IMG/VR virus record: IMGVR_UViG_3300025316_001101 | From: a virus | Lineage: Duplodnaviria > Caudoviricetes | Direction: 5' to 3' (one strand) | DNA length: 64,000 nucleotides | Part shown: positions 1-64,000 of the stretch, piece after piece | How positions within the stretch are numbered: the first letter of the stretch is position 1 | Layout: every line of letters begins with the position of its first letter | The notes under the pieces: model-generated | Told to the model about the DNA's origin: nothing | Databases searched by the model: none | What the model saw: only the letters and a program-made list of their open reading frames with translations | Position numbers and translations under genes: made by a program

Positions 1-240
1 TCACCACATATCATAATCGGTTAAATCAATAGTATCATTAGTGGCCCCATTGGTCACCTTGACAACACAACCTAGACTTGTCGGAGTAAAACTGTAAGTA
101 TATGCGCCACCAGACGCACCATAATACGCTTCGCCCGAATGCTCAAGATCAGTGCCCTTTTGAGCCTCCATAACCTTGAGATCTTGTTCTTCTCGCCACG
201 CTTTCAGTTTTTCGTACTGGTCTTTATCTAATTGGAACAT
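1..240 (-). CDS. hypothetical phage protein
   Basis: 79-aa ORF abutting metK stop; no family recognised. Confidence 0.6.
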   Translation of the reverse strand: MFQLDKDQYEKLKAWREEQDLKVMEAQKGTDLEHSGEAYYGASGGAYTYSFTPTSLGCVVKVTNGATNDTIDLTDYDMW

Positions 241-1407
241 TTATTCCTCCATAAAGTTTTTGAACATCTGCACAAGTTGCAACTGTTCCCAAGGAAATTC
301 ATTTCGACCAAAATGCCCGCCAGCGGCCGTAGCACGATAAATCGGTCGCCGCAAATCAAATCGGTCAATAATGGCCTGTGGCGTCAAAGGTACATTCTTC
401 CAAATAAACATACCCAATTGCCGATTGAAAGATGACTCGGCCTTGCTAATGACATTACGAGTCGTATCAATTTGTAAAGAAACCGGTTGCGATACACCGA
501 TAGCATAAGCCACTTGAACCCTGGCCTTATTTGCTAACCCGGCTGCCACAATGTTCTTGGCAAGATGTCGAGCAGCATAGGCAGCAGAACGATCCACTTT
601 CGTTGGATCTTTTCCACTAAATGATCCGCCACCAATTGGACAATCTGAACCGTAATTATCCACAACAATCTTACGGCCACTCAATCCAGTATCAGAAGCC
701 GGGCCACCAACATTCCATTCTCCACCAGGATTGATTAGATATTTAGTGTCCAATGAAATCCAAGGACTGCCAGCCAACGCTCTGGGAATCAAATCCTTAG
801 AAAGATATTCAGCTACCTTCTCAACCGAACTGCCCGGTTTGTGCTGAGTGGAGGCAACAATCGTATGAATGAATTCGGGTTCCCCTTCGTCCGAATATTG
901 AATCGTCACTTGACTTTTGGCATCCGGCAACAAAAAAGTGGAATCAGGAAATTCTTTTCGATCCTGTTCTAAAGCATTGATAATTTGAAATGCCAAATTA
1001 TGTGCCAAAGGCATATAACTAGGAGTTTCATTACAAGCAAATCCAAACATCATGCCTTGATCACCTGCGCCAAGCTCTACGCCTGCCGTTACCGCACGGG
1101 CAATTTCCGGCGATTGCTTGTTCATTTTATTCAGAATAGGAACGGTTTTGCCATCAAAACACGCTTCTGGCCGGTCATACCCAATATCACAAATAATGTC
1201 ACGGGCAACCTTTTCAATGTCCACATGACATTCAGAAGATGTTTCTCCCGTCAATAAAACCAAATCCTTCATAACCGTGACTTCGCAAGCCACACGGGCA
1301 GTCGGGTCAACAGCAAGATAGGCATCCAACACACCATCGGCAATTTGATCAGCAACCTTATCAGGATGACCAGCCGCAACTGCTTCGCTTGTCCAGAGAT
1401 AGGACAT
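241..1407 (-). CDS. metK: S-adenosylmethionine synthetase
   Basis: TSEAVAAGHPDK, GAGDQG, GGGSFSGKDPTKVDRSAAYAAR motifs; start moved to ATG 1407 (GGAG SD upstream). Confidence 0.97.
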   Translation of the reverse strand: MSYLWTSEAVAAGHPDKVADQIADGVLDAYLAVDPTARVACEVTVMKDLVLLTGETSSECHVDIEKVARDIICDIGYDRPEACFDGKTVPILNKMNKQSPEIARAVTAGVELGAGDQGMMFGFACNETPSYMPLAHNLAFQIINALEQDRKEFPDSTFLLPDAKSQVTIQYSDEGEPEFIHTIVASTQHKPGSSVEKVAEYLSKDLIPRALAGSPWISLDTKYLINPGGEWNVGGPASDTGLSGRKIVVDNYGSDCPIGGGSFSGKDPTKVDRSAAYAARHLAKNIVAAGLANKARVQVAYAIGVSQPVSLQIDTTRNVISKAESSFNRQLGMFIWKNVPLTPQAIIDRFDLRRPIYRATAAGGHFGRNEFPWEQLQLVQMFKNFMEE

Positions 1408-1511
1408 CTGAAATTCTCCTTGAAAAACTTGGGGTGTAAATAGAGATTGGGCTACCAGATAGCAACTTATCACTCTACCTAAATTATAGCCCAGAAACGA
1501 GTGCATGTAAA

Positions 1512-1550
1512 CACGAAACTCCACCCGGCCACGCCGGGTGGAGTTTCGTG
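1512..1550. terminator. 18-bp perfect hairpin, probable terminator
   Basis: CACGAAACTCCACCCGGC-CAC-GCCGGGTGGAGTTTCGTG. Confidence 0.6.
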
Positions 1551-1569
1551 GAAAAGCAACTGCAAAGAC

Positions 1570-2250
1570 TTAGGCAGTCTTCTTATGCTTGGCCAAATGG
1601 AACATGCGGGTTTCGCTGTCCTTGACAACGATATGAGACTTAACGAGTTTGCTCAACTCATTGCTCACCATCGTGTTCAAGCTGGCCGGTGTAGCATCCG
1701 TTTTGTAACCAGACTTCACGAATGCCTCAACAATGTCGCCGTGCTTACCGCCTTCGGGCAACGTCTTGAAAATATCGATCAGAACTTGGCTCTTGGTCTG
1801 ATCATTTTTTTCAGCCGTTTCCTTTTTGGCCTTTTTGGCGGGCTTGTCCTTCTTGGCGGGCTTGCTCACCGCTTTTGTTGCAACCTTGCCTTTTTTGAAA
1901 GCATAGCCACAAACGCAATTCACAGAACGAGCGGCAACATAAGTTGAACACTCAGGACACTGCTTGCGTCCCTTGCCACTGGTCTTAAATGTGGCAATCT
2001 CACCCTTGGCCTTAGCCTTGACCTTCGACGGCTTGGCCTTGACCACCTCGGCCACTACAGCCTTGGCCACATGAACACCCGCAGGACGCCCACGCTTTAC
2101 ATGGGCTGCTTGGCCATTAGAACTTTGGAATGAAGCAATGTTAGAATCCAATTGCTCCAACTCCTCCTGCAACTCGGCTCGCCGTGTGTACATCTCAGCG
2201 GCCTTACGACACTTTTCCGCAGACATCGGAAATGCAGAAACATTACTCAT
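1570..2250 (-). CDS. Lys/Ala-rich putative DNA-binding protein with Zn ribbon
   Basis: CPEC..CxC motif, basic low-complexity linker, coiled N-terminus; SD before ATG 2250. Confidence 0.6.
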   Translation of the reverse strand: MSNVSAFPMSAEKCRKAAEMYTRRAELQEELEQLDSNIASFQSSNGQAAHVKRGRPAGVHVAKAVVAEVVKAKPSKVKAKAKGEIATFKTSGKGRKQCPECSTYVAARSVNCVCGYAFKKGKVATKAVSKPAKKDKPAKKAKKETAEKNDQTKSQVLIDIFKTLPEGGKHGDIVEAFVKSGYKTDATPASLNTMVSNELSKLVKSHIVVKDSETRMFHLAKHKKTA

Positions 2251-2504
2251 AGAACTAAATTTTCTCCTACCCCGTCCAGGGGAGTCGATGGGCAACCTTA
2301 TGCCCGTAACTTGTAAGTTTCAACTCCCTTTGAAACCAGTAACGTAACAACCAGGACTAGAACTATCCAGATTATACGCAGGAATAGACGAAAGTAAAGG
2401 ACTCAAGAATGGATTCTGTATATGATCGCATCCTAAAGCCTTAATACATAATCAGATAAGACTTATAAAATTTTCTAAGATTTAGACCATTTTGTACGTT
2501 CTAA

Positions 2505-2987
2505 CTATTGATGGATTCCCCATTTCACGGCTTCTATGGCATCAAAACCCTCGTTTAACGATGGCCTTATGTATCGAGCCGCATGCTTATTGGCAACCAT
2601 CAACCAATAGTCATAAGAATGACCTCTTGTATCTGCATTTGTCCTTCTTTGAGCATGAATCTCAGGAGCAAACACTTCGAAAACAACGGCATGCACCGGA
2701 ACATCTAAAGCGTGCCCAATAGCTATCCATCGGGCTCTACTTTTATCATTTATGTCCAACCCACGGTCAATTACCACGTCTCTTCCCATTGCCACAGCCA
2801 TGTGCAAAATATGGTCCTCAACTGACTTGTATAACGGTTTCAAAGATTCGTTATACAGAGTATAGATGCCATTGTGAACTGCGTTCACAATGGCATCATC
2901 GTTCATCACGATCCAGCCATCTGTTGCTCGCTTATTAGCATACGTTGACTTACCACTAGCAATTGCGCCCACCAAAACTTCAATCAT
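2505..2987 (-). CDS. P-loop kinase (AAA_33 / polynucleotide-kinase-like)
   Basis: Walker A GAIASGKST, DD and VVID motifs. Confidence 0.8.
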   Translation of the reverse strand: MIEVLVGAIASGKSTYANKRATDGWIVMNDDAIVNAVHNGIYTLYNESLKPLYKSVEDHILHMAVAMGRDVVIDRGLDINDKSRARWIAIGHALDVPVHAVVFEVFAPEIHAQRRTNADTRGHSYDYWLMVANKHAARYIRPSLNEGFDAIEAVKWGIHQ

Positions 2988-2998
2988 TATACTCTCCC

Positions 2999-3346
2999 TT
3001 ATCTGCACAACTTCCATTCAATGAATTTATCATTTTCTATAATCATCTCATAATATTGCCAAGGATCACAATAGGTTGGACTATATGGATTTGTAGGAAC
3101 TTCTGGAGGGGGAGGAAAAGGTGCTGGTCCAAACCATCGTTGCCACCAAGGTAAATTACTCCATGCATCTTGCAACATTTTGGCTTTTTTAAGATTATCA
3201 TCATATCTCTCTTGAATTTTTGCAAATATCACTTCTATTTTATCTTTTAATTTATTATGTTCTATTTGCCGACGACACCAATTGCAATGTTCTCCCCACT
3301 CGGCAGTTGAAAAAATTCTTCTACAATATGGACATTCTCTTTGCAT
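2999..3346 (-). CDS. hypothetical protein with CxxC motifs
   Basis: ORF overlapping neighbour in operon-like packing. Confidence 0.55.
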   Translation of the reverse strand: MQRECPYCRRIFSTAEWGEHCNWCRRQIEHNKLKDKIEVIFAKIQERYDDNLKKAKMLQDAWSNLPWWQRWFGPAPFPPPPEVPTNPYSPTYCDPWQYYEMIIENDKFIEWKLCR

Positions 3347-3393
3347 GGTTTTACATCATTAAAACGAGCCATTAACTTCTCATTCTATGAAAT

Positions 3394-3681
3394 TTAGGCC
3401 GCACTGTCAACGCAGGAATTCAACAGCTTGACTAAATCATCGTGGCAATAACCTTTGTCCATTACATAATGGACAATTAACTCCATATCACATGCCGATA
3501 TAGTACAGCGGGAACATAAAGAATCGAGATCACACAGATTTTCTCGACGAACCATCCATGCGGCAGACAGAAGTTGATTGCGGTCGCAACTGTCAAAGAC
3601 CCGACCACAATTACTGCATGTTGTTATTCCGTTTATTAATGGGGTGCCTAATCGGCGTCCACAAAATGGGCAGTATATCAT
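3394..3681 (-). CDS. Zn-ribbon protein
   Basis: CPFC..CSNC. Confidence 0.6.
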   Translation of the reverse strand: MIYCPFCGRRLGTPLINGITTCSNCGRVFDSCDRNQLLSAAWMVRRENLCDLDSLCSRCTISACDMELIVHYVMDKGYCHDDLVKLLNSCVDSAA

Positions 3682-3719
3682 TCAAAGATATTTATGCTGC
3701 CCATGTTTAATTTTTAATG

Positions 3720-3816
3720 GCAAGAAAACGATACTAATGACCCCTACAGTCAGAAAAACGTTTACGCAACAAGAAAAACGATCACAAACAGCCCAATAAC
3801 AAGAAAAACGATTACG
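3720..3816. repeat. three short direct repeats CAAGAAAA(A)CGAT(T/C/-)AC
   Basis: copies near 3721, 3768 and 3800, downstream of the ParB-like gene terminator. Confidence 0.55.
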
Positions 3817-3852
3817 AAAAAAGCCCACCCCAGCTTTCGCTGGGGTGGGCTT
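3815..3852 (-). terminator. intrinsic terminator
   Basis: AAGCCCACCCCAGC-TTTC-GCTGGGGTGGGCTT with T-run on minus strand. Confidence 0.8.
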
Positions 3853-3875
3853 CGAAGGAGGACGCCTTCTAGTGA

Positions 3876-5102
3876 CTACTTAGCCGCCCGTCGCTCTTGA
3901 TTTCGGGCAATAATCTTCAAGGGCTTCTCAATGTTTTCCTCACCCTGTAAAAACGCCTTAATTAACGTCTTGGCGCAATGCAGGTGATCAAGATCGTATT
4001 GAGTGCCATCTTCGGCCACACCCTTATTGTCAATCAGGGCAGTAACCGCTTCCAGCCATTCCTTTCGCACCTTAACAGCCGTCAAAGGTTTGACATCGGT
4101 ATCGCCAGTGCTCTTGGCTGCTTTATCCAAATCTTTGGCAATCACCCGATTGGTCCGCTTCTTAGCCGTTTCTTCTTTGGCTTTTTCGTGATGCTCGATA
4201 CGATCCCGAGTTTCCGAAAGTTTTTTACGGACCTTGGTGGAGGGTTGTCCCATTGCGTCGGCCGCACGGGCTTCACCATCCAACTGTTCTTCTTCATCCT
4301 TGGCCTTGTCAATCTGCTCGTCGTGCTTCTTGAGACTAGCCTGGATACGAACGGCAGCTTCTTTAGAAGCATCGCCCAACAATTGCAACCGATGGCCCAC
4401 ATCAGGAATGGCAACTAATCTGATGGCCACCGTCCGATTGATCTGTTCATCGCAAAAAGCGTTGAAACATTTATCGTCCAATTGCAAGATTTCATCCGTC
4501 TGGCGCAGCCAAGCAACGCTTTTGCTGAGCACCCAACGGATATAATCGTCATCTTTCTTACAGTGTCGTAAGTGACGGACCAAAGCAGCCAAAGCACCTT
4601 CCCCAATGGACTTGCTTTCTTCATTGCTGCTAACGGCATGTTTAAGAGCCGTATCGTCGTCCATGTCATTAATATGGCAGACAACGTACTCATACACGTT
4701 TGCAGCCGGTTCCCGCTTGCCAGTAGCCGGATTGTGACAATTGGTATTGTCAGCACGCAATTTATCAATACTGCGTTTGCGGCGACTGCCACCGATCAAT
4801 TGGACCTTCTTACCGTCCTTGATCCATCGACAATCAAGGGGATGTTTTAGACCCTCGGTGCAAATGGCAGCCCGCAAGCTGTCCATTTCATCCCTGGAGC
4901 CACCCAATCCCATTTTTTGAGTGCCATTGGCAATATGACGAGGATTTTGATAAACGAATTCTTTGGCGTTCAGGTCAAACCCATCGTCAGCGAATTCAAC
5001 AAGATCATGTCTCACCTTATACACATCATCAAACATGTGGATGATGCCCTCTGGCAAGATCTTCTTGGACGGCAATTTTACCGTTTCAGTTTCAACAGAC
5101 AT
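3876..5102 (-). CDS. ParB/Srx-like N-terminal domain protein with coiled-coil C-terminus
   Basis: L..I..EGL.HPL...LIGGSRR motif; SD before ATG 5102. Confidence 0.7.
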   Translation of the reverse strand: MSVETETVKLPSKKILPEGIIHMFDDVYKVRHDLVEFADDGFDLNAKEFVYQNPRHIANGTQKMGLGGSRDEMDSLRAAICTEGLKHPLDCRWIKDGKKVQLIGGSRRKRSIDKLRADNTNCHNPATGKREPAANVYEYVVCHINDMDDDTALKHAVSSNEESKSIGEGALAALVRHLRHCKKDDDYIRWVLSKSVAWLRQTDEILQLDDKCFNAFCDEQINRTVAIRLVAIPDVGHRLQLLGDASKEAAVRIQASLKKHDEQIDKAKDEEEQLDGEARAADAMGQPSTKVRKKLSETRDRIEHHEKAKEETAKKRTNRVIAKDLDKAAKSTGDTDVKPLTAVKVRKEWLEAVTALIDNKGVAEDGTQYDLDHLHCAKTLIKAFLQGEENIEKPLKIIARNQERRAAK

Positions 5103-5227
5103 TCCAGATCTCCCTAAATTGATATAAACCTTCCTGAAAAATTCCCGAACATTCTTCGTTTTGAACGGAATGCCCTGGAAGACGATAAACACGCTGCTCG
5201 GACTGAATTGTTAATCCTCACTTTCCG

Positions 5228-5255
5228 AGTATAGCGATTTTTACGATCATGTCAA
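5228..5255 (-). promoter_or_regulatory. sigma70-like promoter
   Basis: TTGACA-N16-TATACT. Confidence 0.6.
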
Positions 5256-5423
5256 GTCGGACTCATGTGGCTTTCCACGTTTGGCATTTGACGCACGTTA
5301 GATAAACTAGGCAAATTGCACAACATGCGTCCTATATTCCTTTGATCGCAAGATACGCCATAAACAAAAGTCCTAGAACAATCACTGAACCCATTAAGAA
5401 ATCCATCGGTCAATCTTTATTTT

Positions 5424-5657
5424 TTAGAAATCCTGAGTGACATATACATTATTAATTAATGTAAACTGTACGTCTCGTCGCATACAAGCTCTTTTCGTTG
5501 ATTCTTGGGCCAATTGTTTGTGATAAAAACTCTTGACAACTCCCTCGATGGTCACTATTGCTTCATCAGTGCCATTCTTATGGATGTATAGTGTAATTTC
5601 CCGCAAGTGAGAATCTTTTTCCATGTCCCTTTGCAGGGCAACTTGGAGTTCGTCCAT
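5424..5657 (-). CDS. BON-domain-like small protein
   Basis: VTIEGVVKSFYHKQLAQE resembles a BON core. Confidence 0.55.
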   Translation of the reverse strand: MDELQVALQRDMEKDSHLREITLYIHKNGTDEAIVTIEGVVKSFYHKQLAQESTKRACMRRDVQFTLINNVYVTQDF

Positions 5658-5844
5658 TACTCCATTTCCTTGATTGATGATATTTCCTATTATTCGTATT
5701 GAAAAATTTTGAAAAAAGCAAAACGCACTCAGTTTCCAGGCCCCCGAACCGGTGCAACGGCGATGGAATTATACTCCAAACATCCGCAAAGCGGTAGTTC
5801 GATCACAAAAGATCTCACCTCAACCAAGATCTGGTCGTACTTCG

Positions 5845-5873
5845 TTTACAAGTGCTAAGTGCCATAGTATAAT
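5845..5873 (+). promoter_or_regulatory. sigma70-like promoter
   Basis: TTTACA-N17-TATAAT. Confidence 0.65.
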
Positions 5874-5934
5874 TCTTGCAACGGGTTTCAGTCAAGCCCA
5901 CAAATTTACAAGTTTACCCAATGGAGTTTACCCA

Positions 5935-7383
5935 ATGTACCTAATGATCCAAAATCCCGGCTTTTCTCCTCCAGAATGCTACACCGTACTAGGTGTTAGT
6001 ACCACCCGAAATGCAGGTGTCGATGGAACGATTGGGAAATTTGGAAGTGGCAGTAAGCATGCTGTCAACTTACTTCTACGACACAAACTTTCTCCGATCA
6101 TCTATTGTTCCAATCTCCGTTTGGAATTCTGTACCGAAAAACAAACCGTCAACGATGGTCTCGGCATCACCGAATTTGGTGGCGTTTTTTGTAAAATGAG
6201 CGGTAAAGATCTAAGCGGTTCTCAAATTAAACGAACCAAAGATCTAGGCTTCGTTCTTGAATACGGCACCTACGACTGGACCGAATTGGCAATGGGCCTA
6301 CGGGAATTTGTTAGCAATGCCATTGATCGCACAATCCGAGAAGATGGCGAATTTCAAGAGGCCATTAAAAGCGGTCGCCTCTGCGTTAAGCTAGTAGAAG
6401 ATAATCAAGTACGAGCCAAAGAAGGCTATACCCGTGTGTTCGTGCCACTCTCGCCAGAAGTCCAGCGATTCTATGGAGAACTGCCACGACGATTCTTGCA
6501 CTTTTCCTCACCGGAACTGCTAGAACAAAAGATCCTGCCCAAGGGTGGCCGCAATCTTAGCACCGGTCGTGGAGCCATGATTTATAAACGTGGTGTTTTT
6601 GTTCGAGAAGTTGTAGATCAAGGACACCCTTCGCTCTTCGATTATAATCTCAACGATTTGGATCTTGATGAATCCCGAAACGTTGATGATTACGTTGTAC
6701 GAACACACGCTGCTTATGCTCTACGTGATGCCGATGCTAATATCTTGGCTACGGTATTTAAGAGCTTGACTGCTATGGAACAAATCTGGGAAGCGACTTT
6801 CAATAAATATGATTTGTCGCCATCTTGGGATAGCACCGCTAAAAAAGAAAAGCGAAAGGAGACCTGGAAAGCGGCTTGGAAACAAGCAGTTGGAGAAGGT
6901 ATTCTTTGCGGTGACTCGCAATTTGAAGCCGAAATGGTTTCTAAAAAGGGTTACGAAGCTAAAGTCATCAAGGCCACCAGTTGGGTAACTGCTGCCGAAG
7001 ATCACGAAGTAAACAGCAGCGTTTCAATCATGTCGGCCTTTGAAAAGGAAGGTCGAGAAATCATTCCTGCCACGCCCGATGCAACGAAAGCCGTAGATGC
7101 TGTATGGAGTTGGTTGGAAAAGCACAGCTTTACTTTCAACAAAACCAAACCGTATGTCAAGTGCTTCCGTGATAAAATGGAAGGCGGTGGTCGTGTCCTT
7201 GGATACTACTCGCCCGGTAGCGATACCGTGATGATCAACGAACAGCACGCCAGCGATGGCCAAAATAAAATGCTGCTCAAAACGGCCTTGGAAGAGATTA
7301 CACATTACGTAACCAATGCCACCGATATGTCACGGGACATGCAAGATTTCATTCTACGACTTGTTGTAGAGCAAAACGTGTAG
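5935..7383 (+). CDS. GHKL/HSP90-like ATPase, apparently circularly permuted
   Basis: IQNPG, GKFGSG, then LREFVSNAIDR; SD GGAG before ATG 5935. Confidence 0.7.
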   Translation: MYLMIQNPGFSPPECYTVLGVSTTRNAGVDGTIGKFGSGSKHAVNLLLRHKLSPIIYCSNLRLEFCTEKQTVNDGLGITEFGGVFCKMSGKDLSGSQIKRTKDLGFVLEYGTYDWTELAMGLREFVSNAIDRTIREDGEFQEAIKSGRLCVKLVEDNQVRAKEGYTRVFVPLSPEVQRFYGELPRRFLHFSSPELLEQKILPKGGRNLSTGRGAMIYKRGVFVREVVDQGHPSLFDYNLNDLDLDESRNVDDYVVRTHAAYALRDADANILATVFKSLTAMEQIWEATFNKYDLSPSWDSTAKKEKRKETWKAAWKQAVGEGILCGDSQFEAEMVSKKGYEAKVIKATSWVTAAEDHEVNSSVSIMSAFEKEGREIIPATPDATKAVDAVWSWLEKHSFTFNKTKPYVKCFRDKMEGGGRVLGYYSPGSDTVMINEQHASDGQNKMLLKTALEEITHYVTNATDMSRDMQDFILRLVVEQNV

Positions 7384-7390
7384 ATTAAAT

Positions 7391-7425
7391 AAACCGCCCG
7401 GCCAAAGGCCGGGCGGTTTCGTTTT
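7391..7425. terminator. bidirectional terminator
   Basis: AAACCGCCCGGCC-AAA-GGCCGGGCGGTTT between convergent genes. Confidence 0.8.
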
Positions 7426-7979
7426 TACATCCCATATCTTCTTCGCTGTTCTTCTTCTCTTGCAACCAACATAGCTTTGGGCATCCACATCCCGTCATAT
7501 TCTTCCTCGTATCCAGCAGACTTCATAATACTAGAATACCATCGTTCTCGACGTTCTCCCATAGCGATATAAGAGACTCCAATTGCATATTGAGAAAGGC
7601 GTCTAAGAAAATCTCTAAATCGTTGAGCAAATTGAAGAGTACCTGCTCCCACTTGTTTACGAGTAGAGATTGATGTATCCATATCTCGGGAGCTAACGTC
7701 GGTTGGATAATATCCTCGTCGCCATCCAAATTCTATTTCTAATTGCGGGCTAGCACCCAAATATGGATCTTGTACTGAATAAGCAACTATGTGCAAATAG
7801 CGATCTGCCGCCATAATTTGTATTCCTTCTTCATCCACGTTAATGGCATGTTGAGGGAATGTTTGTTGTAATATGCGACCAGCTATTTGAATTGCTTCTT
7901 TAGAATCTTGCACAGACACCGCACGTGTGGGTGGGGTAAACTTTGCTTCGTCTAATTCAATTAAATCTCTAAATCTCAT
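7425..7979 (-). CDS. hypothetical protein, paralog of 54642-55208
   Basis: shared RKQV..G..QF...RDF and R..(W/L)Y.S(I/M)...GYE motifs. Confidence 0.65.
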   Translation of the reverse strand: MRFRDLIELDEAKFTPPTRAVSVQDSKEAIQIAGRILQQTFPQHAINVDEEGIQIMAADRYLHIVAYSVQDPYLGASPQLEIEFGWRRGYYPTDVSSRDMDTSISTRKQVGAGTLQFAQRFRDFLRRLSQYAIGVSYIAMGERRERWYSSIMKSAGYEEEYDGMWMPKAMLVAREEEQRRRYGM

Positions 7980-8023
7980 GCCGTTTCCATAAATACATAG
8001 TATAATATCTATGGAGTCGGTCT

Positions 8024-8437
8024 ATGAAAAGTTTCTATGAAATGAGTCAACAAGTGAATAACAAACGTGTTTCTTATACAGCGGTCGTTTTAAGCACAGC
8101 CGAACAAGCTAGATTGGTGGATCAATACCGGCATTTAATTCCAGCCGATTGGGAGGTTGTTGCACACCACATGACTATTAATATGGGACCAGCGGTTAAT
8201 GGACCGGCAGCTACTTTAGTAGATGAACCATTTACTTTGAAAGTACATTCATTTGCTAGTGACAATAAAGTAATGGCTGTTGGAGTAGAAACAGATGCTC
8301 CCAGCACAAATGCAACTAAACACATCACCTTAGCTGTAAATAGAAAAGGTGGTGGAAAACCGTTCCACAGTAACCAATTGGTAAAATGGGAACCTGTTGC
8401 TCCATTTGAAATCCACGGAAGCGTACAAGAGGTATAG
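8024..8437 (+). CDS. 2H phosphoesterase (RNA-repair type)
   Basis: two HxT motifs (HHMT, HIT). Confidence 0.8.
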   Translation: MKSFYEMSQQVNNKRVSYTAVVLSTAEQARLVDQYRHLIPADWEVVAHHMTINMGPAVNGPAATLVDEPFTLKVHSFASDNKVMAVGVETDAPSTNATKHITLAVNRKGGGKPFHSNQLVKWEPVAPFEIHGSVQEV

Positions 8438-8469
8438 AAAATCAGCCCGTTCAACACAGGCTGATTTTT
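8438..8469. terminator. terminator
   Basis: AAAATCAGCC..GGCTGATTTT. Confidence 0.7.
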
Positions 8470-8489
8470 CTACTTTCTATTATACAATC

Positions 8490-8711
8490 TTAGCCCCAAA
8501 GATTTTGCGAACACACTGTCACTGCGGGCACATATGCCCCAGCAATTGGGTTGCACAAGAAGTTAATCTTCGGACATTGTGGATAGAATAATCTCCAGCA
8601 TACGTATTTTTGAATTACGACATCGCCATGCATGTTTCTGTGAACGCATTTGAAAACTTTATTTGTTCTACAAACATAGCCGCCTTCGTCAATTTGAGGA
8701 TTATAAGACAT
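8490..8711 (-). CDS. hypothetical protein
   Basis: 73-aa ORF with SD. Confidence 0.5.
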   Translation of the reverse strand: MSYNPQIDEGGYVCRTNKVFKCVHRNMHGDVVIQKYVCWRLFYPQCPKINFLCNPIAGAYVPAVTVCSQNLWG

Positions 8712-8778
8712 GTGTGTTCTCCTTAAAGTAGCAAGATTTGCTTCTATTGTATATATTTACTACTAAAGGATTTTTTAA

Positions 8779-9576
8779 CTAAATTTTTCCTAAACGACCA
8801 ATATCAGCCACACATCGATCATGATTGCTTTCCATGATCCCTTTTGCTTTAGGATTAGTCTTCCAAACCTCCATTAGAGTAGCCTCTCCTATATGTCGAA
8901 TCCAACTATTACCAGAAATACCTTGTGTGTATCCACATTTTTTCATACGGGCTGCCAACTCTTCGCTTTCATACCACGCAAACGGATACGCTTTAATAAA
9001 TCCCCCTATGCGTTTGAAAAGTGTTCTAGGACAAAAAGCGCAATACAGTGGTAAAACCCCTTCTCGTAAAATAACATCTTGAGTTGGTTGATTTTTTGAC
9101 CCTTTTAATAATGTATTATAGCCTTCACCTGGATTGTCCGTCCTTGCAGACACCATTGCCACCTTTTGCGGCTGTAGAGCATTAAAAGAATCGATTAACT
9201 GTCCTAACCATAATGGAGTTTCTGGAACCGTATCTGAATGCATAATCACCATCCACGGAGCTTTGGTTTGCAAAAATCCCGCTTCCAGTGCGCCCCCAAA
9301 ACCCAATTGTGATTTATTACGGATACACATAGTTTTTGGAGCTTTGGCGAACCCATTAATAAAATGTGTGTTGGGAGAATGATCATCAATCAAACAGATT
9401 TGATAATTGAATCTTGACCCCAAGCTTCTCCAAATACCTTGACAAAGCTGATATACTCTTTGATATTGCCCATGAAAGGGAATGAGAATGTCTATCGGAT
9501 ATTGAGAATATGCATCCTCTTTAACCATTGGTGTTTGAAAAATTTTTGCGCCACCTGCATCTTCAGATTCTACCAT
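8779..9576 (-). CDS. glycosyltransferase family 2
   Basis: ILIPFH, LIDDHS, HSD (DxD-like). Confidence 0.85.
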   Translation of the reverse strand: MVESEDAGGAKIFQTPMVKEDAYSQYPIDILIPFHGQYQRVYQLCQGIWRSLGSRFNYQICLIDDHSPNTHFINGFAKAPKTMCIRNKSQLGFGGALEAGFLQTKAPWMVIMHSDTVPETPLWLGQLIDSFNALQPQKVAMVSARTDNPGEGYNTLLKGSKNQPTQDVILREGVLPLYCAFCPRTLFKRIGGFIKAYPFAWYESEELAARMKKCGYTQGISGNSWIRHIGEATLMEVWKTNPKAKGIMESNHDRCVADIGRLGKI

Positions 9577-10215
9577 TTATTCCTCTGTTGTAAATTCGCT
9601 TGTCGCTGAGGACTCCAATACATCTAAAGGAGGTTTCGATAAATCTGGATGAGGTTCTAAAGCAATACAAATTTTGAAATATTCATATCCTGCCGTATCA
9701 AACTTTTGCATTTGATCTGCTAATTTCAAAGCCAATTCATTTGTATTAACAACGTTACAATATGTCAATTGTGGGGTGGTGGCTGCTATTTGTTCTAACT
9801 CTTCATTGGCCTCTTCACCAATCGTACAAACTACATAACGAATATCTAAATGTCTTCGTTTACTTTCTGCTGTTGCAAATCGTATACTACCCACATTAAT
9901 GATGGATGGTTGATCTAAGATAATAAACATCATCTTTTCTAACTGATTTTCTAGTTCAAGTTTCTCAAGTGCTTCAATTGAATGAATTACACCCTTTCCA
10001 ATGTCAACCCTTCCACGTCTAACCATACTAACAACAGAGGCCGCTCCATACCTTTCGTGTGATGATGTTGTATCGGATTGATACCAATAACACCTATCTC
10101 CAGGCTCCATTGCATAAACGATCTTTTGAATTTGTCTTTTAACTTGACCGAATAGTGTTGAGCTTACATCCACCACGAAAGCCAAAGTTATGGGCACTAA
10201 ATTTATTTTTTTCAT
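9577..10215 (-). CDS. vWA-like hypothetical protein
   Basis: FVVDVSST MIDAS-like start. Confidence 0.45.
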   Translation of the reverse strand: MKKINLVPITLAFVVDVSSTLFGQVKRQIQKIVYAMEPGDRCYWYQSDTTSSHERYGAASVVSMVRRGRVDIGKGVIHSIEALEKLELENQLEKMMFIILDQPSIINVGSIRFATAESKRRHLDIRYVVCTIGEEANEELEQIAATTPQLTYCNVVNTNELALKLADQMQKFDTAGYEYFKICIALEPHPDLSKPPLDVLESSATSEFTTEE

Positions 10216-11038
10216 ATCTACCTTTATTGATTCTTTGTCTTTTTATTTTATTAAACTGACGAATAGGGTGGCTACAATCTTTCAATGGATGAAAAATAGT
10301 GGCCTCTGGAAAATGTTCTGTCTCTGGATCGATCTCTGGAATCCATCTCATGGGATATTTTCTGTATCTGCCTGCCCAATATGGACCAAGAAACGAATAT
10401 CGTTCATAGTGTGCAAACTCTTCCACCTTACCACCAAAATGATGGGCTAGCGTTGGATATAAATGCTCTACTATATCGTAACCACCCTGTATATCATAAT
10501 CTGGGAAGAATCCGCCCGAAAATGAATTGGTCCAAGTTAAGAATCTATCAAAGAAATTGATTTCTGCAAGCTTTCTAAGAAAATCACCTCGATGGAACAG
10601 GCACGCCCCCAATAGGTATTTACTGCCATCGAACTTAGTTTTCATCATAGCTTCTAATAAAGGAAACTTGATTTTCCCTTCTCGATAATCATTGCCCAAC
10701 ATCCATACGCCTCGTTGAGCGGCACTCTCCAAATCTTCTTTGAACGCCGACGACGTAAAAAGAACATCATATTCGCAAAAACAATACCAATCCATATTGG
10801 GCCATAGTTTCTGAGCATTCATCAAGCCAAACGTAACATTACGATATGGACTCTTTGGTAAATTATGATAAAACCCCTGTAATTTAGCAGCGGGCATTTC
10901 CATATTAGCCGCCCAATCCCAGTGAGCGCCATCCACCATTACCATCACCCTATCGCCCACCCATGTTCTAATAGAATCAAGGGTATCCATGACCACTTCT
11001 GGACCAGTGTGTACGCTTAAAATAGTTGCAATCTTCAT
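10190..11038 (-). CDS. glycosyltransferase-like protein
   Basis: MVDG and EYD motifs, inside glycan island; long ORF 10139-11038 in track. Confidence 0.5.
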
Positions 11039-11071
11039 AGTGTAATAGAGTATAACATACTCAATTACAGT

Positions 11072-12052
11072 ATGAAATATGATATCCTAATGGTAGGTGC
11101 CGGTATTACGACTGCCACCCTTTGCGCCAAACTAAAGCATAAATACAAAATACTTGTAATCGAAACACGTCCATACATAGGAGGTAATTGTGCCGATTCG
11201 AAAATAGGCAATAACTACATCCAATTACACGGATGCCATAATTTCCATACACCTGACGTGTCCATTATAGACTTTCTATCGAAATTTACCACATGGGATG
11301 ATGTCACGTGCTTTAGCGTAACAGGAGAAATAAAACAAAATGGTCAAATCAAAAGAGTGCCGTTTCCATACAGCCAAGAAACAGAAGCGATTACCGGCAC
11401 TCTCAATGAACAAGAAATTATAAACATATTTTTCAAAAGCTATTCACAAAAAATGTGGGGGGCACCATTCGAAATGCTCCCTGAGGTTATACGAAAAAAG
11501 GTTCCAAAGAAAACTGGAGAAAAATCGATATACTTCCCAGGACACATTCGAGTACATCCAACAGATGGATATACAAGAATGATGGAAAAAATGTTCGATG
11601 GCGTAGACATGCTATTAAACGCAGATCCAGATTATTGGAAACACATTCCCGCTGATCATATTTTTTATTCCGGTAGGCCCGATTTGATCGTTGGTGAAAA
11701 ACTGCGATTCCGCAGCGTTAAATTCGAGTGGAGAAACGAAGAATGGGATGCAGATACCATATGCGTCAATTTCTGCCATGATGGCACGCCATATACCAGA
11801 AAAACTAGTTATGGCATGCAATACGGCATAAAATCTAGAATCGTTTCCTATGAAACGCCATACGAAGCCGATGACGAAGTAGATCCGTACTACCCGTATC
11901 CAGAACAAGACTTTGAATCCATAAAGGCCAAAGTGCAGTCCCAATGGCCCAATCTGCGTTTGGTTGGTAGATTAGGCACTATGGAATATATGGATATTTG
12001 GCAGGCAGTATCGGAAACATTGAATATTTCTAAAAATTATCTGCAAAAATGA
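11072..12052 (+). CDS. glf: UDP-galactopyranose mutase
   Basis: VGAG FAD motif, GGNC, HG.H.FH, PYYP, GRLGT.EY.D. Confidence 0.88.
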   Translation: MKYDILMVGAGITTATLCAKLKHKYKILVIETRPYIGGNCADSKIGNNYIQLHGCHNFHTPDVSIIDFLSKFTTWDDVTCFSVTGEIKQNGQIKRVPFPYSQETEAITGTLNEQEIINIFFKSYSQKMWGAPFEMLPEVIRKKVPKKTGEKSIYFPGHIRVHPTDGYTRMMEKMFDGVDMLLNADPDYWKHIPADHIFYSGRPDLIVGEKLRFRSVKFEWRNEEWDADTICVNFCHDGTPYTRKTSYGMQYGIKSRIVSYETPYEADDEVDPYYPYPEQDFESIKAKVQSQWPNLRLVGRLGTMEYMDIWQAVSETLNISKNYLQK

Positions 12053-12085
12053 TCCAATCCTTCCATTATCAAATGGATCAGGTAA

Positions 12086-12835
12086 TTGGCTGTACATTAC
12101 AAGATGCGAGAAAAGAACTCCTGCAATCATACATATTGCATGATTTTATCTCACACAACTCGACAAAAACTACGGGAACAACTTACGCCCACAGCAACGC
12201 CCACCACAAATGGATTTGTCACATTCATTATTCCGTCACTTAATAGACCATCTCTTCACACAGCAATACAATCTCTTTTGCACCAAACAGATCAAAATTG
12301 GAAGTGCATAGTAATTTTCGATGGATTAGATCATGAATTAAAAATATCAGATGCCTTAAAAGATAAAATAAAATTTGTAAATCACGAAAAAATTGGAATT
12401 GCTGGACCGGTAAGAAACGCAGGCTTGCCACTTGTCAATACCGCATGGACTGCATTTCTTGATGATGATGATGTCTTAAAACCAACATATGTATCTTTTC
12501 TCAAACAATATGCAAATGCCGATCCGCAATTAGAAGTAATACATTTTACTATTGAATGGCCTAATGGTTCATTAGAACCAAACCCAAACCAAAGTGTGGA
12601 CATAAATTGTGGAGGAGTGTCTTTCGCTGTCAAAACTTCTTTGATTATAAAACACAATTTACAATTCAACTCTAATCGTTTTGGAGAAGATAGATATTTT
12701 TTCGTACAATGTAGGGATTTGGGAAAATGCCTCGTTACTTATAATCCCCAATATCTTGCTCTAAAAAGATCCGAATGGCGTACCGCTGATAATGCTACCA
12801 CATTACAAATCCATACCCCAATTAAACTTATATGA
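12086..12835 (+). CDS. glycosyltransferase family 2
   Basis: FIIPS, IFDG, FLDDDD; true start may be downstream. Confidence 0.8.
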   Translation: MAVHYKMREKNSCNHTYCMILSHTTRQKLREQLTPTATPTTNGFVTFIIPSLNRPSLHTAIQSLLHQTDQNWKCIVIFDGLDHELKISDALKDKIKFVNHEKIGIAGPVRNAGLPLVNTAWTAFLDDDDVLKPTYVSFLKQYANADPQLEVIHFTIEWPNGSLEPNPNQSVDINCGGVSFAVKTSLIIKHNLQFNSNRFGEDRYFFVQCRDLGKCLVTYNPQYLALKRSEWRTADNATTLQIHTPIKLI

Positions 12836-12844
12836 TTTAGAGAT

Positions 12845-13435
12845 TTATTTATTCGTTCTAAAATAATAATAATAAATTGGTCGTTCTATAAAAGTTTCTT
12901 TTTTCAAAAACGGTAATAGGCGACTAGAATAGTTTTGATCTTCTCCAAATGACACATCTGGAAACCTGACTGCATTGACAAATTCTCTTTTGACCGGATT
13001 CAAATGATTCGGATTTCTGTAATATCTCATCAATTGTGTGGTATCATCATGTTCTTGCCACCAATGATCATACTGAATACTATGTGTAGCATGACCATTA
13101 AAAATATTATCCATATAATACTCTAAAGTAATACCCACCACATCCGGTCTATCTTCTATGGCCTTCAAAATTGATTCTACATAATCGTTTGATACCACAT
13201 CATCATCATCTACATAACAAACATATCTGCCTGTAGATTGACTTAGTAATTTATTTCTTTTGGCTCCTATGCTTATTTTTCTATCATCGCTGTTAACAAT
13301 CAACTCCACACTGGAATGAAGCTGCGGTCTTAAACACTCTTCCAACTTTTGCAAACACGGCTTTCTATCTTCCACCGTACATACTAAAATAGATAATTTT
13401 TTATTACTTATCTTCAACATGGATATTGTTCCCAT
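12845..13435 (-). CDS. glycosyltransferase family 2
   Basis: GAKRN, YVDDDD, GED. Confidence 0.85.
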   Translation of the reverse strand: MGTISMLKISNKKLSILVCTVEDRKPCLQKLEECLRPQLHSSVELIVNSDDRKISIGAKRNKLLSQSTGRYVCYVDDDDVVSNDYVESILKAIEDRPDVVGITLEYYMDNIFNGHATHSIQYDHWWQEHDDTTQLMRYYRNPNHLNPVKREFVNAVRFPDVSFGEDQNYSSRLLPFLKKETFIERPIYYYYFRTNK

Positions 13436-14265
13436 GATTCTAACTTGCGATGCAACCCATCTTCAAATTCTGGCATTACCCATATCTTTGCCCCTTGAGA
13501 TAAAAAGGCTGCCCACATGGCAAAAGTAGATTTCGATAATAATTGCAATTTGAATTTAGACATAAGATATAATGACGTAAGACAACATGACTCATTAATA
13601 ATGAGAATTGTCGCACGTGGCTTTGGTGATAGGGTATTGAAAAATTCACATGCTGCCGTATAGTTATCTGATAAGACATACGCCTTGCTACTCAAGTTGC
13701 ATAAGTATCTAGCAATAATATCTTTATTGCTTTTTCTATTGGTTATATCTACAAAATCTCCACTTGATCCCAATCTTAAATGCATGCAAGGACACGAAAA
13801 ATCTAACGACTCATATTTTTCATCAATGCTGGCTGCAATCTTGCTATTGATTGAAAATGATTTTATTATATTTGGCAATTGCTCCACAAAATCAAAATTC
13901 CAAAACCCACAATTGTATATGTTACGACTATGTTTTTGAAATGAATCAAAATTATAATGACAAACACCATGCTCTATATGTTTATCAAACGGAATTTGAT
14001 ACACAAACTTAATGTTTGGGAAAAACTCTTCAATTGGATATTTTGGAAATAAGTGGCCACCGAACGGCTGATAAATTTTAGGGAAAAATGCCGCTCCTCG
14101 ATACGCCATTAAACCATCGTGAGCTTTGCCCATATCTATAAATGCAACTTCAACTTTGCACCCATTCTGATTGGCTATGTGTATACCATTAGCGATAAGA
14201 CACAAGATGTTGCCAATACCACAATTAAGTATAATAGATACAGACGATTTGACAATTTTTAGCAT
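13414..14265 (-). CDS. GT11-like (alpha-1,2-fucosyltransferase-like) protein
   Basis: GIGN, HLRLG, SD, STFAMWAAFLS. Confidence 0.7.
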   Translation of the reverse strand: MLKIVKSSVSIILNCGIGNILCLIANGIHIANQNGCKVEVAFIDMGKAHDGLMAYRGAAFFPKIYQPFGGHLFPKYPIEEFFPNIKFVYQIPFDKHIEHGVCHYNFDSFQKHSRNIYNCGFWNFDFVEQLPNIIKSFSINSKIAASIDEKYESLDFSCPCMHLRLGSSGDFVDITNRKSNKDIIARYLCNLSSKAYVLSDNYTAACEFFNTLSPKPRATILIINESCCLTSLYLMSKFKLQLLSKSTFAMWAAFLSQGAKIWVMPEFEDGLHRKLESWEQYPC

Positions 14266-14278
14266 ACATATATGTATG
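14263..14278. promoter_or_regulatory. palindromic divergent promoter/start element
   Basis: CATACATATATGTATG is a perfect palindrome containing both start codons. Confidence 0.6.
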
Positions 14279-14944
14279 TATGCCATATCATTCTGCTTGT
14301 GGGGAAACCAATCAAAATATACCGTAGGAGCCATTCGCAATGCCCAATTAGTCTCTAAAATCTATCCTGGTTGGGTTGCCATATTCTACATAGATGATAG
14401 CGTTGACACAACTGTCGTCAACGCCTTAAAAAACCTTAGTGCGCAAGTAATATACGTCCCCATCACGGCTAAGGAAATGATGCCTCCGATGCTATGGAGA
14501 ATATTACCAGCCAATACTCCTGATATAGAAATATTTGTGGTTAGGGATTGTGATTCAAGACTTACCAAAAGAGAAAAGGCTGCGGTGGATGAGTGGTTGG
14601 CATCCAGCAAAGGATTTCATAGTATGCGAGATCATCCTTTGCATACCGCAAAAATAATGGGTGGCATGTGGGGCATGAAACACAATTGCGTTCCCAACAT
14701 CGTAGAATTAGCTATTCAAGCCAATCTTCCTCATCGTCGTAATGCCGACCAGGAGTTCTTAGAAAATCAAATATACCCACTCATCAAAGACAACGTAATG
14801 ATACATGATGAGTTTCACGAAACCAACAAGCCATTTCCCACCAAAAGAATAGGCCGTGCATTCGTAGGAGAGGTAATTGACGAATTTGAACAACCCAGAG
14901 AAGAATCCAGAGCACTAATAAAACCAAAATACATATTGTTATGA
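14276..14944 (+). CDS. conserved glycan-island protein (GT-like)
   Basis: ISFCLWG..KY..GA, RDCDSR, MRDHP.H, GGMWG, DQ.FL. Confidence 0.7.
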   Translation: MYAISFCLWGNQSKYTVGAIRNAQLVSKIYPGWVAIFYIDDSVDTTVVNALKNLSAQVIYVPITAKEMMPPMLWRILPANTPDIEIFVVRDCDSRLTKREKAAVDEWLASSKGFHSMRDHPLHTAKIMGGMWGMKHNCVPNIVELAIQANLPHRRNADQEFLENQIYPLIKDNVMIHDEFHETNKPFPTKRIGRAFVGEVIDEFEQPREESRALIKPKYILL

Positions 14945-15561
14945 TAATATATCATCATCTTGGATTGGGCGACCATTTCATGTGTTACGGATTGGTACGA
15001 CATTTTGCAGAACAAGAAACCATTCAATTGCTTTGTAAAACTCACAATTTACCAACCGTACAACAAATGTATAGCGGTCACAATATAGAACTCATTCCTG
15101 TTGCTGGAGACCAAGAGGCCAATGAACTATTACAAAATTGTTCTGCCATTAAACGAATAGGATTTACAGATACATGCAACACAGGAGATTTTGGAAAAGA
15201 ATTTTATAGACAAGCAGGAATACCATATGACACTAGATGGAAATACAAAATCAACATTTCTCCACCCAAGCTTATTCCGGGCGTAAAAGGTAAAATTATC
15301 ATACATGATAAAAACGAGTTCACAATACACGTAGCAGGCACAAGAATACATCACATTAGTGGCTGGACTCTATTGGATTGGTCGTACTATGTTGAAAACG
15401 CAGAAAAAATATATTGCATCGAAAGCTCAGTAAGACAAATGATAGAGTTCCTAAACCCAAAAGGCGTGCTTTATTTGTATAGCCATAGTGGACCTAAAAA
15501 CATTGCTAGCCGACATGTTTGGAATACATACGCTAACGGCTCCAAACGATTATTTATTTGA
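14941..15561 (+). CDS. hypothetical glycan-island protein
   Basis: HHLGLGD motif. Confidence 0.6.
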   Translation: MIIYHHLGLGDHFMCYGLVRHFAEQETIQLLCKTHNLPTVQQMYSGHNIELIPVAGDQEANELLQNCSAIKRIGFTDTCNTGDFGKEFYRQAGIPYDTRWKYKINISPPKLIPGVKGKIIIHDKNEFTIHVAGTRIHHISGWTLLDWSYYVENAEKIYCIESSVRQMIEFLNPKGVLYLYSHSGPKNIASRHVWNTYANGSKRLFI

Positions 15562-15567
15562 TCGTCA

Positions 15568-16701
15568 CTATGAAACCACCCCTAACCTAAAATCTATAAA
15601 TGAAATCTCTGCTTCTGATTTTTCCACATTGCTTGCTTTCAAACGCTTTCTAATTATGGGATCATTAAATAACACCTTATCCATTTCTTCCGTAATCACG
15701 TCTTGTTGCAATATTTTTAATCCCGCCTGTTCAAACAGCGACTTATACTCCTTCGAAGGATGGGCTATCTTAATCCCATTATCAACCACGCATTGCATTG
15801 ATGCCAACTCTTCGCTGGTGAAAACCATATGCGAATAAGCCTTGTTGAGTTGTTTGTATAAATGACCGCCATGACGTGAGCACCACGGATGACATCGCAT
15901 AATCACAATGGTATTAAATTTCACAACACTTTTTATTTTTAACAGAACATCCTGAACATCGATAACATGATCTATCACATCATATAATAAAATCAAATCA
16001 TATGGAGCTTGCTTCAATACGTCTTCCCAAGAAGTGGTGGCCACATATGCTCCCTCACTAGGCACCCCTGGTGTAACAATATCATATCCCATTGATATTT
16101 GCGCACCGCTTTCAGCCATTTTTTTAGCCACGTGACCCTCTCCACATCCAAAGTCTAAGACTTTCAAATGGGTCAACAGATTCGAATCTCCAACAAACTC
16201 CTCAATAATTGCTATCGCTCTCTCTGTTTTATCTTGCTCAGATGTATCATCACAAATCATGGCAGAGGCTACCGCTTCTGGCCAATCTGATAATTTACTT
16301 TCCAAATATTCTATTTCCTCTATTGCCGATAATGTCTTTCTGCTGTCTTGTGTTCTTATTACTACCGGATCTCCATCGGCAAATTTTATAATTAACTCTA
16401 ATGGAGCACAATCTTCAGAAGAAAACGCCCCCCAAATCCCCTTGGCCTCCTCCGGGACGGGGAAGTTTATCAATACTTTTGCTGGATCATCTGTTGGCAC
16501 CACTACTGCCGACCAACATCTGCCGTGAGGCCATTCATACCACCATCCTGCGGTTCGTTGATCATCAACCGCTCTAATAGTCACCATCCTCGGAAAAGAT
16601 GATATTCCTTCTAATCTTATTTGATAATCTTGCAAATGACCAGTGTCGAGATTATTGGGATTAGTTAATTTTTCGGCTGGTCCTAAAAATAATGCCTGCA
16701 T
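15568..16701 (-). CDS. class I SAM-dependent methyltransferase
   Basis: VLDFGCGEG, YDLILLYDVIDH. Confidence 0.85.
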   Translation of the reverse strand: MQALFLGPAEKLTNPNNLDTGHLQDYQIRLEGISSFPRMVTIRAVDDQRTAGWWYEWPHGRCWSAVVVPTDDPAKVLINFPVPEEAKGIWGAFSSEDCAPLELIIKFADGDPVVIRTQDSRKTLSAIEEIEYLESKLSDWPEAVASAMICDDTSEQDKTERAIAIIEEFVGDSNLLTHLKVLDFGCGEGHVAKKMAESGAQISMGYDIVTPGVPSEGAYVATTSWEDVLKQAPYDLILLYDVIDHVIDVQDVLLKIKSVVKFNTIVIMRCHPWCSRHGGHLYKQLNKAYSHMVFTSEELASMQCVVDNGIKIAHPSKEYKSLFEQAGLKILQQDVITEEMDKVLFNDPIIRKRLKASNVEKSEAEISFIDFRLGVVS

Positions 16702-16757
16702 AATGGTGATCTCCTTATATAACTATATAAAGAATCTAACTCATTTTTTAGTAACAC

Positions 16758-17345
16758 ATGGAAAGAACTCTCCTGGGCGAGGCTCAACATAGCGTAATCG
16801 AGCGATCCATTGCCGATGTTAACCACCTAACTGGCAATACGGCAGAAGTGGGGGTTTACATGGGTGGAGTAAGCAAGTTTATTGCAAATCATTTACCACA
16901 TAAAAAACACTACTGTTTCGATACTTTTACTGGTATACCGAATGCCCAAATAGGAATAGATTCCGACTTACGCAATGGAGAATTTTTTTGCCCTTCTATA
17001 AAAGAAGTCATATCATATCTTTCCGCATCCACCAATATTGTGATTTGCCAAGGTTATTTCCCTAAAACAGCGATTGATATTAAAGACAAATTTTGTTTAG
17101 TTCATATCGATGGCGACACACATCAAACCACAAAGGATAGCTTAGAATTCTTCTATCCAAAAATGGTTGTTGGAGGACTGCTCATTTTTGATGATTGGCA
17201 TGGACCACGTTGCCTCGGTGTGGCAAAAGCGATTACTAAATTTATGGTGAATAAACCCGAACAAATCGTAACATCCGTACCTGCCAGCTTGGGCGGTCAA
17301 TGTATTATTAAAAAGTCCATTAACGTCTCTAAATTCTTCCTATAA
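16758..17345 (+). CDS. TylF/MycF-family O-methyltransferase
   Basis: EVGVY.GG, FDTF.G, HIDGD, FDDW. Confidence 0.85.
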   Translation: MERTLLGEAQHSVIERSIADVNHLTGNTAEVGVYMGGVSKFIANHLPHKKHYCFDTFTGIPNAQIGIDSDLRNGEFFCPSIKEVISYLSASTNIVICQGYFPKTAIDIKDKFCLVHIDGDTHQTTKDSLEFFYPKMVVGGLLIFDDWHGPRCLGVAKAITKFMVNKPEQIVTSVPASLGGQCIIKKSINVSKFFL

Positions 17346-17348
17346 ATA

Positions 17349-17382
17349 AAAAAGCCCACCGGCCGAAGGCCGGTGGGCTTTC
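17349..17382. terminator. bidirectional terminator
   Basis: AAAGCCCACCGGCC-GAA-GGCCGGTGGGCTTT. Confidence 0.8.
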
Positions 17383-17395
17383 ACTAAAGTTTTAC

Positions 17396-18502
17396 CTAGC
17401 TATTGAAAAGACCTTGGTTGCGATCCAAAACTTCTTGGATTTGCCGCAAAGCAACTGTAGCTGCATCGGGATTAATGATGCATTTATCCAAACTGCCATA
17501 ATGGTGCTCAAGACATTCTAAAAGCAGTTGTTTAATTGCATCTTCGTCGGGTGTGTATGGAATAGGCGACGACTCTCGATTATACAAAACTTCCAATTCA
17601 CGCTCCTTCTCCGTGGCCCACTTCATAATGTCATCTTCGGTCACTTCACCACGACGAATGGCCTTGAGATGTTCTCGATTGAGTCGTAAATCAACATCAC
17701 CGGTAGACATAATCTGACCAACTTCGTCTAGCAAACGAACCAAATGATAAGCAAACTTCGTATCAAATTTCTGAGTTTTGACTCGTTCGGCACGTTTAGA
17801 GCCTTCCACCATCTGCTGGTAAAGACTGTGATATTCAGCCAACTCCTCGCCGGTCAAAACACGCAATTCAGAGTCTCCTGTTCTATGACCACCTAAAGCA
17901 CGAAACTCAACTTCAGCTTGAACATCAGTCAGCTTCATCTCATGGGAAATACCATGTTCCTTTTCCCAAGCACGAACCTCATCCAAACCAACATGGCTCT
18001 TGGTCTTGATTTTCCCCATTTGCGCAAATGCATACCCTCGAAAAGTATGCCACACCTTCTTGCTGAGAAAAATCTTGCGACGATCACGAACCATCGTACC
18101 AATTTGCGTTGTGTGTAGAATGCAATCTTGCGGCACATAGAGACTATCAACCATATTTGGATTTCCCCCCATAACCAACTGGAAATATTTTATGATTGAA
18201 TAGATTTGCAAATCGTAATTGCGACCTTTGCCACCCATTTCATCCGGGCAGTCGATGTGGTGCTGTTGAAATTGTTCAAACCGCTTTTTCTGCGTTCCGA
18301 AGCCAAAAATTTCCCCGGCCAAATGCGGGAACACCATACTTTTTGGGGGTACACACCAGCCATAAATATCCATATCAGACGTATCACTAGATACACCGTA
18401 GGCAACCGAACCCATAATCACTTCAAAGTGAACATTATCCGCTAAAAAAGTAGGCGGTCTGATCAACCCCTTATCTTCTAATTTTTTCACTACGCTTGGC
18501 AT
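17396..18502 (-). CDS. pol-beta-type nucleotidyltransferase (Nuc-transf/RlaP-like)
   Basis: GSVAYG..SD.D, NPN, HL.RL motifs. Confidence 0.85.
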   Translation of the reverse strand: MPSVVKKLEDKGLIRPPTFLADNVHFEVIMGSVAYGVSSDTSDMDIYGWCVPPKSMVFPHLAGEIFGFGTQKKRFEQFQQHHIDCPDEMGGKGRNYDLQIYSIIKYFQLVMGGNPNMVDSLYVPQDCILHTTQIGTMVRDRRKIFLSKKVWHTFRGYAFAQMGKIKTKSHVGLDEVRAWEKEHGISHEMKLTDVQAEVEFRALGGHRTGDSELRVLTGEELAEYHSLYQQMVEGSKRAERVKTQKFDTKFAYHLVRLLDEVGQIMSTGDVDLRLNREHLKAIRRGEVTEDDIMKWATEKERELEVLYNRESSPIPYTPDEDAIKQLLLECLEHHYGSLDKCIINPDAATVALRQIQEVLDRNQGLFNS

Positions 18503-18545
18503 TTTGCCTCCTTCAAAACTTTACCATACTGAGACATTCGTATCA

Positions 18546-18575
18546 CATTATACGACAATCCCCGCCGCTTGTAAA
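18546..18575 (-). promoter_or_regulatory. sigma70-like promoter
   Basis: TTTACA-N17-TATAAT. Confidence 0.6.
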
Positions 18576-18578
18576 GCA

Positions 18579-19430
18579 CTAATCTTCCAAGTGCCCCACA
18601 AGCCTTGTAGCATATTCATTGATCTCATTTATGCCCATAAGTAAAAAATCTATTTTGTTCATTTGGCAATAGTTCTTGAGGCCAACTATTTTTTCTTTAT
18701 TATTGCCATAATCCCACAGACTCTTGGGCTTCACCTCAATCATTCGTGGACTTTGCTCACGATAGTACACCATGAAATCTATACGTGTAAATCGCTCAAT
18801 GCCCTCTTTGGTTTTGTATGACACATAGAATTCCTCTAAAGTAAATCTAAAAACACCTTCGTCACTAACTAACAATTCACACAATCTCTTTTCCCAAGAA
18901 GAACGATAAAACACCCTTCCGCACTTATCGCTTTCAAAAAAACCATGCATATGATATTTGTATCGATTACAAGTATTTTTCGAACCCGCTAAACCCCTAC
19001 TCACGTTCTTTCTGAATACTTCTCTATACGCCTCATCTCTTCCATCCCATTGCTGTTGACATCTCAATTTGTGTGCCGCTCGTTTTTTATCATCTGATAA
19101 CAGCGATTGACGAAATGGATTTTTGTCTCCGTTAAAATCAGCATGATTTTCCGACATCACATCCCTAGTCTCTTGATTATGAGCCTTTCCATAGAATGGA
19201 TTATTATCTCCAAGCATACGATCACGATGCTGTAATTTCCACTCCTCCGTATGTTTGAACCCCTTCGGCCTTCCTATAGTCTTTCCAGTAGAATAAAACC
19301 CCTTAAATGTCGTTATTCCCAATTGCTTGATATAATTCCTAATGGTATTTTTGGAACAATCCATTATCTGCATAATTTCAAAAATTGTCTTTTTCTCACC
19401 TACCAGCTTTTTCAACATATTAGTGTCCAT
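18579..19430 (-). CDS. putative homing endonuclease (NUMOD3-like repeats + TnsA-like PD-(D/E)xK)
   Basis: HTEE/HNQE repeats, YRSSWE, IDF..IEVKP. Confidence 0.75.
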   Translation of the reverse strand: MDTNMLKKLVGEKKTIFEIMQIMDCSKNTIRNYIKQLGITTFKGFYSTGKTIGRPKGFKHTEEWKLQHRDRMLGDNNPFYGKAHNQETRDVMSENHADFNGDKNPFRQSLLSDDKKRAAHKLRCQQQWDGRDEAYREVFRKNVSRGLAGSKNTCNRYKYHMHGFFESDKCGRVFYRSSWEKRLCELLVSDEGVFRFTLEEFYVSYKTKEGIERFTRIDFMVYYREQSPRMIEVKPKSLWDYGNNKEKIVGLKNYCQMNKIDFLLMGINEINEYATRLVGHLED

Positions 19431-19516
19431 ACTAATATATAAGCGTAACCATTAAATTTTTCACAATAATTTCCCATCCATTCATATAAATCATACGTAA
19501 CGCACATCCATTGAAC

Positions 19517-19545
19517 TTGACACAAGATTTGAATCATGCTACAAT
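19517..19545 (+). promoter_or_regulatory. sigma70-like promoter
   Basis: TTGACA-N17-TACAAT with TGn. Confidence 0.7.
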
Positions 19546-19551
19546 ATCGTC

Positions 19552-19815
19552 ATGCACCAAATACAAGAAGAACTATTGGAACAACTGGCAGACGAGAATC
19601 CTGAAGCCTTATTAGCCGATGGATTCGAGAATGCTATTCTCGGCATTTGCGAACGATTCGGGCAGCCACCTTTAATAGCTTACGACTACGGCAAATGTAT
19701 TCAAATCCTCATGAAAGACATGACCGAAGAAGAGGCCGTCGAGTATTTTGAATACAATACTCTGGGAGCCTGGGTTGGTGAAAATACACCTGTCTTCGTC
19801 AGAACAATGCCATGA
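19552..19815 (+). CDS. conserved phage hypothetical protein
   Basis: ADGF.AILG...YD..K...A.EYFEYN..GAWVGE.TP. Confidence 0.75.
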   Translation: MHQIQEELLEQLADENPEALLADGFENAILGICERFGQPPLIAYDYGKCIQILMKDMTEEEAVEYFEYNTLGAWVGENTPVFVRTMP

Positions 19816-19952
19816 AAAGACCACCATGTTCTCATCGATGCCGATGGAGATCAGGCCGTAACTGCCAAGCATTTAGCACATTTGGTTTTTCTGCTTGGAT
19901 TAATTTTGCAAGCGGATCAGAGGCGTTTGCCCATTTTTTGTATTTTTCCGAA

Positions 19953-20339
19953 TCATCTAATATCTGGGGATGATTCAGATTCGTAAGAATTTGCAAAAGC
20001 GTCTTTCCAAGACGCTTTTGCCTTTTCCAATGGCTGCCCCCACAGATCATATTTGGGCGGTGGTGGACTCCACCATTTGCCAAAATTAGGATCAATCGGC
20101 TTTTCATCTTTCTTGGGTGGTAGCTTTGGTGCTGGATGGTGAACATCATATCCGTGTCTCAACGCCAAATCGCTTAATGTCCTAAAAGCTTCCGTTATTT
20201 CTTTGAACTTTTTAACGGCTTCTTCAGGATTTTCTGGTCTGCGATCTGGGTGATATCGAAACACCAGATGACGATATGCAGCAGCGACTTCCTCTTGCGT
20301 TGCCGTTCGAGGAATTTCTAATGATTCATAATAGTCCAT
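19953..20339 (-). CDS. DnaJ (J-domain) protein
   Basis: DYY..L, HPD, F.EITEAF..LSD..R..YD. Confidence 0.9.
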   Translation of the reverse strand: MDYYESLEIPRTATQEEVAAAYRHLVFRYHPDRRPENPEEAVKKFKEITEAFRTLSDLALRHGYDVHHPAPKLPPKKDEKPIDPNFGKWWSPPPPKYDLWGQPLEKAKASWKDAFANSYESESSPDIR

Positions 20340-20380
20340 ACAACCTCTCCATGTTTATTTATGGAGAGATTATGTGGAAA

Positions 20381-20569
20381 TTACGCAGCCGGTGTATCAT
20401 CTATTGGAATGATCTTCACTTGAGGGAAGTTACCTTTTTCAGTAACTAAGACTGCCACGCTTAATGTGCAGTTTTCCTCTTTGAGAATTTCATTAATTTT
20501 TTGAATGGTTCGATCCACTCGATTTTGCTGTTCTTCCAACAATAATTTTTTTGCTTCTGATGTATCCAT
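20381..20569 (-). CDS. hypothetical protein
   Basis: 62-aa ORF with late-promoter-like motif. Confidence 0.55.
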   Translation of the reverse strand: MDTSEAKKLLLEEQQNRVDRTIQKINEILKEENCTLSVAVLVTEKGNFPQVKIIPIDDTPAA

Positions 20570-20585
20570 GCCATTATTATAGTGA

Positions 20586-21293
20586 TTATCTCACAATTTT
20601 TATCCTACTGCGAATAATTTTCATTAAATCTTTTTTAGATCCATTACGGAATTTATGTACAGCCAATTGCGTGGCTCTTTGTCTCAACCAAAATGATGGT
20701 CCACCAGAAAGTGGAGATGGACCAAAATAACAATTAAATGTAATATCAAATGGACCGGTACAAGGTGACAAATATCCAAAAGACACCATTGGAATCTTTA
20801 AGTTTGTGCTACAAAGTATTCCTGAATCGTTAATTGATATTTTCCCCATGTAGGTTGGTGACAACGGATCAGAATCTATTATTAATGGCAATGCTGTTTG
20901 ATATTTACACACTTCATCGCACTTGAGATTACTAAAATAAAACCTCCAATTACAAGAATCATATTCACATGACAAATACATTAATGTGCCCGCATAAGAA
21001 GACGTGAAGCTCATATATGCATCTGTTATAAATGTTGAAGGATTGGCTAAAGTAAAAGTTGGCAAGGTTGACCAACATCCCTCTCCGGGCATGGGATCAA
21101 TTGATGTCGCTGTCATTTGCACGCTAGCTCCATCGATGGCAGACCACGCACTTGTGCAACACGACAAATCTTTAGGTGAGCAACACGTAGGACAACATTG
21201 TGCCCAACAGCTATCTGGCGTAACAATTGTCGGACAATCAGCCTGATCAATAAACCCTGAATCGAAACCACAATCAAATCCTGTTAACGCCAT
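20586..21293 (-). CDS. Cys-rich hypothetical (possibly virion) protein
   Basis: GFD.GFD.GF start, many Cys; divergent from tail-fibre gene. Confidence 0.55.
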   Translation of the reverse strand: MALTGFDCGFDSGFIDQADCPTIVTPDSCWAQCCPTCCSPKDLSCCTSAWSAIDGASVQMTATSIDPMPGEGCWSTLPTFTLANPSTFITDAYMSFTSSYAGTLMYLSCEYDSCNWRFYFSNLKCDEVCKYQTALPLIIDSDPLSPTYMGKISINDSGILCSTNLKIPMVSFGYLSPCTGPFDITFNCYFGPSPLSGGPSFWLRQRATQLAVHKFRNGSKKDLMKIIRSRIKIVR

Positions 21294-21344
21294 AATAGTA
21301 TGTAGAGACGATAATTCCAGGATTTAAGGTGATACATAGTCTTT

Positions 21345-24300
21345 ATGGGACAAACTGCAAGAACTCAAACTGATTTATATGCTCACCTGCCGGATCAACA
21401 AACGCAAGACATATCTCCAGAAGATGTAAGAGATATTGTCGCTTCTTGGGGGTATGATAATAGTGGCACACCACCCAAACAAGCTATAAGTGCGGCCGAT
21501 AGAAAATTATATGCCACAGGCGGTACTACAGTTGCAGCCAAATGGGACAACGCTGATGGCGATTTGAAAAATGGCGATGGCAATTATTTTATTGCTACAT
21601 ACGGGTCCGGTGGATTTGGTACATATACAACTTTACCTGCTGGAACCAATCCTGCCGGTCTACTGTATGCAACAGATGTTAATGCAGCAAACACCAGCGC
21701 TAATCTTACTTGGATTCCCAACACAAATACTTTATCTACAACCAACCTTAACGTAACTGGCTTAACAGCAAACACTTTTATATTTGCTGGGGCAGGCGGA
21801 GCACTCACTTCTGTGGCTGATAGTCGTGTCACCTGGAACCCCATCTCTTACACACTCACTATTAACAATTCGTCTTTAGCTATTACTACTGGCAATCTTA
21901 CTGTTACAGGCGGAACCATATCTGGACAAACAGTATTTACTAATACTGCTGGCACTCCTTTCTCTCCGGGATCAGTTATTTTTGTAGGAAGCAGCGGATA
22001 TGCAACAGAAAATCATGATAACTTCCATTGGAATAACTCGGGTGGCAGCTATGGTTTAAGCATTGCCACTGGTAACCATCCAAATCCCTCTACTAATGCT
22101 TTAACCATAGGCTACATAGCTTCCTCCACTGTGCCCGCTGGAGCTACCAATCTGTTTACGGTTGCTCAAAATGGTGACATAACCTTTATGGGTGACATGA
22201 CTGGAATAGTTCGTGGCACATATTCTGCCGATAAAGACAAAACAACATTTTCTTGGAATGGCCAGTATTTAGGCATTGGAAATTTTGCTGCTGGTAATAG
22301 CCCTGTTTCTCCAGGCAAACAATTAGACATATTCTGGGACTGTAAAGATCCAGGAGATTGGCCTGATAACGACCTAAACGCCCCTTACTACGATGGCTCG
22401 AATGGTTGCTTGAACTCCGCTTCTGTGCGAATCACAGGCAATCGAGACGACCTTCTGCCCGTTGCAATAGAGGTAAAGAATCTTAACGATTGTGATCCAG
22501 CCGAAACTAGACCCGATGATGATATTGCTGATTGGGGAACCGCACATGAAGCCTTTGTCCGGGCTGGCATTTATTTATCTGTTGGTAGAAGTACGCATGG
22601 TGGCCAAATATTTGCCACAAAAGACTACAATGTAAACTACGGAATAGCAAATGGATTAAACATTAGACCAAATCTTGGGGGACAAGACGTAAGCATTTGT
22701 GCGGGTTACCCAGTAGATGGTGCTGCCTCTGAACCCACATTACTCGTTCACCATAATCAGTTTGTTGGAGTTAGAACCAACACTCCAAGTCAAGTCTTTT
22801 CGATAGGAGATTATGCTACCGCATATGGAGCCCCAGAATCTTATCTTACAAATAAACTAACTGTTGATTTAGATGGAAATCTTCTCACCATATCGTCAAT
22901 TACAATTGGTGATAAATCCTTTGCTGGAAACAAGACTGGATCTAGAATAGGTATCGGATATTCATACGTTTACGGTGGCGGCAAACTTCTAGATATTTAT
23001 CAACCACGGGATAATAGCATCAATGATGAAGGAGATCCTCGTTGGCCTTTAAGTGACGATAACCCTCCTGCATATGATGACGCCTGTGGGTGTTCGTCTT
23101 CTGCTTCGGTTAGAATAACTGGCAATAGAGAAGATAAAAAACCAGTTTTCTTGGAAATCAAAAATCTAAACAAGACAGACCCACTTAGCACCAGAGACAG
23201 CCATGACAAAACCATAGATCTACACACAACACAAGAAGCTTTTGTGCGTGCTGGTATCTACATGTCTGTCGGGATCGACACCGATGGCGGTCAATTATTT
23301 GCCACAATGGACACCAACACTCCCTACGGAATAGTTAATGGACTAAATATTAGACCAAATAAAGGCGCACAAGATGTCAGTATTTGTGCGGGCACATTAG
23401 TAGAAAGTGGTGGAGGAACCGAACCCACCCTAATGATTTACCATAATGGAGGAGATAGTCTTCTCAATGGAAATGTGGCCGTAAGAGGATTAGCTCCACC
23501 CCAACGATTTACAGTAAATCCAACATATTCATTTACTGTCAATCTCAATGGCGACACAACCACGCCTCACCTGTTAGATGATTTTGGAGTTATTTTAGGC
23601 ACTCCTGCGGGCAATGCTTCTATTTCACCAAATCGCCTTAGAACATTAACAGCCAATGACGGAAACACTGCTATTGGAGGCAAAACAGCATTGGATTGGC
23701 ACGTTCCAAATGCTGCTATTATGCGAAACACATCTCTGGCTACAAATAACATTTTGCCCGTTACTGAATCGCATTATTCAACAGAAAATTCCTACATTGC
23801 ATCTATTTGGAATCTCAGTGACTCACTTAACGATAGTAAAGCCTCAAATCACTTTACCATGAAAAATGGAGTAAATGCAAGCTGTAGTCACTGGAGTACA
23901 AATACCCGTATTAATCCAGACGAAAATCCAACCTCCTCTACTGGTTCACAAATGAAATGTGCTGGAGCTAGTTTAGACTTTGTACCAGTTAATCCCGATG
24001 ATAAAAAAACTTGGCTATATGCCACATTGCCTGACGCTGATATGATAGCAGCAGGTAACACCAACAGTGCAAGTTATACACATTGGTGTTGGTCTGTTAT
24101 GGGTTGGGCCTACATACCAACTAATAATGCCAGTTGTCCAATATTTTATCTTGGTGGCGTACCCACATATACTCCTCCGTGGGCCTATAGCAGTAAAATA
24201 TACGTAGATGTAGTAAATGGAAATCCAAGATACAATATGGAAAGTTATACATCTACTAGTAGCACAACACTTACAGCAGGATGGCATCATTTTTGTCTAT

Positions 24301-26009
24301 GTTATGGATTTGAAAAATGGATAGCTGGTTCGCCCAACTACGCCTATTATAATGCAGCATTATATGTTGATGGTGTAATAGTGTCAGATCCAACCAAAGT
24401 AAACTCGCAAGGCTTACCCGCATTACACACTGCTCTTGCGGGCGATTGGGGAACAGGGGCGGGTGCTGCTACGCACATAATCGTTGGCAATGGACCTATG
24501 GTTAACGGACCCGTTGACAACATGCTGTTTGAAGAATGGGCTATTTATATTGATAAAACCACCGGCCCTCCTAGTCATAACGGATACGACCTTGGTGTAT
24601 ATCCCATATCAAATGATTACATTGCTAGTTTTGCAGCTAATCCCACAGTGCAACATAGCCAATCAAAACAAGTGTATGATCCGTCCAACAGTAGAATTAT
24701 ATTGGGACCATATAGTGCTACTAATCCAAATGGCGGCACACTATCATTCAAACATCCCTATCCCATTCCTGGATTTGGTTTAATATCAACCATAACATTT
24801 GCCAATGCGGGTTCTGGCTATGCAGTCGGAAATTTACTTTCTGTTGTTGATGGCACGGGTGTGGGCGGATTTGTAAAAGTCGCTTCTATCAGCGGTGGTG
24901 GAGGAACCGGTCCCGTTACCAGCGTAACAATAGATCATGCAGGCATAAACTATTTGGCAGGAGCAACATACTCAACAACCGGTGGTGCAGAAACGGGCTG
25001 TCAAATTATATTGCCAAGCACTACTGCAACCACCATCAATTGGGACACTGGCGGCAATATTCAAACCATTACGCTAACCAGCAATACAACATTTGCCTTC
25101 ATCAATCCAAGTGATCCTCGTAACTCTACAACTACCGCTGCTAATCTACAAATTATTATAAAGCAAGATGGAACAGGTAGTAGACTAGTTACTTGGCCAA
25201 CCATTACTTGGGCTGGTGGATCGGCTCCAACGCTATCTACTACAGCCGGGGCTGTTGATATAATCGATTTGTTGTATGATGGAACAACTTACTATGGAAG
25301 TGGAAAATTAAGTTCTTCAAATTTACTATATGAAGATTTAACATTGACATCAACACATAAAGTGATTTTCAATGCCGCCACCGAATATATCAACAGTGCT
25401 AATACTGGATATTTAGATTTACATAGTGCGTCAGATTTACGCATCACAACCGGGGCAAACAAAACCCTGGCACTTCAAGTCCCTGTTTATAATGATTTAC
25501 CGCCATTCCCACTCAGCATGGCAAGAACAACCGGAAGCACTAAACCAGATTTAGTCGCCTTCAACGGGACCACATTATATCAACAGGAATTTGCATTAAA
25601 TGCTGAAGTACATGGAAACACAGAAATAACCCATGAATATAAAGAAGGAACAGATATTGAAGTTCACATTCATTGGGCTCCTGGAGGGACCAATAATAAT
25701 GCCCGTGGAGTAAAGTGGCAGTTTGATTATCAAATAGCAAATATAAATGGAACTTTTACTGCGGGTTCTACCCTGTCTGTAGACGTAACCTTGGATGCTA
25801 ATGTCACTGCTTTTACACACCACGTTTCTGCCATGACTGCAAAGATTCCCGGAAGTGGCGTAACCATTGGAACACATATCCTGTGGCGAATAAAACGAGT
25901 GGCCACTACACACGTTAACGGCGCACCATCAACCGCCCCATTTGGAATCGCATTGGGAATGCACGTGGAAATAGACACGATGGGTTCAAGAAATTGGTAT
26001 TCAAAATAA
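21345..26009 (+). CDS. large tail-fibre/adhesin-like structural protein
   Basis: 1554 aa, G/T/N-rich beta repeats, internal duplicated module, LamG/ConA-like LTAGWHHF..YVDG segment. Confidence 0.75.
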   Translation: MGQTARTQTDLYAHLPDQQTQDISPEDVRDIVASWGYDNSGTPPKQAISAADRKLYATGGTTVAAKWDNADGDLKNGDGNYFIATYGSGGFGTYTTLPAGTNPAGLLYATDVNAANTSANLTWIPNTNTLSTTNLNVTGLTANTFIFAGAGGALTSVADSRVTWNPISYTLTINNSSLAITTGNLTVTGGTISGQTVFTNTAGTPFSPGSVIFVGSSGYATENHDNFHWNNSGGSYGLSIATGNHPNPSTNALTIGYIASSTVPAGATNLFTVAQNGDITFMGDMTGIVRGTYSADKDKTTFSWNGQYLGIGNFAAGNSPVSPGKQLDIFWDCKDPGDWPDNDLNAPYYDGSNGCLNSASVRITGNRDDLLPVAIEVKNLNDCDPAETRPDDDIADWGTAHEAFVRAGIYLSVGRSTHGGQIFATKDYNVNYGIANGLNIRPNLGGQDVSICAGYPVDGAASEPTLLVHHNQFVGVRTNTPSQVFSIGDYATAYGAPESYLTNKLTVDLDGNLLTISSITIGDKSFAGNKTGSRIGIGYSYVYGGGKLLDIYQPRDNSINDEGDPRWPLSDDNPPAYDDACGCSSSASVRITGNREDKKPVFLEIKNLNKTDPLSTRDSHDKTIDLHTTQEAFVRAGIYMSVGIDTDGGQLFATMDTNTPYGIVNGLNIRPNKGAQDVSICAGTLVESGGGTEPTLMIYHNGGDSLLNGNVAVRGLAPPQRFTVNPTYSFTVNLNGDTTTPHLLDDFGVILGTPAGNASISPNRLRTLTANDGNTAIGGKTALDWHVPNAAIMRNTSLATNNILPVTESHYSTENSYIASIWNLSDSLNDSKASNHFTMKNGVNASCSHWSTNTRINPDENPTSSTGSQMKCAGASLDFVPVNPDDKKTWLYATLPDADMIAAGNTNSASYTHWCWSVMGWAYIPTNNASCPIFYLGGVPTYTPPWAYSSKIYVDVVNGNPRYNMESYTSTSSTTLTAGWHHFCLCYGFEKWIAGSPNYAYYNAALYVDGVIVSDPTKVNSQGLPALHTALAGDWGTGAGAATHIIVGNGPMVNGPVDNMLFEEWAIYIDKTTGPPSHNGYDLGVYPISNDYIASFAANPTVQHSQSKQVYDPSNSRIILGPYSATNPNGGTLSFKHPYPIPGFGLISTITFANAGSGYAVGNLLSVVDGTGVGGFVKVASISGGGGTGPVTSVTIDHAGINYLAGATYSTTGGAETGCQIILPSTTATTINWDTGGNIQTITLTSNTTFAFINPSDPRNSTTTAANLQIIIKQDGTGSRLVTWPTITWAGGSAPTLSTTAGAVDIIDLLYDGTTYYGSGKLSSSNLLYEDLTLTSTHKVIFNAATEYINSANTGYLDLHSASDLRITTGANKTLALQVPVYNDLPPFPLSMARTTGSTKPDLVAFNGTTLYQQEFALNAEVHGNTEITHEYKEGTDIEVHIHWAPGGTNNNARGVKWQFDYQIANINGTFTAGSTLSVDVTLDANVTAFTHHVSAMTAKIPGSGVTIGTHILWRIKRVATTHVNGAPSTAPFGIALGMHVEIDTMGSRNWYSK

Positions 26010-26010
26010 A

Positions 26011-26523
26011 CTAAAAGCCAGGAGCTTCCCATTTATCTTGGGCAGGGGATCGCCTGCGAAGCGGCGATCCCCGCTTCGTTGAATCAATAAACTTTGGATT
26101 CTCAATAATGAAATACTTGCCCTCTCTCTTATTGGGATATCCATCCCTCAAAAACCTTTTCATTAAAGTGGCATAAAGTCCCTGTCTATTCGGCTCGGAT
26201 GCTGTGAAATATAATGACTTCCAACTATTCTTGTTACAAAACTCTTTGATTATTTTTATCACCGTAGAAAAGACAGCAAATGCATCCCCAGTTCCAGTAA
26301 CCATCGTGTCGCAATAACCATCATCATTCCATAAACAGAAATCTACATGATAATCATGCATACTCCATTCTCTTTTGAAATCTGATATGGCCCCAAGATG
26401 CTCCATACTGGTAAAACTCACCTGATACTCTTTGTCATCAATATTAAACATCGCCTCATGGTCATTTACCCATCGAGATGCTCGTACCGCCGTCATTGTT
26501 TCAAAAAAGTCTTTGAAGTTCAT
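26011..26523 (-). CDS. hypothetical protein, paralog of 42016-42450
   Basis: shared TGTGD..VF.TV and EP.R..LY motifs. Confidence 0.65.
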   Translation of the reverse strand: MNFKDFFETMTAVRASRWVNDHEAMFNIDDKEYQVSFTSMEHLGAISDFKREWSMHDYHVDFCLWNDDGYCDTMVTGTGDAFAVFSTVIKIIKEFCNKNSWKSLYFTASEPNRQGLYATLMKRFLRDGYPNKREGKYFIIENPKFIDSTKRGSPLRRRSPAQDKWEAPGF

Positions 26524-26550
26524 ACCCTATTTAGCAACCGCTAAAGAAAA

Positions 26551-26579
26551 AGCCCCACCCGGCTTTGCCGGGTGGGGCT
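26551..26579 (-). terminator. terminator hairpin
   Basis: AGCCCCACCCGGC-TTT-GCCGGGTGGGGCT with T-run on minus strand. Confidence 0.7.
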
Positions 26580-26653
26580 AATTAGAGAAATGCTTTTCCT
26601 CATAAAACTTTATTTTGTTTTTGAATTTTTGAATTCAGAAACTATATAAGGTT

Positions 26654-27685
26654 ATGGACAAATTAATCATATTAGATAAAATACAATTTGAATCTGCACG
26701 GGCATCGCAATTGGTGGATGTGCAGTGCCCTGAATGCAGTAAAAAGTTTCAAAGAAGAAAGAACTACATCAAAAGATCCAACAGTAGTTTCTGCTCACAT
26801 GAATGTGCTAACAAGCATAGAAGCAACAAAATAAAAATTTACTGCAAACTATGCGGCAAAGAAATTATGTTATACCCCAAGCGAATAAAAGCGAACGGTA
26901 ATTTTTGCTCGCAATCATGTATTGCTAAATTCTATCAATTACGCAACCCAAATCCACGAACCATAAACCCCATTACAAAATCGCAATATGACAAACTAAA
27001 AACACCAATGAATCTTGACGAATTTAACATATTGAAAGGCAATGATCCCGTGCCACTTGTGTGCATTGCTTGCTACAAACCATTCACACAAAAGAAACAA
27101 CTTATATGCAGAGCCATCGAACAATACTCCAATGTTGGCTATTGTTCCAGACGATGTTGCAATGCCGATAAAAGCACATTAGTGCAAATTAATTGCGAAG
27201 AATGCAATAAAAAAATATTAAAATACCCAAGCCAAATCATAAAAAACAAACACTGCTTTTGTTCTTACACATGTGCTGCAAAATTTAGAAATAAAAACAA
27301 AACAACTGGATGCCGCAGATCAAAACTAGAAGCCTTTTTAGAAGCCGAAATAAAAAGCCGCTACCCGTCGCTCAATATGGTTTGTAATGAAGTACACCTT
27401 CTTGGTGGATTAGAACTAGATTTCTATTTCCCCGATTTGAAATTAGGAATAGAATTAAATGGTATAACTCATTACGAACCGATTTATGGCATAGATCGCC
27501 TTACTCGCTCAAAAGACAGCGATAAGAGAAAAATGATTTTGTGTTATGAAAAAGGAATTGAATTAGCAGTAATTGATACATCGTCTGCTAAAAACATGAC
27601 TGTTAAAAATGGAGAAAAATTTTGGAATGAAGTAAATAACATTTTATCGCCATTAATAAAAACAGCCACGTCATGTCGCACATGA
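26654..27685 (+). CDS. putative homing endonuclease (Zn-finger repeats + Vsr/DUF559-like nuclease)
   Basis: repeated C..C/FCS..C units; ELDFYFPDLKLGIELNG..HY. Confidence 0.8.
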   Translation: MDKLIILDKIQFESARASQLVDVQCPECSKKFQRRKNYIKRSNSSFCSHECANKHRSNKIKIYCKLCGKEIMLYPKRIKANGNFCSQSCIAKFYQLRNPNPRTINPITKSQYDKLKTPMNLDEFNILKGNDPVPLVCIACYKPFTQKKQLICRAIEQYSNVGYCSRRCCNADKSTLVQINCEECNKKILKYPSQIIKNKHCFCSYTCAAKFRNKNKTTGCRRSKLEAFLEAEIKSRYPSLNMVCNEVHLLGGLELDFYFPDLKLGIELNGITHYEPIYGIDRLTRSKDSDKRKMILCYEKGIELAVIDTSSAKNMTVKNGEKFWNEVNNILSPLIKTATSCRT

Positions 27686-27694
27686 CGTGGCTGT
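27662..27694. terminator. 15-bp perfect hairpin between convergent genes
   Basis: ACAGCCACGTCATGT-CGC-ACATGACGTGGCTGT. Confidence 0.65.
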
Positions 27695-27706
27695 TCATTT
27701 CGACTA

Positions 27707-28479
27707 TTACAAAATCAACCTCAATTCACCCTTCATAACAGCCTTAATGTTACTAGTCTTCTTGCCAGTATTATGGTCTGTCACTCTGGAATCAATGAAA
27801 TTATATGTTCTGGTCTTATCTCCTCTACCAGCGTTTGCAAGTGATTGCTTGCGATTGGCATCGTATTTAGCAGCCATCTCTTTCAATCGTTTCTCATTTA
27901 CACGGGCTGTGATAATTCGCAACGCATGTTTGCGATTCTGGTGTTGATCACGTCCATCGATGACAACCGTGATGCCGGTTGGCTTGTGTTTAATACGAAC
28001 GCAAGATGCCGTCTTTTGGCGATGCTGTCCACCGGGGCCAGTGCCTATCATAGTGGTTACTTCCAATTCTGAATCTGGCAATGGCATACAATCCTGCTCT
28101 GGTGGCAAAGGAAGAACCGCTACTGCTACTACGCTAGTATGCCTTCTACCCTTGGTTTCTGTAGGCGGCACCCTCTGACAGATGTGCTTGCCAGATTCGT
28201 TCTTGAAACTTTTACCAATACCTTTGCCAGACATTTGCACTATTTTATGCCCAAATGAAGAATGTAAAATCTCTGCTTTGAAATTAAGAGACTGAACATA
28301 CCTAGCATACATGACAAGAAGCTCGTCCACGAATATTTTTGAGTCCTCTCCTCCTTCGCCAAATTGTATTTCAACGACGATCTCATGGGCACTGTCTAAG
28401 CTAAAGACAGCCCGGCAATCCCTTCAATTCTGCTTGTGGTCTTTCATTGCTAAAGTAACCTCCGATTGTGCTTGCTCAT
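27707..28479 (-). CDS. class I peptide chain release factor, RF1-type, lacking most of domain 1; predicted expression via two +1 frameshifts
   Basis: VPPT (PxT), RRHTS, GPGGQ, RTYNF..RVTDH; RF homology (EIVVEIQFGEGGED) continues upstream of track start 28330; SD-ATG at 28479 joins by CTT-TAG-C slips at 28449-28455 and 28400-28406 (256 aa). Confidence 0.88.
28400..28406 (-). promoter_or_regulatory. +1 programmed frameshift site 2
   Basis: CCG GGC TGT CTT TAG C; +1 enters RF frame. Confidence 0.7.
28449..28463 (-). promoter_or_regulatory. +1 programmed frameshift site 1
   Basis: CGG AGG TTA CTT TAG C: internal SD GGAGG 3 nt before CTT-stop-C, as in prfB. Confidence 0.78.
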
Positions 28480-28505
28480 GGTTTTTCTCCTTTTGGTTAG
28501 AGCAA

Positions 28506-28544
28506 ATAAAAAGCCCACCTTCTGCGCAGCAGAAGGTGGGCTTG
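28506..28544 (-). terminator. terminator after HNH gene
   Basis: AAGCCCACCTTCTGC-GCA-GCAGAAGGTGGGCTT plus T-run on minus strand. Confidence 0.8.
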
Positions 28545-28548
28545 GGTT

Positions 28549-29220
28549 TCAGCTATCACTCGGCATATCATTTTCTAAAGGGACTTCCCAATACATTTCT
28601 GATACTACCGCATCAAGATCTGTGATCCAGGTTTTCCAAGAACTCAGAATCTTGCCATTTGTCTTGAACAATTCAAACCGAGGCTTGAATGGTTCACGCA
28701 TCAGCTTCATGTGTGCCTGCTGCGGAGTACGATTGTCCTTGCGTTGATTGCAACGAATGCAACTAACAACACAGTTCTTCCAAGTCGTTTCTCCCCCGTG
28801 AGAGCGAGGAGTGATATGGTCGATGGTCAATTCTTCCGTACCCGGCTTTGAACCGCAGTATTGACAAGTGTAATCGTCTCGACGATGAATTGCACGCCGA
28901 GAAAACTTCACACGCTGATTTGGCAGCTTGTTGAAACTAGTCAATAATACGACTTCAGGCACACGATATGCTTCACGCACACCATGCAGAGCCAGTTCGC
29001 CCTCTTGCGGACGCAACTTACTCCAATCTTCCCAAGTGTAAGTCTGGAAGTTGGCAAACGGATCAATGATCCTAGCTTCTGGCTCTCCATCGTCCTCACG
29101 AAATAGCAATCCCATCGCCTCTTTAACCGTATCAATACGGTGAGGTGCCCAGGACTTGTTCAACACAAGTACCGGCCGTTGCAGTGATCGTGAATTCTTT
29201 CGAGCTAAAGTTACTGTCAT
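28549..29220 (-). CDS. HNH endonuclease (McrA-like)
   Basis: VLVLN, RD.YTCQYCG, TIDHI.PRS.GG..TW.N.V.SC..CN..K. Confidence 0.9.
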   Translation of the reverse strand: MTVTLARKNSRSLQRPVLVLNKSWAPHRIDTVKEAMGLLFREDDGEPEARIIDPFANFQTYTWEDWSKLRPQEGELALHGVREAYRVPEVVLLTSFNKLPNQRVKFSRRAIHRRDDYTCQYCGSKPGTEELTIDHITPRSHGGETTWKNCVVSCIRCNQRKDNRTPQQAHMKLMREPFKPRFELFKTNGKILSSWKTWITDLDAVVSEMYWEVPLENDMPSDS

Positions 29221-29292
29221 GATCTTTCTCCTTCCATCTTATTTACACCTAGTATCCTCCTTTTACCTGTCCATCGGTGCTTAGTGAACAAG

Positions 29293-29365
29293 TAGCGGCG
29301 GGTGGAGTTGAACCACCTTAAACTCGCTTATGAAACGAGCCCCTAAACCGTTCGGGCACGCCGCC
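29293..29365 (-). tRNA. tRNA-Met(CAT) (Ile2 not excluded)
   Basis: cloverleaf, loop TT-CAT-AA. Confidence 0.85.
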
Positions 29366-29565
29366 ATATTATTTGGTTATATTGTCGCCTTCGATTTTAT
29401 CAATCGAAAGTTTGTATAGTTCTGGAAAGAATCTATGAAGCCACGGATATGGCCCAGCCTTTCCAGCACGGATACAAAACAAACACAGGCAACCACTTTC
29501 ATGTTTTGAATCATTCATAATCATGCTTTTTATTATACTACAAGTCATTCATCTTGTAAAGGTAT

Positions 29566-29832
29566 TTATTGACTCCACACTCGATAAATTCCCTTCAATT
29601 CTTTTCTCGTCTGACATCTCGGTGTCGCTTGCTCACCTAAAATGCCATCTATCACCTCTGCCAACTCGGCTAATCCACTGTTTCTATTAAGATCCTCCTG
29701 TGTTAATAATAAAGTGTTGGCCGAATCTATAAAGTCAAGAAACTGCTGATGTATCGCTTCCGGCACCTCTATGACTTTAGTCTTTTTATCGCAAGGGAAG
29801 ATGCTTAGTAACTGGATCAATTTTGTCCACAT
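29566..29832 (-). CDS. hypothetical protein
   Basis: ORF overlapping Pth2 end. Confidence 0.5.
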   Translation of the reverse strand: MWTKLIQLLSIFPCDKKTKVIEVPEAIHQQFLDFIDSANTLLLTQEDLNRNSGLAELAEVIDGILGEQATPRCQTRKELKGIYRVWSQ

Positions 29833-30190
29833 AGTCTGGTCCTATCGCCAAAGCTGTCGCCGTTGGCACTCCGCTAAATTCCGTCCTACCACTGTCAATG
29901 ATTAAATGAGTTTCCAGGCCAGCTTCTTTAGCCTTTAATTCCAAAGCTTTTAACTCTTCCTCATTTTCTACCTGACAAACAACCTTGGCATAGGATGCAG
30001 CAATCCAGTCCTGTTGGGCTGGCGTAAGCTTCACTATGAATTCATCTTTTTGATTTGCTAGAATCTGTGCCTGAATTTGCCTACCGATAAACGCACAAGC
30101 GGCGTGAGCCGCTTGTGCGTCTTCCTTACCTCGGCGCACTTTCAGATCACGTCGTACCACTATCACTTGTTTTGTATCTTTTTCGCTCAT
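29786..30190 (-). CDS. peptidyl-tRNA hydrolase type 2 (Pth2)
   Basis: VIVVRRDL..R.GK..AQAAHA, KVV, DSGRTE, IGP. Confidence 0.92.
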   Translation of the reverse strand: MSEKDTKQVIVVRRDLKVRRGKEDAQAAHAACAFIGRQIQAQILANQKDEFIVKLTPAQQDWIAASYAKVVCQVENEEELKALELKAKEAGLETHLIIDSGRTEFSGVPTATALAIGPDYVDKIDPVTKHLPLR

Positions 30191-30253
30191 GATTTAACCT
30201 ATAGACACAGTATGGCCTAACAAGGTTCAGATGGAAAGTAAAGATTTCAGCAC

Positions 30254-30580
30254 CTATTTGTCAGAAGGTGGTGCTAATATCAAGAAATCCCTCACAGGAT
30301 GACCCCCACCATTGAAGTGTCGAAACAACGCTTCTACAGAATCATAGTCGTCTATGTCCTGCATCCGTTGTTCCAAATCTGCATCTGGCAGCAGTGAGAA
30401 AATTCTATTGAAGAAATCAAGCATGATTCGCTTATTTGTTCTTTTGGCAAAAAGATCCGTTATTTGTTCGGGATCATCTTGCAATGCCTGCACCTGACGA
30501 ATAATCTTGGCAACCTTATCCTTCATGGCAGATGCACTATTAGCTTGCTTGCTTTCCAGAAATTCTATAAAACGCTTCAT
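30254..30580 (-). CDS. hypothetical protein
   Basis: MKRFIEFLE N-terminus; late-type motif upstream. Confidence 0.6.
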   Translation of the reverse strand: MKRFIEFLESKQANSASAMKDKVAKIIRQVQALQDDPEQITDLFAKRTNKRIMLDFFNRIFSLLPDADLEQRMQDIDDYDSVEALFRHFNGGGHPVRDFLILAPPSDK

Positions 30581-30594
30581 GCATTTATATAGAG

Positions 30595-30668
30595 TGGGCG
30601 TGACAGGATTCGAACCTGTGACCTTTGGTACGTGAAACCAACACTCTAGCCAACTGAGCTAAACGCCC
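30595..30668 (-). tRNA. tRNA-Val(CAC)
   Basis: TTGGT-TTCACGT-ACCAA. Confidence 0.9.
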
Positions 30669-30928
30669 TAAGCACCCCTCTTAAACGAGGGTTTGGCAAC
30701 AGGCTTAGGATTCGCCGCCAAGAACGTGGGATTCACATGATCTACCACATCTTCTTGAGCTAGCTTGTCAATAAAGCTCTGCTCTTTCCCGATTGGAACT
30801 TCTACGGCATATCTCATGCCCATTGTGGACACTTTTACACCCCAGATTCCCAAATCTTGCAAACACTCTCTCACAACTGATTCGCTTATGGTGCTTTTGA
30901 ATTTAACAAAAATTGTACTGTAAGCCAT
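30668..30928 (-). CDS. hypothetical protein
   Basis: 86-aa ORF. Confidence 0.55.
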   Translation of the reverse strand: MAYSTIFVKFKSTISESVVRECLQDLGIWGVKVSTMGMRYAVEVPIGKEQSFIDKLAQEDVVDHVNPTFLAANPKPVAKPSFKRGA

Positions 30929-30929
30929 A

Positions 30930-31163
30930 TTATGAAAACATTCCTTTAATAAGATCGTAGAATACTACGGGCCACTGTAAAGAATACTTAGTAGCGAGCG
31001 GTATTGCCGCCCACTCTTTAGCAACTATCATCAACATGAAGAAACATGTAATGTATCCAACTCCATAAATGCCAGCTATCCAAGCCAAAATATATAACGT
31101 ACTATGCATAAGTGGTTTTTGTTCCGTCCCCATTGCTATGGGTTCGGCAAGCGTGGCCTCCAC
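30930..31163 (-). CDS. small membrane protein
   Basis: one hydrophobic helix. Confidence 0.5.
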   Translation of the reverse strand: MEATLAEPIAMGTEQKPLMHSTLYILAWIAGIYGVGYITCFFMLMIVAKEWAAIPLATKYSLQWPVVFYDLIKGMFS

Positions 31164-32163
31164 TGCCCATTGGAGGCTTGGGCCTCTGATGCTCTATATA
31201 CCCGTCCCAACATACATTTTTCTTCAACTCTTGTGCCGCCCTTTCCGCAGATGTCCTATCATAGAAGTATCCTATAATAGTATAACCACTCCACCAATGG
31301 CCGGTCACATGCGAATGAACATATTCAACTTCTGTGTCAAACGATGCTAAAACATTTTTGACTGCTCGCCTGGGAAACCACAATGGCTGAACCGTTACCG
31401 TCACCCAACTTAAATTCGATAACTCTAATCCATCCACATTCACATGCTGCTTATACATAAGCTCATTAGCACGTTCAACAGCCTGTGCCTTTCTCTCATT
31501 CTCATAGTCGTCCATAGTGACTATTTTGGAAGACACCCTCACATTTTCCAGTGGCGTGGGTTTGAGCGGAATATACGGAACATGTATGGGTGAAGCAGTC
31601 CACGGTCGTAAGTAATCTAAGGTGCCTGCCCTCTCATCAGTTTTAATCCTTAAAGCCATTTCCTCGACCGTTATCTTATTCGTATTGGCCCATTCACGCA
31701 TTTCCTCATCCGAAAAGGTGGTGGGCTTAGGCTGCCTAAGACCGCTTATGATATTTTCAATTTGATCATTTGAAAAAATATCTTTTTTAGATTGAGCAAC
31801 TGCTTGCATCCTTCGCAGCATCTCTTTATTACCAACCTTGCCAATCACTTCTGATAACTGTTTTCTTGCTGGCTCTTTACCAATTCCAGCAAGTTGCATC
31901 CAAACTTGTAAAGTTTGAGAATCAACCTCTGTAGTGACAGAAGGACGTGGCTCCGAATAATCCCTCATTCGAGTGACAGGCACAATGTAATCTTTTATAT
32001 CTGTATGATCCGCAGCGGCATACTCGGCTGCCAATCTAGCCCGATGCAATTTAACAGCCTCTTCTACATCTTGAGCATAGTCAGGATGTTTGGCCTTCAT
32101 AACACGGTCAAATATCTTTTCGGCTTCTGCGACTACTCTAAATGTTGCTTCGTTAGAGGCCAT
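31102..32163 (-). CDS. hypothetical protein
   Basis: long ORF, start moved to ATG 32163. Confidence 0.6.
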   Translation of the reverse strand: MASNEATFRVVAEAEKIFDRVMKAKHPDYAQDVEEAVKLHRARLAAEYAAADHTDIKDYIVPVTRMRDYSEPRPSVTTEVDSQTLQVWMQLAGIGKEPARKQLSEVIGKVGNKEMLRRMQAVAQSKKDIFSNDQIENIISGLRQPKPTTFSDEEMREWANTNKITVEEMALRIKTDERAGTLDYLRPWTASPIHVPYIPLKPTPLENVRVSSKIVTMDDYENERKAQAVERANELMYKQHVNVDGLELSNLSWVTVTVQPLWFPRRAVKNVLASFDTEVEYVHSHVTGHWWSGYTIIGYFYDRTSAERAAQELKKNVCWDGYIEHQRPKPPMGSGGHACRTHSNGDGTKTTYA

Positions 32164-32175
32164 AATTATTTCCAG

Positions 32176-32270
32176 TACGCCCAGTAGGAATTGCACCTAC
32201 GACCCTCGGTTTAGATTATGGGGCTGACTTGCCCCTAAGACCGATGCTCTATCTCCTGAGCTATGGGCGC
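32176..32270 (-). tRNA. tRNA-Arg(TCT)-like with 22-nt hairpin insertion in the anticodon loop
   Basis: Arg-type body; 29-nt loop CT[TAGGGGCAAGTCAGCCCCATAA]TCTAA. Confidence 0.7.
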
Positions 32271-32284
32271 ATTAATAAAACTCA

Positions 32285-32845
32285 TCAACTGATACGCAAT
32301 CTTTTATTCAATTTATCGATTAACCGGCATGTATAAACATCTACTTTAGATTTTATCGAATTGATATCCCACATGTTTTCATGCAATTCTATATGACATG
32401 TATGACAAAGCAAAATACATTTTTTTAATTCAGTGATAATTTCTGACCATTTTTTATAATGTATGTTTGTCATTTCAAACATTTTCGTTTCGCAATCTAT
32501 GTGATGAAAACACATCCCCTTATCACATCTATTGTAACCACACTTAATACACTTGCCACCTTTAATAGAAACACATTTTGCTTTCAAAGCGTATCTACGT
32601 CTTTTAGTATGACAAGAATTACATATCTTACTGGTTCCTCCGTGCCGCCTTTTATAGGTAAATTGCCTTCCGCAAATATCACATTCACAACCAAGTTCCT
32701 TGTGTGGAATTTCTAATTTTTTTGTATTATGCGTTTTGAATGGAGAACATTCAAAACAATATTTTCGTCTTTGCAGATTACGTTCTTTACCATCAATCTT
32801 CATCCTAAATGGAAATCGATCTCCACATTTTTTGCATATTGGCAT
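32285..32845 (-). CDS. HNH homing endonuclease
   Basis: C..CG..C..FHH..K...KC.LLC.TCH.E.H. Confidence 0.85.
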   Translation of the reverse strand: MPICKKCGDRFPFRMKIDGKERNLQRRKYCFECSPFKTHNTKKLEIPHKELGCECDICGRQFTYKRRHGGTSKICNSCHTKRRRYALKAKCVSIKGGKCIKCGYNRCDKGMCFHHIDCETKMFEMTNIHYKKWSEIITELKKCILLCHTCHIELHENMWDINSIKSKVDVYTCRLIDKLNKRLRIS

Positions 32846-32908
32846 ACAACTCCTTAGCGTAGATGTTAGTACATACTCTACATATGCATCTACGCTATAT
32901 TTTACTAA

Positions 32909-32982
32909 TAGGCTCGGCAGGACTCGGACCTGCGACCCCCAAATTATGAGTTTGACGCTCTAACCAACTGAGCTACGAGCCC
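32909..32982 (-). tRNA. tRNA-Ile2(CAT) (Met not excluded)
   Basis: GGGCTCG acceptor, loop CT-CAT-AA. Confidence 0.85.
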
Positions 32983-33038
32983 GTAACTTCTCACACCAGC
33001 ATACCAAAAAATTAATCTCAAGTCAACTCTTTTAGAAT

Positions 33039-34052
33039 ATGCTAGTTCATACAATCAGTCACGACCATCCCGCTATCATTGGCGGGGTATGTGTTCACGC
33101 ATGTAACTTCTTTAATGCTCTAGAAAAACTCATGCCTTTGGTGCGAACCAAATTCGTTCCTGGTATGCGTTTTGAGCTTACCGCTCAAAACGCCGATGTA
33201 CACATTAATCTAACGCTAAAAGACTATTGGGATCTTCTCAACAATCCACAATTCAAAGGCAAGAAAATTGCCTATCCTGTATTTGAATGGACGAACACTG
33301 AAAATTTTCCTAAATTATTCGAACAACACGATCAATTGTGGGTGCCATCGCAATGGCAAAAAGACAATATTATTAAAAGCGGATATGATGCTAATAAAGT
33401 TAAAGTCATTCCTGAAGGGGTAGACCCGACCGTATTTAATCCACAGATTAAACCTAATCGAGAAGTGACCAAAGTCAACAAGTTTAAGTTTTTGTGTGTT
33501 GCCCGATTAGACGTTAGAAAAAGCTTAGACACTCTTCTTGAAGCATTCATAGAAGAATTTACATATCAGCCAAATGTCATGTTAATGTTAGCTCCTATAA
33601 CGCCCAACACTAAAATCATTTCACACCCTCAAATTGCACATATCAACACAGTGGTACATCACGAACAACTTAATAGTTTGTATACGGCCTGTGACGCATT
33701 TGTATTACCGTCTAAAGCCGAAGGCTGGGGACTTCCCATCTGTGAAGCAATGGCGTGTGGACTTCCTACCATTACTACGAATTATAGTGCCATGACTGAA
33801 TTCTGTAATGAAGACACCACCTATTTTGTCAATCATGAGCTAAAAGAAATGCCAGATGATTGGAATGGATTAAAAAATCCTGGTATGTGGGCAATAGCAG
33901 ATAAGGCTCATCTCAAACATCTCATGCGACATATTTATGAAAATCGTGAGGAGGCCAAAGAAAAAGGACTAAAGGCGTCTAAGCACATTCTTGAAAATTT
34001 CACTTGGGGTATGGCTGCTCAAAAGGCAAAGCAAGCCTTAGATGCGATTTGA
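33039..34052 (+). CDS. glycosyltransferase family 4
   Basis: RK, FVLPSKAEGWGLPICEAMACGLP. Confidence 0.92.
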   Translation: MLVHTISHDHPAIIGGVCVHACNFFNALEKLMPLVRTKFVPGMRFELTAQNADVHINLTLKDYWDLLNNPQFKGKKIAYPVFEWTNTENFPKLFEQHDQLWVPSQWQKDNIIKSGYDANKVKVIPEGVDPTVFNPQIKPNREVTKVNKFKFLCVARLDVRKSLDTLLEAFIEEFTYQPNVMLMLAPITPNTKIISHPQIAHINTVVHHEQLNSLYTACDAFVLPSKAEGWGLPICEAMACGLPTITTNYSAMTEFCNEDTTYFVNHELKEMPDDWNGLKNPGMWAIADKAHLKHLMRHIYENREEAKEKGLKASKHILENFTWGMAAQKAKQALDAI

Positions 34053-34292
34053 CCAAATCCTAATATTGTAATACCAATAAGTCCCATCCTTATATTGATT
34101 GGCATCCCAATCCATTTCGATATCACCCTCGAATTCAGAAAACTGTGGATTCTGAGTGAAGAACTCGTCCCACAAATCAATAATAGCCGTATCAGATACA
34201 AAAGCGGCCCCTTGAGTCCAAGTTTCTAGCCATTCCTGCAACTGCTTCACCGCACCGTCTATCGTATAGTTGTCTATCCAGTAATTCTTCAT
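34038..34292 (-). CDS. hypothetical protein
   Basis: 84-aa acidic ORF. Confidence 0.5.
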   Translation of the reverse strand: MKNYWIDNYTIDGAVKQLQEWLETWTQGAAFVSDTAIIDLWDEFFTQNPQFSEFEGDIEMDWDANQYKDGTYWYYNIRIWSNRI

Positions 34293-34312
34293 ACTCTAGA
34301 TATGCATATTAC

Positions 34313-34747
34313 TCACAACTCATGTGTTCTAGTAGAACAAAATGGATCTAATCCCTCGGCTATTAGCATTGCTATTCCAGGCATAATTGGTTGAGGCAAT
34401 TCGTCCCAAGGAGCCCAAATCCACTCAACACACTTAGTCGGCTCGATTACTTTGGGCTTCCCCTTCTCCCAATCCACTACCATGAAAATGGTTAAATAAT
34501 GTTTCTTTTCTTTTGGAAAAACCACATTTTCTAACCACCAAAAAGCGGGGTTGGATATGTTCAATCCCGTTTCTTCTAAAGTCTCACGAATTGCCGTTTG
34601 TTCGAAAGTTTCCCCATACTCCAAATGCCCACCCGGAAAACCCCAAAACCCACAAGCGTGCTTGCTTTTACGCTTCCCAATTAAAACTTTACCTTCTTTT
34701 TTTATAATCGCAGCAACCCCAATCATTGGGCGAGGGATAGAAGCCAT
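34313..34747 (-). CDS. NUDIX hydrolase
   Basis: GGHLEYGETFEQTAIRETLEETGL. Confidence 0.93.
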   Translation of the reverse strand: MASIPRPMIGVAAIIKKEGKVLIGKRKSKHACGFWGFPGGHLEYGETFEQTAIRETLEETGLNISNPAFWWLENVVFPKEKKHYLTIFMVVDWEKGKPKVIEPTKCVEWIWAPWDELPQPIMPGIAMLIAEGLDPFCSTRTHEL

Positions 34748-34757
34748 TTTATTCTCC

Positions 34758-35000
34758 TTACAATGCAGAAGCCTTTAATATTTTACGACATTCCGCTACC
34801 GTTAATGTAATCTGAACTGTACATTCAGGTGGCCAATCTGCATTTGTGCAATTTGCCGCCTTGTACTTAATAGCCTGAGCAGTAATTGCCAAAGCCTCAT
34901 CTCGTAACGTCTTCTTGGTTACCTTTTGCAGCTTTACCGCTGTTTTCTTAGGAACCTTTGTACTTTTGCGAACTTTTGTCGCAACTGCTGACTTTCTCAT
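34758..35000 (-). CDS. basic hypothetical protein
   Basis: SD plus K-rich ORF. Confidence 0.5.
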   Translation of the reverse strand: MRKSAVATKVRKSTKVPKKTAVKLQKVTKKTLRDEALAITAQAIKYKAANCTNADWPPECTVQITLTVAECRKILKASAL

Positions 35001-35065
35001 GATATGCTCCTATAAATGGTCTACATACATAATAGCATAGTGAAAGTTGATCAACAACAGGAAAG

Positions 35066-35138
35066 TAGGGCGTGGTGGAATCGGACCACCTTCTGTACCT
35101 TATAAGAGTACGGTCCTGGACCATTGAACGAACGCCCC
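35066..35138 (-). tRNA. tRNA-Ile(TAT)
   Basis: GTACT-CTTATAA-GGTAC. Confidence 0.88.
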
Positions 35139-35180
35139 AAATGAAGTAGATTCTACTCCAGAGTAGAATTCCACTACAGA

Positions 35181-35516
35181 CTAGAACGCCACGTCTTTGG
35201 GTTCTATCAATTCTGGTGGCTTGGCCAGCATGCCTTTACCCCATACAAATTCAAGAGAAGTGTCTATTCGAGGCAAAAAATCTTTGCCAAAGTTTAATGG
35301 CTCGCCAGGATTGGGATTAGAAAGAATGCCCTTACCCCACTTAAACTCTAAGTGGCGATTCTTCGCAGACATATACGTAATGGCATCAGAGGCCCAATTA
35401 ATTACGTCAGAAGATGGATATAAACCCATGCCTCCATACCCCATTGGATATAAACCCACTCTAGATCCAGGAGCAGATGCACGTTCGACTAATTGCAACC
35501 ATTCTTTGAAGTTCAT
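35181..35516 (-). CDS. hypothetical protein
   Basis: MNFKEWL start after CTAAATA motif; YP.GY motif. Confidence 0.6.
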   Translation of the reverse strand: MNFKEWLQLVERASAPGSRVGLYPMGYGGMGLYPSSDVINWASDAITYMSAKNRHLEFKWGKGILSNPNPGEPLNFGKDFLPRIDTSLEFVWGKGMLAKPPELIEPKDVAF

Positions 35517-35531
35517 GCTATTATTTAGCAT

Positions 35532-36131
35532 TTATTTCTTCAATTTAGCAATCAAGTCTTCCATTACTTTCTGTAATTGAGCCAATTCTTGATTCATGGC
35601 CGCTACCAATTCATCAGCCATAACCTCTCCCCTCTGCTCAACTTCTTGTGCTTTCTTCAAAAACGCATCCATCGTTTCATGCAAGTGATTGAGTTGATCG
35701 CTTACCTTGATAGTAAGTTGATCCGCCACCTCTAAAACCTGCTCGATTTTACTCGCAGCAGTAGTTTCAAACTGACTTGCAATTTCCTTGATTTTGGCAA
35801 ATAAATTGTCGAAAAGTTGTCTTTGATCGTTCATAATAGCCTCCTGTTTTATATATGCTGATGGCTCCTTGCTTTTGCCTAAATACGCACTAGACCAATC
35901 CAGCTTATTCTCTACATCTTCATCTTTATTTTCACGTTCATACAATGAAAGGTGATCTCCACTAATAATCTCCACCTTTATATCCTCAGCCGCCAACCGA
36001 TAGTCCGTATGCTTCCCGTGATCATAAACACGGAAAAAATACTCATGGTCGAAAATATTGTAGAGAATATAACCCTTCACACCATTAGCTGGCTTTTCAG
36101 TCACGATAATCTCCCATGTAAATAGAGCCAT
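35532..36131 (-). CDS. hypothetical protein with helical C-terminus
   Basis: 199-aa ORF. Confidence 0.55.
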   Translation of the reverse strand: MALFTWEIIVTEKPANGVKGYILYNIFDHEYFFRVYDHGKHTDYRLAAEDIKVEIISGDHLSLYERENKDEDVENKLDWSSAYLGKSKEPSAYIKQEAIMNDQRQLFDNLFAKIKEIASQFETTAASKIEQVLEVADQLTIKVSDQLNHLHETMDAFLKKAQEVEQRGEVMADELVAAMNQELAQLQKVMEDLIAKLKK

Positions 36132-36174
36132 CCTGCCGCAAGCGGCAGGATGGCTCCCCCAACAAGAAAGGAAC

Positions 36175-36414
36175 CTACTTCTTCTCTACCCCAACCGTTT
36201 TTTGTTCAGGCTTGCCGTCTTCCCCTATCGCACAAAGCTGTCCCGGCCCCGTGTATACAACGTAAATTATATTATTGACTACCACCTCTCTGAAATACTC
36301 TGGCTTCACTTCAATCAACTGTGTGTTCCACTTTGATGTCCATTCCACTCTAAACATTATACACAAAATTGCAACTAATACAAGAGTCTGTATAGACGAC
36401 AATATCTTTTGCAT
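36175..36414 (-). CDS. small membrane-anchored protein
   Basis: N-terminal hydrophobic helix. Confidence 0.5.
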   Translation of the reverse strand: MQKILSSIQTLVLVAILCIMFRVEWTSKWNTQLIEVKPEYFREVVVNNIIYVVYTGPGQLCAIGEDGKPEQKTVGVEKK

Positions 36415-36483
36415 GATTATTCCTTTATTTTCTTACTGGCCCCGCATATATACCTATACAATGCCAGTATGAGGAGACTAAAA

Positions 36484-36909
36484 ATGATATGCAGACAATG
36501 CCAGGAAGATCTACCAACCGAAAAATTCTCAAAATGGAGAAGAGTGTGTAAACGATGCCGACATAAAAACCAATGGCCTCGCCACTATGCTAAAAACAAA
36601 GATCAGATTCTTGAAAAAGGTAAAAAACGAACCAAAGCAAACAAACTCCAAGTGATTGATTATTACAGCAATGGAACTATGAAATGTAACAGATGTAACA
36701 TGAATGATATAAGAGTGCTAACCTTGGATCATATTAACGGTGGCGGCAATGCGCATCGTAAACAAGTTGGAAACTCTACTTATTTTCGCTTAATTCAACA
36801 ATACAAAAAAACTAATCAATGGGAAGATGGATATCAAGTATTGTGTATGAACTGCCAATTCATTAAAAGATGTGAAAATAACGAATTGAGAAAACGCAAA
36901 ACCGATTGA
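36484..36909 (+). CDS. HNH-like endonuclease
   Basis: C..C, LTLDHINGGG..HR, QVLCMNCQ. Confidence 0.8.
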   Translation: MICRQCQEDLPTEKFSKWRRVCKRCRHKNQWPRHYAKNKDQILEKGKKRTKANKLQVIDYYSNGTMKCNRCNMNDIRVLTLDHINGGGNAHRKQVGNSTYFRLIQQYKKTNQWEDGYQVLCMNCQFIKRCENNELRKRKTD

Positions 36910-36922
36910 TCAACTCCAAGAA

Positions 36923-36952
36923 GCCCCATCCCGGCGAAAGCCGGGATGGGGC
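36923..36952. terminator. terminator hairpin
   Basis: GCCCCATCCCGGC-GAAA-GCCGGGATGGGGC. Confidence 0.7.
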
Positions 36953-36970
36953 AATCGGATCACTCCCCAC

Positions 36971-37369
36971 TTACTTTACACAACAAGTATCACCATCGCC
37001 ATCACAACACTTCTCTTTATCGCTATGGTGATCGCCATCTTTATCTTCTGGCGGTTCACGACCTTCGGCCATTGCCTCGATCTTATTGAGGATCTTACCA
37101 AGTTCCTTTTCGAACTTTTTCTGTTGACCCTCGAATTGTTTGCGAGCCGCTTCCATCTTGGATCGCAATTCAATAGCCTTGAGGATTTGCTCCTTGGCCT
37201 TTGCCTTGTTTTCCTTAACTCGCTCTTCATTAATTTCCTTGAGTGCTTCACTCAACACAGTCCTGTCAAGAACGGACTTGGCAGGATCAAACCCCAGCAC
37301 ACTTTCAAGTCTCTCTGCTTGCGTTGCCATTACACAGTCTCCTAATGTGGTAAGATTGGTATTAACCAA
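36971..37369 (-). CDS. coiled-coil hypothetical protein
   Basis: K/E-rich heptads. Confidence 0.6.
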   Translation of the reverse strand: MVNTNLTTLGDCVMATQAERLESVLGFDPAKSVLDRTVLSEALKEINEERVKENKAKAKEQILKAIELRSKMEAARKQFEGQQKKFEKELGKILNKIEAMAEGREPPEDKDGDHHSDKEKCCDGDGDTCCVK

Positions 37370-37381
37370 AGCCTTACTATA

Positions 37382-37981
37382 TCATTCCGTCTTGAAGATG
37401 TCAATAAGGGAATTCAAAACTTGATCAGCCTGTTCATTAAGATGAGTTGCCTGTTCAATCGGCACCTTAAATCCAGGCAAGCTCTTTTCCAATTCGGCCA
37501 AATCTTCATCAATTTCTTCAGCTAAATTCCGCTCGCCAGTCTGGAGATTGGCTTCATAAACCCAACTCTTTAGATTCATTGTAGTGACCCTTATTTCGCC
37601 TTGAGGTTCGTATTGTGCCCCCTTGTATGAAACGGCAGGAAGCTGCACGGGTTCATTTAATTCACCAATATCATACCACAGCCGCTTCTCGCATAGTTTG
37701 CCAACATAATAATCACGACATCTGCTAATAAAAGTGCTTCGCAAACTGGTAACAAAGATACCCACACGTTCGTGTCGGTCGGCCTTCTTGTGTTCCCGTT
37801 TAGCCACAGAACGAGCATGTTTAATTGCTCTGGCAATCGAGTCTACAAGCTCTCTACGGGTTGGCATTTCAATTTCTCCCATCTGGGGTTGAGATTTTTC
37901 AATAAATTTTGTTGCTGAAATAACCATAGAATGTTTGTTATTGAAAGCCATAGTTATTTTATCGTAATCTGTTAAGCTCAT
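37382..37981 (-). CDS. hypothetical protein
   Basis: 199-aa ORF. Confidence 0.55.
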   Translation of the reverse strand: MSLTDYDKITMAFNNKHSMVISATKFIEKSQPQMGEIEMPTRRELVDSIARAIKHARSVAKREHKKADRHERVGIFVTSLRSTFISRCRDYYVGKLCEKRLWYDIGELNEPVQLPAVSYKGAQYEPQGEIRVTTMNLKSWVYEANLQTGERNLAEEIDEDLAELEKSLPGFKVPIEQATHLNEQADQVLNSLIDIFKTE

Positions 37982-37995
37982 GCCTATATAATTCT

Positions 37996-38295
37996 ATGGA
38001 ATTCAAACAGTGGTTAATACTTCAAGAAAAAGCAGAGCGCACTTCATCAAGGGTGCCATTATATCCACCACAATACCATACGAAGCAGTACAGCCCATTA
38101 TATCATGCTCCCTATACTGCTGATTATGCTTATTGGCTGCATGCTAAGATTGCTCCCTACACCTACACTGATTATCAAAAGCATTTTGGAGGCACAGACG
38201 AGCCACCCAAACCCACTTGGGATGTACACAATCATGACACTCCTGCACATGGGCATACCGTTACCGATAAATTCAAGTGGTCTATAGCCAATTAA
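37996..38295 (+). CDS. Tyr/Pro-rich hypothetical protein
   Basis: MEFKQWL start, LYPP.Y motif. Confidence 0.6.
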   Translation: MEFKQWLILQEKAERTSSRVPLYPPQYHTKQYSPLYHAPYTADYAYWLHAKIAPYTYTDYQKHFGGTDEPPKPTWDVHNHDTPAHGHTVTDKFKWSIAN

Positions 38296-38513
38296 GCGTT
38301 ACAAAATCAAAGCTAGCACAATCATCTCTTGGTCCAGATCGGGACCAAAAGAAACATTGATCGCAATGGCAACTCCAAGAGTAATTTAACCAAGACGATT
38401 GTTTTTCAGGAATTGCACGCCGAATGATTTTCATCTTGTTAAAACAAAAATGATTATCAAAATAGAAAGCAACACAATGATTACATCAATGGTATGATTG
38501 AGAATGAAAGATT

Positions 38514-38834
38514 TCATAAATTTCCATGCCTTGCCAGTTCTTGATCAAATCGAGATAACAAGCGATGAACCATCAATCTCTTACACTCTTTATCCTGTTC
38601 GTTTCGACCCCACCACATTAGAACATCTGGACGCAAATTTTGCAAGTCCTCTGATTTCACCTTAGCAAAGACCGCTCGTTGCACATCAGAAAGTGGATAT
38701 TGACCAGGACCAAGATGTCGTTTGCATCTCCACTCGTCACCAGAAAACCACCACTGCAACCCTTGTAAAATGTCATTTGGGTCCATGATTATCTCCCTGG
38801 TTTTTTCGCCAACACCCAGACTTGTGCTTGACAT
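38514..38834 (-). CDS. hypothetical protein
   Basis: 106-aa ORF. Confidence 0.45.
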   Translation of the reverse strand: MSSTSLGVGEKTREIIMDPNDILQGLQWWFSGDEWRCKRHLGPGQYPLSDVQRAVFAKVKSEDLQNLRPDVLMWWGRNEQDKECKRLMVHRLLSRFDQELARHGNL

Positions 38835-39478
38835 ACAGGATTGTACGTAATTTTACCATCCTCTGCAACCTCCAAATGATCTGGCCACCAATGCTTATTG
38901 AACATGTACTCCATATATTTGAAATTTCCCCAAAATCCACATTCGCAAATTTCAAATCCACATGATGTCATGATGGCGCACAAACCAATAGGTGTAATCC
39001 CCCAAAAATGAAACGGCATTAAATGTGGAATACAAACAGTCGGTACACTCGTATATAAATGCCCACCCGGCTTGAGATGCTCAAACAATCTAGTAATAGC
39101 AACAAATGGATCATATAAATGTTCTAGCGTCTGATTAAAAACAACTAAATTATAATTTTTCTTATCTAAAGATAAGGTGTGCAGATCGTGTGCTGGGTAT
39201 GATGCAACGGTGGTCATTCGATAATCAAGATACTTAATTTCTGGATCTTCGTCGCACGTACACAACAAACCTTCACCATGTTGAATATTGTGTTTTACAA
39301 TCCATTCTTTGAAATCACAAATAGATATAAAACGACAGGCATCTCTCCCCTTCCAATAAGTTCGCTCTTCATCCGTTAGAGTTGACGAAAGTAATTCAAA
39401 TCTTTCGAAATAAGCAGAATCCTTTATAATATGCTTTTGATAAAGATTATAAATTTCTTCGTTTGATAATAATCTCAT
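38789..39478 (-). CDS. methyltransferase-like protein
   Basis: NQTLEHLYDP..A....LKPGG.LY..VP. Confidence 0.75.
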   Translation of the reverse strand: MRLLSNEEIYNLYQKHIIKDSAYFERFELLSSTLTDEERTYWKGRDACRFISICDFKEWIVKHNIQHGEGLLCTCDEDPEIKYLDYRMTTVASYPAHDLHTLSLDKKNYNLVVFNQTLEHLYDPFVAITRLFEHLKPGGHLYTSVPTVCIPHLMPFHFWGITPIGLCAIMTSCGFEICECGFWGNFKYMEYMFNKHWWPDHLEVAEDGKITYNPVCQAQVWVLAKKPGR

Positions 39479-39550
39479 AAGTACCCTCCCCTAAAATCGA
39501 AAAAATTTTCTATTATTTTACGATTTCGACTCATTTATAGGATAACAAGG

Positions 39551-39627
39551 CAACCGTGGAGGGAGTCGAACCCACATGCGTCCAATTACTCTTTCAACGC
39601 TTTAGGAAAGCGAGGAGATACACGGTC
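39551..39627 (-). ncRNA. rearranged tRNA-like RNA, anticodon CCT (Arg), D-arm displaced
   Basis: acceptor GACCGTG/CACGGTT, T-arm with TTCGACT loop, CGCT-TTCCTAA-AGCG arm nested in TATCTC/GAGTA stem, then ATTGG. Confidence 0.7.
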
Positions 39628-40377
39628 ATGATTACTAAAGTACAAATCATAGAAGATATCCGCAAGATCAAAACCAAAACTGGCAAAATACCATCTAAAG
39701 TTACATATGAAAAAATCGGCTCACATTCTTTGAAAACAATCAAGAAATTATTTGGAAACTGGTCAAGTGCTGTCTATGAATCGTTGGGAGTAAAACCCCT
39801 CATATACGCTCGCCGCCCGGTCGTGACATGTGCGACATGTGGTAAAGCCACCAAAAATTCAAAGTTTTGTTCGAGTTCATGTGCGGCGTCCTATGGAAAT
39901 AGAAACGCCAACGGACGAAAAATTGGCAAAAAACGCAAACCAGGATTTTGCCGCCTTTGTGGTGAACCGTGCCATTATCGCAAAAAACGTTGTGAATTAT
40001 GCAAAACAAAAATCAAAACAGTCGATGGTACATACGCCGTCATTGAAACTCTTACTAAACAACAAGCATCCACCAATGATACGCAAAAATACAGAAGAAT
40101 CAGAAACCATGCTCGTATCATCGCCAAAGCCAACCACCTGTTAATAGAATGTTTCAAATGCGGCTACAACACGCATGTCGAATGTTGTCACAAAAAGTCT
40201 ATCAAGAGTTTCGACAAAGACACACCAGTAATAGAAATAAATGATCCACAAAACCTACTGGGTCTCTGTAGGAACCATCATTGGGAATTCGATAATTTAA
40301 CAGAATTCCACAAACACGTGCTGGCTATGTGTGATGTTTTGAAAATGCCTCTGTTATCGACATCGGCATCCTGTTAA
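39628..40377 (+). CDS. HNH homing endonuclease
   Basis: FCSSSC, C.KCG...VECCH...N...LCRNHHWEFD; real start ATG 39628. Confidence 0.8.
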   Translation: MITKVQIIEDIRKIKTKTGKIPSKVTYEKIGSHSLKTIKKLFGNWSSAVYESLGVKPLIYARRPVVTCATCGKATKNSKFCSSSCAASYGNRNANGRKIGKKRKPGFCRLCGEPCHYRKKRCELCKTKIKTVDGTYAVIETLTKQQASTNDTQKYRRIRNHARIIAKANHLLIECFKCGYNTHVECCHKKSIKSFDKDTPVIEINDPQNLLGLCRNHHWEFDNLTEFHKHVLAMCDVLKMPLLSTSASC

Positions 40378-40402
40378 CGCATTGGCTACACCGCATGCCT
40401 TC

Positions 40403-40612
40403 TCAATTACCCAGCAATATAATAACAAAAATTATCACTCCTATTACCATCACAAGACAGCCTAGTGATTTACACTGTTGTGCGGCCACAATGTTTTGCA
40501 CTTCTTTATTAAACTCGTCTTCTGGAATAGCATTAATGTGTAACCAATACGTAAGTTGCGTTTCGGTTAAATCACCTTGCAAATATTTAATTGCCAAATC
40601 ATATGCTGTCAT
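40403..40612 (-). CDS. small membrane protein
   Basis: C-terminal hydrophobic helix. Confidence 0.5.
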   Translation of the reverse strand: MTAYDLAIKYLQGDLTETQLTYWLHINAIPEDEFNKEVQNIVAAQQCKSLGCLVMVIGVIIFVIILLGN

Positions 40613-40710
40613 TTTTTACCTAATGCCCCCCCCTCTTTATTCCCTTGCTTTCTCTTCCATTTCCACGGTTTCTACCAGCAAACGTTCGAAATCAGATCAT
40701 ATTTTTTAAG

Positions 40711-40781
40711 AGCCGCTACTGGGAATCGAACCCAGGTATCTACATTACCAATGTAGCACATTTCCACTATGTTATATCGGC
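40711..40781 (-). tRNA. tRNA-Thr(GGT)
   Basis: CTACA-TTGGTAA-TGTAG. Confidence 0.88.
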
Positions 40782-40785
40782 AACA

Positions 40786-41265
40786 TTACGGCAACATTGT
40801 AATATTTAATGTTGTTTCTTCACCTTTTGCTGGTTCCGGTTCTTTCTTATCTTCTTCAACACGAACCAATCGCCACGGAAATATCCATCTCCATAATTTC
40901 CTCAATCGCATACTCAACGGCAAACTTTCAGGACCAGCAACGCCTTTCATTACCAACCACACCAAAAACAATATAACAGAAATCAAAATGAAGCTTATAC
41001 AAGCCGCAAAGAATTTGCCCACTTCCATCTTGAGCCCCGGCATAGGCTGCCACAACAGTTGTTCCCAATTCTGACCAGTGGAAGTAAGAGTAAAACTAAC
41101 AAACGGCATAATCAAATTTTCAGAAATTGATTTTGCCACATTATTCAATGCAGCACCGAGAATAAAGGCCACAATGAAATCAACCATTTGGCCTTTGAAT
41201 ACAAGTTGTTTATACTCTTTGATCTCTTTTTCAAAATCTTCTACGCTGATAAAACCCTTAGCCAT
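40786..41265 (-). CDS. mscL: large-conductance mechanosensitive channel-like protein
   Basis: EYKQLVFKGQMVDFIVAFILGAAL..VAKSI.ENLIMP, ...GKFFAACISFILI; start ATG 41265. Confidence 0.75.
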   Translation of the reverse strand: MAKGFISVEDFEKEIKEYKQLVFKGQMVDFIVAFILGAALNNVAKSISENLIMPFVSFTLTSTGQNWEQLLWQPMPGLKMEVGKFFAACISFILISVILFLVWLVMKGVAGPESLPLSMRLRKLWRWIFPWRLVRVEEDKKEPEPAKGEETTLNITMLP

Positions 41266-41266
41266 A

Positions 41267-41479
41267 CTAACATCCCCTAACTCCGACTCCTCCGCCTCTT
41301 TTATATGATAGTCTACCATTGCTAGAAGCTCGTCGATAACAACCTGTTTTTGGTGGTTTTGGGGGTGGCGTTGGACAATTCTTACCACAGCCACAACCGC
41401 AACCACCACATTGATTATCTGGCTTGTATTGACCGTGTGACATTCCAAGCCCCTTCCCCGTCACTGATGTTGCACTCAT
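41267..41479 (-). CDS. small Cys/Gly-rich protein
   Basis: CGGCGCGCG. Confidence 0.4.
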   Translation of the reverse strand: MSATSVTGKGLGMSHGQYKPDNQCGGCGCGCGKNCPTPPPKPPKTGCYRRASSNGRLSYKRGGGVGVRGC

Positions 41480-41519
41480 ATATACCTCCTACAGTATATA
41501 TGAATTGTTATCCTCAAAG

Positions 41520-41747
41520 CTAACCCCCTCCGTATGGCGTCCCATCCGGGTTCATCAGTTGCACCGGATAGATATTAGCTTTCAACTCCTTGACTTCTCC
41601 CAAAACTACACCCTCAGCACGAATGTAACCGCCAGGGCAAAGACTGGTAAGTTCATTTTCCAAAAGAGCCTTGATCCGTTCTACTTCGACCGGATTGGTG
41701 GGCACCAATGTAAAACTTATTCTAAGATATTTTGCATTCGAGTCCAT
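41520..41747 (-). CDS. hypothetical protein
   Basis: SD GGAG before ATG 41747; upstream extension overlaps ncRNA. Confidence 0.5.
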   Translation of the reverse strand: MDSNAKYLRISFTLVPTNPVEVERIKALLENELTSLCPGGYIRAEGVVLGEVKELKANIYPVQLMNPDGTPYGGG

Positions 41748-41762
41748 GTAATTCTCCAATAA

Positions 41763-41997
41763 AAAGTCCTCGGCCGACAAGAAGCGTAGAGACGCCATTC
41801 CCTTTCGGGAAGTTATAGCCTTCACGCACGGACCCTTTCAGGTTACCGCCGTTCGAAACGCAATTAGATCTCCCCTTCGAGAGATCACCGGATTCAGTCG
41901 AAACTTACCGGCTTGTGCTGTCGCTTGCAGGTCGCCCTGTTTTGCTACCTTAGGACCATCATTGATGTAGTCCCCACTACATTCGGCCGAGGACTTT
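41763..41997 (-). ncRNA. structured ncRNA A with 23S rRNA H69-H71-like segments
   Basis: 15-bp terminal stem AAAGTCCTCGGCCGA/TCGGCCGAGGACTTT, then TTATT; several internal hairpins; GGTCCTAAGGTAGC; TTGCAA-N16-TATATT promoter upstream. Confidence 0.7.
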
Positions 41998-42015
41998 GTA
42001 TAATATAGCAGATTG

Positions 42016-42450
42016 TCAACGTTTTGCAAGAGGAGATGATGCAATAGCAACGAATTCTTGCCCGAACATCGTATCTTCAAGGGTGTACCGATATCCTTTA
42101 GGCTTCACGTATCGATCAAGCATCGCTCGATACAATCGTACTCGACTCGGTTCCTTGGCCAAGAATTTGATTATCCTGGGATATACTTTGTCTACGTATT
42201 CTCCCACCGCATTTGCTACTGTAGCGAATACTGGAATTTCGTCCCCCGTACCCGTAATACCATGTGAAGAAAGCTCTTTCGGTTTCATCAGTGTAAAACT
42301 CACATCTGTGACGCCATCATGGTGATCGAAATCGATATCATATTCTTTCCGATTGATCTTAAAGCTTCCAGCCCAATGTCCACCACTTTTTATTTGCCAT
42401 TGAATCGGCAAAGGATTATCAAACAATTCTAAGAATAATGTGAAATTCAT
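42016..42450 (-). CDS. hypothetical protein, paralog of 26011-26523
   Basis: TGTGD..VFATV, EPSRVRLY. Confidence 0.65.
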   Translation of the reverse strand: MNFTLFLELFDNPLPIQWQIKSGGHWAGSFKINRKEYDIDFDHHDGVTDVSFTLMKPKELSSHGITGTGDEIPVFATVANAVGEYVDKVYPRIIKFLAKEPSRVRLYRAMLDRYVKPKGYRYTLEDTMFGQEFVAIASSPLAKR

Positions 42451-42971
42451 CTTCTCACCAACTTCCCTTCCTTCTCAAGCTTTGGCACCAATGTGGGCTG
42501 CTTTTTATATCCCGTCCAAAGAGCCCATATAGGATTGTCTTTAGGAGGTCGAGAAGATTCATCGTCTGACAATTTTTCTAAATATGGTTCGGCCCACTTT
42601 CCAGCATACCATTGGCCAACCGATAACGGAACTTGTGTTACATCAGGACGTTTGAAATAATAATACTTCCAAACCCCAAACGCATCTGGCGAGACGTTCT
42701 TTCTATCAGACACGGCATAACCACCATTCGCTGTAATCTCTTCAATCATAATATCATAAATCAATGGACCATATCCTTTGGTGGCATCTGATTTCTCTAT
42801 GACATACATTGACTCGCCACTAAGATTTTTAGACTTATAGGCTTCAGCAGCACCATGAACTGGATCTCCGTCTAATAGAACGGTAATCTTGCTGCCTTTG
42901 TTTGATACTATGATGACTTGCCCTTGTGGGGGTTCATTCATCATCGCTTCTAGCCACTGTCTGAATTCCAT
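42447..42971 (-). CDS. GNAT-like protein
   Basis: KGYGPLIY..., S.DAFGVW. Confidence 0.55.
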   Translation of the reverse strand: MEFRQWLEAMMNEPPQGQVIIVSNKGSKITVLLDGDPVHGAAEAYKSKNLSGESMYVIEKSDATKGYGPLIYDIMIEEITANGGYAVSDRKNVSPDAFGVWKYYYFKRPDVTQVPLSVGQWYAGKWAEPYLEKLSDDESSRPPKDNPIWALWTGYKKQPTLVPKLEKEGKLVRR

Positions 42972-43000
42972 AGAAGTATTTAGCTTCTATAGAATAAAAG

Positions 43001-43071
43001 TGGGCGTTAGTGGAATCGAACCACTTTTTCCACCTTGTCACGGTGGTGTCTTGCCACTAGACCAAACACCC
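43001..43071 (-). tRNA. tRNA-Val(GAC)
   Basis: CCACC-GTGACAA-GGTGG. Confidence 0.88.
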
Positions 43072-43739
43072 TAAAAACATAAACTTTCGATTCCGCCTTC
43101 TATCATTTGTCTCAATCGAGTATTACATACATAAATCGTGCCCGTTCCATAAAGCATTTTACCTTTTTGCTTACCTCTCCAAACACCCTCTCTTGGTTTA
43201 TAACAAGTAAACTTTCTAAAATGATCATCTGTAAGCTGAACGATTTTTTCCTTCCACCATAACTTCAAATCACTCTCCGTCAGTTCATTTGCTGGATGGT
43301 AACCCACGGTAAATGTCATCTTAGCTAAATAACCGCCCTCTGCCAACCATCTTACTATCAACCTAATCATACGATAATCAGCATTTGCAATTGCAAACAC
43401 GTTCTTGTTTTTAGTACCCTCTCCCCAATACAAAGCACATATCACTCGAAAGTCAGCATCAATTTTTGCACGTTCTCTACCCTCTTGTCTGTATTGCTCA
43501 ATGCGAATTACAGAGTCTAAATGGTTGCGGTTATTGGCAGTGGCAAATTTAGCAGAAAACTTTTCTCTATTCAATTTAGCATTAGACTTTAGCAATGCAA
43601 TTTGTTTATCACTTAATTTAACATTCCTCACCCATGTAGAAATGGAACTTTTTGGACATCTCAAAATTTGAGAAATTTCTCTAACAGATTTGCCTTCTGA
43701 TCTTAATGCTATGGCTTGATTTTTTTCGTTTAATCTCAT
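43071..43739 (-). CDS. HTH protein, possible homing-endonuclease-like
   Basis: N-terminal HTH (SVREISQIL..SISTW), LYWGEGTK. Confidence 0.6.
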   Translation of the reverse strand: MRLNEKNQAIALRSEGKSVREISQILRCPKSSISTWVRNVKLSDKQIALLKSNAKLNREKFSAKFATANNRNHLDSVIRIEQYRQEGRERAKIDADFRVICALYWGEGTKNKNVFAIANADYRMIRLIVRWLAEGGYLAKMTFTVGYHPANELTESDLKLWWKEKIVQLTDDHFRKFTCYKPREGVWRGKQKGKMLYGTGTIYVCNTRLRQMIEGGIESLCF

Positions 43740-43800
43740 TTTGAACCTCCGATTAACTACATTTATATAGTATCGGAAGTTCAAAAAAATATTTCAATAA

Positions 43801-44046
43801 TTAAATACCCGCAAAATAATACCACACGCCTTTAATGTCCATCAGTTCCACATCAGAACCTACTGAAGGAATTGCATATTCACAACACCCCGTTGATCCG
43901 CAATCGCAACCACAGCTTAAAGGATACACCCAATCGGCCATCCCCTCTACTTTTATTCCACCTTTGTGATCCGGGTCATGATTATCAATGACTTTCATTA
44001 TTCCACTCCAATTCCGTCTTTTTACAAACTGTACAATATTTAACAC
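43801..44046 (-). CDS. hypothetical protein
   Basis: 81-aa ORF. Confidence 0.45.
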   Translation of the reverse strand: MLNIVQFVKRRNWSGIMKVIDNHDPDHKGGIKVEGMADWVYPLSCGCDCGSTGCCEYAIPSVGSDVELMDIKGVWYYFAGI

Positions 44047-44275
44047 CTTCCATGCTCGGTTTACTACTGGTAACTAGCGTACCAGGATCTCCGCACTTCT
44101 TGTTTCGTTCTCTTGCGGCTAATTGCTCAATAAATTCCCGCAATTCTTTAACCGGCCCATCAACTAAAACAGGTTCGGAAATTTGTATTGCCAATTGGCT
44201 ATTAACATGAGCTTGAATCTGCTCTATCATTGAATCAATTGCCGGAATACCCGGTGCTGCCATATTTTTATCCAT
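43985..44275 (-). CDS. hypothetical protein
   Basis: 96-aa ORF. Confidence 0.45.
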   Translation of the reverse strand: MDKNMAAPGIPAIDSMIEQIQAHVNSQLAIQISEPVLVDGPVKELREFIEQLAARERNKKCGDPGTLVTSSKPSMEGVKYCTVCKKTELEWNNESH

Positions 44276-44546
44276 AACATTCCTCTAAAATCTGAATCCA
44301 CTTCCGAATACCCTTTGATGTCTGCTCCATTGGATGTAAAAATCCGGCCGCATGACAGGCTTGCTTGTGAAAATCTAAATCACTTTTCACAGCTTCATTC
44401 TTAGCATATTCTTTTAATAACAAAGAATGATTACCATTCCAACCCTCGGCTGCTGCTATCGATTGGAACTCTAAAATGTCTTGTTTTGCATATTGTTCTT
44501 GAAATTGCCACATAATTGTCTCCCACTTAATATAGTGGAAAGACAA
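44268..44546 (-). CDS. hypothetical protein
   Basis: 92-aa ORF. Confidence 0.45.
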   Translation of the reverse strand: MSFHYIKWETIMWQFQEQYAKQDILEFQSIAAAEGWNGNHSLLLKEYAKNEAVKSDLDFHKQACHAAGFLHPMEQTSKGIRKWIQILEECYG

Positions 44547-44552
44547 TAAAAG

Positions 44553-44625
44553 AGCCCCCTGTCGGAATCGAACCGATACATTTTCACGTTACGAGGGTGA
44601 TGTACTGCCATTGTACGAAGGGGGC
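44553..44625 (-). tRNA. tRNA-Thr(CGT)
   Basis: loop CT-CGT-AA, GCCCCCT/AGGGGGC. Confidence 0.85.
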
Positions 44626-44626
44626 A

Positions 44627-45067
44627 TTAGAAACGTGGCATAGATGGTTGCCTGGGCATCTTCGGAGCCTTTGGTGCCTCTGGAGTTTTTAATAATTTAT
44701 CGATTTCCGTTTCATTTTTCAAAACGTAAACATAACAGGCATAAATGGGTAAATCATTAGGATCTCCCTGTTTGCCCTGAATTTGTCGATATTCTACATC
44801 CAACTTCGTTCTTGGATCTGTGTCAAATCTAAGAAAATCCTTCAAATTACTCATAACCGAATTAACAAATCCCGAACTGCCTGTAATACGAAGACCATCT
44901 TCACGGAAACGAGTGCCTGTGTGATGCTTAGAAATAGGGGATGGTTGCAAAGGTAAATTCGTCTGCAACCCGCTCCAGAATGTAAGAACATCCTTTCGAC
45001 GTGCCTTCCACGGCTTTGGCATGCCGTCACGCATTTCTTGTTCTTCTAAGTAATCACTGAATGTCAT
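44627..45067 (-). CDS. hypothetical protein
   Basis: MTFSDYLEE start after CTATATA motif. Confidence 0.6.
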   Translation of the reverse strand: MTFSDYLEEQEMRDGMPKPWKARRKDVLTFWSGLQTNLPLQPSPISKHHTGTRFREDGLRITGSSGFVNSVMSNLKDFLRFDTDPRTKLDVEYRQIQGKQGDPNDLPIYACYVYVLKNETEIDKLLKTPEAPKAPKMPRQPSMPRF

Positions 45068-45113
45068 GCAAATATATAGAGACTCAATTCGTAAAAATGA
45101 CCTATATAACAAT

Positions 45114-45275
45114 ATGGCACTTATGACATTCAAAGAATATTGGTCTCAACAAGCGATTATCAACGCTCAACATAAGAAAATACCGCCATGTGCAATTTGC
45201 CATAAAAGAAAAGGCGAACGCACCATTCATGGCGAATGGGTCTGTCTCAAATGTCGCCCATTCAATAAAAAGTAG
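45114..45275 (+). CDS. small Zn-finger protein
   Basis: CAIC..CLKC. Confidence 0.5.
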   Translation: MALMTFKEYWSQQAIINAQHKKIPPCAICHKRKGERTIHGEWVCLKCRPFNKK

Positions 45276-45343
45276 GCCGTACAAGAATTGAACTTGTTCC
45301 TGCGGTTTCGAAGACCGTTATGCATCCGGCACACCCACAGCCC
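45273..45343 (-). tRNA. tRNA-Arg(TCG)
   Basis: ACGGT-CTTCGAA-ACCGC. Confidence 0.82.
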
Positions 45344-45345
45344 AT

Positions 45346-46005
45346 TTATTTTCTAAATTGCCAACTAACTATCGTTCCCCTATGCTCATTTACTACCTGC
45401 CTAATACCCCTCTCTAGTTTTAATATGGCTATTTTACAAGATTCGTCTACATGGTCTTGAATCATCGGCTGGTATTTTTCCTTATAAGGAATCCTCATCA
45501 TTACACAGATGCCAACACTAATGTCAACTCTGGTCCTATTCCCCTCTCTAACCATAATCAGAGCCGTATCATATTGTTTAAGCATTCGTACTGGTTTGGT
45601 CAAACCAGTACGAATGACCATGCTTTCTTGATCGATACGAATCTTATTGTTGAGCGCAATAACCGATTTGCTAAGCTCTGGATCATAAGGACGAATTTTC
45701 ATTAATACGTCCGTATGCACACACCATTGCAACGGCCTAACTTTCTTTAACTCAAAATTGGGCTTCGCCATCTCTTGAGATATGACCTTCCCAGAGGTAA
45801 TCTCCACCAATTCCGTTGAAGCATTGCTACGCACAAATACCTTGCGTACCGTATCATAATCATCATTCAAATAAAACGATGCCGACCGATTGGCCGTAAC
45901 CGCACATTCAGATGATACTAAGTCTAAGAAGGGTTTCGGACATATAATGGCCGAAACCCCTATGATACACAATAACACAACAGTTGATAATACAAAATAT
46001 CTCAT
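45346..46005 (-). CDS. membrane-anchored/secreted hypothetical protein
   Basis: signal-like N-terminus from ATG 46005. Confidence 0.6.
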   Translation of the reverse strand: MRYFVLSTVVLLCIIGVSAIICPKPFLDLVSSECAVTANRSASFYLNDDYDTVRKVFVRSNASTELVEITSGKVISQEMAKPNFELKKVRPLQWCVHTDVLMKIRPYDPELSKSVIALNNKIRIDQESMVIRTGLTKPVRMLKQYDTALIMVREGNRTRVDISVGICVMMRIPYKEKYQPMIQDHVDESCKIAILKLERGIRQVVNEHRGTIVSWQFRK

Positions 46006-46008
46006 AAG

Positions 46009-46079
46009 AGCGCCTAATCGGAGTCGAACCGATACGTGAACCTTGGCAAGGTTCCAGGCTACCGCTACATCATAGGCGC
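46009..46079 (-). tRNA. tRNA-Gly(GCC)
   Basis: GAACC-TTGCCAA-GGTTC, U73. Confidence 0.9.
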
Positions 46080-46116
46080 AAATGTTCTTTTTATGTATGC
46101 ACGTTTTATTAAAAAG

Positions 46117-46192
46117 TGCGAGGGACGGGACTCGAACCCGCAACCGTCTGGTTGGAAGCCAGATGCTCTAGTACCAATTGAGCTACCCTCGC
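46117..46192 (-). tRNA. tRNA-Gly(TCC)
   Basis: TCTGG-CTTCCAA-CCAGA; A73 is atypical. Confidence 0.85.
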
Positions 46193-46249
46193 TTATTAAA
46201 GACCCTTTAGCATCCCACGAAAAATTCAATTACGAATGTATATAATTAC

Positions 46250-46639
46250 ATGAAAACATTAAGCGAATACATCAATTCTTCGGACCCCTCGGATTTAATC
46301 AATAAGTTGTTCGAAGCTCGTCAAACAACACATGTACTTCACCTTAAAACCAAATCCTATGCTCAACATATGGCCCTGGATTCGTTTTATGGAGACATTC
46401 TTGGCTTAATAGATGAATTCGTAGAAGTCTATCAAGGCCAATATGGCATAATCGATCAAGCTAGCAGCATTTCCGTAGACAAGAGTGCTGATCCGGTTAA
46501 ATACCTTGAAGAACTATGTGCGTTTGTTAAAAAGGCCCGTAAAGCATTAGCAGAAGAAGATACTCATCTACAGAACATTGTGGATGAAATTACTGCCACA
46601 ACTTACAGAACCCTATACAAACTGAAGTTCCTTAAATAG
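46250..46639 (+). CDS. ferritin/Dps-like four-helix protein
   Basis: H..HL.T.SYA.H.AL..FY..D.F.E.YQG.YG..TLYKL.FL. Confidence 0.75.
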   Translation: MKTLSEYINSSDPSDLINKLFEARQTTHVLHLKTKSYAQHMALDSFYGDILGLIDEFVEVYQGQYGIIDQASSISVDKSADPVKYLEELCAFVKKARKALAEEDTHLQNIVDEITATTYRTLYKLKFLK

Positions 46640-47468
46640 CCAACCGTTTGAAGATATATTCACATACCGCTTCGGCAGTGAAATAGTGATGATATAGTTT
46701 TCTAATCTTCTTTTGCTTTGCAGCAATCATCTCTGGCGTATGACTGTCTAAAATCTCAGGAAGACGATCTATATCTCGAACATTAATGCTTACAGCCAAT
46801 CCAGACCAATCCAATATTTCTTTATACGGCAACCATTCAATATCATCCCATACATACACCGGAATTGCACCCATTCCCAAAGATTCATACAATCGGAAAG
46901 ATGTTCTCCCGTAACCCCGTGGACATAAAGAAAACACAGATTCATTCAATTGTTTGAAAAATGATTCGTAAGGAAGCTTTTCACTAAACGACCAGTTGGG
47001 CCGCATCATGGTCATTAATTTACCAACCGCATGACCCCTGGCACTTTCACATGCCATTATCGATCCCGTAAAACACAATTGAATTGGTCGTTCAATGTCT
47101 TTCCTTTGATAAGGCTGTAAATCCTCTTTCAACAATGGAATTGGAATGTTACCCACTCCACCAGCCGCAAATACCAACACGTCAGCCCACTTGGGAATAG
47201 ACTCAAGAATCCCATCGTCATTCTGAACAACTGTGAAATACTTCTTGTCTTGTCTCAATGTCTGATTGAGCCATAACGTAGTCCACAGAGGAGCCCTAAA
47301 ACCATTGGCAAGATAATTGTCGGTCCAACAAATAGGAATGTAGATCCTATCGGTTTTTACGCCATGCTCCGCATAATATTTCTGAAAAGCATTCTCAATC
47401 CACGGGCCAGAATAGCCAGCCCACGTATGCGGCGGAGCCTGTGTTGGAACTTGCAATTTTTCTACCAT
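46632..47468 (-). CDS. exostosin-like glycosyltransferase (GT47-like)
   Basis: FSLCPRGYGRTSFRLYESL..GAIPV. Confidence 0.85.
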   Translation of the reverse strand: MVEKLQVPTQAPPHTWAGYSGPWIENAFQKYYAEHGVKTDRIYIPICWTDNYLANGFRAPLWTTLWLNQTLRQDKKYFTVVQNDDGILESIPKWADVLVFAAGGVGNIPIPLLKEDLQPYQRKDIERPIQLCFTGSIMACESARGHAVGKLMTMMRPNWSFSEKLPYESFFKQLNESVFSLCPRGYGRTSFRLYESLGMGAIPVYVWDDIEWLPYKEILDWSGLAVSINVRDIDRLPEILDSHTPEMIAAKQKKIRKLYHHYFTAEAVCEYIFKRLAI

Positions 47469-47470
47469 AG

Positions 47471-47541
47471 AGCGGCTAGGGGGAATCGAACCCCCGTCAT
47501 CAGATTGGAAATCTGAGGTAATACCATTATACGACAGCCGC
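47471..47541 (-). tRNA. tRNA-Gly(TCC)
   Basis: TCAGA-TTTCCAA-TCTGA. Confidence 0.9.
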
Positions 47542-47600
47542 AATGGACCTCGCCCGGAGGGCGAGGTCATCTTTTTCCACTCATGGTGGATAAGTCTAAG

Positions 47601-47672
47601 AGCTAGCGGTGGGTACTGCCCCCACTTGATCTTGTTTACAAAACAAGCCCATGACTTTTCTGGCACGCTAGC
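47601..47672 (-). tRNA. tRNA-Thr(TGT)
   Basis: CTTGT-TTTGTAA-ACAAG; atypical T-loop GGCAGTA. Confidence 0.75.
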
Positions 47673-47673
47673 A

Positions 47674-48273
47674 TTAGCCCAATATAATCTTCAACATCTT
47701 TGCCATAATATCGGCCTGTTGAATCAACAAAGGCTTCAAATCTTCAATCATCTGTTCGTAATTCTTTTCACAATTAAGATGAATCTCTTCGCCTTTATAT
47801 ACAACCTTTAGTTCTTTAACTTCTTCAGACGGTCCTTTATGACCCAACAGATCTTTAACAGCCATACGAACCTCATCTAACTGCAATCCCAAGTTGACCA
47901 ACACCTGGGCTGCCACGCCTTCGCTCTCTCGTACCAATCCTAACAAAAGATGTTCCGTGCCCACATGATTGTCATTCAAAAGACGAGCCTCTTCCATTGA
48001 ATATTCAACCACCTTTTTTACTCTTGGTGTGTGTGGCAACTTGCCCATTGTGACCATATCTGGCCCTTGTTGGATTAATTTTTCTACTTCTAGTCTAACT
48101 TTGCGAAGATCGATATCAAACTGCTCCAACACATGAGCAGCAATACCCGATCCTTCTTTTATTAGACCCAAAAGAAGATGTTCGGTTCCAATATATTCGT
48201 GATTGAAACGCTGGGCCTCTTGATTGGCCAGCATCATAACTTTTCTAGCTCTATCTGTAAATCGTTCGTACAT
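47674..48273 (-). CDS. ClpC N-terminal (Clp repeat) domain-only protein
   Basis: MYERFTDRARKVM.LANQEAQRFNHEYIGTEHLLLGL, second EHLLLGL repeat, no AAA+ domain. Confidence 0.92.
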   Translation of the reverse strand: MYERFTDRARKVMMLANQEAQRFNHEYIGTEHLLLGLIKEGSGIAAHVLEQFDIDLRKVRLEVEKLIQQGPDMVTMGKLPHTPRVKKVVEYSMEEARLLNDNHVGTEHLLLGLVRESEGVAAQVLVNLGLQLDEVRMAVKDLLGHKGPSEEVKELKVVYKGEEIHLNCEKNYEQMIEDLKPLLIQQADIMAKMLKIILG

Positions 48274-48288
48274 AAAAAATCTCCTTAA

Positions 48289-48362
48289 TAGGTCACGTGG
48301 GAATCGAACCCACATTTACACTTTTAGAGAGTGTTGCTCTGAGCCAATTGAACTAGTGACCC
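48289..48362 (-). tRNA. amber suppressor tRNA (anticodon CTA)
   Basis: ACACT-CTCTAAA-AGTGT, intact D/T arms, G1.U72, A73. Confidence 0.88.
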
Positions 48363-48366
48363 TCAG

Positions 48367-48439
48367 TGGGCGATACAGGACTCGAACCTGTAACCCCCTC
48401 GGTGTAAACGAGGTGCGCTAACCATTGCGCCAATCGCCC
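48367..48439 (-). tRNA. tRNA-Val(TAC)
   Basis: CCTCG-TTTACAC-CGAGG. Confidence 0.92.
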
Positions 48440-48443
48440 TCAA

Positions 48444-48737
48444 TTATCCCTCTAGCATCCGTCTACAGTGATTGCTTATCTCTATAACTTCTGTCATTTC
48501 TTGCGGAGTCAACTCTATCCCGTTTTCGGCTGCCTCCATTCGTAAGCCACTCACTGTCGCCGTTGACATGTCTCCATGTTTCCACTCGCCACGCTCTAGT
48601 GATTCACTCACTTGTTTCAATAGCCGTATCATAGCTATGACACCCTTGGCAGCTTGCATCCTATTTGGGTATGCATTGCGAAACTTTTCATTATGGAGTA
48701 TTCTTCGTATTTTTCTTTTGTCAGTTGATGATAACAT
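48444..48737 (-). CDS. hypothetical protein
   Basis: ORF between tRNAs. Confidence 0.55.
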   Translation of the reverse strand: MLSSTDKRKIRRILHNEKFRNAYPNRMQAAKGVIAMIRLLKQVSESLERGEWKHGDMSTATVSGLRMEAAENGIELTPQEMTEVIEISNHCRRMLEG

Positions 48738-48759
48738 ATTGTTCTCCACATTATAATAG

Positions 48760-48831
48760 TGACCCTACGGGGAATCGAACCCCGATTTACAGATTGAAGG
48801 TCTGTCGTCCTAACCGTTAGACGATAGGGCC
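48760..48831 (-). tRNA. tRNA-Glu(TTC)
   Basis: ACAGA-CCTTCAA-TCTGT. Confidence 0.9.
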
Positions 48832-48835
48832 ATAA

Positions 48836-48928
48836 TGGGCAACCCGGCTCTGAGACCGATCTACTCAGGGAACGTATTTTTTATCGTGGTTTCGCTGACC
48901 ACCGGTTTTCAAACATTTTTGGTTGCCC
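48836..48928 (-). ncRNA. tRNA-like structured RNA of unknown class
   Basis: GGGCAACC/GGTTGCCC-A termini; internal GTGGT-CAGCGAA-ACCAC and CTGAG-N9-CTCAG arms. Confidence 0.4.
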
Positions 48929-48931
48929 AAG

Positions 48932-49026
48932 TGGGCGGGGCAGGGCTCGAACCTGCGACATTCGGAGCGTAATCAAGCATACACCTGATCCGTTTTCCGA
49001 TGCTCTGCCAACTGAGCTACCCGCCC
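48932..49026 (-). tRNA. tRNA (probably Val, TAC) with 22-nt hairpin insertion in the anticodon loop
   Basis: perfect acceptor, D and T arms; 29-nt loop with GATCAGG-TGTATG-CTTGATT. Confidence 0.65.
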
Positions 49027-49202
49027 TAACGCATTGTACTCCAATAATTATTTCCATCAAAACACAATGGAAGCTTTAAGGCAATACTAAAAGCCCCACT
49101 TCCTGAAAAATTTGATGACCAATAGTATTGCACACGAAATCCGACACTTGATCTAGAAGAATTTGTGCCAATACTCACTCCACTCAAAGACCATATTTTC
49201 AT

Positions 49203-49421
49203 TTAATCGTCTGCACATTCGTATTCTGTTCCACAACTTTGGCACATTACTCCACTCGGCATTCCCAAGAACTCGCCATCATCGTCTTCTTCAATGCCTA
49301 AATCGCTTCTCATCTCTGCCATTTCTTCTTCTGTTTTTTCAATGCGTATCGCACGTACAAAGTTTTCCTCTCCGCACGCATCGCAGTCCCATACAAATGC
49401 TGGGTGTAAATATGCTTCCAT
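49203..49421 (-). CDS. small Zn-binding protein
   Basis: CDAC..CQSC. Confidence 0.55.
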   Translation of the reverse strand: MEAYLHPAFVWDCDACGEENFVRAIRIEKTEEEMAEMRSDLGIEEDDDGEFLGMPSGVMCQSCGTEYECADD

Positions 49422-49631
49422 TGTTATCCTCCCCGTTTGGCCACACTACAATAGTATGATACATTCACACTATAGCTGCCAAGTTGTGCCTTTATACTGC
49501 AATGACCGTTACTACCAAATGCTGCTGAACCAAAACAATTGCCAGCACTATTCACAAAAGCCACTGCACACCATTTATATCTTGATTTAACACCTAAAGG
49601 ATGTACCATCATTCTCATGTTATTACCTTAG

Positions 49632-49704
49632 TGGAGACTACGGGAGTCGAACCCGTGCTCTTCTGATTGCGAACCAGACGCTTTCCCAATTAAGCTAAGT
49701 CCCC
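49632..49704 (-). tRNA. tRNA-Ala(CGC)
   Basis: G3.U70, loop TT-CGC-AA. Confidence 0.9.
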
Positions 49705-49960
49705 ATGAGATTTATGTATAATATATTTAGATAAATCAGTCAATGACAAACCTATATTATTCTTCTTATACTAGCTTGATGTCGATCATTCAACCATGCA
49801 GATTGTAAATTGCTACCGGCACTCCCCCATAATATAGACCTTTTAGAAAATCCAGAATGGACCCTATTAAGCCCATAAGCCCAACCTGCTGGAAAATGTT
49901 TTACGGACCACGGTACACGCCATCGAGAAGACCGCAAGGACCACATGGAAGGTCTAAATT

Positions 49961-50188
49961 TCATCCCCACAGCCTTCTTTTTATAGATGTGTGTTGACCC
50001 GGAGTGAACCCGGATGAGTGTGTGGCCTCGGCCGCTTCATAAATTTTATGGATTGCAGTGCTGCCACTATGAGCAAATCTTGAATTCCAAGAATAGCCGG
50101 GCATGTGGTTTCCAACTGACCAGCAAGCTCGCCCACGTGCCCAATATGAATTATGAAATTGCCACAGCGGTCGATGAAATGGTTTCAA
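49961..50188 (-). CDS. hypothetical protein
   Basis: 75-aa ORF with TTG start. Confidence 0.35.
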   Translation of the reverse strand: MKPFHRPLWQFHNSYWARGRACWSVGNHMPGYSWNSRFAHSGSTAIHKIYEAAEATHSSGFTPGQHTSIKRRLWG

Positions 50189-50212
50189 TATTTGTTACCG
50201 CCTCTCCATTAT

Positions 50213-50340
50213 GTGAATTACCCCGCCCCTAAAGAGGGCGGGGCTTCCGTTCCAATCAGCAGCCCACTCAAAGCGGGTCTTATGCCAAGACAAACGGCTC
50301 TCCCTGTATTCCAACAGGGGTTTATACCTTCATGTGAATA
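50213..50340 (-). ncRNA. putative TnpB omega/reRNA scaffold
   Basis: structured 3' region from tnpB end to the TCAC boundary; 5' end unknown. Confidence 0.6.
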
Positions 50341-51461
50341 TTAGTTGCTGCGTTTTCATCCCTATCGTGATTAGTGAAGCAGTTCCAACAAGTCCAAGTC
50401 CTATCAGTAAGTTCCAAGTCCTTGTTCTGCCAACCACATACGGAGCATAATTGCGAACTTGGATACCATTTATCCACTTGTCGCAACTCACGACCATACC
50501 ACTCGGCTTTGTATTTTAACTTTTGGAAGAACGAGGAGAAGCAAGCATCGGCTTGCTTCCTGTGATACACCTTCTCCCTCCATCGCTCAATTTTACGAAC
50601 CTCTGGGTCTGCGTTCCTCAACATATCACTTACACAAAGAGTTTCAACGACAATGACTTGGTTCTCGTCAATTATTTTTCTACTTACTTTGTGTTGAAAA
50701 TCCTCACGAATGTTGTGAATGTGCTGCTCCAACTTGTTTAATTTAAGGTATGCTTTCGCTCTACCTTTGCTGTCTTTCTGTGTTCTATTCTTTGCTTTCG
50801 TCAAGAACTTCAATCTGTTTCTATATTTTGTTTTTGGTAGTGGGTTCTCATACTTTGTTCCATCGCTGCCCACTATTCCATGAACATTCATGTCCAATCC
50901 AATAGTCTTATCAGTAGTTGGAAGTGGAGTCATTACCTTGTTGGCTGTAATGCTCACGAAGTATTGTCCTGCTTTATTCTTGGAAATGGTGGCAAACTCA
51001 ATCTCGCCTTCAAGTGGTCGGTGGAGGATGATGGGGATGCCTTGCTTGAACTTAGGAATGCTCAACTTACCATCAATGACTTTGATATTCTGTAATACCT
51101 TGAATGATTGTTTGCCGTGTTTTTTCTTGAAACGAGGGAAGCCACATTTACCTTTATGTTTGCCTTGTGCTTTTAATTTAACCTTACGGAAGAAGTTGTC
51201 ATATCCATTTTGTAGTGCTTTGGCTGAGTATTGTAATGCTTGACTTCCTGCTTCCTTCAACCAGTCGTATGTTTTCTTTAACTCTGGGATAGATGTAGCA
51301 TTGTCATAGTAGTTCAATGATTTGTTCTCACCTTTATAAGCATTGATGCGTTGTTCAAGGAAATGGTTATACAAAAACCTCACACAACCAAAATGTTTGG
51401 CGAGTAGAACTTGTTGTTCCTCGGTGGGCATCAACCTATATTTGTAAGAAATTAAGGTCAT
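50322..51461 (-). CDS. tnpB: RNA-guided endonuclease TnpB
   Basis: YKYRLMPT..FG..RF.YN HTH, RuvC GLD / VVE / DRD, C4 Zn finger. Confidence 0.93.
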   Translation of the reverse strand: MTLISYKYRLMPTEEQQVLLAKHFGCVRFLYNHFLEQRINAYKGENKSLNYYDNATSIPELKKTYDWLKEAGSQALQYSAKALQNGYDNFFRKVKLKAQGKHKGKCGFPRFKKKHGKQSFKVLQNIKVIDGKLSIPKFKQGIPIILHRPLEGEIEFATISKNKAGQYFVSITANKVMTPLPTTDKTIGLDMNVHGIVGSDGTKYENPLPKTKYRNRLKFLTKAKNRTQKDSKGRAKAYLKLNKLEQHIHNIREDFQHKVSRKIIDENQVIVVETLCVSDMLRNADPEVRKIERWREKVYHRKQADACFSSFFQKLKYKAEWYGRELRQVDKWYPSSQLCSVCGWQNKDLELTDRTWTCWNCFTNHDRDENAATNIHMKV

Positions 51462-51637
51462 TTTGCTCCTGCGGGCATTAATGTTTTGTTCGTTTGATTT
51501 TCAACCCAATCGTGTATTAACAGTCGTATCGCTTCGCTCATATTGAGGTAATTACCATCGCACTTATCCTTGAACTTCTTGAATAATGTCGGATGGACAC
51601 GAATAGTCAAACTATGTTCAGCATTTTCTTTTGTCAT
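51458..51637 (-). CDS. ribbon-helix-helix protein (not in ORF track)
   Basis: 59 aa: LTIRVHPTLFKKFK..C..NMSEAIRLLI; stop overlaps tnpB ATG. Confidence 0.75.
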   Translation of the reverse strand: MTKENAEHSLTIRVHPTLFKKFKDKCDGNYLNMSEAIRLLIHDWVENQTNKTLMPAGAK

Positions 51638-51911
51638 ACACTTTATATAGTGTTGCCTTACAATTTTTTCACAACAAAATCAAAATTATTTTTTCAAGCC
51701 GTTTTCAATGGCTTTTATGCCGTTTTAGAGGGGAAGGCATTAGACCAAAGTTATTCAGCGTATGTCTAACTAAATTACATTATGACGCCTTACATCCCGC
51801 TACCCTAAAGAGGTTTGCCCTGTTCATTCGGTCGCTCGCTGACGCTCGCTTCCTCACTCACAGAGCAAACATTCCTTCGGAATGTAGGGGTTTTACGGCG
51901 TCCCAGATAAA

Positions 51912-52212
51912 TTTCGGCCCGACAAGGATGAATGCATGATGTTTTCTCAGGCTCTACCGGCATCGACCAGTGTGTTGTTACACCAAAGGGCGACTATCCG
52001 ATGTGGTCGGCTTCCCAGCATCATCCTCATTCTAGAAATGAGGGAGAGGCTGCACACCCACTCTTTGAATGATGGCTACTTCTAGGCCAACATCCTGGTT
52101 GTCTTAGCCTTTTGCAAAGCCCTTACTTCCCACTAAAACACCAAACAACTGCAAACGCAGATGAGACGAACTTCACTTCTGTTATGTAGTCCCACTCGCA
52201 TTCGAGCCGAAA
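51912..52212 (-). ncRNA. structured ncRNA B containing a 23S rRNA GTPase-associated-centre (H42-H44) mimic
   Basis: terminal stem TTTCGGCTCGA/TCGGGCCGAAA; ACCAGGATGTTGGCCTAGAAGTAGCCATCATTCAAAGAGT-[76 nt]-GTGTAACAACACACTGGT. Confidence 0.8.
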
Positions 52213-52213
52213 G

Positions 52214-52284
52214 TGGAGCCACGGGGAATCGAACCCCGACTTCAGCCTTGCAAAGGCTGCACACTCCCGTTATGTTATGGCCCC
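52214..52284 (-). tRNA. tRNA-Ala(TGC)
   Basis: G3.U70, CAGCC-TTTGCAA-GGCTG. Confidence 0.92.
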
Positions 52285-52796
52285 AATTTTATTGCATCCA
52301 TTGCATCGTGTGCTTCTCCATGACAATTTCTGCACAGCAAATCGCACTTGTCTAATTCCTTTTTTACTCGTTCAAAATTCCACTGCTTCACCCAATTGCT
52401 GTTAAATTTAACATCCTTCTCGCCAGGATCTCTATGATGAAAATCCAATGACCTCAACGATTTATTGTATCCACAGACTTGACACTTGCCACCCTTATAA
52501 TCTACCGCACGCTGTTTGTGTTTCCTAAATCTTGCCACACTGCGTCTTGAATGACACCTTTTACATAACACATGCGATAATCTTCCATCTCCTACACTGA
52601 CAAACTTACTCTTCTTTGTTTCTCCACAATCCTCACACAAATACCCGTATTTTTTGTTACCTACATGTTTATTGGTTTTAATGCCATGTTTTTTCAACCA
52701 ATGTTTTATAGTGCTTTGACTTTTGCCACATTCACTGGCTATTTCACGCTGGCTTAAATTACGATCTATGCAGTTTTGTAAAAATGTTTTATCCAT
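52275..52796 (-). CDS. HNH homing endonuclease with N-terminal HTH
   Basis: GGKCQVCGY..LDFHH.DP..K..KCDLLCRNCH.E.H. Confidence 0.85.
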   Translation of the reverse strand: MDKTFLQNCIDRNLSQREIASECGKSQSTIKHWLKKHGIKTNKHVGNKKYGYLCEDCGETKKSKFVSVGDGRLSHVLCKRCHSRRSVARFRKHKQRAVDYKGGKCQVCGYNKSLRSLDFHHRDPGEKDVKFNSNWVKQWNFERVKKELDKCDLLCRNCHGEAHDAMDAIKLGP

Positions 52797-52861
52797 GACA
52801 TTATATAGTGTCATGGCTCATTTTTTACAAATTATTTTATCCCAAATGAGCTAAGGCCCCA

Positions 52862-53287
52862 TTATTGCTTTGAATCACTTACATCCACTTCAATCAAACT
52901 CTCTGCCACAATTCCATTGTTCTGTGCAGAACCAACAATTACTACTTTCTTGTTTAACATGTCTCGTAAATATTTGCAAGTTGTATTCTGTGCAAATTGA
53001 ATCTTTGTAGGCGGCGTTGAATTAGGCCAACCAACAATAGCTACATTGATTTGTTTGCCACCACACGTTACTTCAATACTGCCATCACCATTCTTTGTCC
53101 AAGGATTCGAGTCCCTAGTAAATGTACCAACCCATGCATTGGATTGCGACACCATTGTCTGTTGTACCACAGGCTGAGTTGGAGGAATCGTCCTATGCTT
53201 CTTGTGCTTATAGATAGCAACCACAAGAATGGTTAACAAAAGTGATGTCGCTACCATGAAAACCCAAAACTTCACTTGATTCAACAT
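52862..53287 (-). CDS. membrane-anchored hypothetical protein
   Basis: N-terminal TM helix. Confidence 0.55.
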   Translation of the reverse strand: MLNQVKFWVFMVATSLLLTILVVAIYKHKKHRTIPPTQPVVQQTMVSQSNAWVGTFTRDSNPWTKNGDGSIEVTCGGKQINVAIVGWPNSTPPTKIQFAQNTTCKYLRDMLNKKVVIVGSAQNNGIVAESLIEVDVSDSKQ

Positions 53288-53294
53288 GTTTCAC

Positions 53295-53480
53295 CTATTT
53301 CAAAAAATATGCAATCATGAAATATACTAACCAAATCACCAACATGGGAATCACCCAAAGCAATCTAAATGCAGGGGTGATATCAAAATAAGTTGATGCC
53401 CGATACGGTCGGAACATAACTCCCAACAGTATAAGAGTTAAAATGATCGGAATTGCTATCGCACTCACAGTAATCGTCAT
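53295..53480 (-). CDS. small membrane protein
   Basis: two hydrophobic helices. Confidence 0.55.
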   Translation of the reverse strand: MTITVSAIAIPIILTLILLGVMFRPYRASTYFDITPAFRLLWVIPMLVIWLVYFMIAYFLK

Positions 53481-53508
53481 TTATCGCTTTCCTGTGCTGG
53501 TAAAAAAG

Positions 53509-53579
53509 TGGAGCCGAAGGGAGTCGAACCCTTAACTTAACAATGCCATTGTTACGTGATCCCGCTTCACCACGGCCCC
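53509..53579 (-). tRNA. tRNA-Ala(GGC)
   Basis: G3.U70, loop AT-GGC-AT. Confidence 0.9.
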
Positions 53580-53719
53580 GTTAGCTGTCCACTGTATCGA
53601 AATGTGTCCCAAGCCCGACGCCCAGCTAGGCAGCCGTTAGGTAAGTATCGTACAATGGAGACTTGTTCATGACCAAGCCTATCCTACTAAGCCGGTGCCG
53701 AAACACCGTCGTTCGTTCC

Positions 53720-54532
53720 TTATTTATCCTCTTCCGTCGTTTTTGATTCCGACGTTGTTCCCTCTCGCATTGCAGTATACATGGCTGCTTCACCACGCAA
53801 CATACTAGTACGAGCCCGAATATCATCCGAATCAGCAGAAAAACCCATCACAGATGAACAAGCCATCAATTTCGATTCATACATGTCGAATGCTTCGGCT
53901 CCACCTGCCGCATAAGTTACACCCTGAAGTGTAATAGCGGTTTCACAGAACTCATTAAGCAACATTCGCTTGCCTCCGCCACGCTCGGCAAGCTCACCCC
54001 AAAAGGCATTTTCAGAAATTTTGTGTTCGCCGCCTAAACATTGAAGAGAATAAACATTTACGCCCATTTCCTTCAACGCCCCAACTTCAACCCGCCAATC
54101 CAGGTTTTCAGTATTTTCACAATAATTAGGTTCATGCGGAACATCGTCACCGATCATAACCAGCACTCGACCAGTTTTCGCACCATCCGTCCAACCCAAA
54201 TTGCGGGCCACATGCAGTGCCAATTCATAGCACTCAGGGGCATCACCACCACTTGTATTTGGAGCATTGCGAATAAAATCAAAGATTGCTGCACGATTAT
54301 CTGTTAGAGACAACGAAACAATCTTGTTTTCTCCATCGCAATAATCGCCGTGGGCAATCAATCCGATCTTCAAGCCCGGAATGTCTTGAAGCATTGCTTC
54401 ACAAGTTTCTTCCAAGTGTTTTCGCACATCGGCAATTGCTGGACGCATACTCCCAGTGGTATCGAAACAAAATGCCACTTCTGTAGCATTACCAACACGA
54501 TCCGCTACTCTGTCTTTCTTTTCTTCACTCAT
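53720..54532 (-). CDS. vWA domain protein
   Basis: FDTTGSM MIDAS, GGD.PE, IGDD.PH. Confidence 0.88.
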   Translation of the reverse strand: MSEEKKDRVADRVGNATEVAFCFDTTGSMRPAIADVRKHLEETCEAMLQDIPGLKIGLIAHGDYCDGENKIVSLSLTDNRAAIFDFIRNAPNTSGGDAPECYELALHVARNLGWTDGAKTGRVLVMIGDDVPHEPNYCENTENLDWRVEVGALKEMGVNVYSLQCLGGEHKISENAFWGELAERGGGKRMLLNEFCETAITLQGVTYAAGGAEAFDMYESKLMACSSVMGFSADSDDIRARTSMLRGEAAMYTAMREGTTSESKTTEEDK

Positions 54533-54551
54533 TTCTATTTCCTTGTAAAAG

Positions 54552-54623
54552 TGACCCTACGGGGATTCGAACCCCGATCTTAGCGCTGAGAACGCTATGT
54601 CCTGACCATTAGACGATAGGGCC
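54552..54623 (-). tRNA. tRNA-Glu(CTC)
   Basis: TAGCG-TTCTCAG-CGCTA. Confidence 0.9.
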
Positions 54624-54641
54624 ATTATACTGCGAAAGATG

Positions 54642-55208
54642 TTACTTGGCAAGAGCAGGCGTGCGAAGTGCCGCCAAAGCCTTGGAAGGGAACCACTGCT
54701 GAATTCCTTCGTCCTCTTCAATCTTCTCGTAACCTAATGATTGAAGCATACTTTGATATAAACCGTCTCTTCTTGGACCAACAGGATGGTAAATTACAAT
54801 AACTGAATAACTCACCAATTCTTTGAAGAAATCTCGCATAACATGCATGAATTGGATGGAACTTCTAGATACCTGTTTCCGAACAAGATAATTAGATTTT
54901 TCCTTGTCACTTACATCTTCATCATCTACAAAATCTGGATCTGCCCAATCAAACATCACCATTAAAGCAGGGACTTCTATTTCACCCACCCATTCAGCTT
55001 GTATGACAAAATGCAACTCTCTTCCATCATCTACGTCTACACGATAAACACTGCCACGATTGGCCTTAGCTGTGGGATTATGCCATTTACTGAAATATTT
55101 GTTCAGCAAAGATTTTACAATTCCCATGCCACGGGCATCTGGATGAATGATTTGTGCAGCCGGGGCAGCAAAAGCTTCTGTCAATGTATACCAATATGAG
55201 AATCTCAT
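54642..55208 (-). CDS. hypothetical protein, paralog of 7425-7979
   Basis: shared RKQV..QF..RDF, R..LY.SM..LGYE. Confidence 0.65.
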   Translation of the reverse strand: MRFSYWYTLTEAFAAPAAQIIHPDARGMGIVKSLLNKYFSKWHNPTAKANRGSVYRVDVDDGRELHFVIQAEWVGEIEVPALMVMFDWADPDFVDDEDVSDKEKSNYLVRKQVSRSSIQFMHVMRDFFKELVSYSVIVIYHPVGPRRDGLYQSMLQSLGYEKIEEDEGIQQWFPSKALAALRTPALAK

Positions 55209-55237
55209 AAATGTATTTAGCCTTACTTATATAAAAT

Positions 55238-56017
55238 ATGGCTACAATGCACATCCCTAACGGATATTCCGGCTATACAGAAGACTGCGTAGTAGGTGAC
55301 AAACGAAGAATGGGCAATCAAATGCACATGATAGCAGCAACTTATGCTCTATCACTAAATGTGGGGGAACCCTGTGAACTCCCACCCTGGGCATTTGCTC
55401 AATACTTCCCCAATTTTAACAGTTGTATAACTACAACCGATAACCCATCCATTGAATTCATTTACAATGAACCACCTTTGTGCAAACTCAAACTCACGCC
55501 CGAAACCTTTCAATACATTCCAAAAGTGAAAAAATTGAAAATTTGCGGTGGCTTTGAATCAGCCAAATTCTTTGAAGGTAGAGAAAAAGAAATTAAACAC
55601 CTATTCTGGATGCCTACCCAAGAACACAATGCTTGCGGTATCCATGTCCGTCGTAATGATTACTTGCAACACGATTTTATCATTAAACTCACAATGGATT
55701 ATTACACCGATGCGATAAATCGCATCGGTGCCTCCAAATATATCGTGTGTTCCGATGATGTAGAATGGTGCAAACAAAACTTTGTAGGACCACAATTTGA
55801 ATTCCCCAACGGAACTCAAATGGAAGACTTCGCAACCCTCATGGGCTGCGAACATTTAATCAATGCCAATTCAACATTTAGCTGGTGGGCTGCCCTTCTC
55901 ATGAAACATGAGAAGGGTACTGTGATTGCACCTAGACACAGTTATCTTGGATTCACTGGCACCAATGATTGGTACAAAACAATTAATACCAATTGGACAT
56001 TGATTAACACAATATGA
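55238..56017 (+). CDS. alpha-1,2-fucosyltransferase (GT11)
   Basis: GNQ, HVRRNDY, SDD..WC, NSTFSWWAALL. Confidence 0.9.
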   Translation: MATMHIPNGYSGYTEDCVVGDKRRMGNQMHMIAATYALSLNVGEPCELPPWAFAQYFPNFNSCITTTDNPSIEFIYNEPPLCKLKLTPETFQYIPKVKKLKICGGFESAKFFEGREKEIKHLFWMPTQEHNACGIHVRRNDYLQHDFIIKLTMDYYTDAINRIGASKYIVCSDDVEWCKQNFVGPQFEFPNGTQMEDFATLMGCEHLINANSTFSWWAALLMKHEKGTVIAPRHSYLGFTGTNDWYKTINTNWTLINTI

Positions 56018-56020
56018 GAG

Positions 56021-56092
56021 TCAGAGTGACAGGAATCGCACCTGCGGCCTCTTCCACCCCAAGGAAGCGCTCTCCTCCTGAGCTACACTCTG
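56021..56092 (-). tRNA. tRNA-Pro(GGG)
   Basis: C1-G72, CTTCC-TTGGGGT-GGAAG. Confidence 0.88.
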
Positions 56093-56096
56093 ATAA

Positions 56097-56171
56097 TCGG
56101 AACGATTGGATTTGAACCAACGACCTTCTTCCCCAACGGAAGACGCTCTAATCTGGCTGAGCTACGTCCCG
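56097..56171 (-). tRNA. Pro-body tRNA with atypical anticodon loop CGTTGGG
   Basis: CGGGACG/CGTTCCG-A; TCTTC-CGTTGGG-GAAGA gives TTG at 34-36 and G33. Confidence 0.6.
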
Positions 56172-56630
56172 AAGTTTTGTCTCTAACTTCGTTACTTGAT
56201 CGTGAATAGCTTGAGACATAAGATATTGAGCATCTAATGCTGCTTCTAATTCTTTTTCCCTTGATACGTCCCTTTGAATTGCTATCCACCCCACAAGATT
56301 GCCATCATCATCTTTTGCTGGATAAATAGAAAGTTGTACCCAATACGTTGATCCGTCTTTTTTATAATTTTCAATGACGCTCGTTACAGATGCGCCAGCT
56401 TTCAAACGATTTTTCATTTCTGTACGTTCAACGTGATCTGTACGGTCTCCCTGTAAAACTCTAGGTGTTTTACCGATCAATTCTTCACGTGTATATCCCG
56501 TTAAACGAGACATCGCATCATTAACAAAAATGATCTCTGGTTCAGTTGGTTCATCCAATCCAGATTTTGTTACTACAACGCCTTCTGCGGCATGCTGAAT
56601 CGCTTGAAATAAAATATCTTTGATGTCCAT
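56148..56630 (-). CDS. stand-alone PAS domain protein (LOV-like, no photoactive Cys)
   Basis: FVN..TGY..E.IGKTPRVLQG..NYKKDGS.YW..WIAIQRDVS. Confidence 0.85.
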   Translation of the reverse strand: MDIKDILFQAIQHAAEGVVVTKSGLDEPTEPEIIFVNDAMSRLTGYTREELIGKTPRVLQGDRTDHVERTEMKNRLKAGASVTSVIENYKKDGSTYWVQLSIYPAKDDDGNLVGWIAIQRDVSREKELEAALDAQYLMSQAIHDQVTKLETKLRDVAQPD

Positions 56631-56703
56631 ACTGTATGTATCGTTGATAAATGAAAATCAGGTGCAGAAGCCGCATGCCACACTCACTCCGCCCTAAAGA
56701 AAT

Positions 56704-56768
56704 CATCGTAACCATTTTCTTGCACGATAACAAAATAAATGTTATCGTGCAAGAAAATGGTTACGATG
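56704..56768. repeat. 29-bp perfect inverted repeat, 7-nt spacer
   Basis: CATCGTAACCATTTTCTTGCACGATAACA-AAATAAA-reverse complement. Confidence 0.85.
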
Positions 56769-56813
56769 GAGTTTTTACACAGAAACTCTAACTGTGTTCC
56801 GACCGTCGTACAG

Positions 56814-56889
56814 TCGAGGTGAGAGGATTTGAACCTCCGAAACCTTCCGGTCCCAAACCGGACGCTCTGCCAGACTGAGCTACACCCCG
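56814..56889 (-). tRNA. tRNA-Pro(TGG)
   Basis: TCCGG-TTTGGGA-CCGGA. Confidence 0.92.
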
Positions 56890-56894
56890 ATAAA

Positions 56895-57437
56895 CTATAC
56901 TAGTGCTTTACGCACCGCTTTTCTTTCTTCATAGTGAAGAATTCTATGGCAGTTTGCGCACAACACCTCACACTTTGCTATTTCGGCAAGAATTGTTTCT
57001 TTTGACAAGCCATGTAACACACCTTCCGAAATATTGAATTCTTTATTATCTTCGTGATGATGAAATTCAAATGTTCTGAAATCCTCATTGGGACATCTAA
57101 CACACTTCAATCCCTTCTTCAATTCTTCAAACCACTCTGCAATATCACGCTTCCTAGCAGTCTTCATTGCGACGTAGCATTTATTACACTTCCACCTGCG
57201 ATACGTCTGACCATTGGAAATTGCAGCAATTGGAAATTCTCCTATTTTCTTCTTATCTCCGCAATATCTACAAATCCTAGTCTTGGCATCAGGACGATGA
57301 TCACAATAGTGCTTTGTCCTCAATCCAAATTTTTTCAATAATCTGCTGACCGACGATACGCTTATTCCTAAGTTTACCGCCATCTGCGGAGCCGTCATCT
57401 TCTCTTCTATCAGTTTTTCAATAATTGCTTTATCCAT
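56895..57437 (-). CDS. HNH homing endonuclease with N-terminal HTH
   Basis: C..C..FEFHH..K.FNIS..KCEVLCANCHRILH. Confidence 0.85.
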   Translation of the reverse strand: MDKAIIEKLIEEKMTAPQMAVNLGISVSSVSRLLKKFGLRTKHYCDHRPDAKTRICRYCGDKKKIGEFPIAAISNGQTYRRWKCNKCYVAMKTARKRDIAEWFEELKKGLKCVRCPNEDFRTFEFHHHEDNKEFNISEGVLHGLSKETILAEIAKCEVLCANCHRILHYEERKAVRKALV

Positions 57438-57497
57438 ACCATTATATAGTAAGGACATCGCAATTTTCGGGACCAAGAAAATTGGTCCCGAATAAAA

Positions 57498-57569
57498 TCA
57501 GGGCAATGGGAATCGAACCCATAACTCAGCCTTCCAAAAGCCGCATGTTACCGCACACACTCTGCCCTA
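57498..57569 (-). tRNA. tRNA-Pro(TGG), divergent
   Basis: loop TT-TGG-AA, several G.U pairs. Confidence 0.7.
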
Positions 57570-57577
57570 GCAAACAG

Positions 57578-57653
57578 TCGGAGTTGCAGGATTCGAACCT
57601 GCGAAACCTCTGCGTCCCGAACGCAGCGCTCTGCCAGACTGAGCTAAACTCCG
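57578..57653 (-). tRNA. tRNA-Pro(CGG)
   Basis: CTGCG-TTCGGGA-CGCAG. Confidence 0.92.
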
Positions 57654-57662
57654 AACAAACAG

Positions 57663-57737
57663 TGGACCTTATGGGAATCGCACCCATCTGGATTTCTCGG
57701 TGCAAGCGAGACGACCACCCTAGCAGTCCCAAGGCCC
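57663..57737 (-). tRNA. tRNA-Ala(TGC)
   Basis: G3.U70, TCTCG-CTTGCAC-CGAGA. Confidence 0.85.
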
Positions 57738-57785
57738 AAATTTCTAAAAATTCTGAATCCGATAAGGATTCCCAACGAATACGAG

Positions 57786-57878
57786 TGCGAGTGACAGGAT
57801 TTGAACCTGCGACCTCCATAGCGTTCCCGGCTACCACGCCGGTGCTTTGGTGTTCCAATCGGGCAGAACTTCACTCAC
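57786..57878 (-). tRNA. tRNA-like gene with hairpin insertion in the anticodon loop (possible Val AAC)
   Basis: GTGAGTG/CACTCGC-A, T-arm; 25-nt loop containing CCGGC-GTGGTA-GCCGG. Confidence 0.55.
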
Positions 57879-57901
57879 AAAAAATTTTTTACCAACTGGC
57901 C

Positions 57902-58033
57902 TTGACGCCATTCTCTGGAAAGTTACAATGTTTGCAGTCGGGAGATTTTACGAAAAGCGGTTCCGCTCGGCGGGAAGGCTTATCGAGGGAATAGACCGGC
58001 GTTTGGCCTTGCGGCCGAACGCCGGTCTTTTTT
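57902..58033 (+). ncRNA. putative sRNA gene (promoter + terminator, no ORF)
   Basis: TTGACG-N16-TACAAT, about 100 nt, 16-bp hairpin plus T-run. Confidence 0.55.
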
Positions 58034-58231
58034 GTTTAATACACCACCCAAAAGATGTGTTTGAGCCCCCAAATTTACCACTTTGTTGATAGTCTAACTA
58101 GGGAATTGATTCTGACAGCGAATGCTGTTATAATTATTTTGTCAATGACCACTAGATTTTACCCCTATGAACCGATAGAATGTCATGTTGAGTCATGACA
58201 TCCTAGTTCTCTTTTATGAAAGGAATTCGTC

Positions 58232-58465
58232 ATGGCCGCTCTAGGAAAGGACGACCGGAAGCGAATGGTCCTGCAAACCATGCAGGGAATTGTCAACGAG
58301 ATTGAGTCCAAAAGACTTCTTCTTGAGGCCATTTTGGAAAATCGACCGGAGCTTGCCGATGAAGTTTACGGCAAAATGCATACGCTTCAGTCGAATCTCG
58401 ATAGCATCTTTTTGATGCTTGAGTACGTAGAAGCTGAATGTCCTTGTACGCAAGGTTCGGCTTAA
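58232..58465 (+). CDS. hypothetical protein
   Basis: SD AGGA, 77 aa. Confidence 0.5.
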   Translation: MAALGKDDRKRMVLQTMQGIVNEIESKRLLLEAILENRPELADEVYGKMHTLQSNLDSIFLMLEYVEAECPCTQGSA

Positions 58466-58902
58466 AAATTATCGAAACTGTTAGGGCCACAACCATTGGG
58501 TCCGCAGTTTCCCTTATTGCCATGAACTGGGCAATTGGGGTTACCGCATCCCTGCACTCCTTGTGCTCCTATTCCTGGTCGTAAAATTTGTCGTCCTGGC
58601 AAGATATATCCAGGTCTCTTAATAGGAGTCGGTTCCGGTTTCACGCCAATAATAGGCTTACGTCCAGGCTTTACTGGTTGCACACCTTGATTATCTGGAG
58701 AAAGTGGCTCTTCCAATTTAGATGGATCTTTTGGATCAACAGGCTTAACATCTGGCCTATAATCGCCAATGGGTTGTTGTCCTTCCATTCTTGGTTGTTG
58801 CCAATCTGCGTTTGCAGCTTTTGTTTTGTAGTTATAAGCTCCAAAAATTGCCACAAACAAAACTAACACCGCACACACTAAACCAACAGTAAGCTTTTGC
58901 AT
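58462..58902 (-). CDS. secreted/membrane-anchored Pro/Gly-rich protein
   Basis: signal-like N-terminus. Confidence 0.55.
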   Translation of the reverse strand: MQKLTVGLVCAVLVLFVAIFGAYNYKTKAANADWQQPRMEGQQPIGDYRPDVKPVDPKDPSKLEEPLSPDNQGVQPVKPGRKPIIGVKPEPTPIKRPGYILPGRQILRPGIGAQGVQGCGNPNCPVHGNKGNCGPNGCGPNSFDNF

Positions 58903-58957
58903 AAAACCCCCTTAATTTTTTCCATATGTATATAGGTATACAATTTTATTTTTCAAG

Positions 58958-59032
58958 TGACCCCAGGCGGATTTGAACCGCACATTCTCACCGTGAAAGG
59001 GTGATGTCCTGACCAGATTAGACGATGGGGCC
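58958..59032 (-). tRNA. tRNA-Glu(TTC)
   Basis: TCACC-CTTTCAC-GGTGA. Confidence 0.88.
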
Positions 59033-59037
59033 AAAAT

Positions 59038-59124
59038 CGGGCGTTTTATTCGTGTGGGGGTCGAACCCACATGTCCCGGCTGAACGCCGAGAATCCTATC
59101 CATTAGATCAACGATTCAACGCCC
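59038..59124 (-). ncRNA. tRNA-like RNA with extended acceptor stem and atypical loop CGTTCAG
   Basis: GGGCGTT-GAA-TCGT / ACGA-ATAA-AACGCCC; normal D and T arms. Confidence 0.55.
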
Positions 59125-59170
59125 TGATACAAAATTCGTGTACTTTGAATTTTGCATGTATCAAATTGTT

Positions 59171-59213
59171 TTAGAATGCCCACCCATCCCTTCGGGATGG
59201 GTGGGCATTCTAA
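59171..59213. repeat. 20-bp perfect hairpin, GAA triloop on minus strand
   Basis: TTAGAATGCCCACCCATCCC-TTC-GGGATGGGTGGGCATTCTAA. Confidence 0.8.
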
Positions 59214-59214
59214 G

Positions 59215-59285
59215 TAGGCAATGAAGGAATCGGACCTTCGCTTCCACCTTGTAAGGATGGCACACTTCCATTATGTTAATCGCCC
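59215..59285 (-). tRNA. tRNA-Val(TAC)
   Basis: CCATC-CTTACAA-GGTGG. Confidence 0.87.
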
Positions 59286-59352
59286 ATGCGGCTATTTCAT
59301 TTTGTAGAGGATTCGAACCTCTCCCTCCCGGCCAGCGGGCGCACCGAGACCA
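59286..59352 (-). pseudogene. degenerate tRNA-like element
   Basis: intact T-arm AGAGG-TTCGAAT-CCTCT; CATGCG/CGCATG closing stem; no proper acceptor or D arm. Confidence 0.35.
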
Positions 59353-59388
59353 CGCATGCACACGAAACTTCCTAGCCTAACGTAACGT

Positions 59389-60123
59389 TTACCTTTTTAA
59401 TTTTTGCCAATAACCTCTTGGCGGTTTGTCTATTTTGTATCCACGACACCATTTTTCAATAGACTTATCTGAAACTCCGAACTTGTTTGCAAGCTGTACA
59501 GTTGGTATCTCCCACACCAATTTACACAACTCTTCTCGGCTCGGTCTTTCTACTCTGCGACAGGCAAATTGCGCACATGATTGAGAGCAATATATTTGAT
59601 CTTCACTTTTCGTATTGTATTCTCGACCACATGAAACACATCTCAATGTTAATATCGGTTTAACCAACTGTTGCAGCGCTTCTATTTTGTGTTGTCCAAA
59701 ATGAATTTCCCGATGACACCTACAACACACTAAGATACACTTACTAATTTCGTCAACAATTTTATCCCAACTCCATTGATAAATCATCTTTCCTGGATCT
59801 CCACTTTTTTTGCTACCTGGATCAATATGATGAAAATCCATTGCTGCAAAACATTTGTTATACCCACACATGCAACACTTGCCACCGAAATATTCTACTG
59901 CCCTCTGCTTTTTCCTCCGTCGTGAATTTATTCTAGATATACTAGATTTTGGTTGCTCCCGTCCATCTATCACCGCAAATGGCTTGGTTAAATTCCTAGT
60001 GTTGTGTTGCCCAAATGGCGAGCACTTTAAGCAAAACATTCTACCCTTGAGATTATGTTTTTTGCCATCTAAAACAATCCAATAGGGAATGTACTCACCA
60101 CATTTTTTACAAAGTCTTTTCAT
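59389..60123 (-). CDS. HNH homing endonuclease with C-terminal HTH
   Basis: GGKCCMCGYNKC.AAMDFHH.DP..KCILVC..CH.E.H. Confidence 0.85.
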   Translation of the reverse strand: MKRLCKKCGEYIPYWIVLDGKKHNLKGRMFCLKCSPFGQHNTRNLTKPFAVIDGREQPKSSISRINSRRRKKQRAVEYFGGKCCMCGYNKCFAAMDFHHIDPGSKKSGDPGKMIYQWSWDKIVDEISKCILVCCRCHREIHFGQHKIEALQQLVKPILTLRCVSCGREYNTKSEDQIYCSQSCAQFACRRVERPSREELCKLVWEIPTVQLANKFGVSDKSIEKWCRGYKIDKPPRGYWQKLKR

Positions 60124-60195
60124 AATTAAACCTCCATTACTTATATAGTAATGCGAGGCTTAATTTACGCTACAATTTATAAAAATGCCGAAAAA

Positions 60196-60267
60196 CAGCG
60201 ACGACGAGAATCGAACTCGCCCCTTCAATTAGACAGATTGAAATGCTAACCAATACACCACGCCGCT
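60196..60267 (-). tRNA. tRNA-Asp(GTC)
   Basis: TCAAT-CTGTCTA-ATTGA, G73. Confidence 0.87.
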
Positions 60268-60334
60268 ATTATCGACCCAGGGGACTTGCGTCCCCTGGGT
60301 CGTTCACAGACATAGGGCATACAATATAACCAAA

Positions 60335-60346
60335 TTGTCAAAGATC
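60335..60346 (-). promoter_or_regulatory. boxA-like antitermination element
   Basis: GATCTTTGACAA resembles rrn boxA (TGCTCTTTAACA). Confidence 0.5.
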
Positions 60347-60417
60347 GAGGGGTCTGCGAGGTCTTCCCGCCAAGGTCGAGCAATCGCTTAAACCATAACC
60401 CGATGGTTTTTATTTAG

Positions 60418-60492
60418 TATCCCCGGTTGGACTCGAACCAACGACTTCTGCCTTCGCAGGGCAGCACTCTTATTCCACTGAGCTACGGGGAC
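60418..60492 (-). tRNA. tRNA-Arg(GCG)
   Basis: CTGCC-CTGCGAA-GGCAG, A20-containing D-loop. Confidence 0.9.
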
Positions 60493-60513
60493 AAATATAT
60501 TCAAAACTCCAAT

Positions 60514-60621
60514 AAAAAAGCCTTCCTTAAATTCCTTTTGGGAACTTGAGGAAGGCTTTTTCTTCTCACTCAGGTTCCCTTTTTGGGGGCTCCTGAGTGC
60601 TATTTCTGCGATCTCAGGAGC
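60514..60621 (-). promoter_or_regulatory. attenuator: alternative hairpins plus intrinsic terminator
   Basis: seg1 GCTCCTGAG pairs seg2 CTCAGGAGC; seg2 CACTCAGG pairs seg3 CCTGAGTG; seg3 GGGAACCTGAG pairs terminator arm CTCAAGTTCCC; terminator 60514-60561 with T6. Confidence 0.75.
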
Positions 60622-60727
60622 AAGTGGTATCGACGGTCTCCGGGCGTTCTGGGCGCACGGCGGCGGGTCGTCCGTTTCCGGCGACTGTCGCTACTGCTCG
60701 CTCTATCGTCCTGAACATCGACATCAT
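60614..60727 (-). CDS. 37-aa leader peptide MMSMFRTIERAVATVAGNGRPAAVRPERPETVDTTCS (not in ORF track)
   Basis: SD GGAG, ATG 60727, TGA 60614-60616 within attenuator segment 1. Confidence 0.75.
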   Translation of the reverse strand: MMSMFRTIERAVATVAGNGRPAAVRPERPETVDTTCS

Positions 60728-60808
60728 TTTGCTCCGTTTACCCTTAGACGCACCATGCGGCCAAAAGGTTCACTAAATTTTTAGGCAGAACATCTGCCTC
60801 GTAACAGT

Positions 60809-60837
60809 ATTATACGCTCGCCAATCCAAATTGTAAA
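60809..60837 (-). promoter_or_regulatory. sigma70-like promoter of the tRNA array leader
   Basis: TTTACA-N17-TATAAT. Confidence 0.8.
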
Positions 60838-60857
60838 GGGGCTGAAAAATTTTTTTC

Positions 60858-61259
60858 TTAGCCTAACCTACGGGCAGCCTCAAGAGCCGCCACGCAATTA
60901 GAGCTAATTACAGCAAATAGATCATCTGGATGGTAGCCCGGCGTCCAGACTGTTTTGCCGCTAGAGTGCCAGACTTCGGCTTTTATGTGACATCCTGCGC
61001 ATAGGCTAATGCCATTCTCTGGCACGTAACCGCCATTTATAATTTCGTGCCGATTGATAATGTGGTGTGCGTCTCCAGCCCGCACACCACACATACGACA
61101 ACGATTATTATCTCGTTTGAAAACAGCATTAACAAATTGCTGTCGAACGAGTTTTTTATTTGCTTTTGCCATTGAGTTCACCATTGAGCTTAGACACACG
61201 CTCTTTGAAACGACCGATCTCTCCATTGATCCATTCCAATCGTTTGGCTTCTTCTTCAA
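60858..61259 (-). CDS. HNH endonuclease
   Basis: VFKRD..C..CG..DAHHI..NGISLCAGCH. Confidence 0.8.
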   Translation of the reverse strand: MKKKPNDWNGSMERSVVSKSVCLSSMVNSMAKANKKLVRQQFVNAVFKRDNNRCRMCGVRAGDAHHIINRHEIINGGYVPENGISLCAGCHIKAEVWHSSGKTVWTPGYHPDDLFAVISSNCVAALEAARRLG

Positions 61260-61530
61260 GCTGCCCTGGAGTCAAGGAACACCACTTGGCTTCATCCTCT
61301 TGCTGTACACGGGCGGATTGAACAGCCAATTGATCTTCAACGGCTCGATTGGCAAGCTGCTGTCTCAACTCAACATTCTTGCGTTGCAAATTCTGCAATG
61401 CTTCGCTTTGCACACGCACGGTATGCTTCGACGTTTTGATTTCAATAGGCTGCCAGTAATGAAAATACACAAAACAGGCAATAGAACTAAAAACAAGATA
61501 CACCAACGTTCCAGAAAATAGACGCTTCAT
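61156..61530 (-). CDS. membrane-anchored coiled-coil protein
   Basis: TM helix then heptads. Confidence 0.55.
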   Translation of the reverse strand: MKRLFSGTLVYLVFSSIACFVYFHYWQPIEIKTSKHTVRVQSEALQNLQRKNVELRQQLANRAVEDQLAVQSARVQQEDEAKWCSLTPGQLEEEAKRLEWINGEIGRFKERVSKLNGELNGKSK

Positions 61531-61602
61531 CTTATCGCTTTCTTACAAATGGGTGAGAAATTACCAAAACCAAACACATTTTACTAGAGATTCAAAACCA
61601 TG

Positions 61603-62187
61603 TCAAGTATGGGCACAACTAACCTCTCGTTGCAAAAATTCTAGTGCCTGCTCTTTATGCTGCCGTGCCCGTTCACGACTAATGCCTAATTCACTTGCTA
61701 TTTGTTTCAGATTCTTACCTTGTAAAAACCAACCAATCAACGCTTGTTTACTCCTAGCTTTAGCTGGCGGGATTTTATCAAGCAACTCATGCAAATCCAT
61801 ACGAGCCTCTTGTTGTCTTCTATCTCGTTCTGAATCGGAATATCGCAATAGACATTCAATAGATTCATTTGGCATAGCGTATATGTTATGCGATCCTCGT
61901 CTTGTGCGATTTCCTCGTTGCTTTAAGATGTAACCCCTTATGCAATAATATGCATAAGTAGAAAACTGCAACCCACGACTGGGATCAAACCGATCAATGG
62001 CATGATAGAGTCCCTGAACGCCGTCGCTAAACTCTTCTGTTTCTTCCAACGCCTGACCTGGGCGTAGTGACGCATGTTTGATCACTATTTTTGCCACAAG
62101 CCCAAGATGATCGACAGGATTAATTTGCGGATTATGCCTTACTTGGGTTACCACGGAATAGTTCCTTTCTATATTTCTACAACCCAC
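61603..62187 (-). CDS. sigma70-family RNA polymerase sigma factor (regions 2 and 4)
   Basis: GL..AIDRFDPSRGLQFSTYAYY.IRG; IASELGISRERARQ. Confidence 0.88.
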   Translation of the reverse strand: MGCRNIERNYSVVTQVRHNPQINPVDHLGLVAKIVIKHASLRPGQALEETEEFSDGVQGLYHAIDRFDPSRGLQFSTYAYYCIRGYILKQRGNRTRRGSHNIYAMPNESIECLLRYSDSERDRRQQEARMDLHELLDKIPPAKARSKQALIGWFLQGKNLKQIASELGISRERARQHKEQALEFLQREVSCAHT

Positions 62188-62795
62188 GGCTGATGAACCA
62201 TTTTGTATGATTCATTCAATATTGACACATTGGTTAAGATAGAATGTGCATTTCTCCATTCTCCACGGGCACAATGAATGTGTCCAAACACTACCAACTT
62301 CGGTTTTATTTGTTCAATTCTCCAAGTCAAAGATTCCGAACCACAAGCCTCTCCTTGTTGATTCCGGTCGCCATAGTATTTCGGTGGACTATGACAAACA
62401 ATGACATCGACATCATCGGGAATCAAGTTCCATTTCCCCATCAATTGATGCTCATCTAAATTAAATGCCCAATCATAAAATTTCTTCTGCCAAGGTGTGC
62501 CATATATCTTCAACCCATTAAACATTGCAAACTCGTCTTGCAAATAAGTCCAAGGAAGTTTAAGTCGCATTACGTCTTGAGGCACTTCATACATCGGCCA
62601 ATCATGATTGCCAGCACATGCGAATACTGGTTTATTGATTCTATTAAGCCAACGACGAAAATCTTGGTCAAGCCAAGCAAGTTGTCGTGTGTACGCACCA
62701 TGATTGCAAATATCGCCAGCAATTAAGACGGCATCACATTCGGGTAATGGTTCTGGAAGATGTCCGTGCATATCGGACATACACGCAAATTTCAT
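62169..62795 (-). CDS. calcineurin-like metallophosphoesterase
   Basis: SDMH, AGD, GNHD, HSPP, GHIH. Confidence 0.92.
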   Translation of the reverse strand: MKFACMSDMHGHLPEPLPECDAVLIAGDICNHGAYTRQLAWLDQDFRRWLNRINKPVFACAGNHDWPMYEVPQDVMRLKLPWTYLQDEFAMFNGLKIYGTPWQKKFYDWAFNLDEHQLMGKWNLIPDDVDVIVCHSPPKYYGDRNQQGEACGSESLTWRIEQIKPKLVVFGHIHCARGEWRNAHSILTNVSILNESYKMVHQPWVVEI

Positions 62796-63103
62796 ATATC
62801 ACTCTCTAAAAGTTCGTGCAGGCATGGCCAACTCTTTCTGTTCTCTAACAGCCATTTGTGAATACTATTTTTAGTATTCTTGCCTTTTAGGCTATGACCG
62901 CTTGCCAATATTTCATCTACAACTTTTACTATATCGGCATCCGTCTTAGCATCCATGAGCTTATCTTTCAAACGGCTTTTTTCAGTAATTTTGCTGGTAG
63001 ATGTGCCATTAAAAATACGACTGCCGTCACGTAATTTAATACGAGAAACGTCTGAAGGCTCTCCCTCAGCAATCAGCCAACCTTTGAAATTTAGTCCGTT
63101 CAT
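62792..63103 (-). CDS. hypothetical protein
   Basis: 103-aa ORF with SD. Confidence 0.55.
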   Translation of the reverse strand: MNGLNFKGWLIAEGEPSDVSRIKLRDGSRIFNGTSTSKITEKSRLKDKLMDAKTDADIVKVVDEILASGHSLKGKNTKNSIHKWLLENRKSWPCLHELLESDI

Positions 63104-63238
63104 ACAGCCCTTCTCAAAGTAATGAAATGGGTTTTAGGGGACTGTTTAGTGATGCTTGCGAACCCACAAAACCTCGGTCAATATGGACGTACACCGGAGA
63201 ACCGATCTCCACATCCCTCTTTTCAAATTCATTACAAG

Positions 63239-63311
63239 AGCGGGTGAAGGGATTTGAACCCTCGACATTCACGTTGGGAACGTGACGCTCTGCCAACTGA
63301 GCTACACCCGC
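63239..63311 (-). tRNA. tRNA-Gly(CCC)
   Basis: TCACG-TTCCCAA-CGTGA, U73. Confidence 0.92.
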
Positions 63312-63709
63312 AAAATTCCAGCGTGGATTTTAGCATGACAATTCCTACACACCACAACACACTTATCTATTTCTTTTTGCACTCTTTCCCAAGAAAGGTT
63401 TTTACCACAACTGCCTAAACCAAACTCTTTATTATCACTGGGATGATGAAAATCTAAACAACACGCTTCTTTTTCAAAACAAAATTTACACCCTACGGAT
63501 GATTTTATCTTATCTACTTTTTCTTTCCTATCACGCTTAAACAATCTCGCTTTTTCTATGTAACCACTCTTATCGGCTAAATAATACTGATGGTTTGCTA
63601 CTGTCTTACAAGATTTACACCTAGATTGCAGTCCATCACTATGCCGAACGTTTACATAAAACTCGCTTGCATCTTTTTCTTCTTGGCACTTAAAGCATGT
63701 TTTTCTCAT
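63302..63709 (-). CDS. HNH homing endonuclease
   Basis: CKFC..CLDFHH..K..KCVVVCRNCHAKIH. Confidence 0.85.
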   Translation of the reverse strand: MRKTCFKCQEEKDASEFYVNVRHSDGLQSRCKSCKTVANHQYYLADKSGYIEKARLFKRDRKEKVDKIKSSVGCKFCFEKEACCLDFHHPSDNKEFGLGSCGKNLSWERVQKEIDKCVVVCRNCHAKIHAGILRV

Positions 63710-63786
63710 GCTTTATATATGCTTCCCAAATCAACATTGTTTGGGAATCACGCCCGCATTTCACTATTTATGATAGTATGCAAAAT

Positions 63787-63919
63787 AAAAAAGGCCCTTG
63801 GAATTGCTGCCAACGCTGGCAGCTTGCAGAACGGAAGGGCAAGTTACCGTCCTGCGAATAAAAATTCCAAGGGCCAAGAGCCAGCCACTTAATATACTAC
63901 AATCGCCACCATTTGTCAA
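63787..63919 (-). ncRNA. putative sRNA gene: promoter plus three-way-junction RNA ending in a T-run
   Basis: TTGACA-N17-TATATT; GGCCCTTGGAATT/AATTCCAAGGGCC enclosing two hairpins, then T6. Confidence 0.55.
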
Positions 63920-64000
63920 GTGAGTGATTCCAACTCGTCTTCGCATATTTCTCCACCCTGATACGGGCCATCACCATCTAGGTCTTGTTGCTCAGAATCA

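Follow-up and report, generated by a model that had tools for sequence, protein, structure and literature searches.

A gene on the minus strand of a large freshwater phage appears to encode an RF1-type release factor that ribosomes would reach only by slipping twice. The gene lies in the 64-kb stretch of DNA analysed here (the window), which sits within a 259-kb IMG/VR virus record. On our reading, to which we assign a probability of roughly 70%, two successive programmed +1 frameshifts, both at UAG, yield this factor and turn its leader into a roughly multiplicative sensor of UAG termination. The CUU-UGA-C +1 frameshift of prfB is the textbook case in which a translation factor gauges its own activity, and it has been considered exclusive to RF2. 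The comparisons below suggest that the prfB principle extends to an RF1-type phage factor and to any stop codon and that, in the present gene, it is doubled in series at UAG (Table 1).

Table 1. Positions of the leader elements, the recoding sites, the coding frames and the neighbouring hairpins, in window coordinates.
Feature	Position	Strand	Remark or basis
Terminator-like hairpin, 15 bp + T-run	28511..28543	-	between upstream HNH gene and release-factor gene
Shine-Dalgarno AAGGAG	28487..28492	-	7 nt before ATG; read from sequence
Start codon ATG	28479-28477	-	opens 9-codon ORF
Leader segment 0: ATG + 8 codons, MSKHNRRLL, ends in slippery CTT	28453..28479	-	frame 0
Internal SD-like CGGAGG	28459..28464	-	exactly 3 nt before first CTT, prfB geometry
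Putative frameshift site 1, CTT-TAG-C	28449..28455	-	frame-0 stop TAG 28452-28450
Leader segment 1: 16 codons, +1 frame, SNERPQAELKGLPGCL	28404..28451	-	open frame
Putative frameshift site 2, TGT-CTT-TAG-C	28400..28406	-	stop TAG 28403-28401
Release-factor frame: 231 codons + TAA, RF1 domains 2-4	27707..28402	-	Pfam, NCBIfam, PDB, fold search
GEGGEDS, equivalent of RF1 helix-5 tip GGxE	28340..28360	-	alignment to T. thermophilus RF1
Decoding loop QRVPPTETKGRRHTS, PxT motif as PPT	28133..28177	-	aligned to T. thermophilus RF1 QRVPVTETQGRIHTS
GGQ catalytic motif	28025..28033	-	invariant in 38-sequence alignment A2
Terminator-like hairpin, 17 bp + T-run	27660..27696	-	just past release-factor stop codon

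A preliminary description of this locus had reported two CTTTAGC sites, a GGAGG 3 nt ahead of the first of them, and a total length of 256 aa for the twice-shifted product. All of these elements are present in the sequence, and direct reading through both shifts, up to the TAA at 27709-27707, returns the same 256 residues. Site 1 is entered through CGGAGG-TTA-CTT-TAG-C, and the corresponding Shine-Dalgarno (SD) position of site 2 is occupied by a weak G-run, CCGGGC, with 3/6 SD matches. Comparison of leaders places an SD and an ATG at the equivalent position in relatives, and in all relatives the leaders are basic and K/R-rich, with a length of 5–25 codons.

Why would two shifts be needed? Upstream, TGA 28426-28424 closes the release-factor frame, in which no ATG, GTG or TTG precedes GTG 28330. 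A closed frame that lacks an early start leaves two routes to the protein, namely two +1 events or one long hop. The alternative starts raised in the preliminary description, GTG 28330 and ATG 28447, both fail to yield the conserved protein in the reading-frame analysis: the GTG comes only after the GEGGEDS decoding tip (28360-28340), which is conserved, and the ATG is in the release-factor frame, yet meets TGA 28426-28424 after 6 codons. A single −1 (that is, +2) shift was considered and rejected, as beyond the frame-0 stop the release-factor frame is still shut by that same TGA; such a shift is impossible because frame 0 ends before the release-factor frame opens. Reading TAG as sense is of no help either, because frame 0 then meets a TGA one codon on and the middle frame meets one five codons on. 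An alternative genetic code was discarded as well, the gain from TAG as sense being no larger than that from TGA or TAA as sense, here and likewise in five relatives. Under code 11, 0.889 of the genome falls within stop-to-stop ORFs no shorter than 100 aa, and the standard code fits the window's genome and the five relatives, six genomes in all. Together, neither a single shift nor another start codon nor another genetic code gives access to the conserved protein, and the frame analysis supports the original claim that its frame is reached only via two prfB-style +1 shifts.

Are these sites kept in relatives? An alignment of homologues had been suggested as a check, and for this we gathered family genes from phage records, IMG/VR, metagenomes and genomes, 52 of which, after dereplication, had a parsable leader; the family as a whole numbers at least 900 members. 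All 52 need a shift and have kept one or two gated sites of the form [C/G]TT-T-stop: 20 genes carry two sites and 32 carry one, while three further genes have a site inside domain 2. Correctly framed site pairs recur in 19 other dereplicated relatives. When two-site and single-site positions are pooled, the slippery codon is CTT at 68/72 sites and GTT at the other four, and within the two-site genes a C follows the stop at 33/40 positions (17/20 first sites, 16/20 second sites). An SD-like hexamer, scored as at least 5/6 SD matches at the exact 3-nt spacing, precedes 16/20 first sites, compared to a background of 1.5% (P about 5e-26); an SD-like element 3 nt upstream is found at 6/20 second sites and 6/32 single sites. 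The composite motif [ACG]GG[AG]GG-N3-[CG]TT-T-stop has one occurrence on both strands of the 259-kb genome, and this is site 1. Similarly, in two other phage genomes (G004 and G005) every occurrence of the full SD-N3-CTT-T-stop motif falls in the release-factor leader. The plain CTTTAGC heptamer occurs 13 times on both strands of the 64-kb window. In a phylogenetic tree, the family branches separately from full-length RF1 as a clade of 100% support; 49/49 of its members need a shift, the proximal stop has changed at least 8 times and the number of sites at least 11 times.

Pairwise comparisons add a finer view of the leader. In L273, a relative of 69% identity, both heptamers are the same, preceded by CGGAGG-TTA at site 1 and by CCGGGC-TGT at site 2, and the indels that set the two leaders apart measure 3 nt (segment 0) and 6 nt (segment 1). 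For relatives of 60 and 51% identity, the segment 0/1 indels amount to +9/−3 and 0/−3 nt. Leader indels are hence all multiples of three (−6, −3 and −3 nt in segment 1 against the 69, 60 and 51% relatives), and site 1 is invariant in the alignment of these sequences. Contigs from three independent freshwater/lake metagenome studies span both sites with zero indels, and the one substitution in them, at 28392, lies outside both sites. As for the distribution of the gene, a megablast search of positions 27000-29500 against phage records gave no match, the closest relative (P0005) shares 73% identity, and a search of genome contigs returned mostly ordinary full-length RF1 genes, with only three family members, located in MAG contigs. 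Taken together, these patterns indicate that the recoding device is real and conserved.

What evidence is there that the segment between the two sites is translated? The middle peptide is poorly conserved among relatives, so the case for its translation rests on frame, openness and indel phase. Searching within 120 nt of the proximal site, we found the distance to be 1 mod 3 for 19 of 24 upstream [C/G]TTT-stop motifs (P = 5e-6 compared to an expectation of one third), and the intermediate frame is open in 19/19 relatives with correctly framed pairs, at site spacings of 34 to 70 nt. Synonymous to non-synonymous counts in the middle segment, 9:32 in the predicted frame as compared to 5:31 and 3:33, do not set that frame apart, comparable pairs being too few. 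Furthermore, the middle segments of two relatives (L002 and L003) contain no ATG, GTG or TTG at all.

This lack of start codons bears on the idea that only site 2 is used, with initiation at TTG 28427-28425 or 28412-28410 and with the 9-codon ORF and site 1 forming a separate upstream ORF. The middle segment does offer these two in-frame TTG codons in the present gene, and many relatives manage with a single site. Yet, neither TTG has a usable SD, the sole strong SD with an ATG past the upstream terminator is that of 28479, and site 1, unchanged in relatives, comes closest to the SD geometry of prfB, which leaves use of site 2 alone improbable. We give even less credence to one long hop, whereby peptidyl-tRNA-Leu would leave CUU 28455 and land about 50 nt on at site 2, leaving the middle untranslated. 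Matched CUU codons 49 nt apart, with a stop directly after the take-off codon, are superficially like the T4 gene 60 bypass; here, however, landing on CUU would put a UAG in the A site again, the spacing of 34 to 70 nt nonetheless falls at 1 mod 3 in 19/24 cases with an always open frame, leader indels come in multiples of 3, leader folding is not significant (z = +0.97), and most relatives are single-site. Conservation, with two sites in 20 diverged genes and one in another 32, along with the indel-free agreement of independent assemblies, contradicts both a decaying pseudogene and an assembly artefact. So do the 26 invariant columns, GGQ included, of the protein alignment and a confident structural model (see below), and we consider this explanation very improbable, even though the public gene call P0002, which shortens the gene to 201 aa, might seem to invite it.

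Which kind of protein lies behind the two gates? Pfam reports the C-terminal half of PCRF followed by RF-1, the PCRF profile being matched only from position 99. Among NCBIfam models, RF1 scores 219 bits, RF2 153, PrfH 65 and ArfB 20, all of them below equivalog cut-offs (for the RF1 models NF001859 and TIGR00019, 219 and 211 bits compared to 400 and 423). A sequence search of the PDB gives 158 bits for RF1, 105 for RF2 and 38 for PrfH. The AlphaFold model, built with 38 family sequences, is confident throughout (pLDDT 92) and superposes on ribosome-bound RF1 with a TM score of 0.86–0.88 and an rmsd of about 2.5 Å; RF1 is also the best match in the fold search. The RF1-type assignment of the preliminary description is thereby borne out at the top of the NCBIfam, PDB sequence and fold searches alike. 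Its second proposal, a missing domain 1, agrees with an alignment that spans residues 105–335 only of T. thermophilus RF1; since this alignment starts at residue 105, domain 1, the part of release factors that contacts RF3 and L11, is absent.

The residues involved in stop-codon reading and catalysis are largely of RF1 kind, with some changes. GGQ is among the 26 invariant columns of the 38-sequence alignment A2. In RF1, the first stop-codon base is read by the tip of helix 5, where the family conserves GEGGxDS with Asp in place of the RF1 Glu. The decoding loop retains its Gln, the PxT Thr and its His and Thr contacts, and Arg, as found in RF2, stands at the position of Ile192. All family members share one decoding motif, QR[VI]PPTE..GR[RK][HQ]TS, with the His changed to Gln in many members. 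Sequence and model together argue for an RF1-derived class-I release factor that has kept domains 2–4 and lost domain 1. The protein had also been called PrfH-like, and this holds for its size and its lack of domain 1, but not for its identity: PrfH (RF-H, which is paired with RtcB; TIGR03072) reaches 65 bits against a cut-off of 166.65, the stop-decoding motif is kept in the present protein, and RtcB (PF01139) was not found in the 259-kb record, itself about 50% complete. The best match to RF1, the retained motif and the lack of RtcB thus speak for an RF1-derived factor and not for PrfH. ArfB (NF006718) was likewise set aside, at 20 bits compared to 100 and with decoding domains 2 and 4 present here.

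How do the stop codons of the gates relate to the specificity of the factor behind them? On paper, the earlier remark that UAG stops match a PxT motif suits this gene, but it does not carry over to the family, where the same motif accompanies TAG, TGA and TAA. Stop pairs in the 20 two-site genes are TAG/TAG (10), TAG/TGA (5), TGA/TGA (2), TAA/TAG (2) and TAA/TGA (1), with TAG at 15/20 first sites; of the single-site genes, 22/32 use TGA, and a 70%-identical relative has one CTT-TGA-C site. The decoding motif QRVPPTERNGRRQTS, for instance, accompanies two-site leaders of TGA/TGA, TAG/TAG and TAA/TAG type as well as a single TGA site, and no association between gate stop and decoding residues was found across the family. 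An RF1-type factor should not read UGA. That stop identity varies under a fixed motif suggests that the gates may read host RF1/RF2 pools, or else that the specificity of the factor may be broader. A squared UAG self-feedback is possible for the present gene without constituting a family rule, and in view of the family's leaders self-feedback appears doubtful as a general rule.

If the gates read the host release-factor pool instead of mirroring the factor's own specificity, both shifts would still be real. This reading explains why gate stops are free to vary while the decoding motif is fixed, why the proximal stop has changed so repeatedly on the tree and why a 70%-identical relative carries a single TGA; mixed TAG/TGA and TAA/TGA leaders would then test RF1 and RF2 serially, as an AND gate, and the single RF gene in each of six phage genomes is also compatible with it. 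We regard it as a possibility to be taken seriously, albeit somewhat unlikely: both stops of the present gene are RF1-readable, making feedback unavoidable if the factor is active, and TAG at 15/20 first sites represents a bias toward RF1-readable stops. Under such a scheme, RF1 would be sensed at UAG here and RF2 at UGA in relatives, and the choice of stop might be tuned to the host or to leakiness. Rather unlikely, in our estimate, is a broad specificity, in which the clade of short release factors reads UAA, UAG and UGA, any gate stop would be autoregulatory and the gate would restrain a toxic factor. The protein retains the Thr of PxT and Gln181, by which RF1 is confined to A as second base, and we know of no natural omnipotent release factor of bacterial type. 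What makes such breadth conceivable is that an identical decoding motif is found with every stop type, that there is one RF gene per phage (six genomes) and that the clade has changed at decoding positions (PPT, Glu to Asp at the tip, Arg at Ile192, His to Gln in many members). Moreover, single substitutions render RF2 omnipotent, the variants being toxic (PMC7530605), and PDB 8p16 is among the fold-search matches.

In the double-frameshift reading that we favor, ribosomes would start at ATG 28479 and translate 9 codons up to site 1, where peptidyl-tRNA-Leu would sit on CUU with UAG in the A site and the upstream GGAGG paired with the 16S anti-SD. If UAG is read quickly, the 9-residue peptide would be released; if not, the tRNA would re-pair on UUU and decoding would resume at AGC. 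Sixteen codons on, a second CUU-UAG-C, this time without a strong SD, would repeat the test, and only ribosomes slipping twice would enter the release-factor frame. Output would then approximate the product of two frameshift efficiencies, each of them lower as UAG-termination activity rises, and such a product would make for a low-leak, steep sensor. Consequently for the infection, the phage factor would be made only when the cell is short of amber termination capacity. We infer the slipping, and its competition with termination, from the analogy to prfB; feedback on the gates by the factor itself is likewise inferred. Efficiency at site 2 may be low because an SD is absent there. With regard to RNA structure that might stimulate slipping, the leader proved no more stably folded than shuffled versions of it (z = +0.97), and a small hairpin around site 2 was not significant.

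The genome carries other translation functions beside this gene. Two genes upstream lies a PTH2 peptidyl-tRNA hydrolase, with an HNH endonuclease gene in between, and no convincing sigma-70-like promoter was found between the upstream terminator and the release-factor start. The window's genome further holds 48 tRNA predictions, a handful of them with unusual anticodons, together with a tmRNA and two tRNA(CUA) that form good cloverleaves. If active, tRNA(CUA) would carry ribosomes through the gate UAGs into the nearby TGAs, thereby confounding a simple RF1 sensor. Suppressor read-through at the gates would lower synthesis of the release factor, which opens the prospect of an antagonism between suppressor and factor; UAG gates and the two amber-suppressor tRNAs could be mutually inhibiting, with the factor in turn competing against the suppressor, and form a switch between UAG as stop and UAG as sense. 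Over six whole genomes, gate stop and suppressor tRNA content showed no clean association: CUA suppressors accompany TAG gates in three of them, yet G003 lacks a suppressor despite its TAG gate, the UCA suppressor of G005 has no TGA gate to match it, and in G004 a UUA suppressor occurs with TGA/TGA gates.

Compared to prfB, the present gene shares an in-frame stop early in the gene of a class-I release factor, the slippery CUU-U, a C after the stop, a downstream ORF in +1 and, at site 1, an SD-like element exactly 3 nt upstream, as well as the presumed logic by which slow termination favors slipping. In contrast to prfB, it is a phage gene with an RF1-type product that lacks domain 1 and bears PPT instead of the SPF of RF2, it has two sites in series, many family sites lack an SD, and the cassette lies just before domain 2 (inside domain 2 in some relatives) and not in domain 1. 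The stop codon differs too. A 2025 survey of 8,164 prfB motifs found TAG in none of them and describes prfA as lacking a programmed frameshift (PMC12421855), whereas the gene described here is of RF1 type, appears gated by frameshifts and uses UAG, with UAG, UGA or UAA employed in its family. An RF1/UAG counterpart of prfB was called unknown in a 2016 review (PMC5009743). In the literature searched, including these two sources, there is no double or UAG-based release-factor cassette, and the novelty suggested in the preliminary description stands within this scope.

Relative to bacterial RF1 (prfA), the best sequence and fold match extends over domains 2–4 and takes in GGQ, a PxT-type loop and the Gln/His/Thr contacts. 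Unlike the bacterial protein of about 360 aa and four domains, the phage factor is missing about 100 N-terminal residues, scores below equivalog level and belongs to a separate, fully supported clade with decoding changes of its own. Another viral termination-factor gene with two recoding events is mentioned for the giant amoeba viruses (Mimiviridae), whose eRF1-type gene, in the brief account given by the 2016 review (PMC5009743, its reference 349), needs stop-codon readthrough plus a separate frameshift; by that account it differs from the present case in its unrelated fold, of the eukaryotic/archaeal eRF1 type, its eukaryotic host and its mixture of readthrough and frameshift, as opposed to two identical prfB-type +1 sites. 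Recoded phages carry RF2 (TAG-recoded Lak and Agate) or RF1 (TGA-recoded Jade; bioRxiv 10.1101/2021.08.26.457843), and, as here, their class-I release factors are found near suppressor tRNAs and other translation genes. Those phages employ alternative codes and the word 'frameshift' is absent from the preprint, whereas the genome studied here adheres to the standard code.

Several consequences may follow. Doubling in series should provide a multiplicative, low-leak response. Large standard-code phages seem to carry a gated termination factor beside tRNAs, suppressor tRNAs, tmRNA and peptidyl-tRNA hydrolase, which renders the control of termination during infection directly testable. The leaders themselves might be harnessed in genetic-code expansion, as compact and ready-made sensors of how efficiently UAG or UGA terminates. 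With regard to annotation, JGI names relatives 'peptide chain release factor 1', and gene callers truncate genes of this family (to 201 aa here, instead of 256), resulting in systematic mis-annotation.

How do the frameshift sites of this release factor (RF) gene come or go? In the single-site relative L023/L024, whose RF gene needs one +1 shift only, the leader keeps AAC-CGG-AGG and continues directly with AAT-GAG. Compared with this leader, the first CTT-TAG-C site of the window (28449-28464) looks like a 10-nt insert (TTACTTTAGC), and this insert-like difference hints at the way in which such sites are gained or lost.

Other relatives differ in the gate region. The RF gene of locus L021 (52% identity; 1468-1500) is devoid of a +1 site: its ATG already lies in the RF frame and is followed, four codons later, by an in-frame TGA (MKRR-stop-KGEV...), an arrangement suggestive of a gate that works by readthrough instead. 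In three metagenome contigs of a more distant subgroup (L062, L068, and L081), CTT-T-stop falls within domain 2, 28–43 codons from the start of the gene and past the GEGG tip, the conserved segment equivalent to the tip of RF1 helix 5. Judged from these sequences, short RF genes seem to have acquired frameshift gates in more than one place. The slippery codon varies as well, with GTT replacing CTT in site 1 of L041 and in L051, L053, and L082 (for example, GGGGG-TTA-GTT-TAG-C). As to RNA structure, the second UAG of the window's leader sits in the 7-nt loop of a small predicted hairpin, yet the complete leader shows no better folding than its shuffled versions.

The genome harboring both tRNA(CUA) genes (G000, the whole record) fits the standard code, and TAG ends roughly one-fifth of its long ORFs. 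Suppressor tRNAs (CUA, UUA, or UCA) are also found in four of the six related huge-phage genomes. The window holds 28 tRNA genes (29292-63311), all on the minus strand, and for the whole record 48 tRNAs were predicted, along with one tmRNA. Outside the window, ARAGORN reported tRNA-like genes with odd anticodon loops (G000:139350-139443 and 188112-188336): the anticodon has four bases ('cttg') in one of them and two bases ('ca') in two others. They may be unusual tRNAs or else artefacts.

Features of the window and of the whole record (G000)
Feature	Position	Strand	Remarks
1554-aa ORF	window 21345-26009	+	near RF gene, opposite strand
Hairpin CUGUCU/AGACAG	window 28392-28410	-	MFE and centroid folds
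HNH endonuclease gene	window 28549-29220	-	between PTH2 and RF genes
PTH2-type peptidyl-tRNA hydrolase	window 29786-30190	-	Pfam, 102 bits
tRNA(CUA), amber suppressor	window 48289-48362	-	good cloverleaf
tRNA(CUA), second copy, amber suppressor	G000:183724-183798		outside window; good cloverleaf
tmRNA	G000:84822-85173		outside window; tag ANTFAVAA

Counting upstream from the RF gene, the HNH gene comes first and the PTH2-type gene second. Two relatives, L273 and P0005, likewise have an HNH gene upstream of their RF genes. The 1554-aa ORF is repetitive, rich in glycine and threonine, and tail fibre-like in character.

What the first reader, a model, noticed from the sequence alone, without database searches (positions are those of the whole stretch)
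32176..32270. tRNA-Arg-like gene with a 22-nt hairpin in the anticodon loop
Seen: removing 22 nt after U33 (or U34) gives CT-TCT-AA in an argU-like body. The insert folds GGGGC-AAGTCA-GCCCC. It is too small for a self-splicing intron, and I could not build a canonical bulge-helix-bulge. Inference: a protein-spliced mini-intron, or an unspliced nuclease-resistant decoy.
Basis: partly seen in the sequence, partly recalled or inferred. Interest (0 to 1): 0.7.

Follow-up and report, generated by a model that had tools for sequence, protein, structure and literature searches.

The report
Hairpin mini-intron in phage tRNA-Arg
A giant freshwater phage carries an arginine tRNA gene split inside its anticodon by a 22-base hairpin; diverged relatives keep an insert of the same size, shape and place, one relative lacks it exactly, and no known splicing route explains it, so phages probably cut and rejoin some tRNAs in an undescribed way.

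Summary
On the minus strand, window 32176-32270 is a 95-nt tRNA (Rfam 53.8 bits) with a 29-nt anticodon loop, which is 7 nt plus a 22-nt insert folding into a 5-bp stem with a hexaloop.

New evidence:
- A syntenic relative (L076) has the same tRNA-Arg(UCU) with exactly those 22 nt missing.
- Two more diverged syntenic relatives (L201, L202/L203) have a 22-nt hairpin insert at the same place. Their stem sequences differ and the stem changes are compensatory.
- L201 fixes the junction at U34/C35. An unspliced or 33/34 reading would give ACU there, not UCU.
- In the same genome, tRNA-Leu(UAA) and an initiator-type tRNA carry inserts on the same template. The cuts lie 6 nt before and 9-10 nt after the hexaloop, although the position in the anticodon loop differs.

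I found no bulge-helix-bulge, no ribozyme match, and no RtcB, EndA or Tpt1 gene. An Rnl2-family RNA ligase and two P-loop kinases are encoded.

Best reading (about 0.55): a conserved intron recognised through its hairpin, cut out by an unidentified nuclease and resealed. Splicing itself is not shown, because no RNA data exist.

This scan had already flagged this stretch, sister inserts in this genome, and similar mini-introns in other phages. The closest literature is the "enigmatic" tRNA introns of Lak megaphages.

The parts
32176..32270 (-). Whole tRNA-Arg(UCU) gene with insert (95 nt). G1.U72 wobble, discriminator A, no CCA encoded.
   Evidence: ARAGORN; Rfam RF00005 53.8 bits; fold.
32237..32270 (-). 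Exon 1: tRNA positions 1-34 (acceptor 5' strand, D arm, anticodon stem 5' strand, C32 U33 U34).
   Evidence: Direct reading. Junction fixed by alignment with L076 and L201.
32215..32236 (-). 22-nt insert (putative intron) between U34 and C35. Layout: A, 5-bp stem GGGGC/GCCCC (32231-32235 with 32220-32224), hexaloop AAGTCA (32225-32230), bulged A, U, AAU. Taken alone, the window also allows 32216-32237 (junction 33/34), because a T flanks both ends.
   Evidence: L201 allows only 34/35.
32176..32214 (-). Exon 2: C35 U36 A37 A38, anticodon stem 3' strand, variable loop, T arm with the unusual T loop TGCAATT (G55), acceptor 3' strand, A73.
32285..32845 (-). HNH endonuclease gene (186 aa, zinc ribbons plus HNH) immediately upstream of the tRNA. 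It is a free-standing homing-type nuclease and is not conserved next to the intron in the relatives.
   Evidence: phrog_2255 E 1.1e-28; translation; absent upstream of the tRNA in L202.
31102..32163 (-). Downstream gene (353 aa, P0001, unknown function). It served as the synteny anchor to find the orthologous tRNA loci.
48932..49026 (-). Second tRNA of the window with a 29-nt anticodon loop (ARAGORN: Val(tac), 22-nt intron). Its hairpin has a different geometry, so its membership of the same insert class is doubtful.
   Evidence: Rfam 56.8 bits.

Best explanation
The 22 nt are a genuine, selectively maintained tRNA intron of a hairpin class specific to large phages.

The gene is transcribed as a 95-nt pre-tRNA-Arg. 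An endonuclease, phage or host and not identified, recognises the intron's own hairpin: a 5-bp stem, a hexaloop ending in CA, and a short helix extension in which the last one or two exon-1 bases pair with the intron's 3' tail. It cuts 6 nt upstream and 9-10 nt downstream of the loop, that is between U34 and C35 and after the 22nd nt.

The two halves, held together by the tRNA body, are then resealed in the anticodon loop, most simply by the phage's Rnl2-family ATP-dependent RNA ligase. This gives tRNA-Arg(UCU) for AGA, the phage's commonest Arg codon.

Shown:
- the gene, the insert and its fold;
- an intron-less ortholog and two diverged intron-bearing orthologs;
- a shared template with two other tRNAs of the same genome;
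- absence of BHB, ribozyme, RtcB, EndA and Tpt1 signatures;
- presence of an RNA ligase and P-loop kinases.

Inferred: transcription, excision, the identity and end chemistry of the nuclease, and the ligase's role.
For: 1. Precise presence/absence. L076 is syntenic (neighbour protein 49% identical, the same tRNA-Val(CAC) downstream). It has the same tRNA-Arg with the same G1.U72, discriminator and CTGGA trailer, minus exactly 22 nt.

2. Conservation with covariation.
- L201 and L202/L203 are more distant syntenic relatives (neighbour protein 39% and 34% identical over its C-terminal part). They have 95- and 94-nt tRNA-Arg genes with 29-nt loops.
- Between the window and L201, hairpin pair 1 is G:C against C:G and pair 5 is C:G against U:G. 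In alignment A5, 29 of 29 pairs are paired in every row and 10 show compensatory changes.
- L202 has an unrelated stem sequence but the same length.

3. Exons are under selection. Across the four orthologs 83 of 84 stem cells pair, and 11 of 21 pairs show two or more pair types. In L077 the same locus holds only a decayed remnant, which shows what a dead copy looks like there.

4. Only excision at 34/35 gives UCU in all orthologs. The unspliced or 33/34 reading gives ACU in L201.

5. Same template in tRNA-Leu(UAA) (junction 32/33) and the initiator-type tRNA (junction 34/35, anticodon split) of this genome. The layout is 1 nt, a 5-bp stem, a hexaloop NNNNCA, the stem, then a tail; the cuts fall at -6 and +10 or +9 from the loop.

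6. Such hairpins are not enriched elsewhere in the genome: 39 found against 32-48 in shuffles.

7. AGA is 30% of Arg codons.

8. An Rnl2-family ligase is present (PF09414, 90 bits), as are two AAA_33 kinases and a metallophosphoesterase.

9. The region has contig depth in two lake metagenomes from other studies (X2, X3), and no 22-nt deletion appears among the listed differences.
Against: - No RNA evidence of any kind, so neither transcription nor splicing is shown.
- No candidate endonuclease was identified. The 259-kb record is rated about 50% complete, so absences are weak in both directions.
- The genome has a second, intron-less tRNA-Arg(UCU) (genome 142986-143060), so this copy need not be functional for AGA decoding.
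- The ligase is a common jumbo-phage RNA-repair gene (PMC7824862) and is not linked to the intron-bearing tRNAs.
- The window's tRNA also has an abnormal elbow (A18, G55).
- The cut positions are inferred from DNA comparisons only. They are ambiguous by 1 nt in the window and in L202.
- The fourth insert (Val-like, 48932-49026) does not fit the template.
Confidence: 0.55

Rival explanations
1. The RNA is made but never spliced. The tRNA-shaped molecule with an extra hairpin arm has a non-decoding role, for example as a decoy or sponge for host anticodon nucleases or tRNA-binding defence proteins, a regulator, or a partner of the phage's RNA-repair proteins (Ro60/Rsr, ligase).
For: The genome encodes a Ro60/Rsr ortholog with a tRNA-like RNA next to it, so tRNA mimics with non-decoding roles do exist here. 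A second intron-less tRNA-Arg(UCU) could cover decoding. The window copy has an altered elbow, A18/G55. Conservation of hairpin and body would also be expected for a structured functional RNA.
Against: The exon sequences flanking the insert always reconstitute a canonical 7-nt loop with U33 and the anticodon that fits the body (Arg, Leu class II, initiator). A decoy has no need for that. The L076 ortholog is an ordinary tRNA at the same locus. The exposed triplet differs between orthologs if unspliced, UCU against ACU. An insert that splits the anticodon would destroy the determinant that most anticodon nucleases read (general knowledge).
Confidence: 0.2
2. The two cuts are made by housekeeping tRNA-processing or duplex-specific RNases rather than a dedicated splicing nuclease, for example RNase P (host, or the phage's own truncated RNase P-like RNA) at the 5' side of the hairpin and another metal-dependent RNase at the 3' side. 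These leave 3'-OH and 5'-P ends that the Rnl2-type ligase seals directly. This is a mechanistic sub-variant of the intron reading.
For: The 5' cut lies immediately 5' of the first paired base of the hairpin in the window, L201 and Leu, which is the geometry of an RNase P site. A full-length but sub-threshold match to the truncated RNase P model RF02357 (37 bits, E 2e-5) lies 2.3 kb upstream of the intron-bearing tRNA-Leu. I found no RtcB, 2H phosphoesterase, HAD-type PNK phosphatase or Tpt1, which favours 5'-P/3'-OH chemistry.
Against: The hairpin is only 6-7 bp long, has no T-loop-like loop and no CCA-like 3' tail, so it is a poor RNase P or RNase Z substrate by known rules (general knowledge). 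No phage RNase III was found. The stagger of the two cuts is 3 nt in Leu, the window and L201 and 2 nt in the initiator tRNA, not the fixed 2 nt of RNase III.
Confidence: 0.15
3. This is a disabled gene: a neutral or slightly harmful DNA insertion (replication slippage, or a small palindromic mobile element of REP/PATE type) in a redundant tRNA gene, with no RNA-level removal.
For: A redundant intron-less Arg(UCU) gene exists. The locus is labile: it is a decayed remnant in L077, and the region is replaced in strain X5. An HNH homing endonuclease sits next to it.
Against: The insert persists with the same length and fold in lineages whose flanking protein is only 34-39% identical, while its sequence has turned over with compensatory changes. 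All exon helices stay intact. There is no target-site duplication, and there are no further copies of the hairpin elsewhere in the genome.
Confidence: 0.07
4. A self-cleaving or self-splicing RNA: the insert together with the tRNA body forms a minimal ribozyme.
For: None beyond the conserved hexaloop ending (CA) and the purine-rich tail.
Against: 22 nt is far below any known self-splicing or self-cleaving core. Rfam finds no ribozyme or intron family here, even at E up to 1. Only about 5 positions are conserved across the family.
Confidence: 0.03

Closest known systems
'Enigmatic' introns in tRNA genes of Lak megaphages (Devoto et al. 2019, Nat Microbiol, PMC6784885; read)
   Same: Phage tRNA genes are interrupted in the anticodon region by inserts that match no self-splicing class. 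Relatives differ by presence or absence, and alignment with insert-free alleles defines the junction. The mechanism is unknown.
   Different: Those inserts were found in gut Prevotella megaphages with TAG recoding, and at least one is tRNA-shaped. Here the insert is a 22-nt simple hairpin with a fixed template shared by Arg, Leu and initiator tRNAs. The junction is inside the anticodon (34/35). The evidence includes covariation across diverged orthologs. I did not see their sequences (Table S6), so homology is untested.
Archaeal/eukaryal protein-spliced tRNA introns (bulge-helix-bulge, EndA/TSEN, then RtcB or Trl1)
   Same: A short intron in the anticodon loop. It is apparently recognised by structure rather than by position in the tRNA: the junction is 32/33 in Leu and 34/35 in Arg and the initiator. 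The end of exon 1 pairs with the intron tail, rather like the anticodon-intron helix.
   Different: There is no 3-4-3 bulge-helix-bulge and the site is not 37/38. No EndA, RtcB or Tpt1 was found in the record. The host is bacterial by gene content (bacterial-type RF1, sigma-70, HNH, TnpB).
Phage T4 anticodon-loop break-and-repair (host PrrC cut, T4 Pnkp healing, Rnl1 sealing)
   Same: It is the only established case in the bacterial/phage world in which a tRNA anticodon loop is cut and rejoined by proteins. This phage also encodes an ATP-dependent RNA ligase and P-loop kinases.
   Different: T4 repairs a single host-inflicted nick and no sequence is removed. Here two cuts would excise 22 nt as part of normal maturation. 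The ligase here is Rnl2-family, not Rnl1.
Bacterial group I introns in tRNA genes (tRNA-Leu(UAA), tRNA-fMet and tRNA-Arg(CCU) of cyanobacteria and proteobacteria)
   Same: They sit in the anticodon loops of bacterial-type tRNAs, including Leu(UAA), initiator and Arg. They are sporadic among relatives, and homing endonucleases are often nearby.
   Different: Group I introns are about 200-300 nt or longer with a P1-P9 catalytic core. This insert is 22 nt and has no Rfam intron match.

Membership tests
tRNA (Rfam RF00005) | Cloverleaf that scores above the family's gathering threshold | tested here: met
   53.8 bits against 29. All 21 stem pairs form.
tRNA-Arg(UCU) isoacceptor | Anticodon UCU in a 7-nt loop with U33 after removal of the insert, and a body homologous to intron-less tRNA-Arg(UCU) genes | tested here: met
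   The loop becomes CTTCTAA. 67 of 74 tRNAs sharing the flanks are Arg(UCU). The ortholog L076 is called tRNA-Arg(tct).
BHB (archaeal/eukaryal) tRNA intron | Two 3-nt bulges separated by a 4-bp helix and carrying the two splice sites | tested here: not met
   An exhaustive scan of both arrangements gave a best score of 7 of 8, no better than shuffles, and never at junctions that restore a 7-nt loop.
BHB (archaeal/eukaryal) tRNA intron | Splicing endonuclease (EndA/Sen) and RtcB- or Trl1/Tpt1-type ligation enzymes available | tested here: not met
   PF01974, PF01139 and PF01885 have no match in the 259-kb record, and the controls rang. The record is about 50% complete and the host is unknown, so this absence is weak.
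Group I / group II self-splicing intron | Catalytic core of conserved helices (at least about 200 nt) | tested here: not met
   The insert is 22 nt, and Rfam finds no intron family even at E up to 1.
Small self-cleaving ribozymes (hammerhead, twister, pistol, hatchet and others) | Match to the family covariance model | tested here: not met
   No such match in window 32100-32350 at E up to 1.
Phage hairpin mini-intron class proposed here | 21-22-nt insert in the anticodon loop, laid out as 1 nt, a 4-5-bp stem, a hexaloop ending in CA, the stem and a 4-5-nt purine-rich tail. Excision 6 nt before and 9-10 nt after the loop restores a canonical loop. | tested here: met
   Found in the window Arg, L201 Arg, Leu(UAA) and the initiator tRNA. 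L202 Arg fits if cut at 33/34. The alignment is manual, because MAFFT shifts the 21-nt member by one column.
Phage hairpin mini-intron class proposed here | Removal at the RNA level | not testable with these tools
   No run listed as holding the stretch is on record as RNA.
REP/PATE-like mobile palindromic DNA element | Many near-identical copies dispersed in the genome, typically intergenic | tested here: not met
   Hairpins with NAGNCA loops number 39 genome-wide against 32-48 in shuffles. The copies inside tRNAs share the loop and tail but not the stem sequence.

The most novel reading that the evidence does not exclude
Large bacteriophages have a dedicated tRNA-splicing pathway that does not use the bulge-helix-bulge motif. 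An as yet unknown nuclease reads a minimal hairpin (5-bp stem, hexaloop ending in CA) and measures fixed distances from it. It excises 21-22-nt introns from several tRNAs (Arg, Leu, initiator), and a phage RNA ligase reseals them. That would be a third, independent solution to tRNA splicing besides self-splicing and the archaeal/eukaryal BHB system. It might be used to make maturation of key tRNAs depend on a phage factor, or to break the target sites of homing endonucleases or anticodon nucleases.
Probability: 0.4. Interest if true: 0.85.

Novelty: new variant of a known kind. Interest (0 to 1): 0.72.

Why it matters
In bacteria and their viruses, only self-splicing group I introns are known to interrupt tRNA genes. 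Protein-dependent tRNA splicing is regarded as a trait of archaea and eukaryotes.

A 22-nt hairpin is kept at the same place, with compensatory changes, in phage lineages whose flanking protein is only 34-49% identical. It is precisely absent from one lineage. Together these imply an RNA-level removal mechanism that has not been described.

The family now has a defined template and several natural variants. That makes the question directly testable, by tRNA-seq on lake samples or by in-vitro cleavage and ligation of a 95-nt transcript. It also gives a search model for finding the responsible nuclease by phylogenetic profiling. Finally, it explains why standard tRNA finders miscall these genes: here ARAGORN read Leu(tag) without its intron option.

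Tried and rejected
- **RNA evidence:** no RNA holder was listed by the look-up of sequencing runs, so expression and splicing could not be examined.
- **Read laying:**
  - The contigs of X2 and X3 give depth over the locus, and no 22-nt deletion appears among the rows shown, but many rows were not shown.
  - Strain X5 has a joint that skips 31636-32987, with the letters between not known, so it gave no allele for comparison.
  - The 'letters between' rows come from unrelated tRNAs mapped chimerically.
- **IMG/VR scans**, all of which found no relative:
  - the exon pattern with a variable gap;
  - the neighbour protein;
  - PTH2;
  - the Val-like exons;
  - the L201 exons;
  - a degenerate Arg pattern with a 15-45-nt gap.
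  - A loop-plus-tail pattern gave only random hits with no tRNA context.
- **The phage collection** (blastn) has no related genome.
- **Contigs without DNA:** the ENA contig of ERZ1426824 is syntenic but has no DNA on file. I first read its shorter called spacer as a sign of an intron-less allele, then corrected this. The homologous start codon lies 33 nt inside the call, which makes the spacer 121 nt, the same as in the window. The contig that carries P0009 also has no DNA.
- **'Collaborative homing' idea** (the HNH gene beside the intron protects its own target): rejected as a general explanation. The Leu, initiator and Val-like tRNAs have no nuclease neighbour, and L202 has the intron without the HNH.
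- **Operon partners of the RNA ligase as candidate nucleases:** one is AcrVA2-like and the other has no match. The ligase has no PDB relative by sequence.
- **RNase III, Rnl1, 2H phosphoesterase, CCA-adding enzyme and HAD-type PNK phosphatase:** no match. The Rnl1 control rang nowhere, so that search is uninformative.
- **IRE-like, boxB-like and coat-protein-operator-like readings of the hairpin:** considered from memory and dropped, because the loops do not fit.
- **Val-like tRNA (48932-49026):** I tried to fit it to the template. Only cuts at 31/32 or 32/33 give U33 (loop ATTACGC), and its hairpin lies on the other side (11 nt before and 5 after the loop). I therefore do not count it as a member.

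Full report
**1. What is there**

The window is the reverse strand of positions 195025-259024 of a 259,024-bp virus record. The record has 41% G+C and is rated about 50% complete. The runs that hold it are freshwater lake and sediment metagenomes. The record carries about 50 tRNA genes. Standard code 11 gives 91% coding coverage.

The finding lies on the minus strand, 32270 to 32176.
- Rfam's tRNA model scores it at 53.8 bits, with the anticodon loop as the only anomaly.
- Without its intron option, ARAGORN miscalls it Leu(tag). With the option it reads Arg(tct) with a 22-nt intron.
- Read directly, the stem TCGGT/ACCGA encloses 29 nt: CTT, A, GGGGC, AAGTCA, GCCCC, A, T, AAT, CTAA.
- The fold of the whole molecule keeps the cloverleaf and adds the hairpin. 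The hairpin is extended by U33:A, U34:A and A:U pairs around a bulged A (z -3.9).

**2. The body is tRNA-Arg(UCU)**

A metagenome scan for the two flanks with a free gap returned 74 intron-less tRNAs. Of these, 67 have the loop CTTCTAA and 7 have CTCATAA. AGA is the phage's most used Arg codon, at 30%.

**3. Orthologs with and without the insert**

The gene downstream of the tRNA (P0001, 353 aa) has very few relatives, and they served as synteny anchors.

- **L076** (neighbour protein 49% identical) has a 74-nt tRNA-Arg(tct) in front of the homologous gene and the same tRNA-Val(CAC) behind it. Its acceptor stem shows the unusual G1.U72, and its discriminator and CTGGA trailer are as in the window. 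The alignment differs by one gap of exactly 22 nt. All 21 stem pairs form in both genes, and the four stem differences are all compensatory.
- **L201** (39% identity over the C-terminal part) has a 95-nt tRNA (Rfam 59.6 bits) with a 29-nt loop: CTT, A, CGGGT, CATCCA, GCCCG, A, T, AAA, CTAA. This is the window's template. About 15 of 22 intron positions are identical. Stem pair 1 is inverted (G:C to C:G) and pair 5 is changed to U:G (29 of 29 pairs formed in every row, 10 compensatory, 0 of 500 shuffles as good).
- **L202 and L203** come from two independent assemblies (34% identity, and the same NUDIX ... PTH2 synteny). They have a 94-nt tRNA-Arg (52.5 bits), again with G1.U72 and a 29-nt loop whose hairpin has an unrelated sequence (TGATGT / TTTACA / GCATCA).
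- **L077** (44%) keeps only a decayed T-arm remnant.

Across the four intact orthologs, 83 of 84 stem cells pair, and 11 of 21 pairs show two or more pair types.

L076 is the closest to the window, both by the flanking protein and by the tRNA's 5' half (26 of 31 identical, against 21 of 31). The simplest history is therefore an old intron that was lost precisely in the L076 lineage. This is an inference from four taxa without a rooted tree.

**4. Where the junction is**

In L201 only excision between positions 34 and 35 gives UCU; excision at 33/34 gives ACU. This settles the window's ambiguity in favour of 32215-32236.

It also argues against a tRNA that works unspliced with an extra arm. The triplet left exposed 3' of the hairpin would be UCU in the window but ACU in L201.

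**5. A family within the same genome**

ARAGORN with introns and Rfam find three more tRNAs with 21-22-nt inserts in the anticodon loop.

- **tRNA-Leu(UAA)** (genome 5204-5311) reads C | A, AGCGA, CAGTCA, TCGCT, A, T, GAA | TTAAAA.
- **The initiator-type tRNA** (genome 139350-139442) reads CTC | T, TGGCT, CAGACA, AGCCC, T, AGA | ATAA.

Lined up by hand on the hairpin, all of these have 6 nt from the 5' cut to the hexaloop and 10 nt (9 in the initiator) from the loop to the 3' cut. This holds for the window Arg, L201 Arg, Leu and the initiator, and for L202 if it is cut at 33/34. They also share:
- a loop ending in CA;
- a pyrimidine before and A or U after the 5' cut;
- a purine-rich tail.

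The position in the anticodon loop differs, 32/33 in Leu and 34/35 in Arg and the initiator. The constant feature is therefore the hairpin, not the tRNA. I infer that whatever cuts reads the intron.

Hairpins of this kind are not enriched elsewhere in the genome.

The fourth case, the Val-like tRNA at window 48932-49026, also has a 29-nt loop. Its hairpin sits on the other side and the only acceptable loop is ATTACGC, so I leave it out of the class.

**6. What it is not**

- **No bulge-helix-bulge.** A scan of both possible arrangements over all four arms does no better than shuffled sequence, and never at junctions that restore a 7-nt loop.
- **No ribozyme or intron family** in Rfam, even at E up to 1.
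- **No target-site duplication.**
- **Not a terminator.** No U run follows the hairpin (direct reading).

**7. Enzymes**

No match in the record:
- RtcB, Tpt1 and EndA;
- RNase III;
- 2H phosphoesterase;
- HAD-type PNK phosphatase.

Present in the record:
- an Rnl2-family RNA ligase (genome 185966-186679);
- two stand-alone AAA_33 kinases;
- a calcineurin-like phosphoesterase and a macro-domain protein;
- a Ro60/Rsr ortholog;
- a full-length but sub-threshold match to the truncated RNase P model, upstream of the intron-bearing tRNA-Leu.

This toolkit is typical of jumbo-phage RNA repair (PMC7824862), and nothing links it specifically to the introns. Because the cyclic-phosphate enzymes are missing, cuts that leave 3'-OH and 5'-P ends and direct sealing by the ligase are the more economical guess. 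This is inference only.

The HNH endonuclease directly upstream of the tRNA is not conserved with the intron. I read it as an ordinary homing-type gene in a tRNA cluster.

**8. Comparison with what is known**

My literature searches found no description of hairpin-type mini-introns in phage tRNAs and no mechanism for them. The closest report is the 'enigmatic' tRNA introns of Lak megaphages.

Earlier notes of this scan had already flagged this stretch, the Leu and initiator inserts of this genome, and mini-introns of 23-49 nt in other phages. I used them as leads. I re-derived the Leu and initiator inserts and the ligase myself. I did not check the claim that a sister strain lacks the initiator's 21 nt.

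**9. Verdict**

The best-supported reading is a conserved intron, recognised through its hairpin and removed by proteins or by housekeeping RNases, then religated. Splicing itself is unproven.

Within the known kinds, this is a new structural variant of the poorly understood phage tRNA introns. If the pathway is confirmed, it would be a new route of tRNA splicing.

Noticed in passing
L084:7091-8800 (+) and genome 128960-129089; also genome 161889-162016: The phage encodes a Ro60/Rsr ortholog (vWA_Ro60 E 1.7e-17, plus TROVE). A 130-nt tRNA-like RNA lies 160 nt downstream of it. That RNA shares the motifs GTTTCAGCG and AGTTGGAACTACATC with the 'tRNA-Asn with a 56-nt insert' at 161889-162016. These look like Y-RNA-like (YrlA-type) partners of Rsr rather than intron-bearing tRNAs.
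   Followed up: partly
window 48932-49026 (-): A second tRNA has a 29-nt anticodon loop (Rfam 56.8 bits). Its anticodon arm continues into a 10-bp irregular helix. The only 22-nt excision that gives U33 yields the loop ATTACGC (Val UAC). Its geometry differs from the Arg, Leu and initiator template.
   Followed up: partly
window 32176-32270 (-), T loop and D loop; also genome 5204-5311 and 202933-203004: The window's tRNA-Arg has A18 and G55, where its three orthologs have G18 and U55. That is a paired change at the elbow contact. G55 also occurs in the intron-bearing Leu and in Pro(GGG), and C55 occurs in three other tRNAs of the genome.
   Followed up: partly
whole genome, 3' flanks of the tRNA genes: Nearly all of the roughly 50 tRNA genes are followed by C-T directly after the discriminator base. 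CCA is not encoded, and no CCA-adding enzyme was found in the record.
   Followed up: no
L078:2728-2932 (+): A full-length but sub-threshold match to Rfam RNaseP-T (the truncated RNase P that lacks the specificity domain): 37 bits, E 2e-5. It lies 2.3 kb upstream of the intron-bearing tRNA-Leu(UAA).
   Followed up: partly
window 48289-48362 (-) and genome 183724-183797: Two tRNAs have the anticodon CUA (amber suppressors, labelled Pyl by ARAGORN). Even so, TAG ends 47 of 222 long ORFs, and code 11 gives 91% coding coverage.
   Followed up: partly
window 50322-51461 (-): A 379-aa transposase (phrog_506, E 1.6e-104). By its size it is probably TnpB-like. It sits inside the tRNA region.
   Followed up: no
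L087:4020-4943 (+): An AcrVA2-like (anti-CRISPR) protein, by atlas features (0.97) and structure (TM 0.60). It lies in the gene row that ends with the RNA ligase.
   Followed up: no
G1.U72 in window 32270/32177, L076, L201, L202 and genome 142986-143060: All tRNA-Arg(UCU) genes of this phage group, with or without the intron, keep a G1.U72 wobble at the top of the acceptor stem.
   Followed up: partly
window 31637-32986: In run X5, a strain about 95% alike, a contig joins 31636 to 32987. That strain therefore has other sequence in place of the tRNA-Arg, the HNH gene and the tRNA-Met.
   Followed up: no

Follow-up and report, generated by a model that had tools for sequence, protein, structure and literature searches.

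What is the function of a phage RNA that carries pieces of 23S rRNA? The question was raised by a locus within a 64-kb window, the whole stretch of DNA analyzed here, which comprises the last 64 kb (reverse strand) of G000, an IMG/VR virus record of 259 kb with a CheckV completeness of ~50%. The window contains 28-30 tRNA genes, all on the minus strand. A preliminary description of the locus had proposed an independently promoted RNA of about 235 nt, here termed E1, closed by a 15-bp stem and carrying, in shuffled order, words resembling helices H68-H71 of 23S rRNA, and had suggested a mimic or decoy. The RNA and its promoter-like site are placed as follows, with RNA position p equal to 41998 minus the window coordinate, such that the 5' end lies at 41997 and the 3' end at 41763.

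41763..41997, minus strand: E1 RNA, 235 nt, closed by a perfect terminal stem of 15 bp and folding very stably.
42002..42029, minus strand: promoter-like site, TTGCAA, 16 nt, TG-TATATT, found by a sigma-70-like consensus scan only (9/12 matches plus the extended -10 TG).

The closed 235-nt RNA was borne out. The first 15 and last 15 nt of E1 pair perfectly, and the minimum free energy (MFE) of the RNA is -95 kcal/mol, with a z of -5.2 against 200 dinucleotide shuffles. As to a promoter of its own, a TTGCAA-16-TATATT site does lie 5 nt upstream of E1, where it extends into the 3' end of the DUF6934 gene upstream, and is a consensus match only. E1 is flanked by this DUF6934 gene (42016-42450) and by a 75-codon ORF (41520-41747). 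The neighboring proteins, when used as search anchors, returned no relatives and are orphans. Look-ups via the neighbors revealed E1, 100% identical, in six other metagenome contigs, and the contigs with the E1 sequence came from lake and freshwater metagenomes; the sequencing runs listed for E1 are DNA runs from such metagenomes, with no RNA run among them. Since all copies are identical, no covariation could be obtained from them, and the helices specific to E1 rest on comparison with distant relatives.

The likeness to 23S rRNA was examined with E. coli rrlH as the reference, in which the words of E1 were located by exact match. All seven words of the preliminary description were present and exact at their E. 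coli places, and two further words were found.

GGTCCTAAGGTAGC: exact over 14 nt, 23S 1921-1934.
CGACCTGCA: exact, 23S 1958.
GGTAAGTT: exact, 23S 1949.
AACGGCGG: exact, 23S 1900.
CTATAAC: exact, 23S 1914.
GAATGGCGT: exact, 23S 1968.
CTTGTCGG: exact, 23S 1942; this word belongs to the Y RNA handle described below.
AATGATGG: exact, 23S 1977; additional word.
CCGGTAA: exact, 23S 1894; additional word.

In total, 71 of the 235 nt of E1 fall in exact 7-14-mers of E. coli 23S 1890-1990. In the shuffling test called for by the preliminary description, dinucleotide shuffles of E1 averaged 9.3 nt and never exceeded 54, with none of the 5000 reaching 71. Along the whole 23S rRNA, 1890-1990 was the top-scoring 100-nt window for E1, and the antisense strand scored at background. 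A lone 14-mer match to 23S is expected ~2.8 times per strand in a 259-kb record; the significance of the likeness therefore rests on the clustering of the words and their conservation in the family, not on the lone 14-mer. Several words carry little weight individually: GGTAAGTTTCGAC and GAATGGCGT are each near chance level and their places are not conserved in relatives, and GGUAAGUUUCGAC, in the loop of the hairpin at RNA positions 86-111, and GAAUGGCGU, at 198-206, are found at those places in E1 only and are likewise each near chance.

Searching 41500-42300 with Rfam at E <= 10 gave two chance-level matches only, with no large subunit (LSU) rRNA or YrlA match. The LSU covariance model (RF02541) matched neither E1 nor, at E <= 0.1, any of 11 family loci; the order of the segments in E1 is permuted. 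The other 11-13-mers of the phage that match 23S on either strand lie in coding sequence at chance frequency, and they yielded neither a further H69-type RNA nor an antisense partner. Searches of IMG/VR with the DNA pattern GGTCCTAAGGTAGC-gap-CGACCTGCA yielded no match, and the two matches to GATGGTCCTAAGGTAGC were both discarded as chance matches inside coding sequence.

The ends of E1 proved to be more than a clamp for the module that they enclose. The consensus of YrlA, a bacterial Y RNA, is 5' cggCgaAUGC..CUAc and 3' cUuGucGccg, and the E1 ends match it with CGGCCGAAUGUAGUGGGGACUACAU at the 5' side and CUUCUUGUCGGCCG at the 3' side. The elements of this putative Ro60-binding handle are:

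41983..41997, minus strand: handle stem 1, 5' strand AAAGUCCUCGGCCGA, whose last three letters are the conserved CGA of the Y RNA motif CGAAUG (R2 alignment; YrlA consensus cggCgaAUGC).
41763..41777, minus strand: handle stem 1, 3' strand UCGGCCGAGGACUUU (fold, R2 alignment, covariation).
41970..41977, minus strand: handle stem 2, 5' strand GUGGGGAC, RNA 21-28, pairing with GUCUCUAC.
41786..41793, minus strand: handle stem 2, 3' strand GUCUCUAC, RNA 205-212 (folds, R2 alignment, covariation).
41778..41785, minus strand: handle 3' internal-loop strand GCUUCUUG, which with the next UCGG forms the conserved Y RNA CUUGUCG motif (YrlA consensus aAaAcUuGucGccg; R2 alignment).

R2 is a covariance model built from only the six Y RNA units downstream of the Ro60 gene of this phage. 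When the 64-kb window was searched with it, E1 was the top match (32.3 bits, E 2.5e-6), with a 165-nt insert at the place where the short Ro60-adjacent units have their loop. The alignment covers stem 1, GAAUG, stem 2 (GGGGAC/GUCUCU), CUACAUCA and CUUGUCGG. Because R2 aligns the ends of E1 as handle, the word TTCTTGTCGG, which had been counted among the 23S words, is assigned to the handle 3' internal-loop region and not to rRNA mimicry. Its identity to 23S 1942-1949 is an unexplained coincidence.

The pairs of the handle covary across the family, with covariation in nine of the ten pairs of stem 1 and two-sided changes in all five pairs of stem 2. The stem 2 equivalents in relatives include GUUGGGAU/AUCUCAAC, GGUGAGGAU/AUCUUCACC and UGAACGAUCUA/UAGAUUGUUCA. 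In the R2 alignment, itself a fit to the model, pairing in the handle is at 92% and 14/15 pairs have two-sided changes, a result that 0/500 shuffles reached, and controls slid along the alignment were low. The MFE fold places a local hairpin at 16-33; it was rejected in favor of stem 2, the long-range helix for which relatives show covariation. R2 also recognizes the handle of members from other phages (L116, L120, L118, L143, L129 and L145). E1 accordingly has the terminal helix, the CGAAUG/CUUGUCG-type motifs and the second helix of a Y RNA. It does not score as YrlA: the gathering score of Rfam RF02553 (69 bits) was not reached, with no match even at E <= 10, and within 41763-41997 neither Rfam nor ARAGORN found a tRNA or YrlA match of the kind that the tRNA-like module of YrlA would give.

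The same record encodes a Ro60 protein of 569 aa with TROVE and vWA domains (L006, 3092-4801), which has thousands of Ro60 homologues. The gene is not adjacent to E1, lying ~88 kb away; it is followed by the short units, among them one with a weak match to Rfam YrlA (25.4 bits). We infer that the phage's own Ro60 binds the handle of E1.

Relatives were sought among viruses that encode Ro60, of which 80 IMG/VR loci were collected via alignment of Ro60 homologues. BLAST of E1 against 50 Ro60-bearing virus records found one relative only, in G018, and a one-mismatch search for the 14-mer found a further one in G044. A family pattern was derived from three RNAs (AUGY, 8-11 nt, UACAU, 2-14 nt, UCCUAAGGUAGC), which forces only 12 nt of rRNA. 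Its matches were 4 records in IMG/VR and 27 contigs from metagenomes; of the latter, about five (L119/L144, L124, L132, L133 and L135) are probably due to chance, having no convincing handle, and were left out. A profile model, R1, built from the family 5' cores, added members in G030 and G021 that carry 1-3 changes in the 12-mer, showing that the pattern-found set is biased with respect to this supposedly invariant block. R1 also gave candidate matches of 20.9 and 17.4 bits in G020 and G022.

The resulting family comprises at least 19 RNAs, in phage tRNA arrays and on short metagenome contigs; L129, at 167 nt, is a compact one. The typical member is flanked by tRNA genes, from which only a few bases separate it, and has YrlA-like matches beside it; Rfam at E <= 0.1 reported tRNAs and YrlA-like neighbors on the 11 family loci. 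All records of sufficient completeness for a judgement encode Ro60, namely G000, G018, G044, G030, G021 and G052 (E 4e-80 for the G052 protein); G051, a 13% fragment, was left out of this judgement.

Comparison of the relatives revealed what the module inside the handle preserves. The 5' cores of the family align as handle, UUACAU, AACUAUAAYGGUCCUAAGGUAGCGAUG, a hairpin, and CUAGCGAUGGC. The first block corresponds to 23S 1912-1936, kept almost letter for letter, which in the Rfam LSU structure line comprises the H69 loop, its 3' strand and the unpaired strand to H70. The 11 nt upstream of the 12-mer, which the pattern does not force, are on average identical to 23S 1912-1922 at 7.9/11 positions (72%). 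The relatives carry exact 23S matches of 16-29 nt and several are more 23S-like than E1, confirming the H68-H71 likeness; in L134, 29 contiguous nt are identical to 23S 1909-1937, and in L127 the identity extends through GAAAUUCCU. In E1, the module consists of the following elements, listed from 5' to 3' in the RNA.

41960..41969, minus strand: UACAUCAAUG, the Y RNA-conserved UACAU followed by a degenerate 3' half of the H69 loop (alignments).
41954..41959, minus strand: putative H69-like stem, 3' strand AUGGUC, RNA 39-44, equivalent to 23S 1919-1924 ACGGUC.
41944..41953, minus strand: CUAAGGUAGC, identical to 23S 1925-1934, the junction strand between H69 and H70.
41928..41939, minus strand: H71-like hairpin CAGG-GCGA-CCUG; relatives have covarying stems at the same position with GCGA or GUGA loops.
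41917..41927, minus strand: CAAGCGACAGC, family consensus CUAGCGAUGGC, resembling 23S 1962-1973 CUGCACGAAUGG (alignments).
41887..41912, minus strand: hairpin GCCGG...CCGGU with a 16-nt loop holding GGUAAGUUUCGAC; the stem resembles the base of H68 (folds).
41867..41886, minus strand: 8-bp hairpin GAUCUCUC-GAAG-GGGAGAUC, present in all folds, a variable insert without 23S counterpart.
41828..41853, minus strand: AACG and hairpin GCGG-UA-ACCU-GAAA-GGGU-CCGU, holding AACGGCGG-TAAC and resembling 23S 1900-1914 (end of H68, 5' strand of H69).
41815..41820, minus strand: putative H69-like stem, 5' strand GGCUAU, then AAC, RNA 178-183, equivalent to 23S 1906-1914 GGCCGUAAC.
41798..41811, minus strand: hairpin UUCCC-GAAA-GGGAA, which separates the H69-like 5' strand from stem 2 and has a counterpart at this place in relatives.

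Most relatives have AACUAUAA where E1 has the degenerate 3' half of the H69 loop. The CUAAGGUAGC strand is invariant in the pattern-found relatives and has 1-3 changes in the members found with R1, and both this junction strand and the H69 3' strand are thus conserved in the family. The hairpin that follows GGUAGC covaries, with stems CAGG/CCUG in E1 and GUCCC/GGGAC, CUCGG/CCGAG and GGCGGG/CCCGCC in relatives, and in L121 the stem, GUCGG/CCGAC, is that of E. coli H71 itself; the loop differs from H71. In E1, CGACCTGCA makes up the loop and 3' strand of this hairpin plus CA, at a place homologous to 23S 1958-1966 in a different register. The H68 base UGCCGG/CCGGUA is kept in subgroup B relatives, and words similar to the 41828..41853 hairpin occur in L115, L141, L134 and L145.

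The order of these segments, described previously as shuffled, is better described as a circular permutation. The core follows the order of 23S 1912-1972, with the end of H68 and the 5' strand of H69 placed after it. At least 9 members carry words of 23S 1893-1914 on the 3' side of the 1912-1936 block, as CCCGGUAA..GGCGGC in L115, L140 and L141 (with the H68 base UGCCGG/CCGGUA), CGGCCGUAAC in L120, CCGUAAC in L129, GGCCGUAA in L143, GCCGUAAC in L116, and AACGGCGG and GGCUAUAAC in E1. In 23S rRNA itself these words directly precede the block; in the family they follow it, so that the H67-H71 junction is circularly permuted and opened within the H69 loop. CTATAAC, formerly read as a separate word, is better read within GGCUAUAAC, as the counterpart of GGCCGUAAC (1906-1914) that would pair with AUGGUC.

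Whether the two displaced strands still pair was examined by seeking, in each member, the best long-range partner for the equivalent of 23S 1919-1924. In the whole of E1 the best partner of AUGGUC was GGCUAU (178-183), forming 6 bp. As in 23S, partners of 6 bp stand before AAC in E1 (GGCUAU-AAC), L120 (GGCCGU-AAC) and L129 (GACCGU-AAC), and before AAAC in L143 (GGCCGU-AAAC); L116 has a 5-bp H69-like partner. Relative to 23S, G1910-C1920 is replaced by A-U in E1, a compensatory change, and C1909-G1921 by U-G. Subgroups with a shorter stem retain only three basal pairs, which covary as GGC/GUC (as in 23S), GAC/GUC (L128), GAU/AUC (L125, L118 and L140) and GGC/GCC (G030). When the E1 fold was forced to contain stems 1 and 2 and the H69-like helix, its energy was -91.3 kcal/mol as compared to -95.0 for the unconstrained MFE, which is better by 3.7 and pairs the 23S block otherwise (AUGG/CCGU and UCCU/AGGG). 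A 6-bp helix with G-U pairs allowed would arise within ~130 nt by chance about one time in three by our estimate, which is not significant for E1 alone, and the support for the H69-like pairing therefore comes from the family. The sequences of the members suggest that the H69 stem is re-formed with compensatory changes.

These considerations indicate that E1 is probably a phage Y RNA, in which a Ro60 handle is joined to a ~165-nt circularly permuted miniature of the 23S domain IV core, the H67-71 junction. Other explanations have to be weighed against it, of which a chance or compositional likeness to 23S in an unrelated structured RNA has almost no probability left. It would agree with three of the seven words being individually near chance and with the silence of the Rfam LSU model at E1. 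However, none of the 5000 shuffles reached the observed match, and at the family level, where relatives have exact 23S matches of 16-29 nt and 72% identity at unforced positions, sequence comparison has already refuted it. A role in cis, as a leader or attenuator of the 75-codon gene that comes next, with the long stem and U-run serving as terminator, fits the E1 locus, since the U-run (UUUUUAUU) comes directly after the 3' arm and the GGAG-ATG of that gene is 16 nt downstream of E1. The relatives, however, sit between tRNA genes without a conserved downstream gene, and the genes neighboring E1 are orphans, making this explanation highly improbable.

Two further readings accept the 23S block as real and are each unlikely, if somewhat less so. 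E1 might be a free-standing rRNA decoy, without Ro60, whose terminal stem only stabilizes a module that soaks up an rRNA-directed toxin or factor; the 23S block is conserved, and E1 has its own promoter-like site far from the Ro60 gene. Yet the ends bear the specific conserved motifs of Y RNAs rather than any stem, and Ro60 is encoded wherever a record with a family member could be evaluated. Moreover, E1 lacks, at the homologous place, the H70 word UUCCU that is tied to MazF, the toxin raised in the preliminary description; a decoy for an H70-acting MazF is unlikely in E1 for this reason. Alternatively, the 23S-identical single strand, from the H69 loop to GGUAGCGA, might sponge a complementary RNA or pair with its usual contacts, without being a structural mimic. 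That the block is predicted to be largely unpaired in many members, and that its sequence is what is conserved, would suit such base pairing, but no complementary element was found in the phage, where the other 11-13-mers are coding and at chance frequency, and an H69-like helix that draws on part of the block has covariation in its favor. A mimic or decoy, as first suggested, or a bait does appear to be the most plausible class of function; what changes is that E1 is probably not free-standing, its ends being the putative handle for Ro60.

Y RNAs bind Ro60 by their terminal helix; the inner part of the RNA gates the cavity of Ro60 or links Ro60 to further proteins (PMC4201824). In YrlA the inner part is a tRNA-like domain accepted by tRNA enzymes (PMC4201824), and in the Thermus phage phiLo, Ro60 binds the phage Y-like RNAs Yrl1/Yrl2 via the CGAA motif and assembles with the host PNPase (PMC12135203). 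E1 resembles these YrlA-type RNAs (RF02553; PMC4201824; PMC12135203) in its CGAAUG 5' and CUUGUCG 3' motifs and two handle helices, in its location among tRNA genes of a Ro60-encoding genome, and in combining a handle with an inner module that imitates an RNA of translation. It differs from YrlA in that the module is not tRNA-like but 165 nt of 23S domain IV-like sequence, and, at 235 nt and ~88 kb from the Ro60 gene, it differs from the characterized Y RNAs of 80-130 nt (PMC4201824).

When compared to the 23S domain IV core (E. coli 1830-1975), E1 has an identical 1921-1934 strand, a putative H69-like stem, an H71-like stem and the return strand, and its relatives keep 1909-1937 exactly together with the H68 base UGCCGG/CCGGUA. 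Unlike that core, E1 is permuted at the H69 loop, lacks distal H68 and has extra hairpins; the H71 loop is replaced by GCGA, a GNRA-type tetraloop, and GAAAUUCCUU (1935-1944) is reduced to AAAA. In retaining parent helices with the ends moved into a loop, E1 is comparable to permuted RNA genes such as two-piece or permuted tmRNA (RF04321) and permuted tRNA, but those encode working parent RNAs, whereas E1 would be a fragment grafted onto the protein-binding handle of another RNA.

A second RNA of the same phage, E2, offers a parallel.

51963-52106, minus strand: E2 RNA, matching LSU model positions 1085-1152 (GTPase-associated center) with an 82-nt insert, 30.6 bits.

Like E1, E2 is a copy of a 23S functional center in the tRNA island with the same end motifs. 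E2 copies H42-44, is colinear and is found by the LSU model, whereas E1 is permuted and is not found; E2 was not reported by R2 at E <= 10.

In the mechanism that we favor, Ro60 would bind the E1 handle, which sits where the H69 loop would close. From there the module is predicted to run through the H69 loop, the H69 3' strand, the invariant CUAAGGUAGC, the H71-like hairpin and the return strand, and on through the H68-like elements to the H69 5' strand GGCUAU-AAC, which would pair back with AUGGUC. The module may present H69 and the junction off the ribosome, and E1 would thereby tether Ro60, along with a nuclease partner if there is one (PNPase, for example), to a factor of the host or phage by which this part of 23S rRNA is recognized, or would titrate that factor. 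Sister RNAs of the same phage would present the GTPase-center copy (E2) and tRNA-like modules. What the module retains is a predicted H69 stem, the junction strands and, in most relatives, the whole loop sequence AACUAUAA; it loses the H71 loop and, in E1, also the H70 UUCCU word, which makes a reader of H69 and the junction a more likely partner than an H70 toxin. With the H69 loop split and the H71 loop replaced, the best-known contact surfaces of the ribosome are not intact. The module may be best regarded as a putative Ro60-tethered bait, tether or decoy for an H69/junction reader.

More tentatively, large phages could possess a Ro60 system with exchangeable baits, in which one handle is combined with miniatures of tRNA, of the GTPase center (E2) or of the H69 junction (E1). 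Y RNAs are a known kind of RNA in which the inner module is understood to determine what Ro60 becomes tethered to; in the literature searched, a tRNA look-alike was the only inner module described for a bacterial Y RNA, and no rRNA-like Y RNA module and no ribosome look-alike tied to an RNA-surveillance protein was found, making the H69-junction type of module new within that literature. A family of permuted H69-junction Y RNAs would widen tRNA mimicry to mimicry of ribosome parts and would point to H69 and the junction as the thing that phages need to imitate, and it would give handles for experiments on the role of Ro60 in bacteria and phages. E1 would itself be a natural case of an rRNA junction that is both minimal and circularly permuted and that may be able to fold independently. 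If this interpretation is true, the Ro60 particle would show parts of the ribosome off the ribosome in order to capture or sense host factors, candidates for which are defense toxins that cut translation RNAs, rRNA-modifying or ribosome-splitting enzymes, and subunit-interface binders, and it would constitute a new viral way to guard or take over translation.

Window 51912-52212, minus strand: E2, a second RNA in the window, matching the Rfam LSU model

The match of E2 to the Rfam LSU model covered model positions 1085-1152, the GTPase-associated centre, with a score of 30.6 bits and an 82-nt insert. The ends of E2 (CGGCUCGAAUGCGAGUGGGACUACAU ... CCUUGUCGGGCCG) share Y RNA motifs with those of E1, the 235-nt RNA carrying a Y RNA-type handle and an H67-H71-like module. 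E2 was not among the matches when the window was searched at E <= 10 with model R2, a covariance model built from the six Y RNA units located beside this phage's Ro60 gene. The stem 2 strand of E2 has no clear partner.

The same model revealed further Y-like RNAs at two loci with E1-family members, six in L116 (8155-12699), the locus of the Ro60 gene of virus record G052, and three in L115 (1894-2428). Their insert length varies, spanning 70-144 nt overall.

Other genes of the window are the following.

17396-18502, minus strand: phage-encoded RlaP-family protein (RNA repair pathway nucleotidyltransferase)
241-1524, minus strand: phage-encoded S-adenosylmethionine synthetase, complete
48289-48362, minus strand: tRNA with anticodon CUA (amber suppressor), amid tRNA genes
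50322-51461, minus strand: TnpB/Cas12f-like ORF (OrfB_IS605 and Cas12f1-like TNB domain)
40786-41479, minus strand: cysteine-rich 70-codon ORF (CGGCGCGCGKNC...) and MscL gene (PF01741)

The TnpB/Cas12f-like ORF lies within the tRNA island. The cysteine-rich ORF and MscL gene are close to E1 on its downstream side, and in identical metagenome contigs this ORF is immediately 5' of the gene called MscL.

The 23S words flanking H71 (E. coli numbering) were found to coincide with Y RNA handle motifs, which in E1 occupy window 41763-41785 and 41983-41985. Handle motif CUUGUCGG is 23S 1942-1949, the 11-mer UCCUUGUCGGG of E2 (51918-51928) is 23S 1940-1950, and CGAAUG is 23S 1967-1972. Therefore, stem 1 of the handle (UCGG../..CCGA) looks, by coincidence or through kinship, like the H71 stem together with its 5' flank.

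In the alignment of family 5' cores, RNAalifold paired GGGAUU, the 5' strand of stem 2, with the 23S-like GGUCCU. Both strands are invariant there, and covariation is therefore uninformative on this predicted pairing, which could represent an alternative closed conformer.
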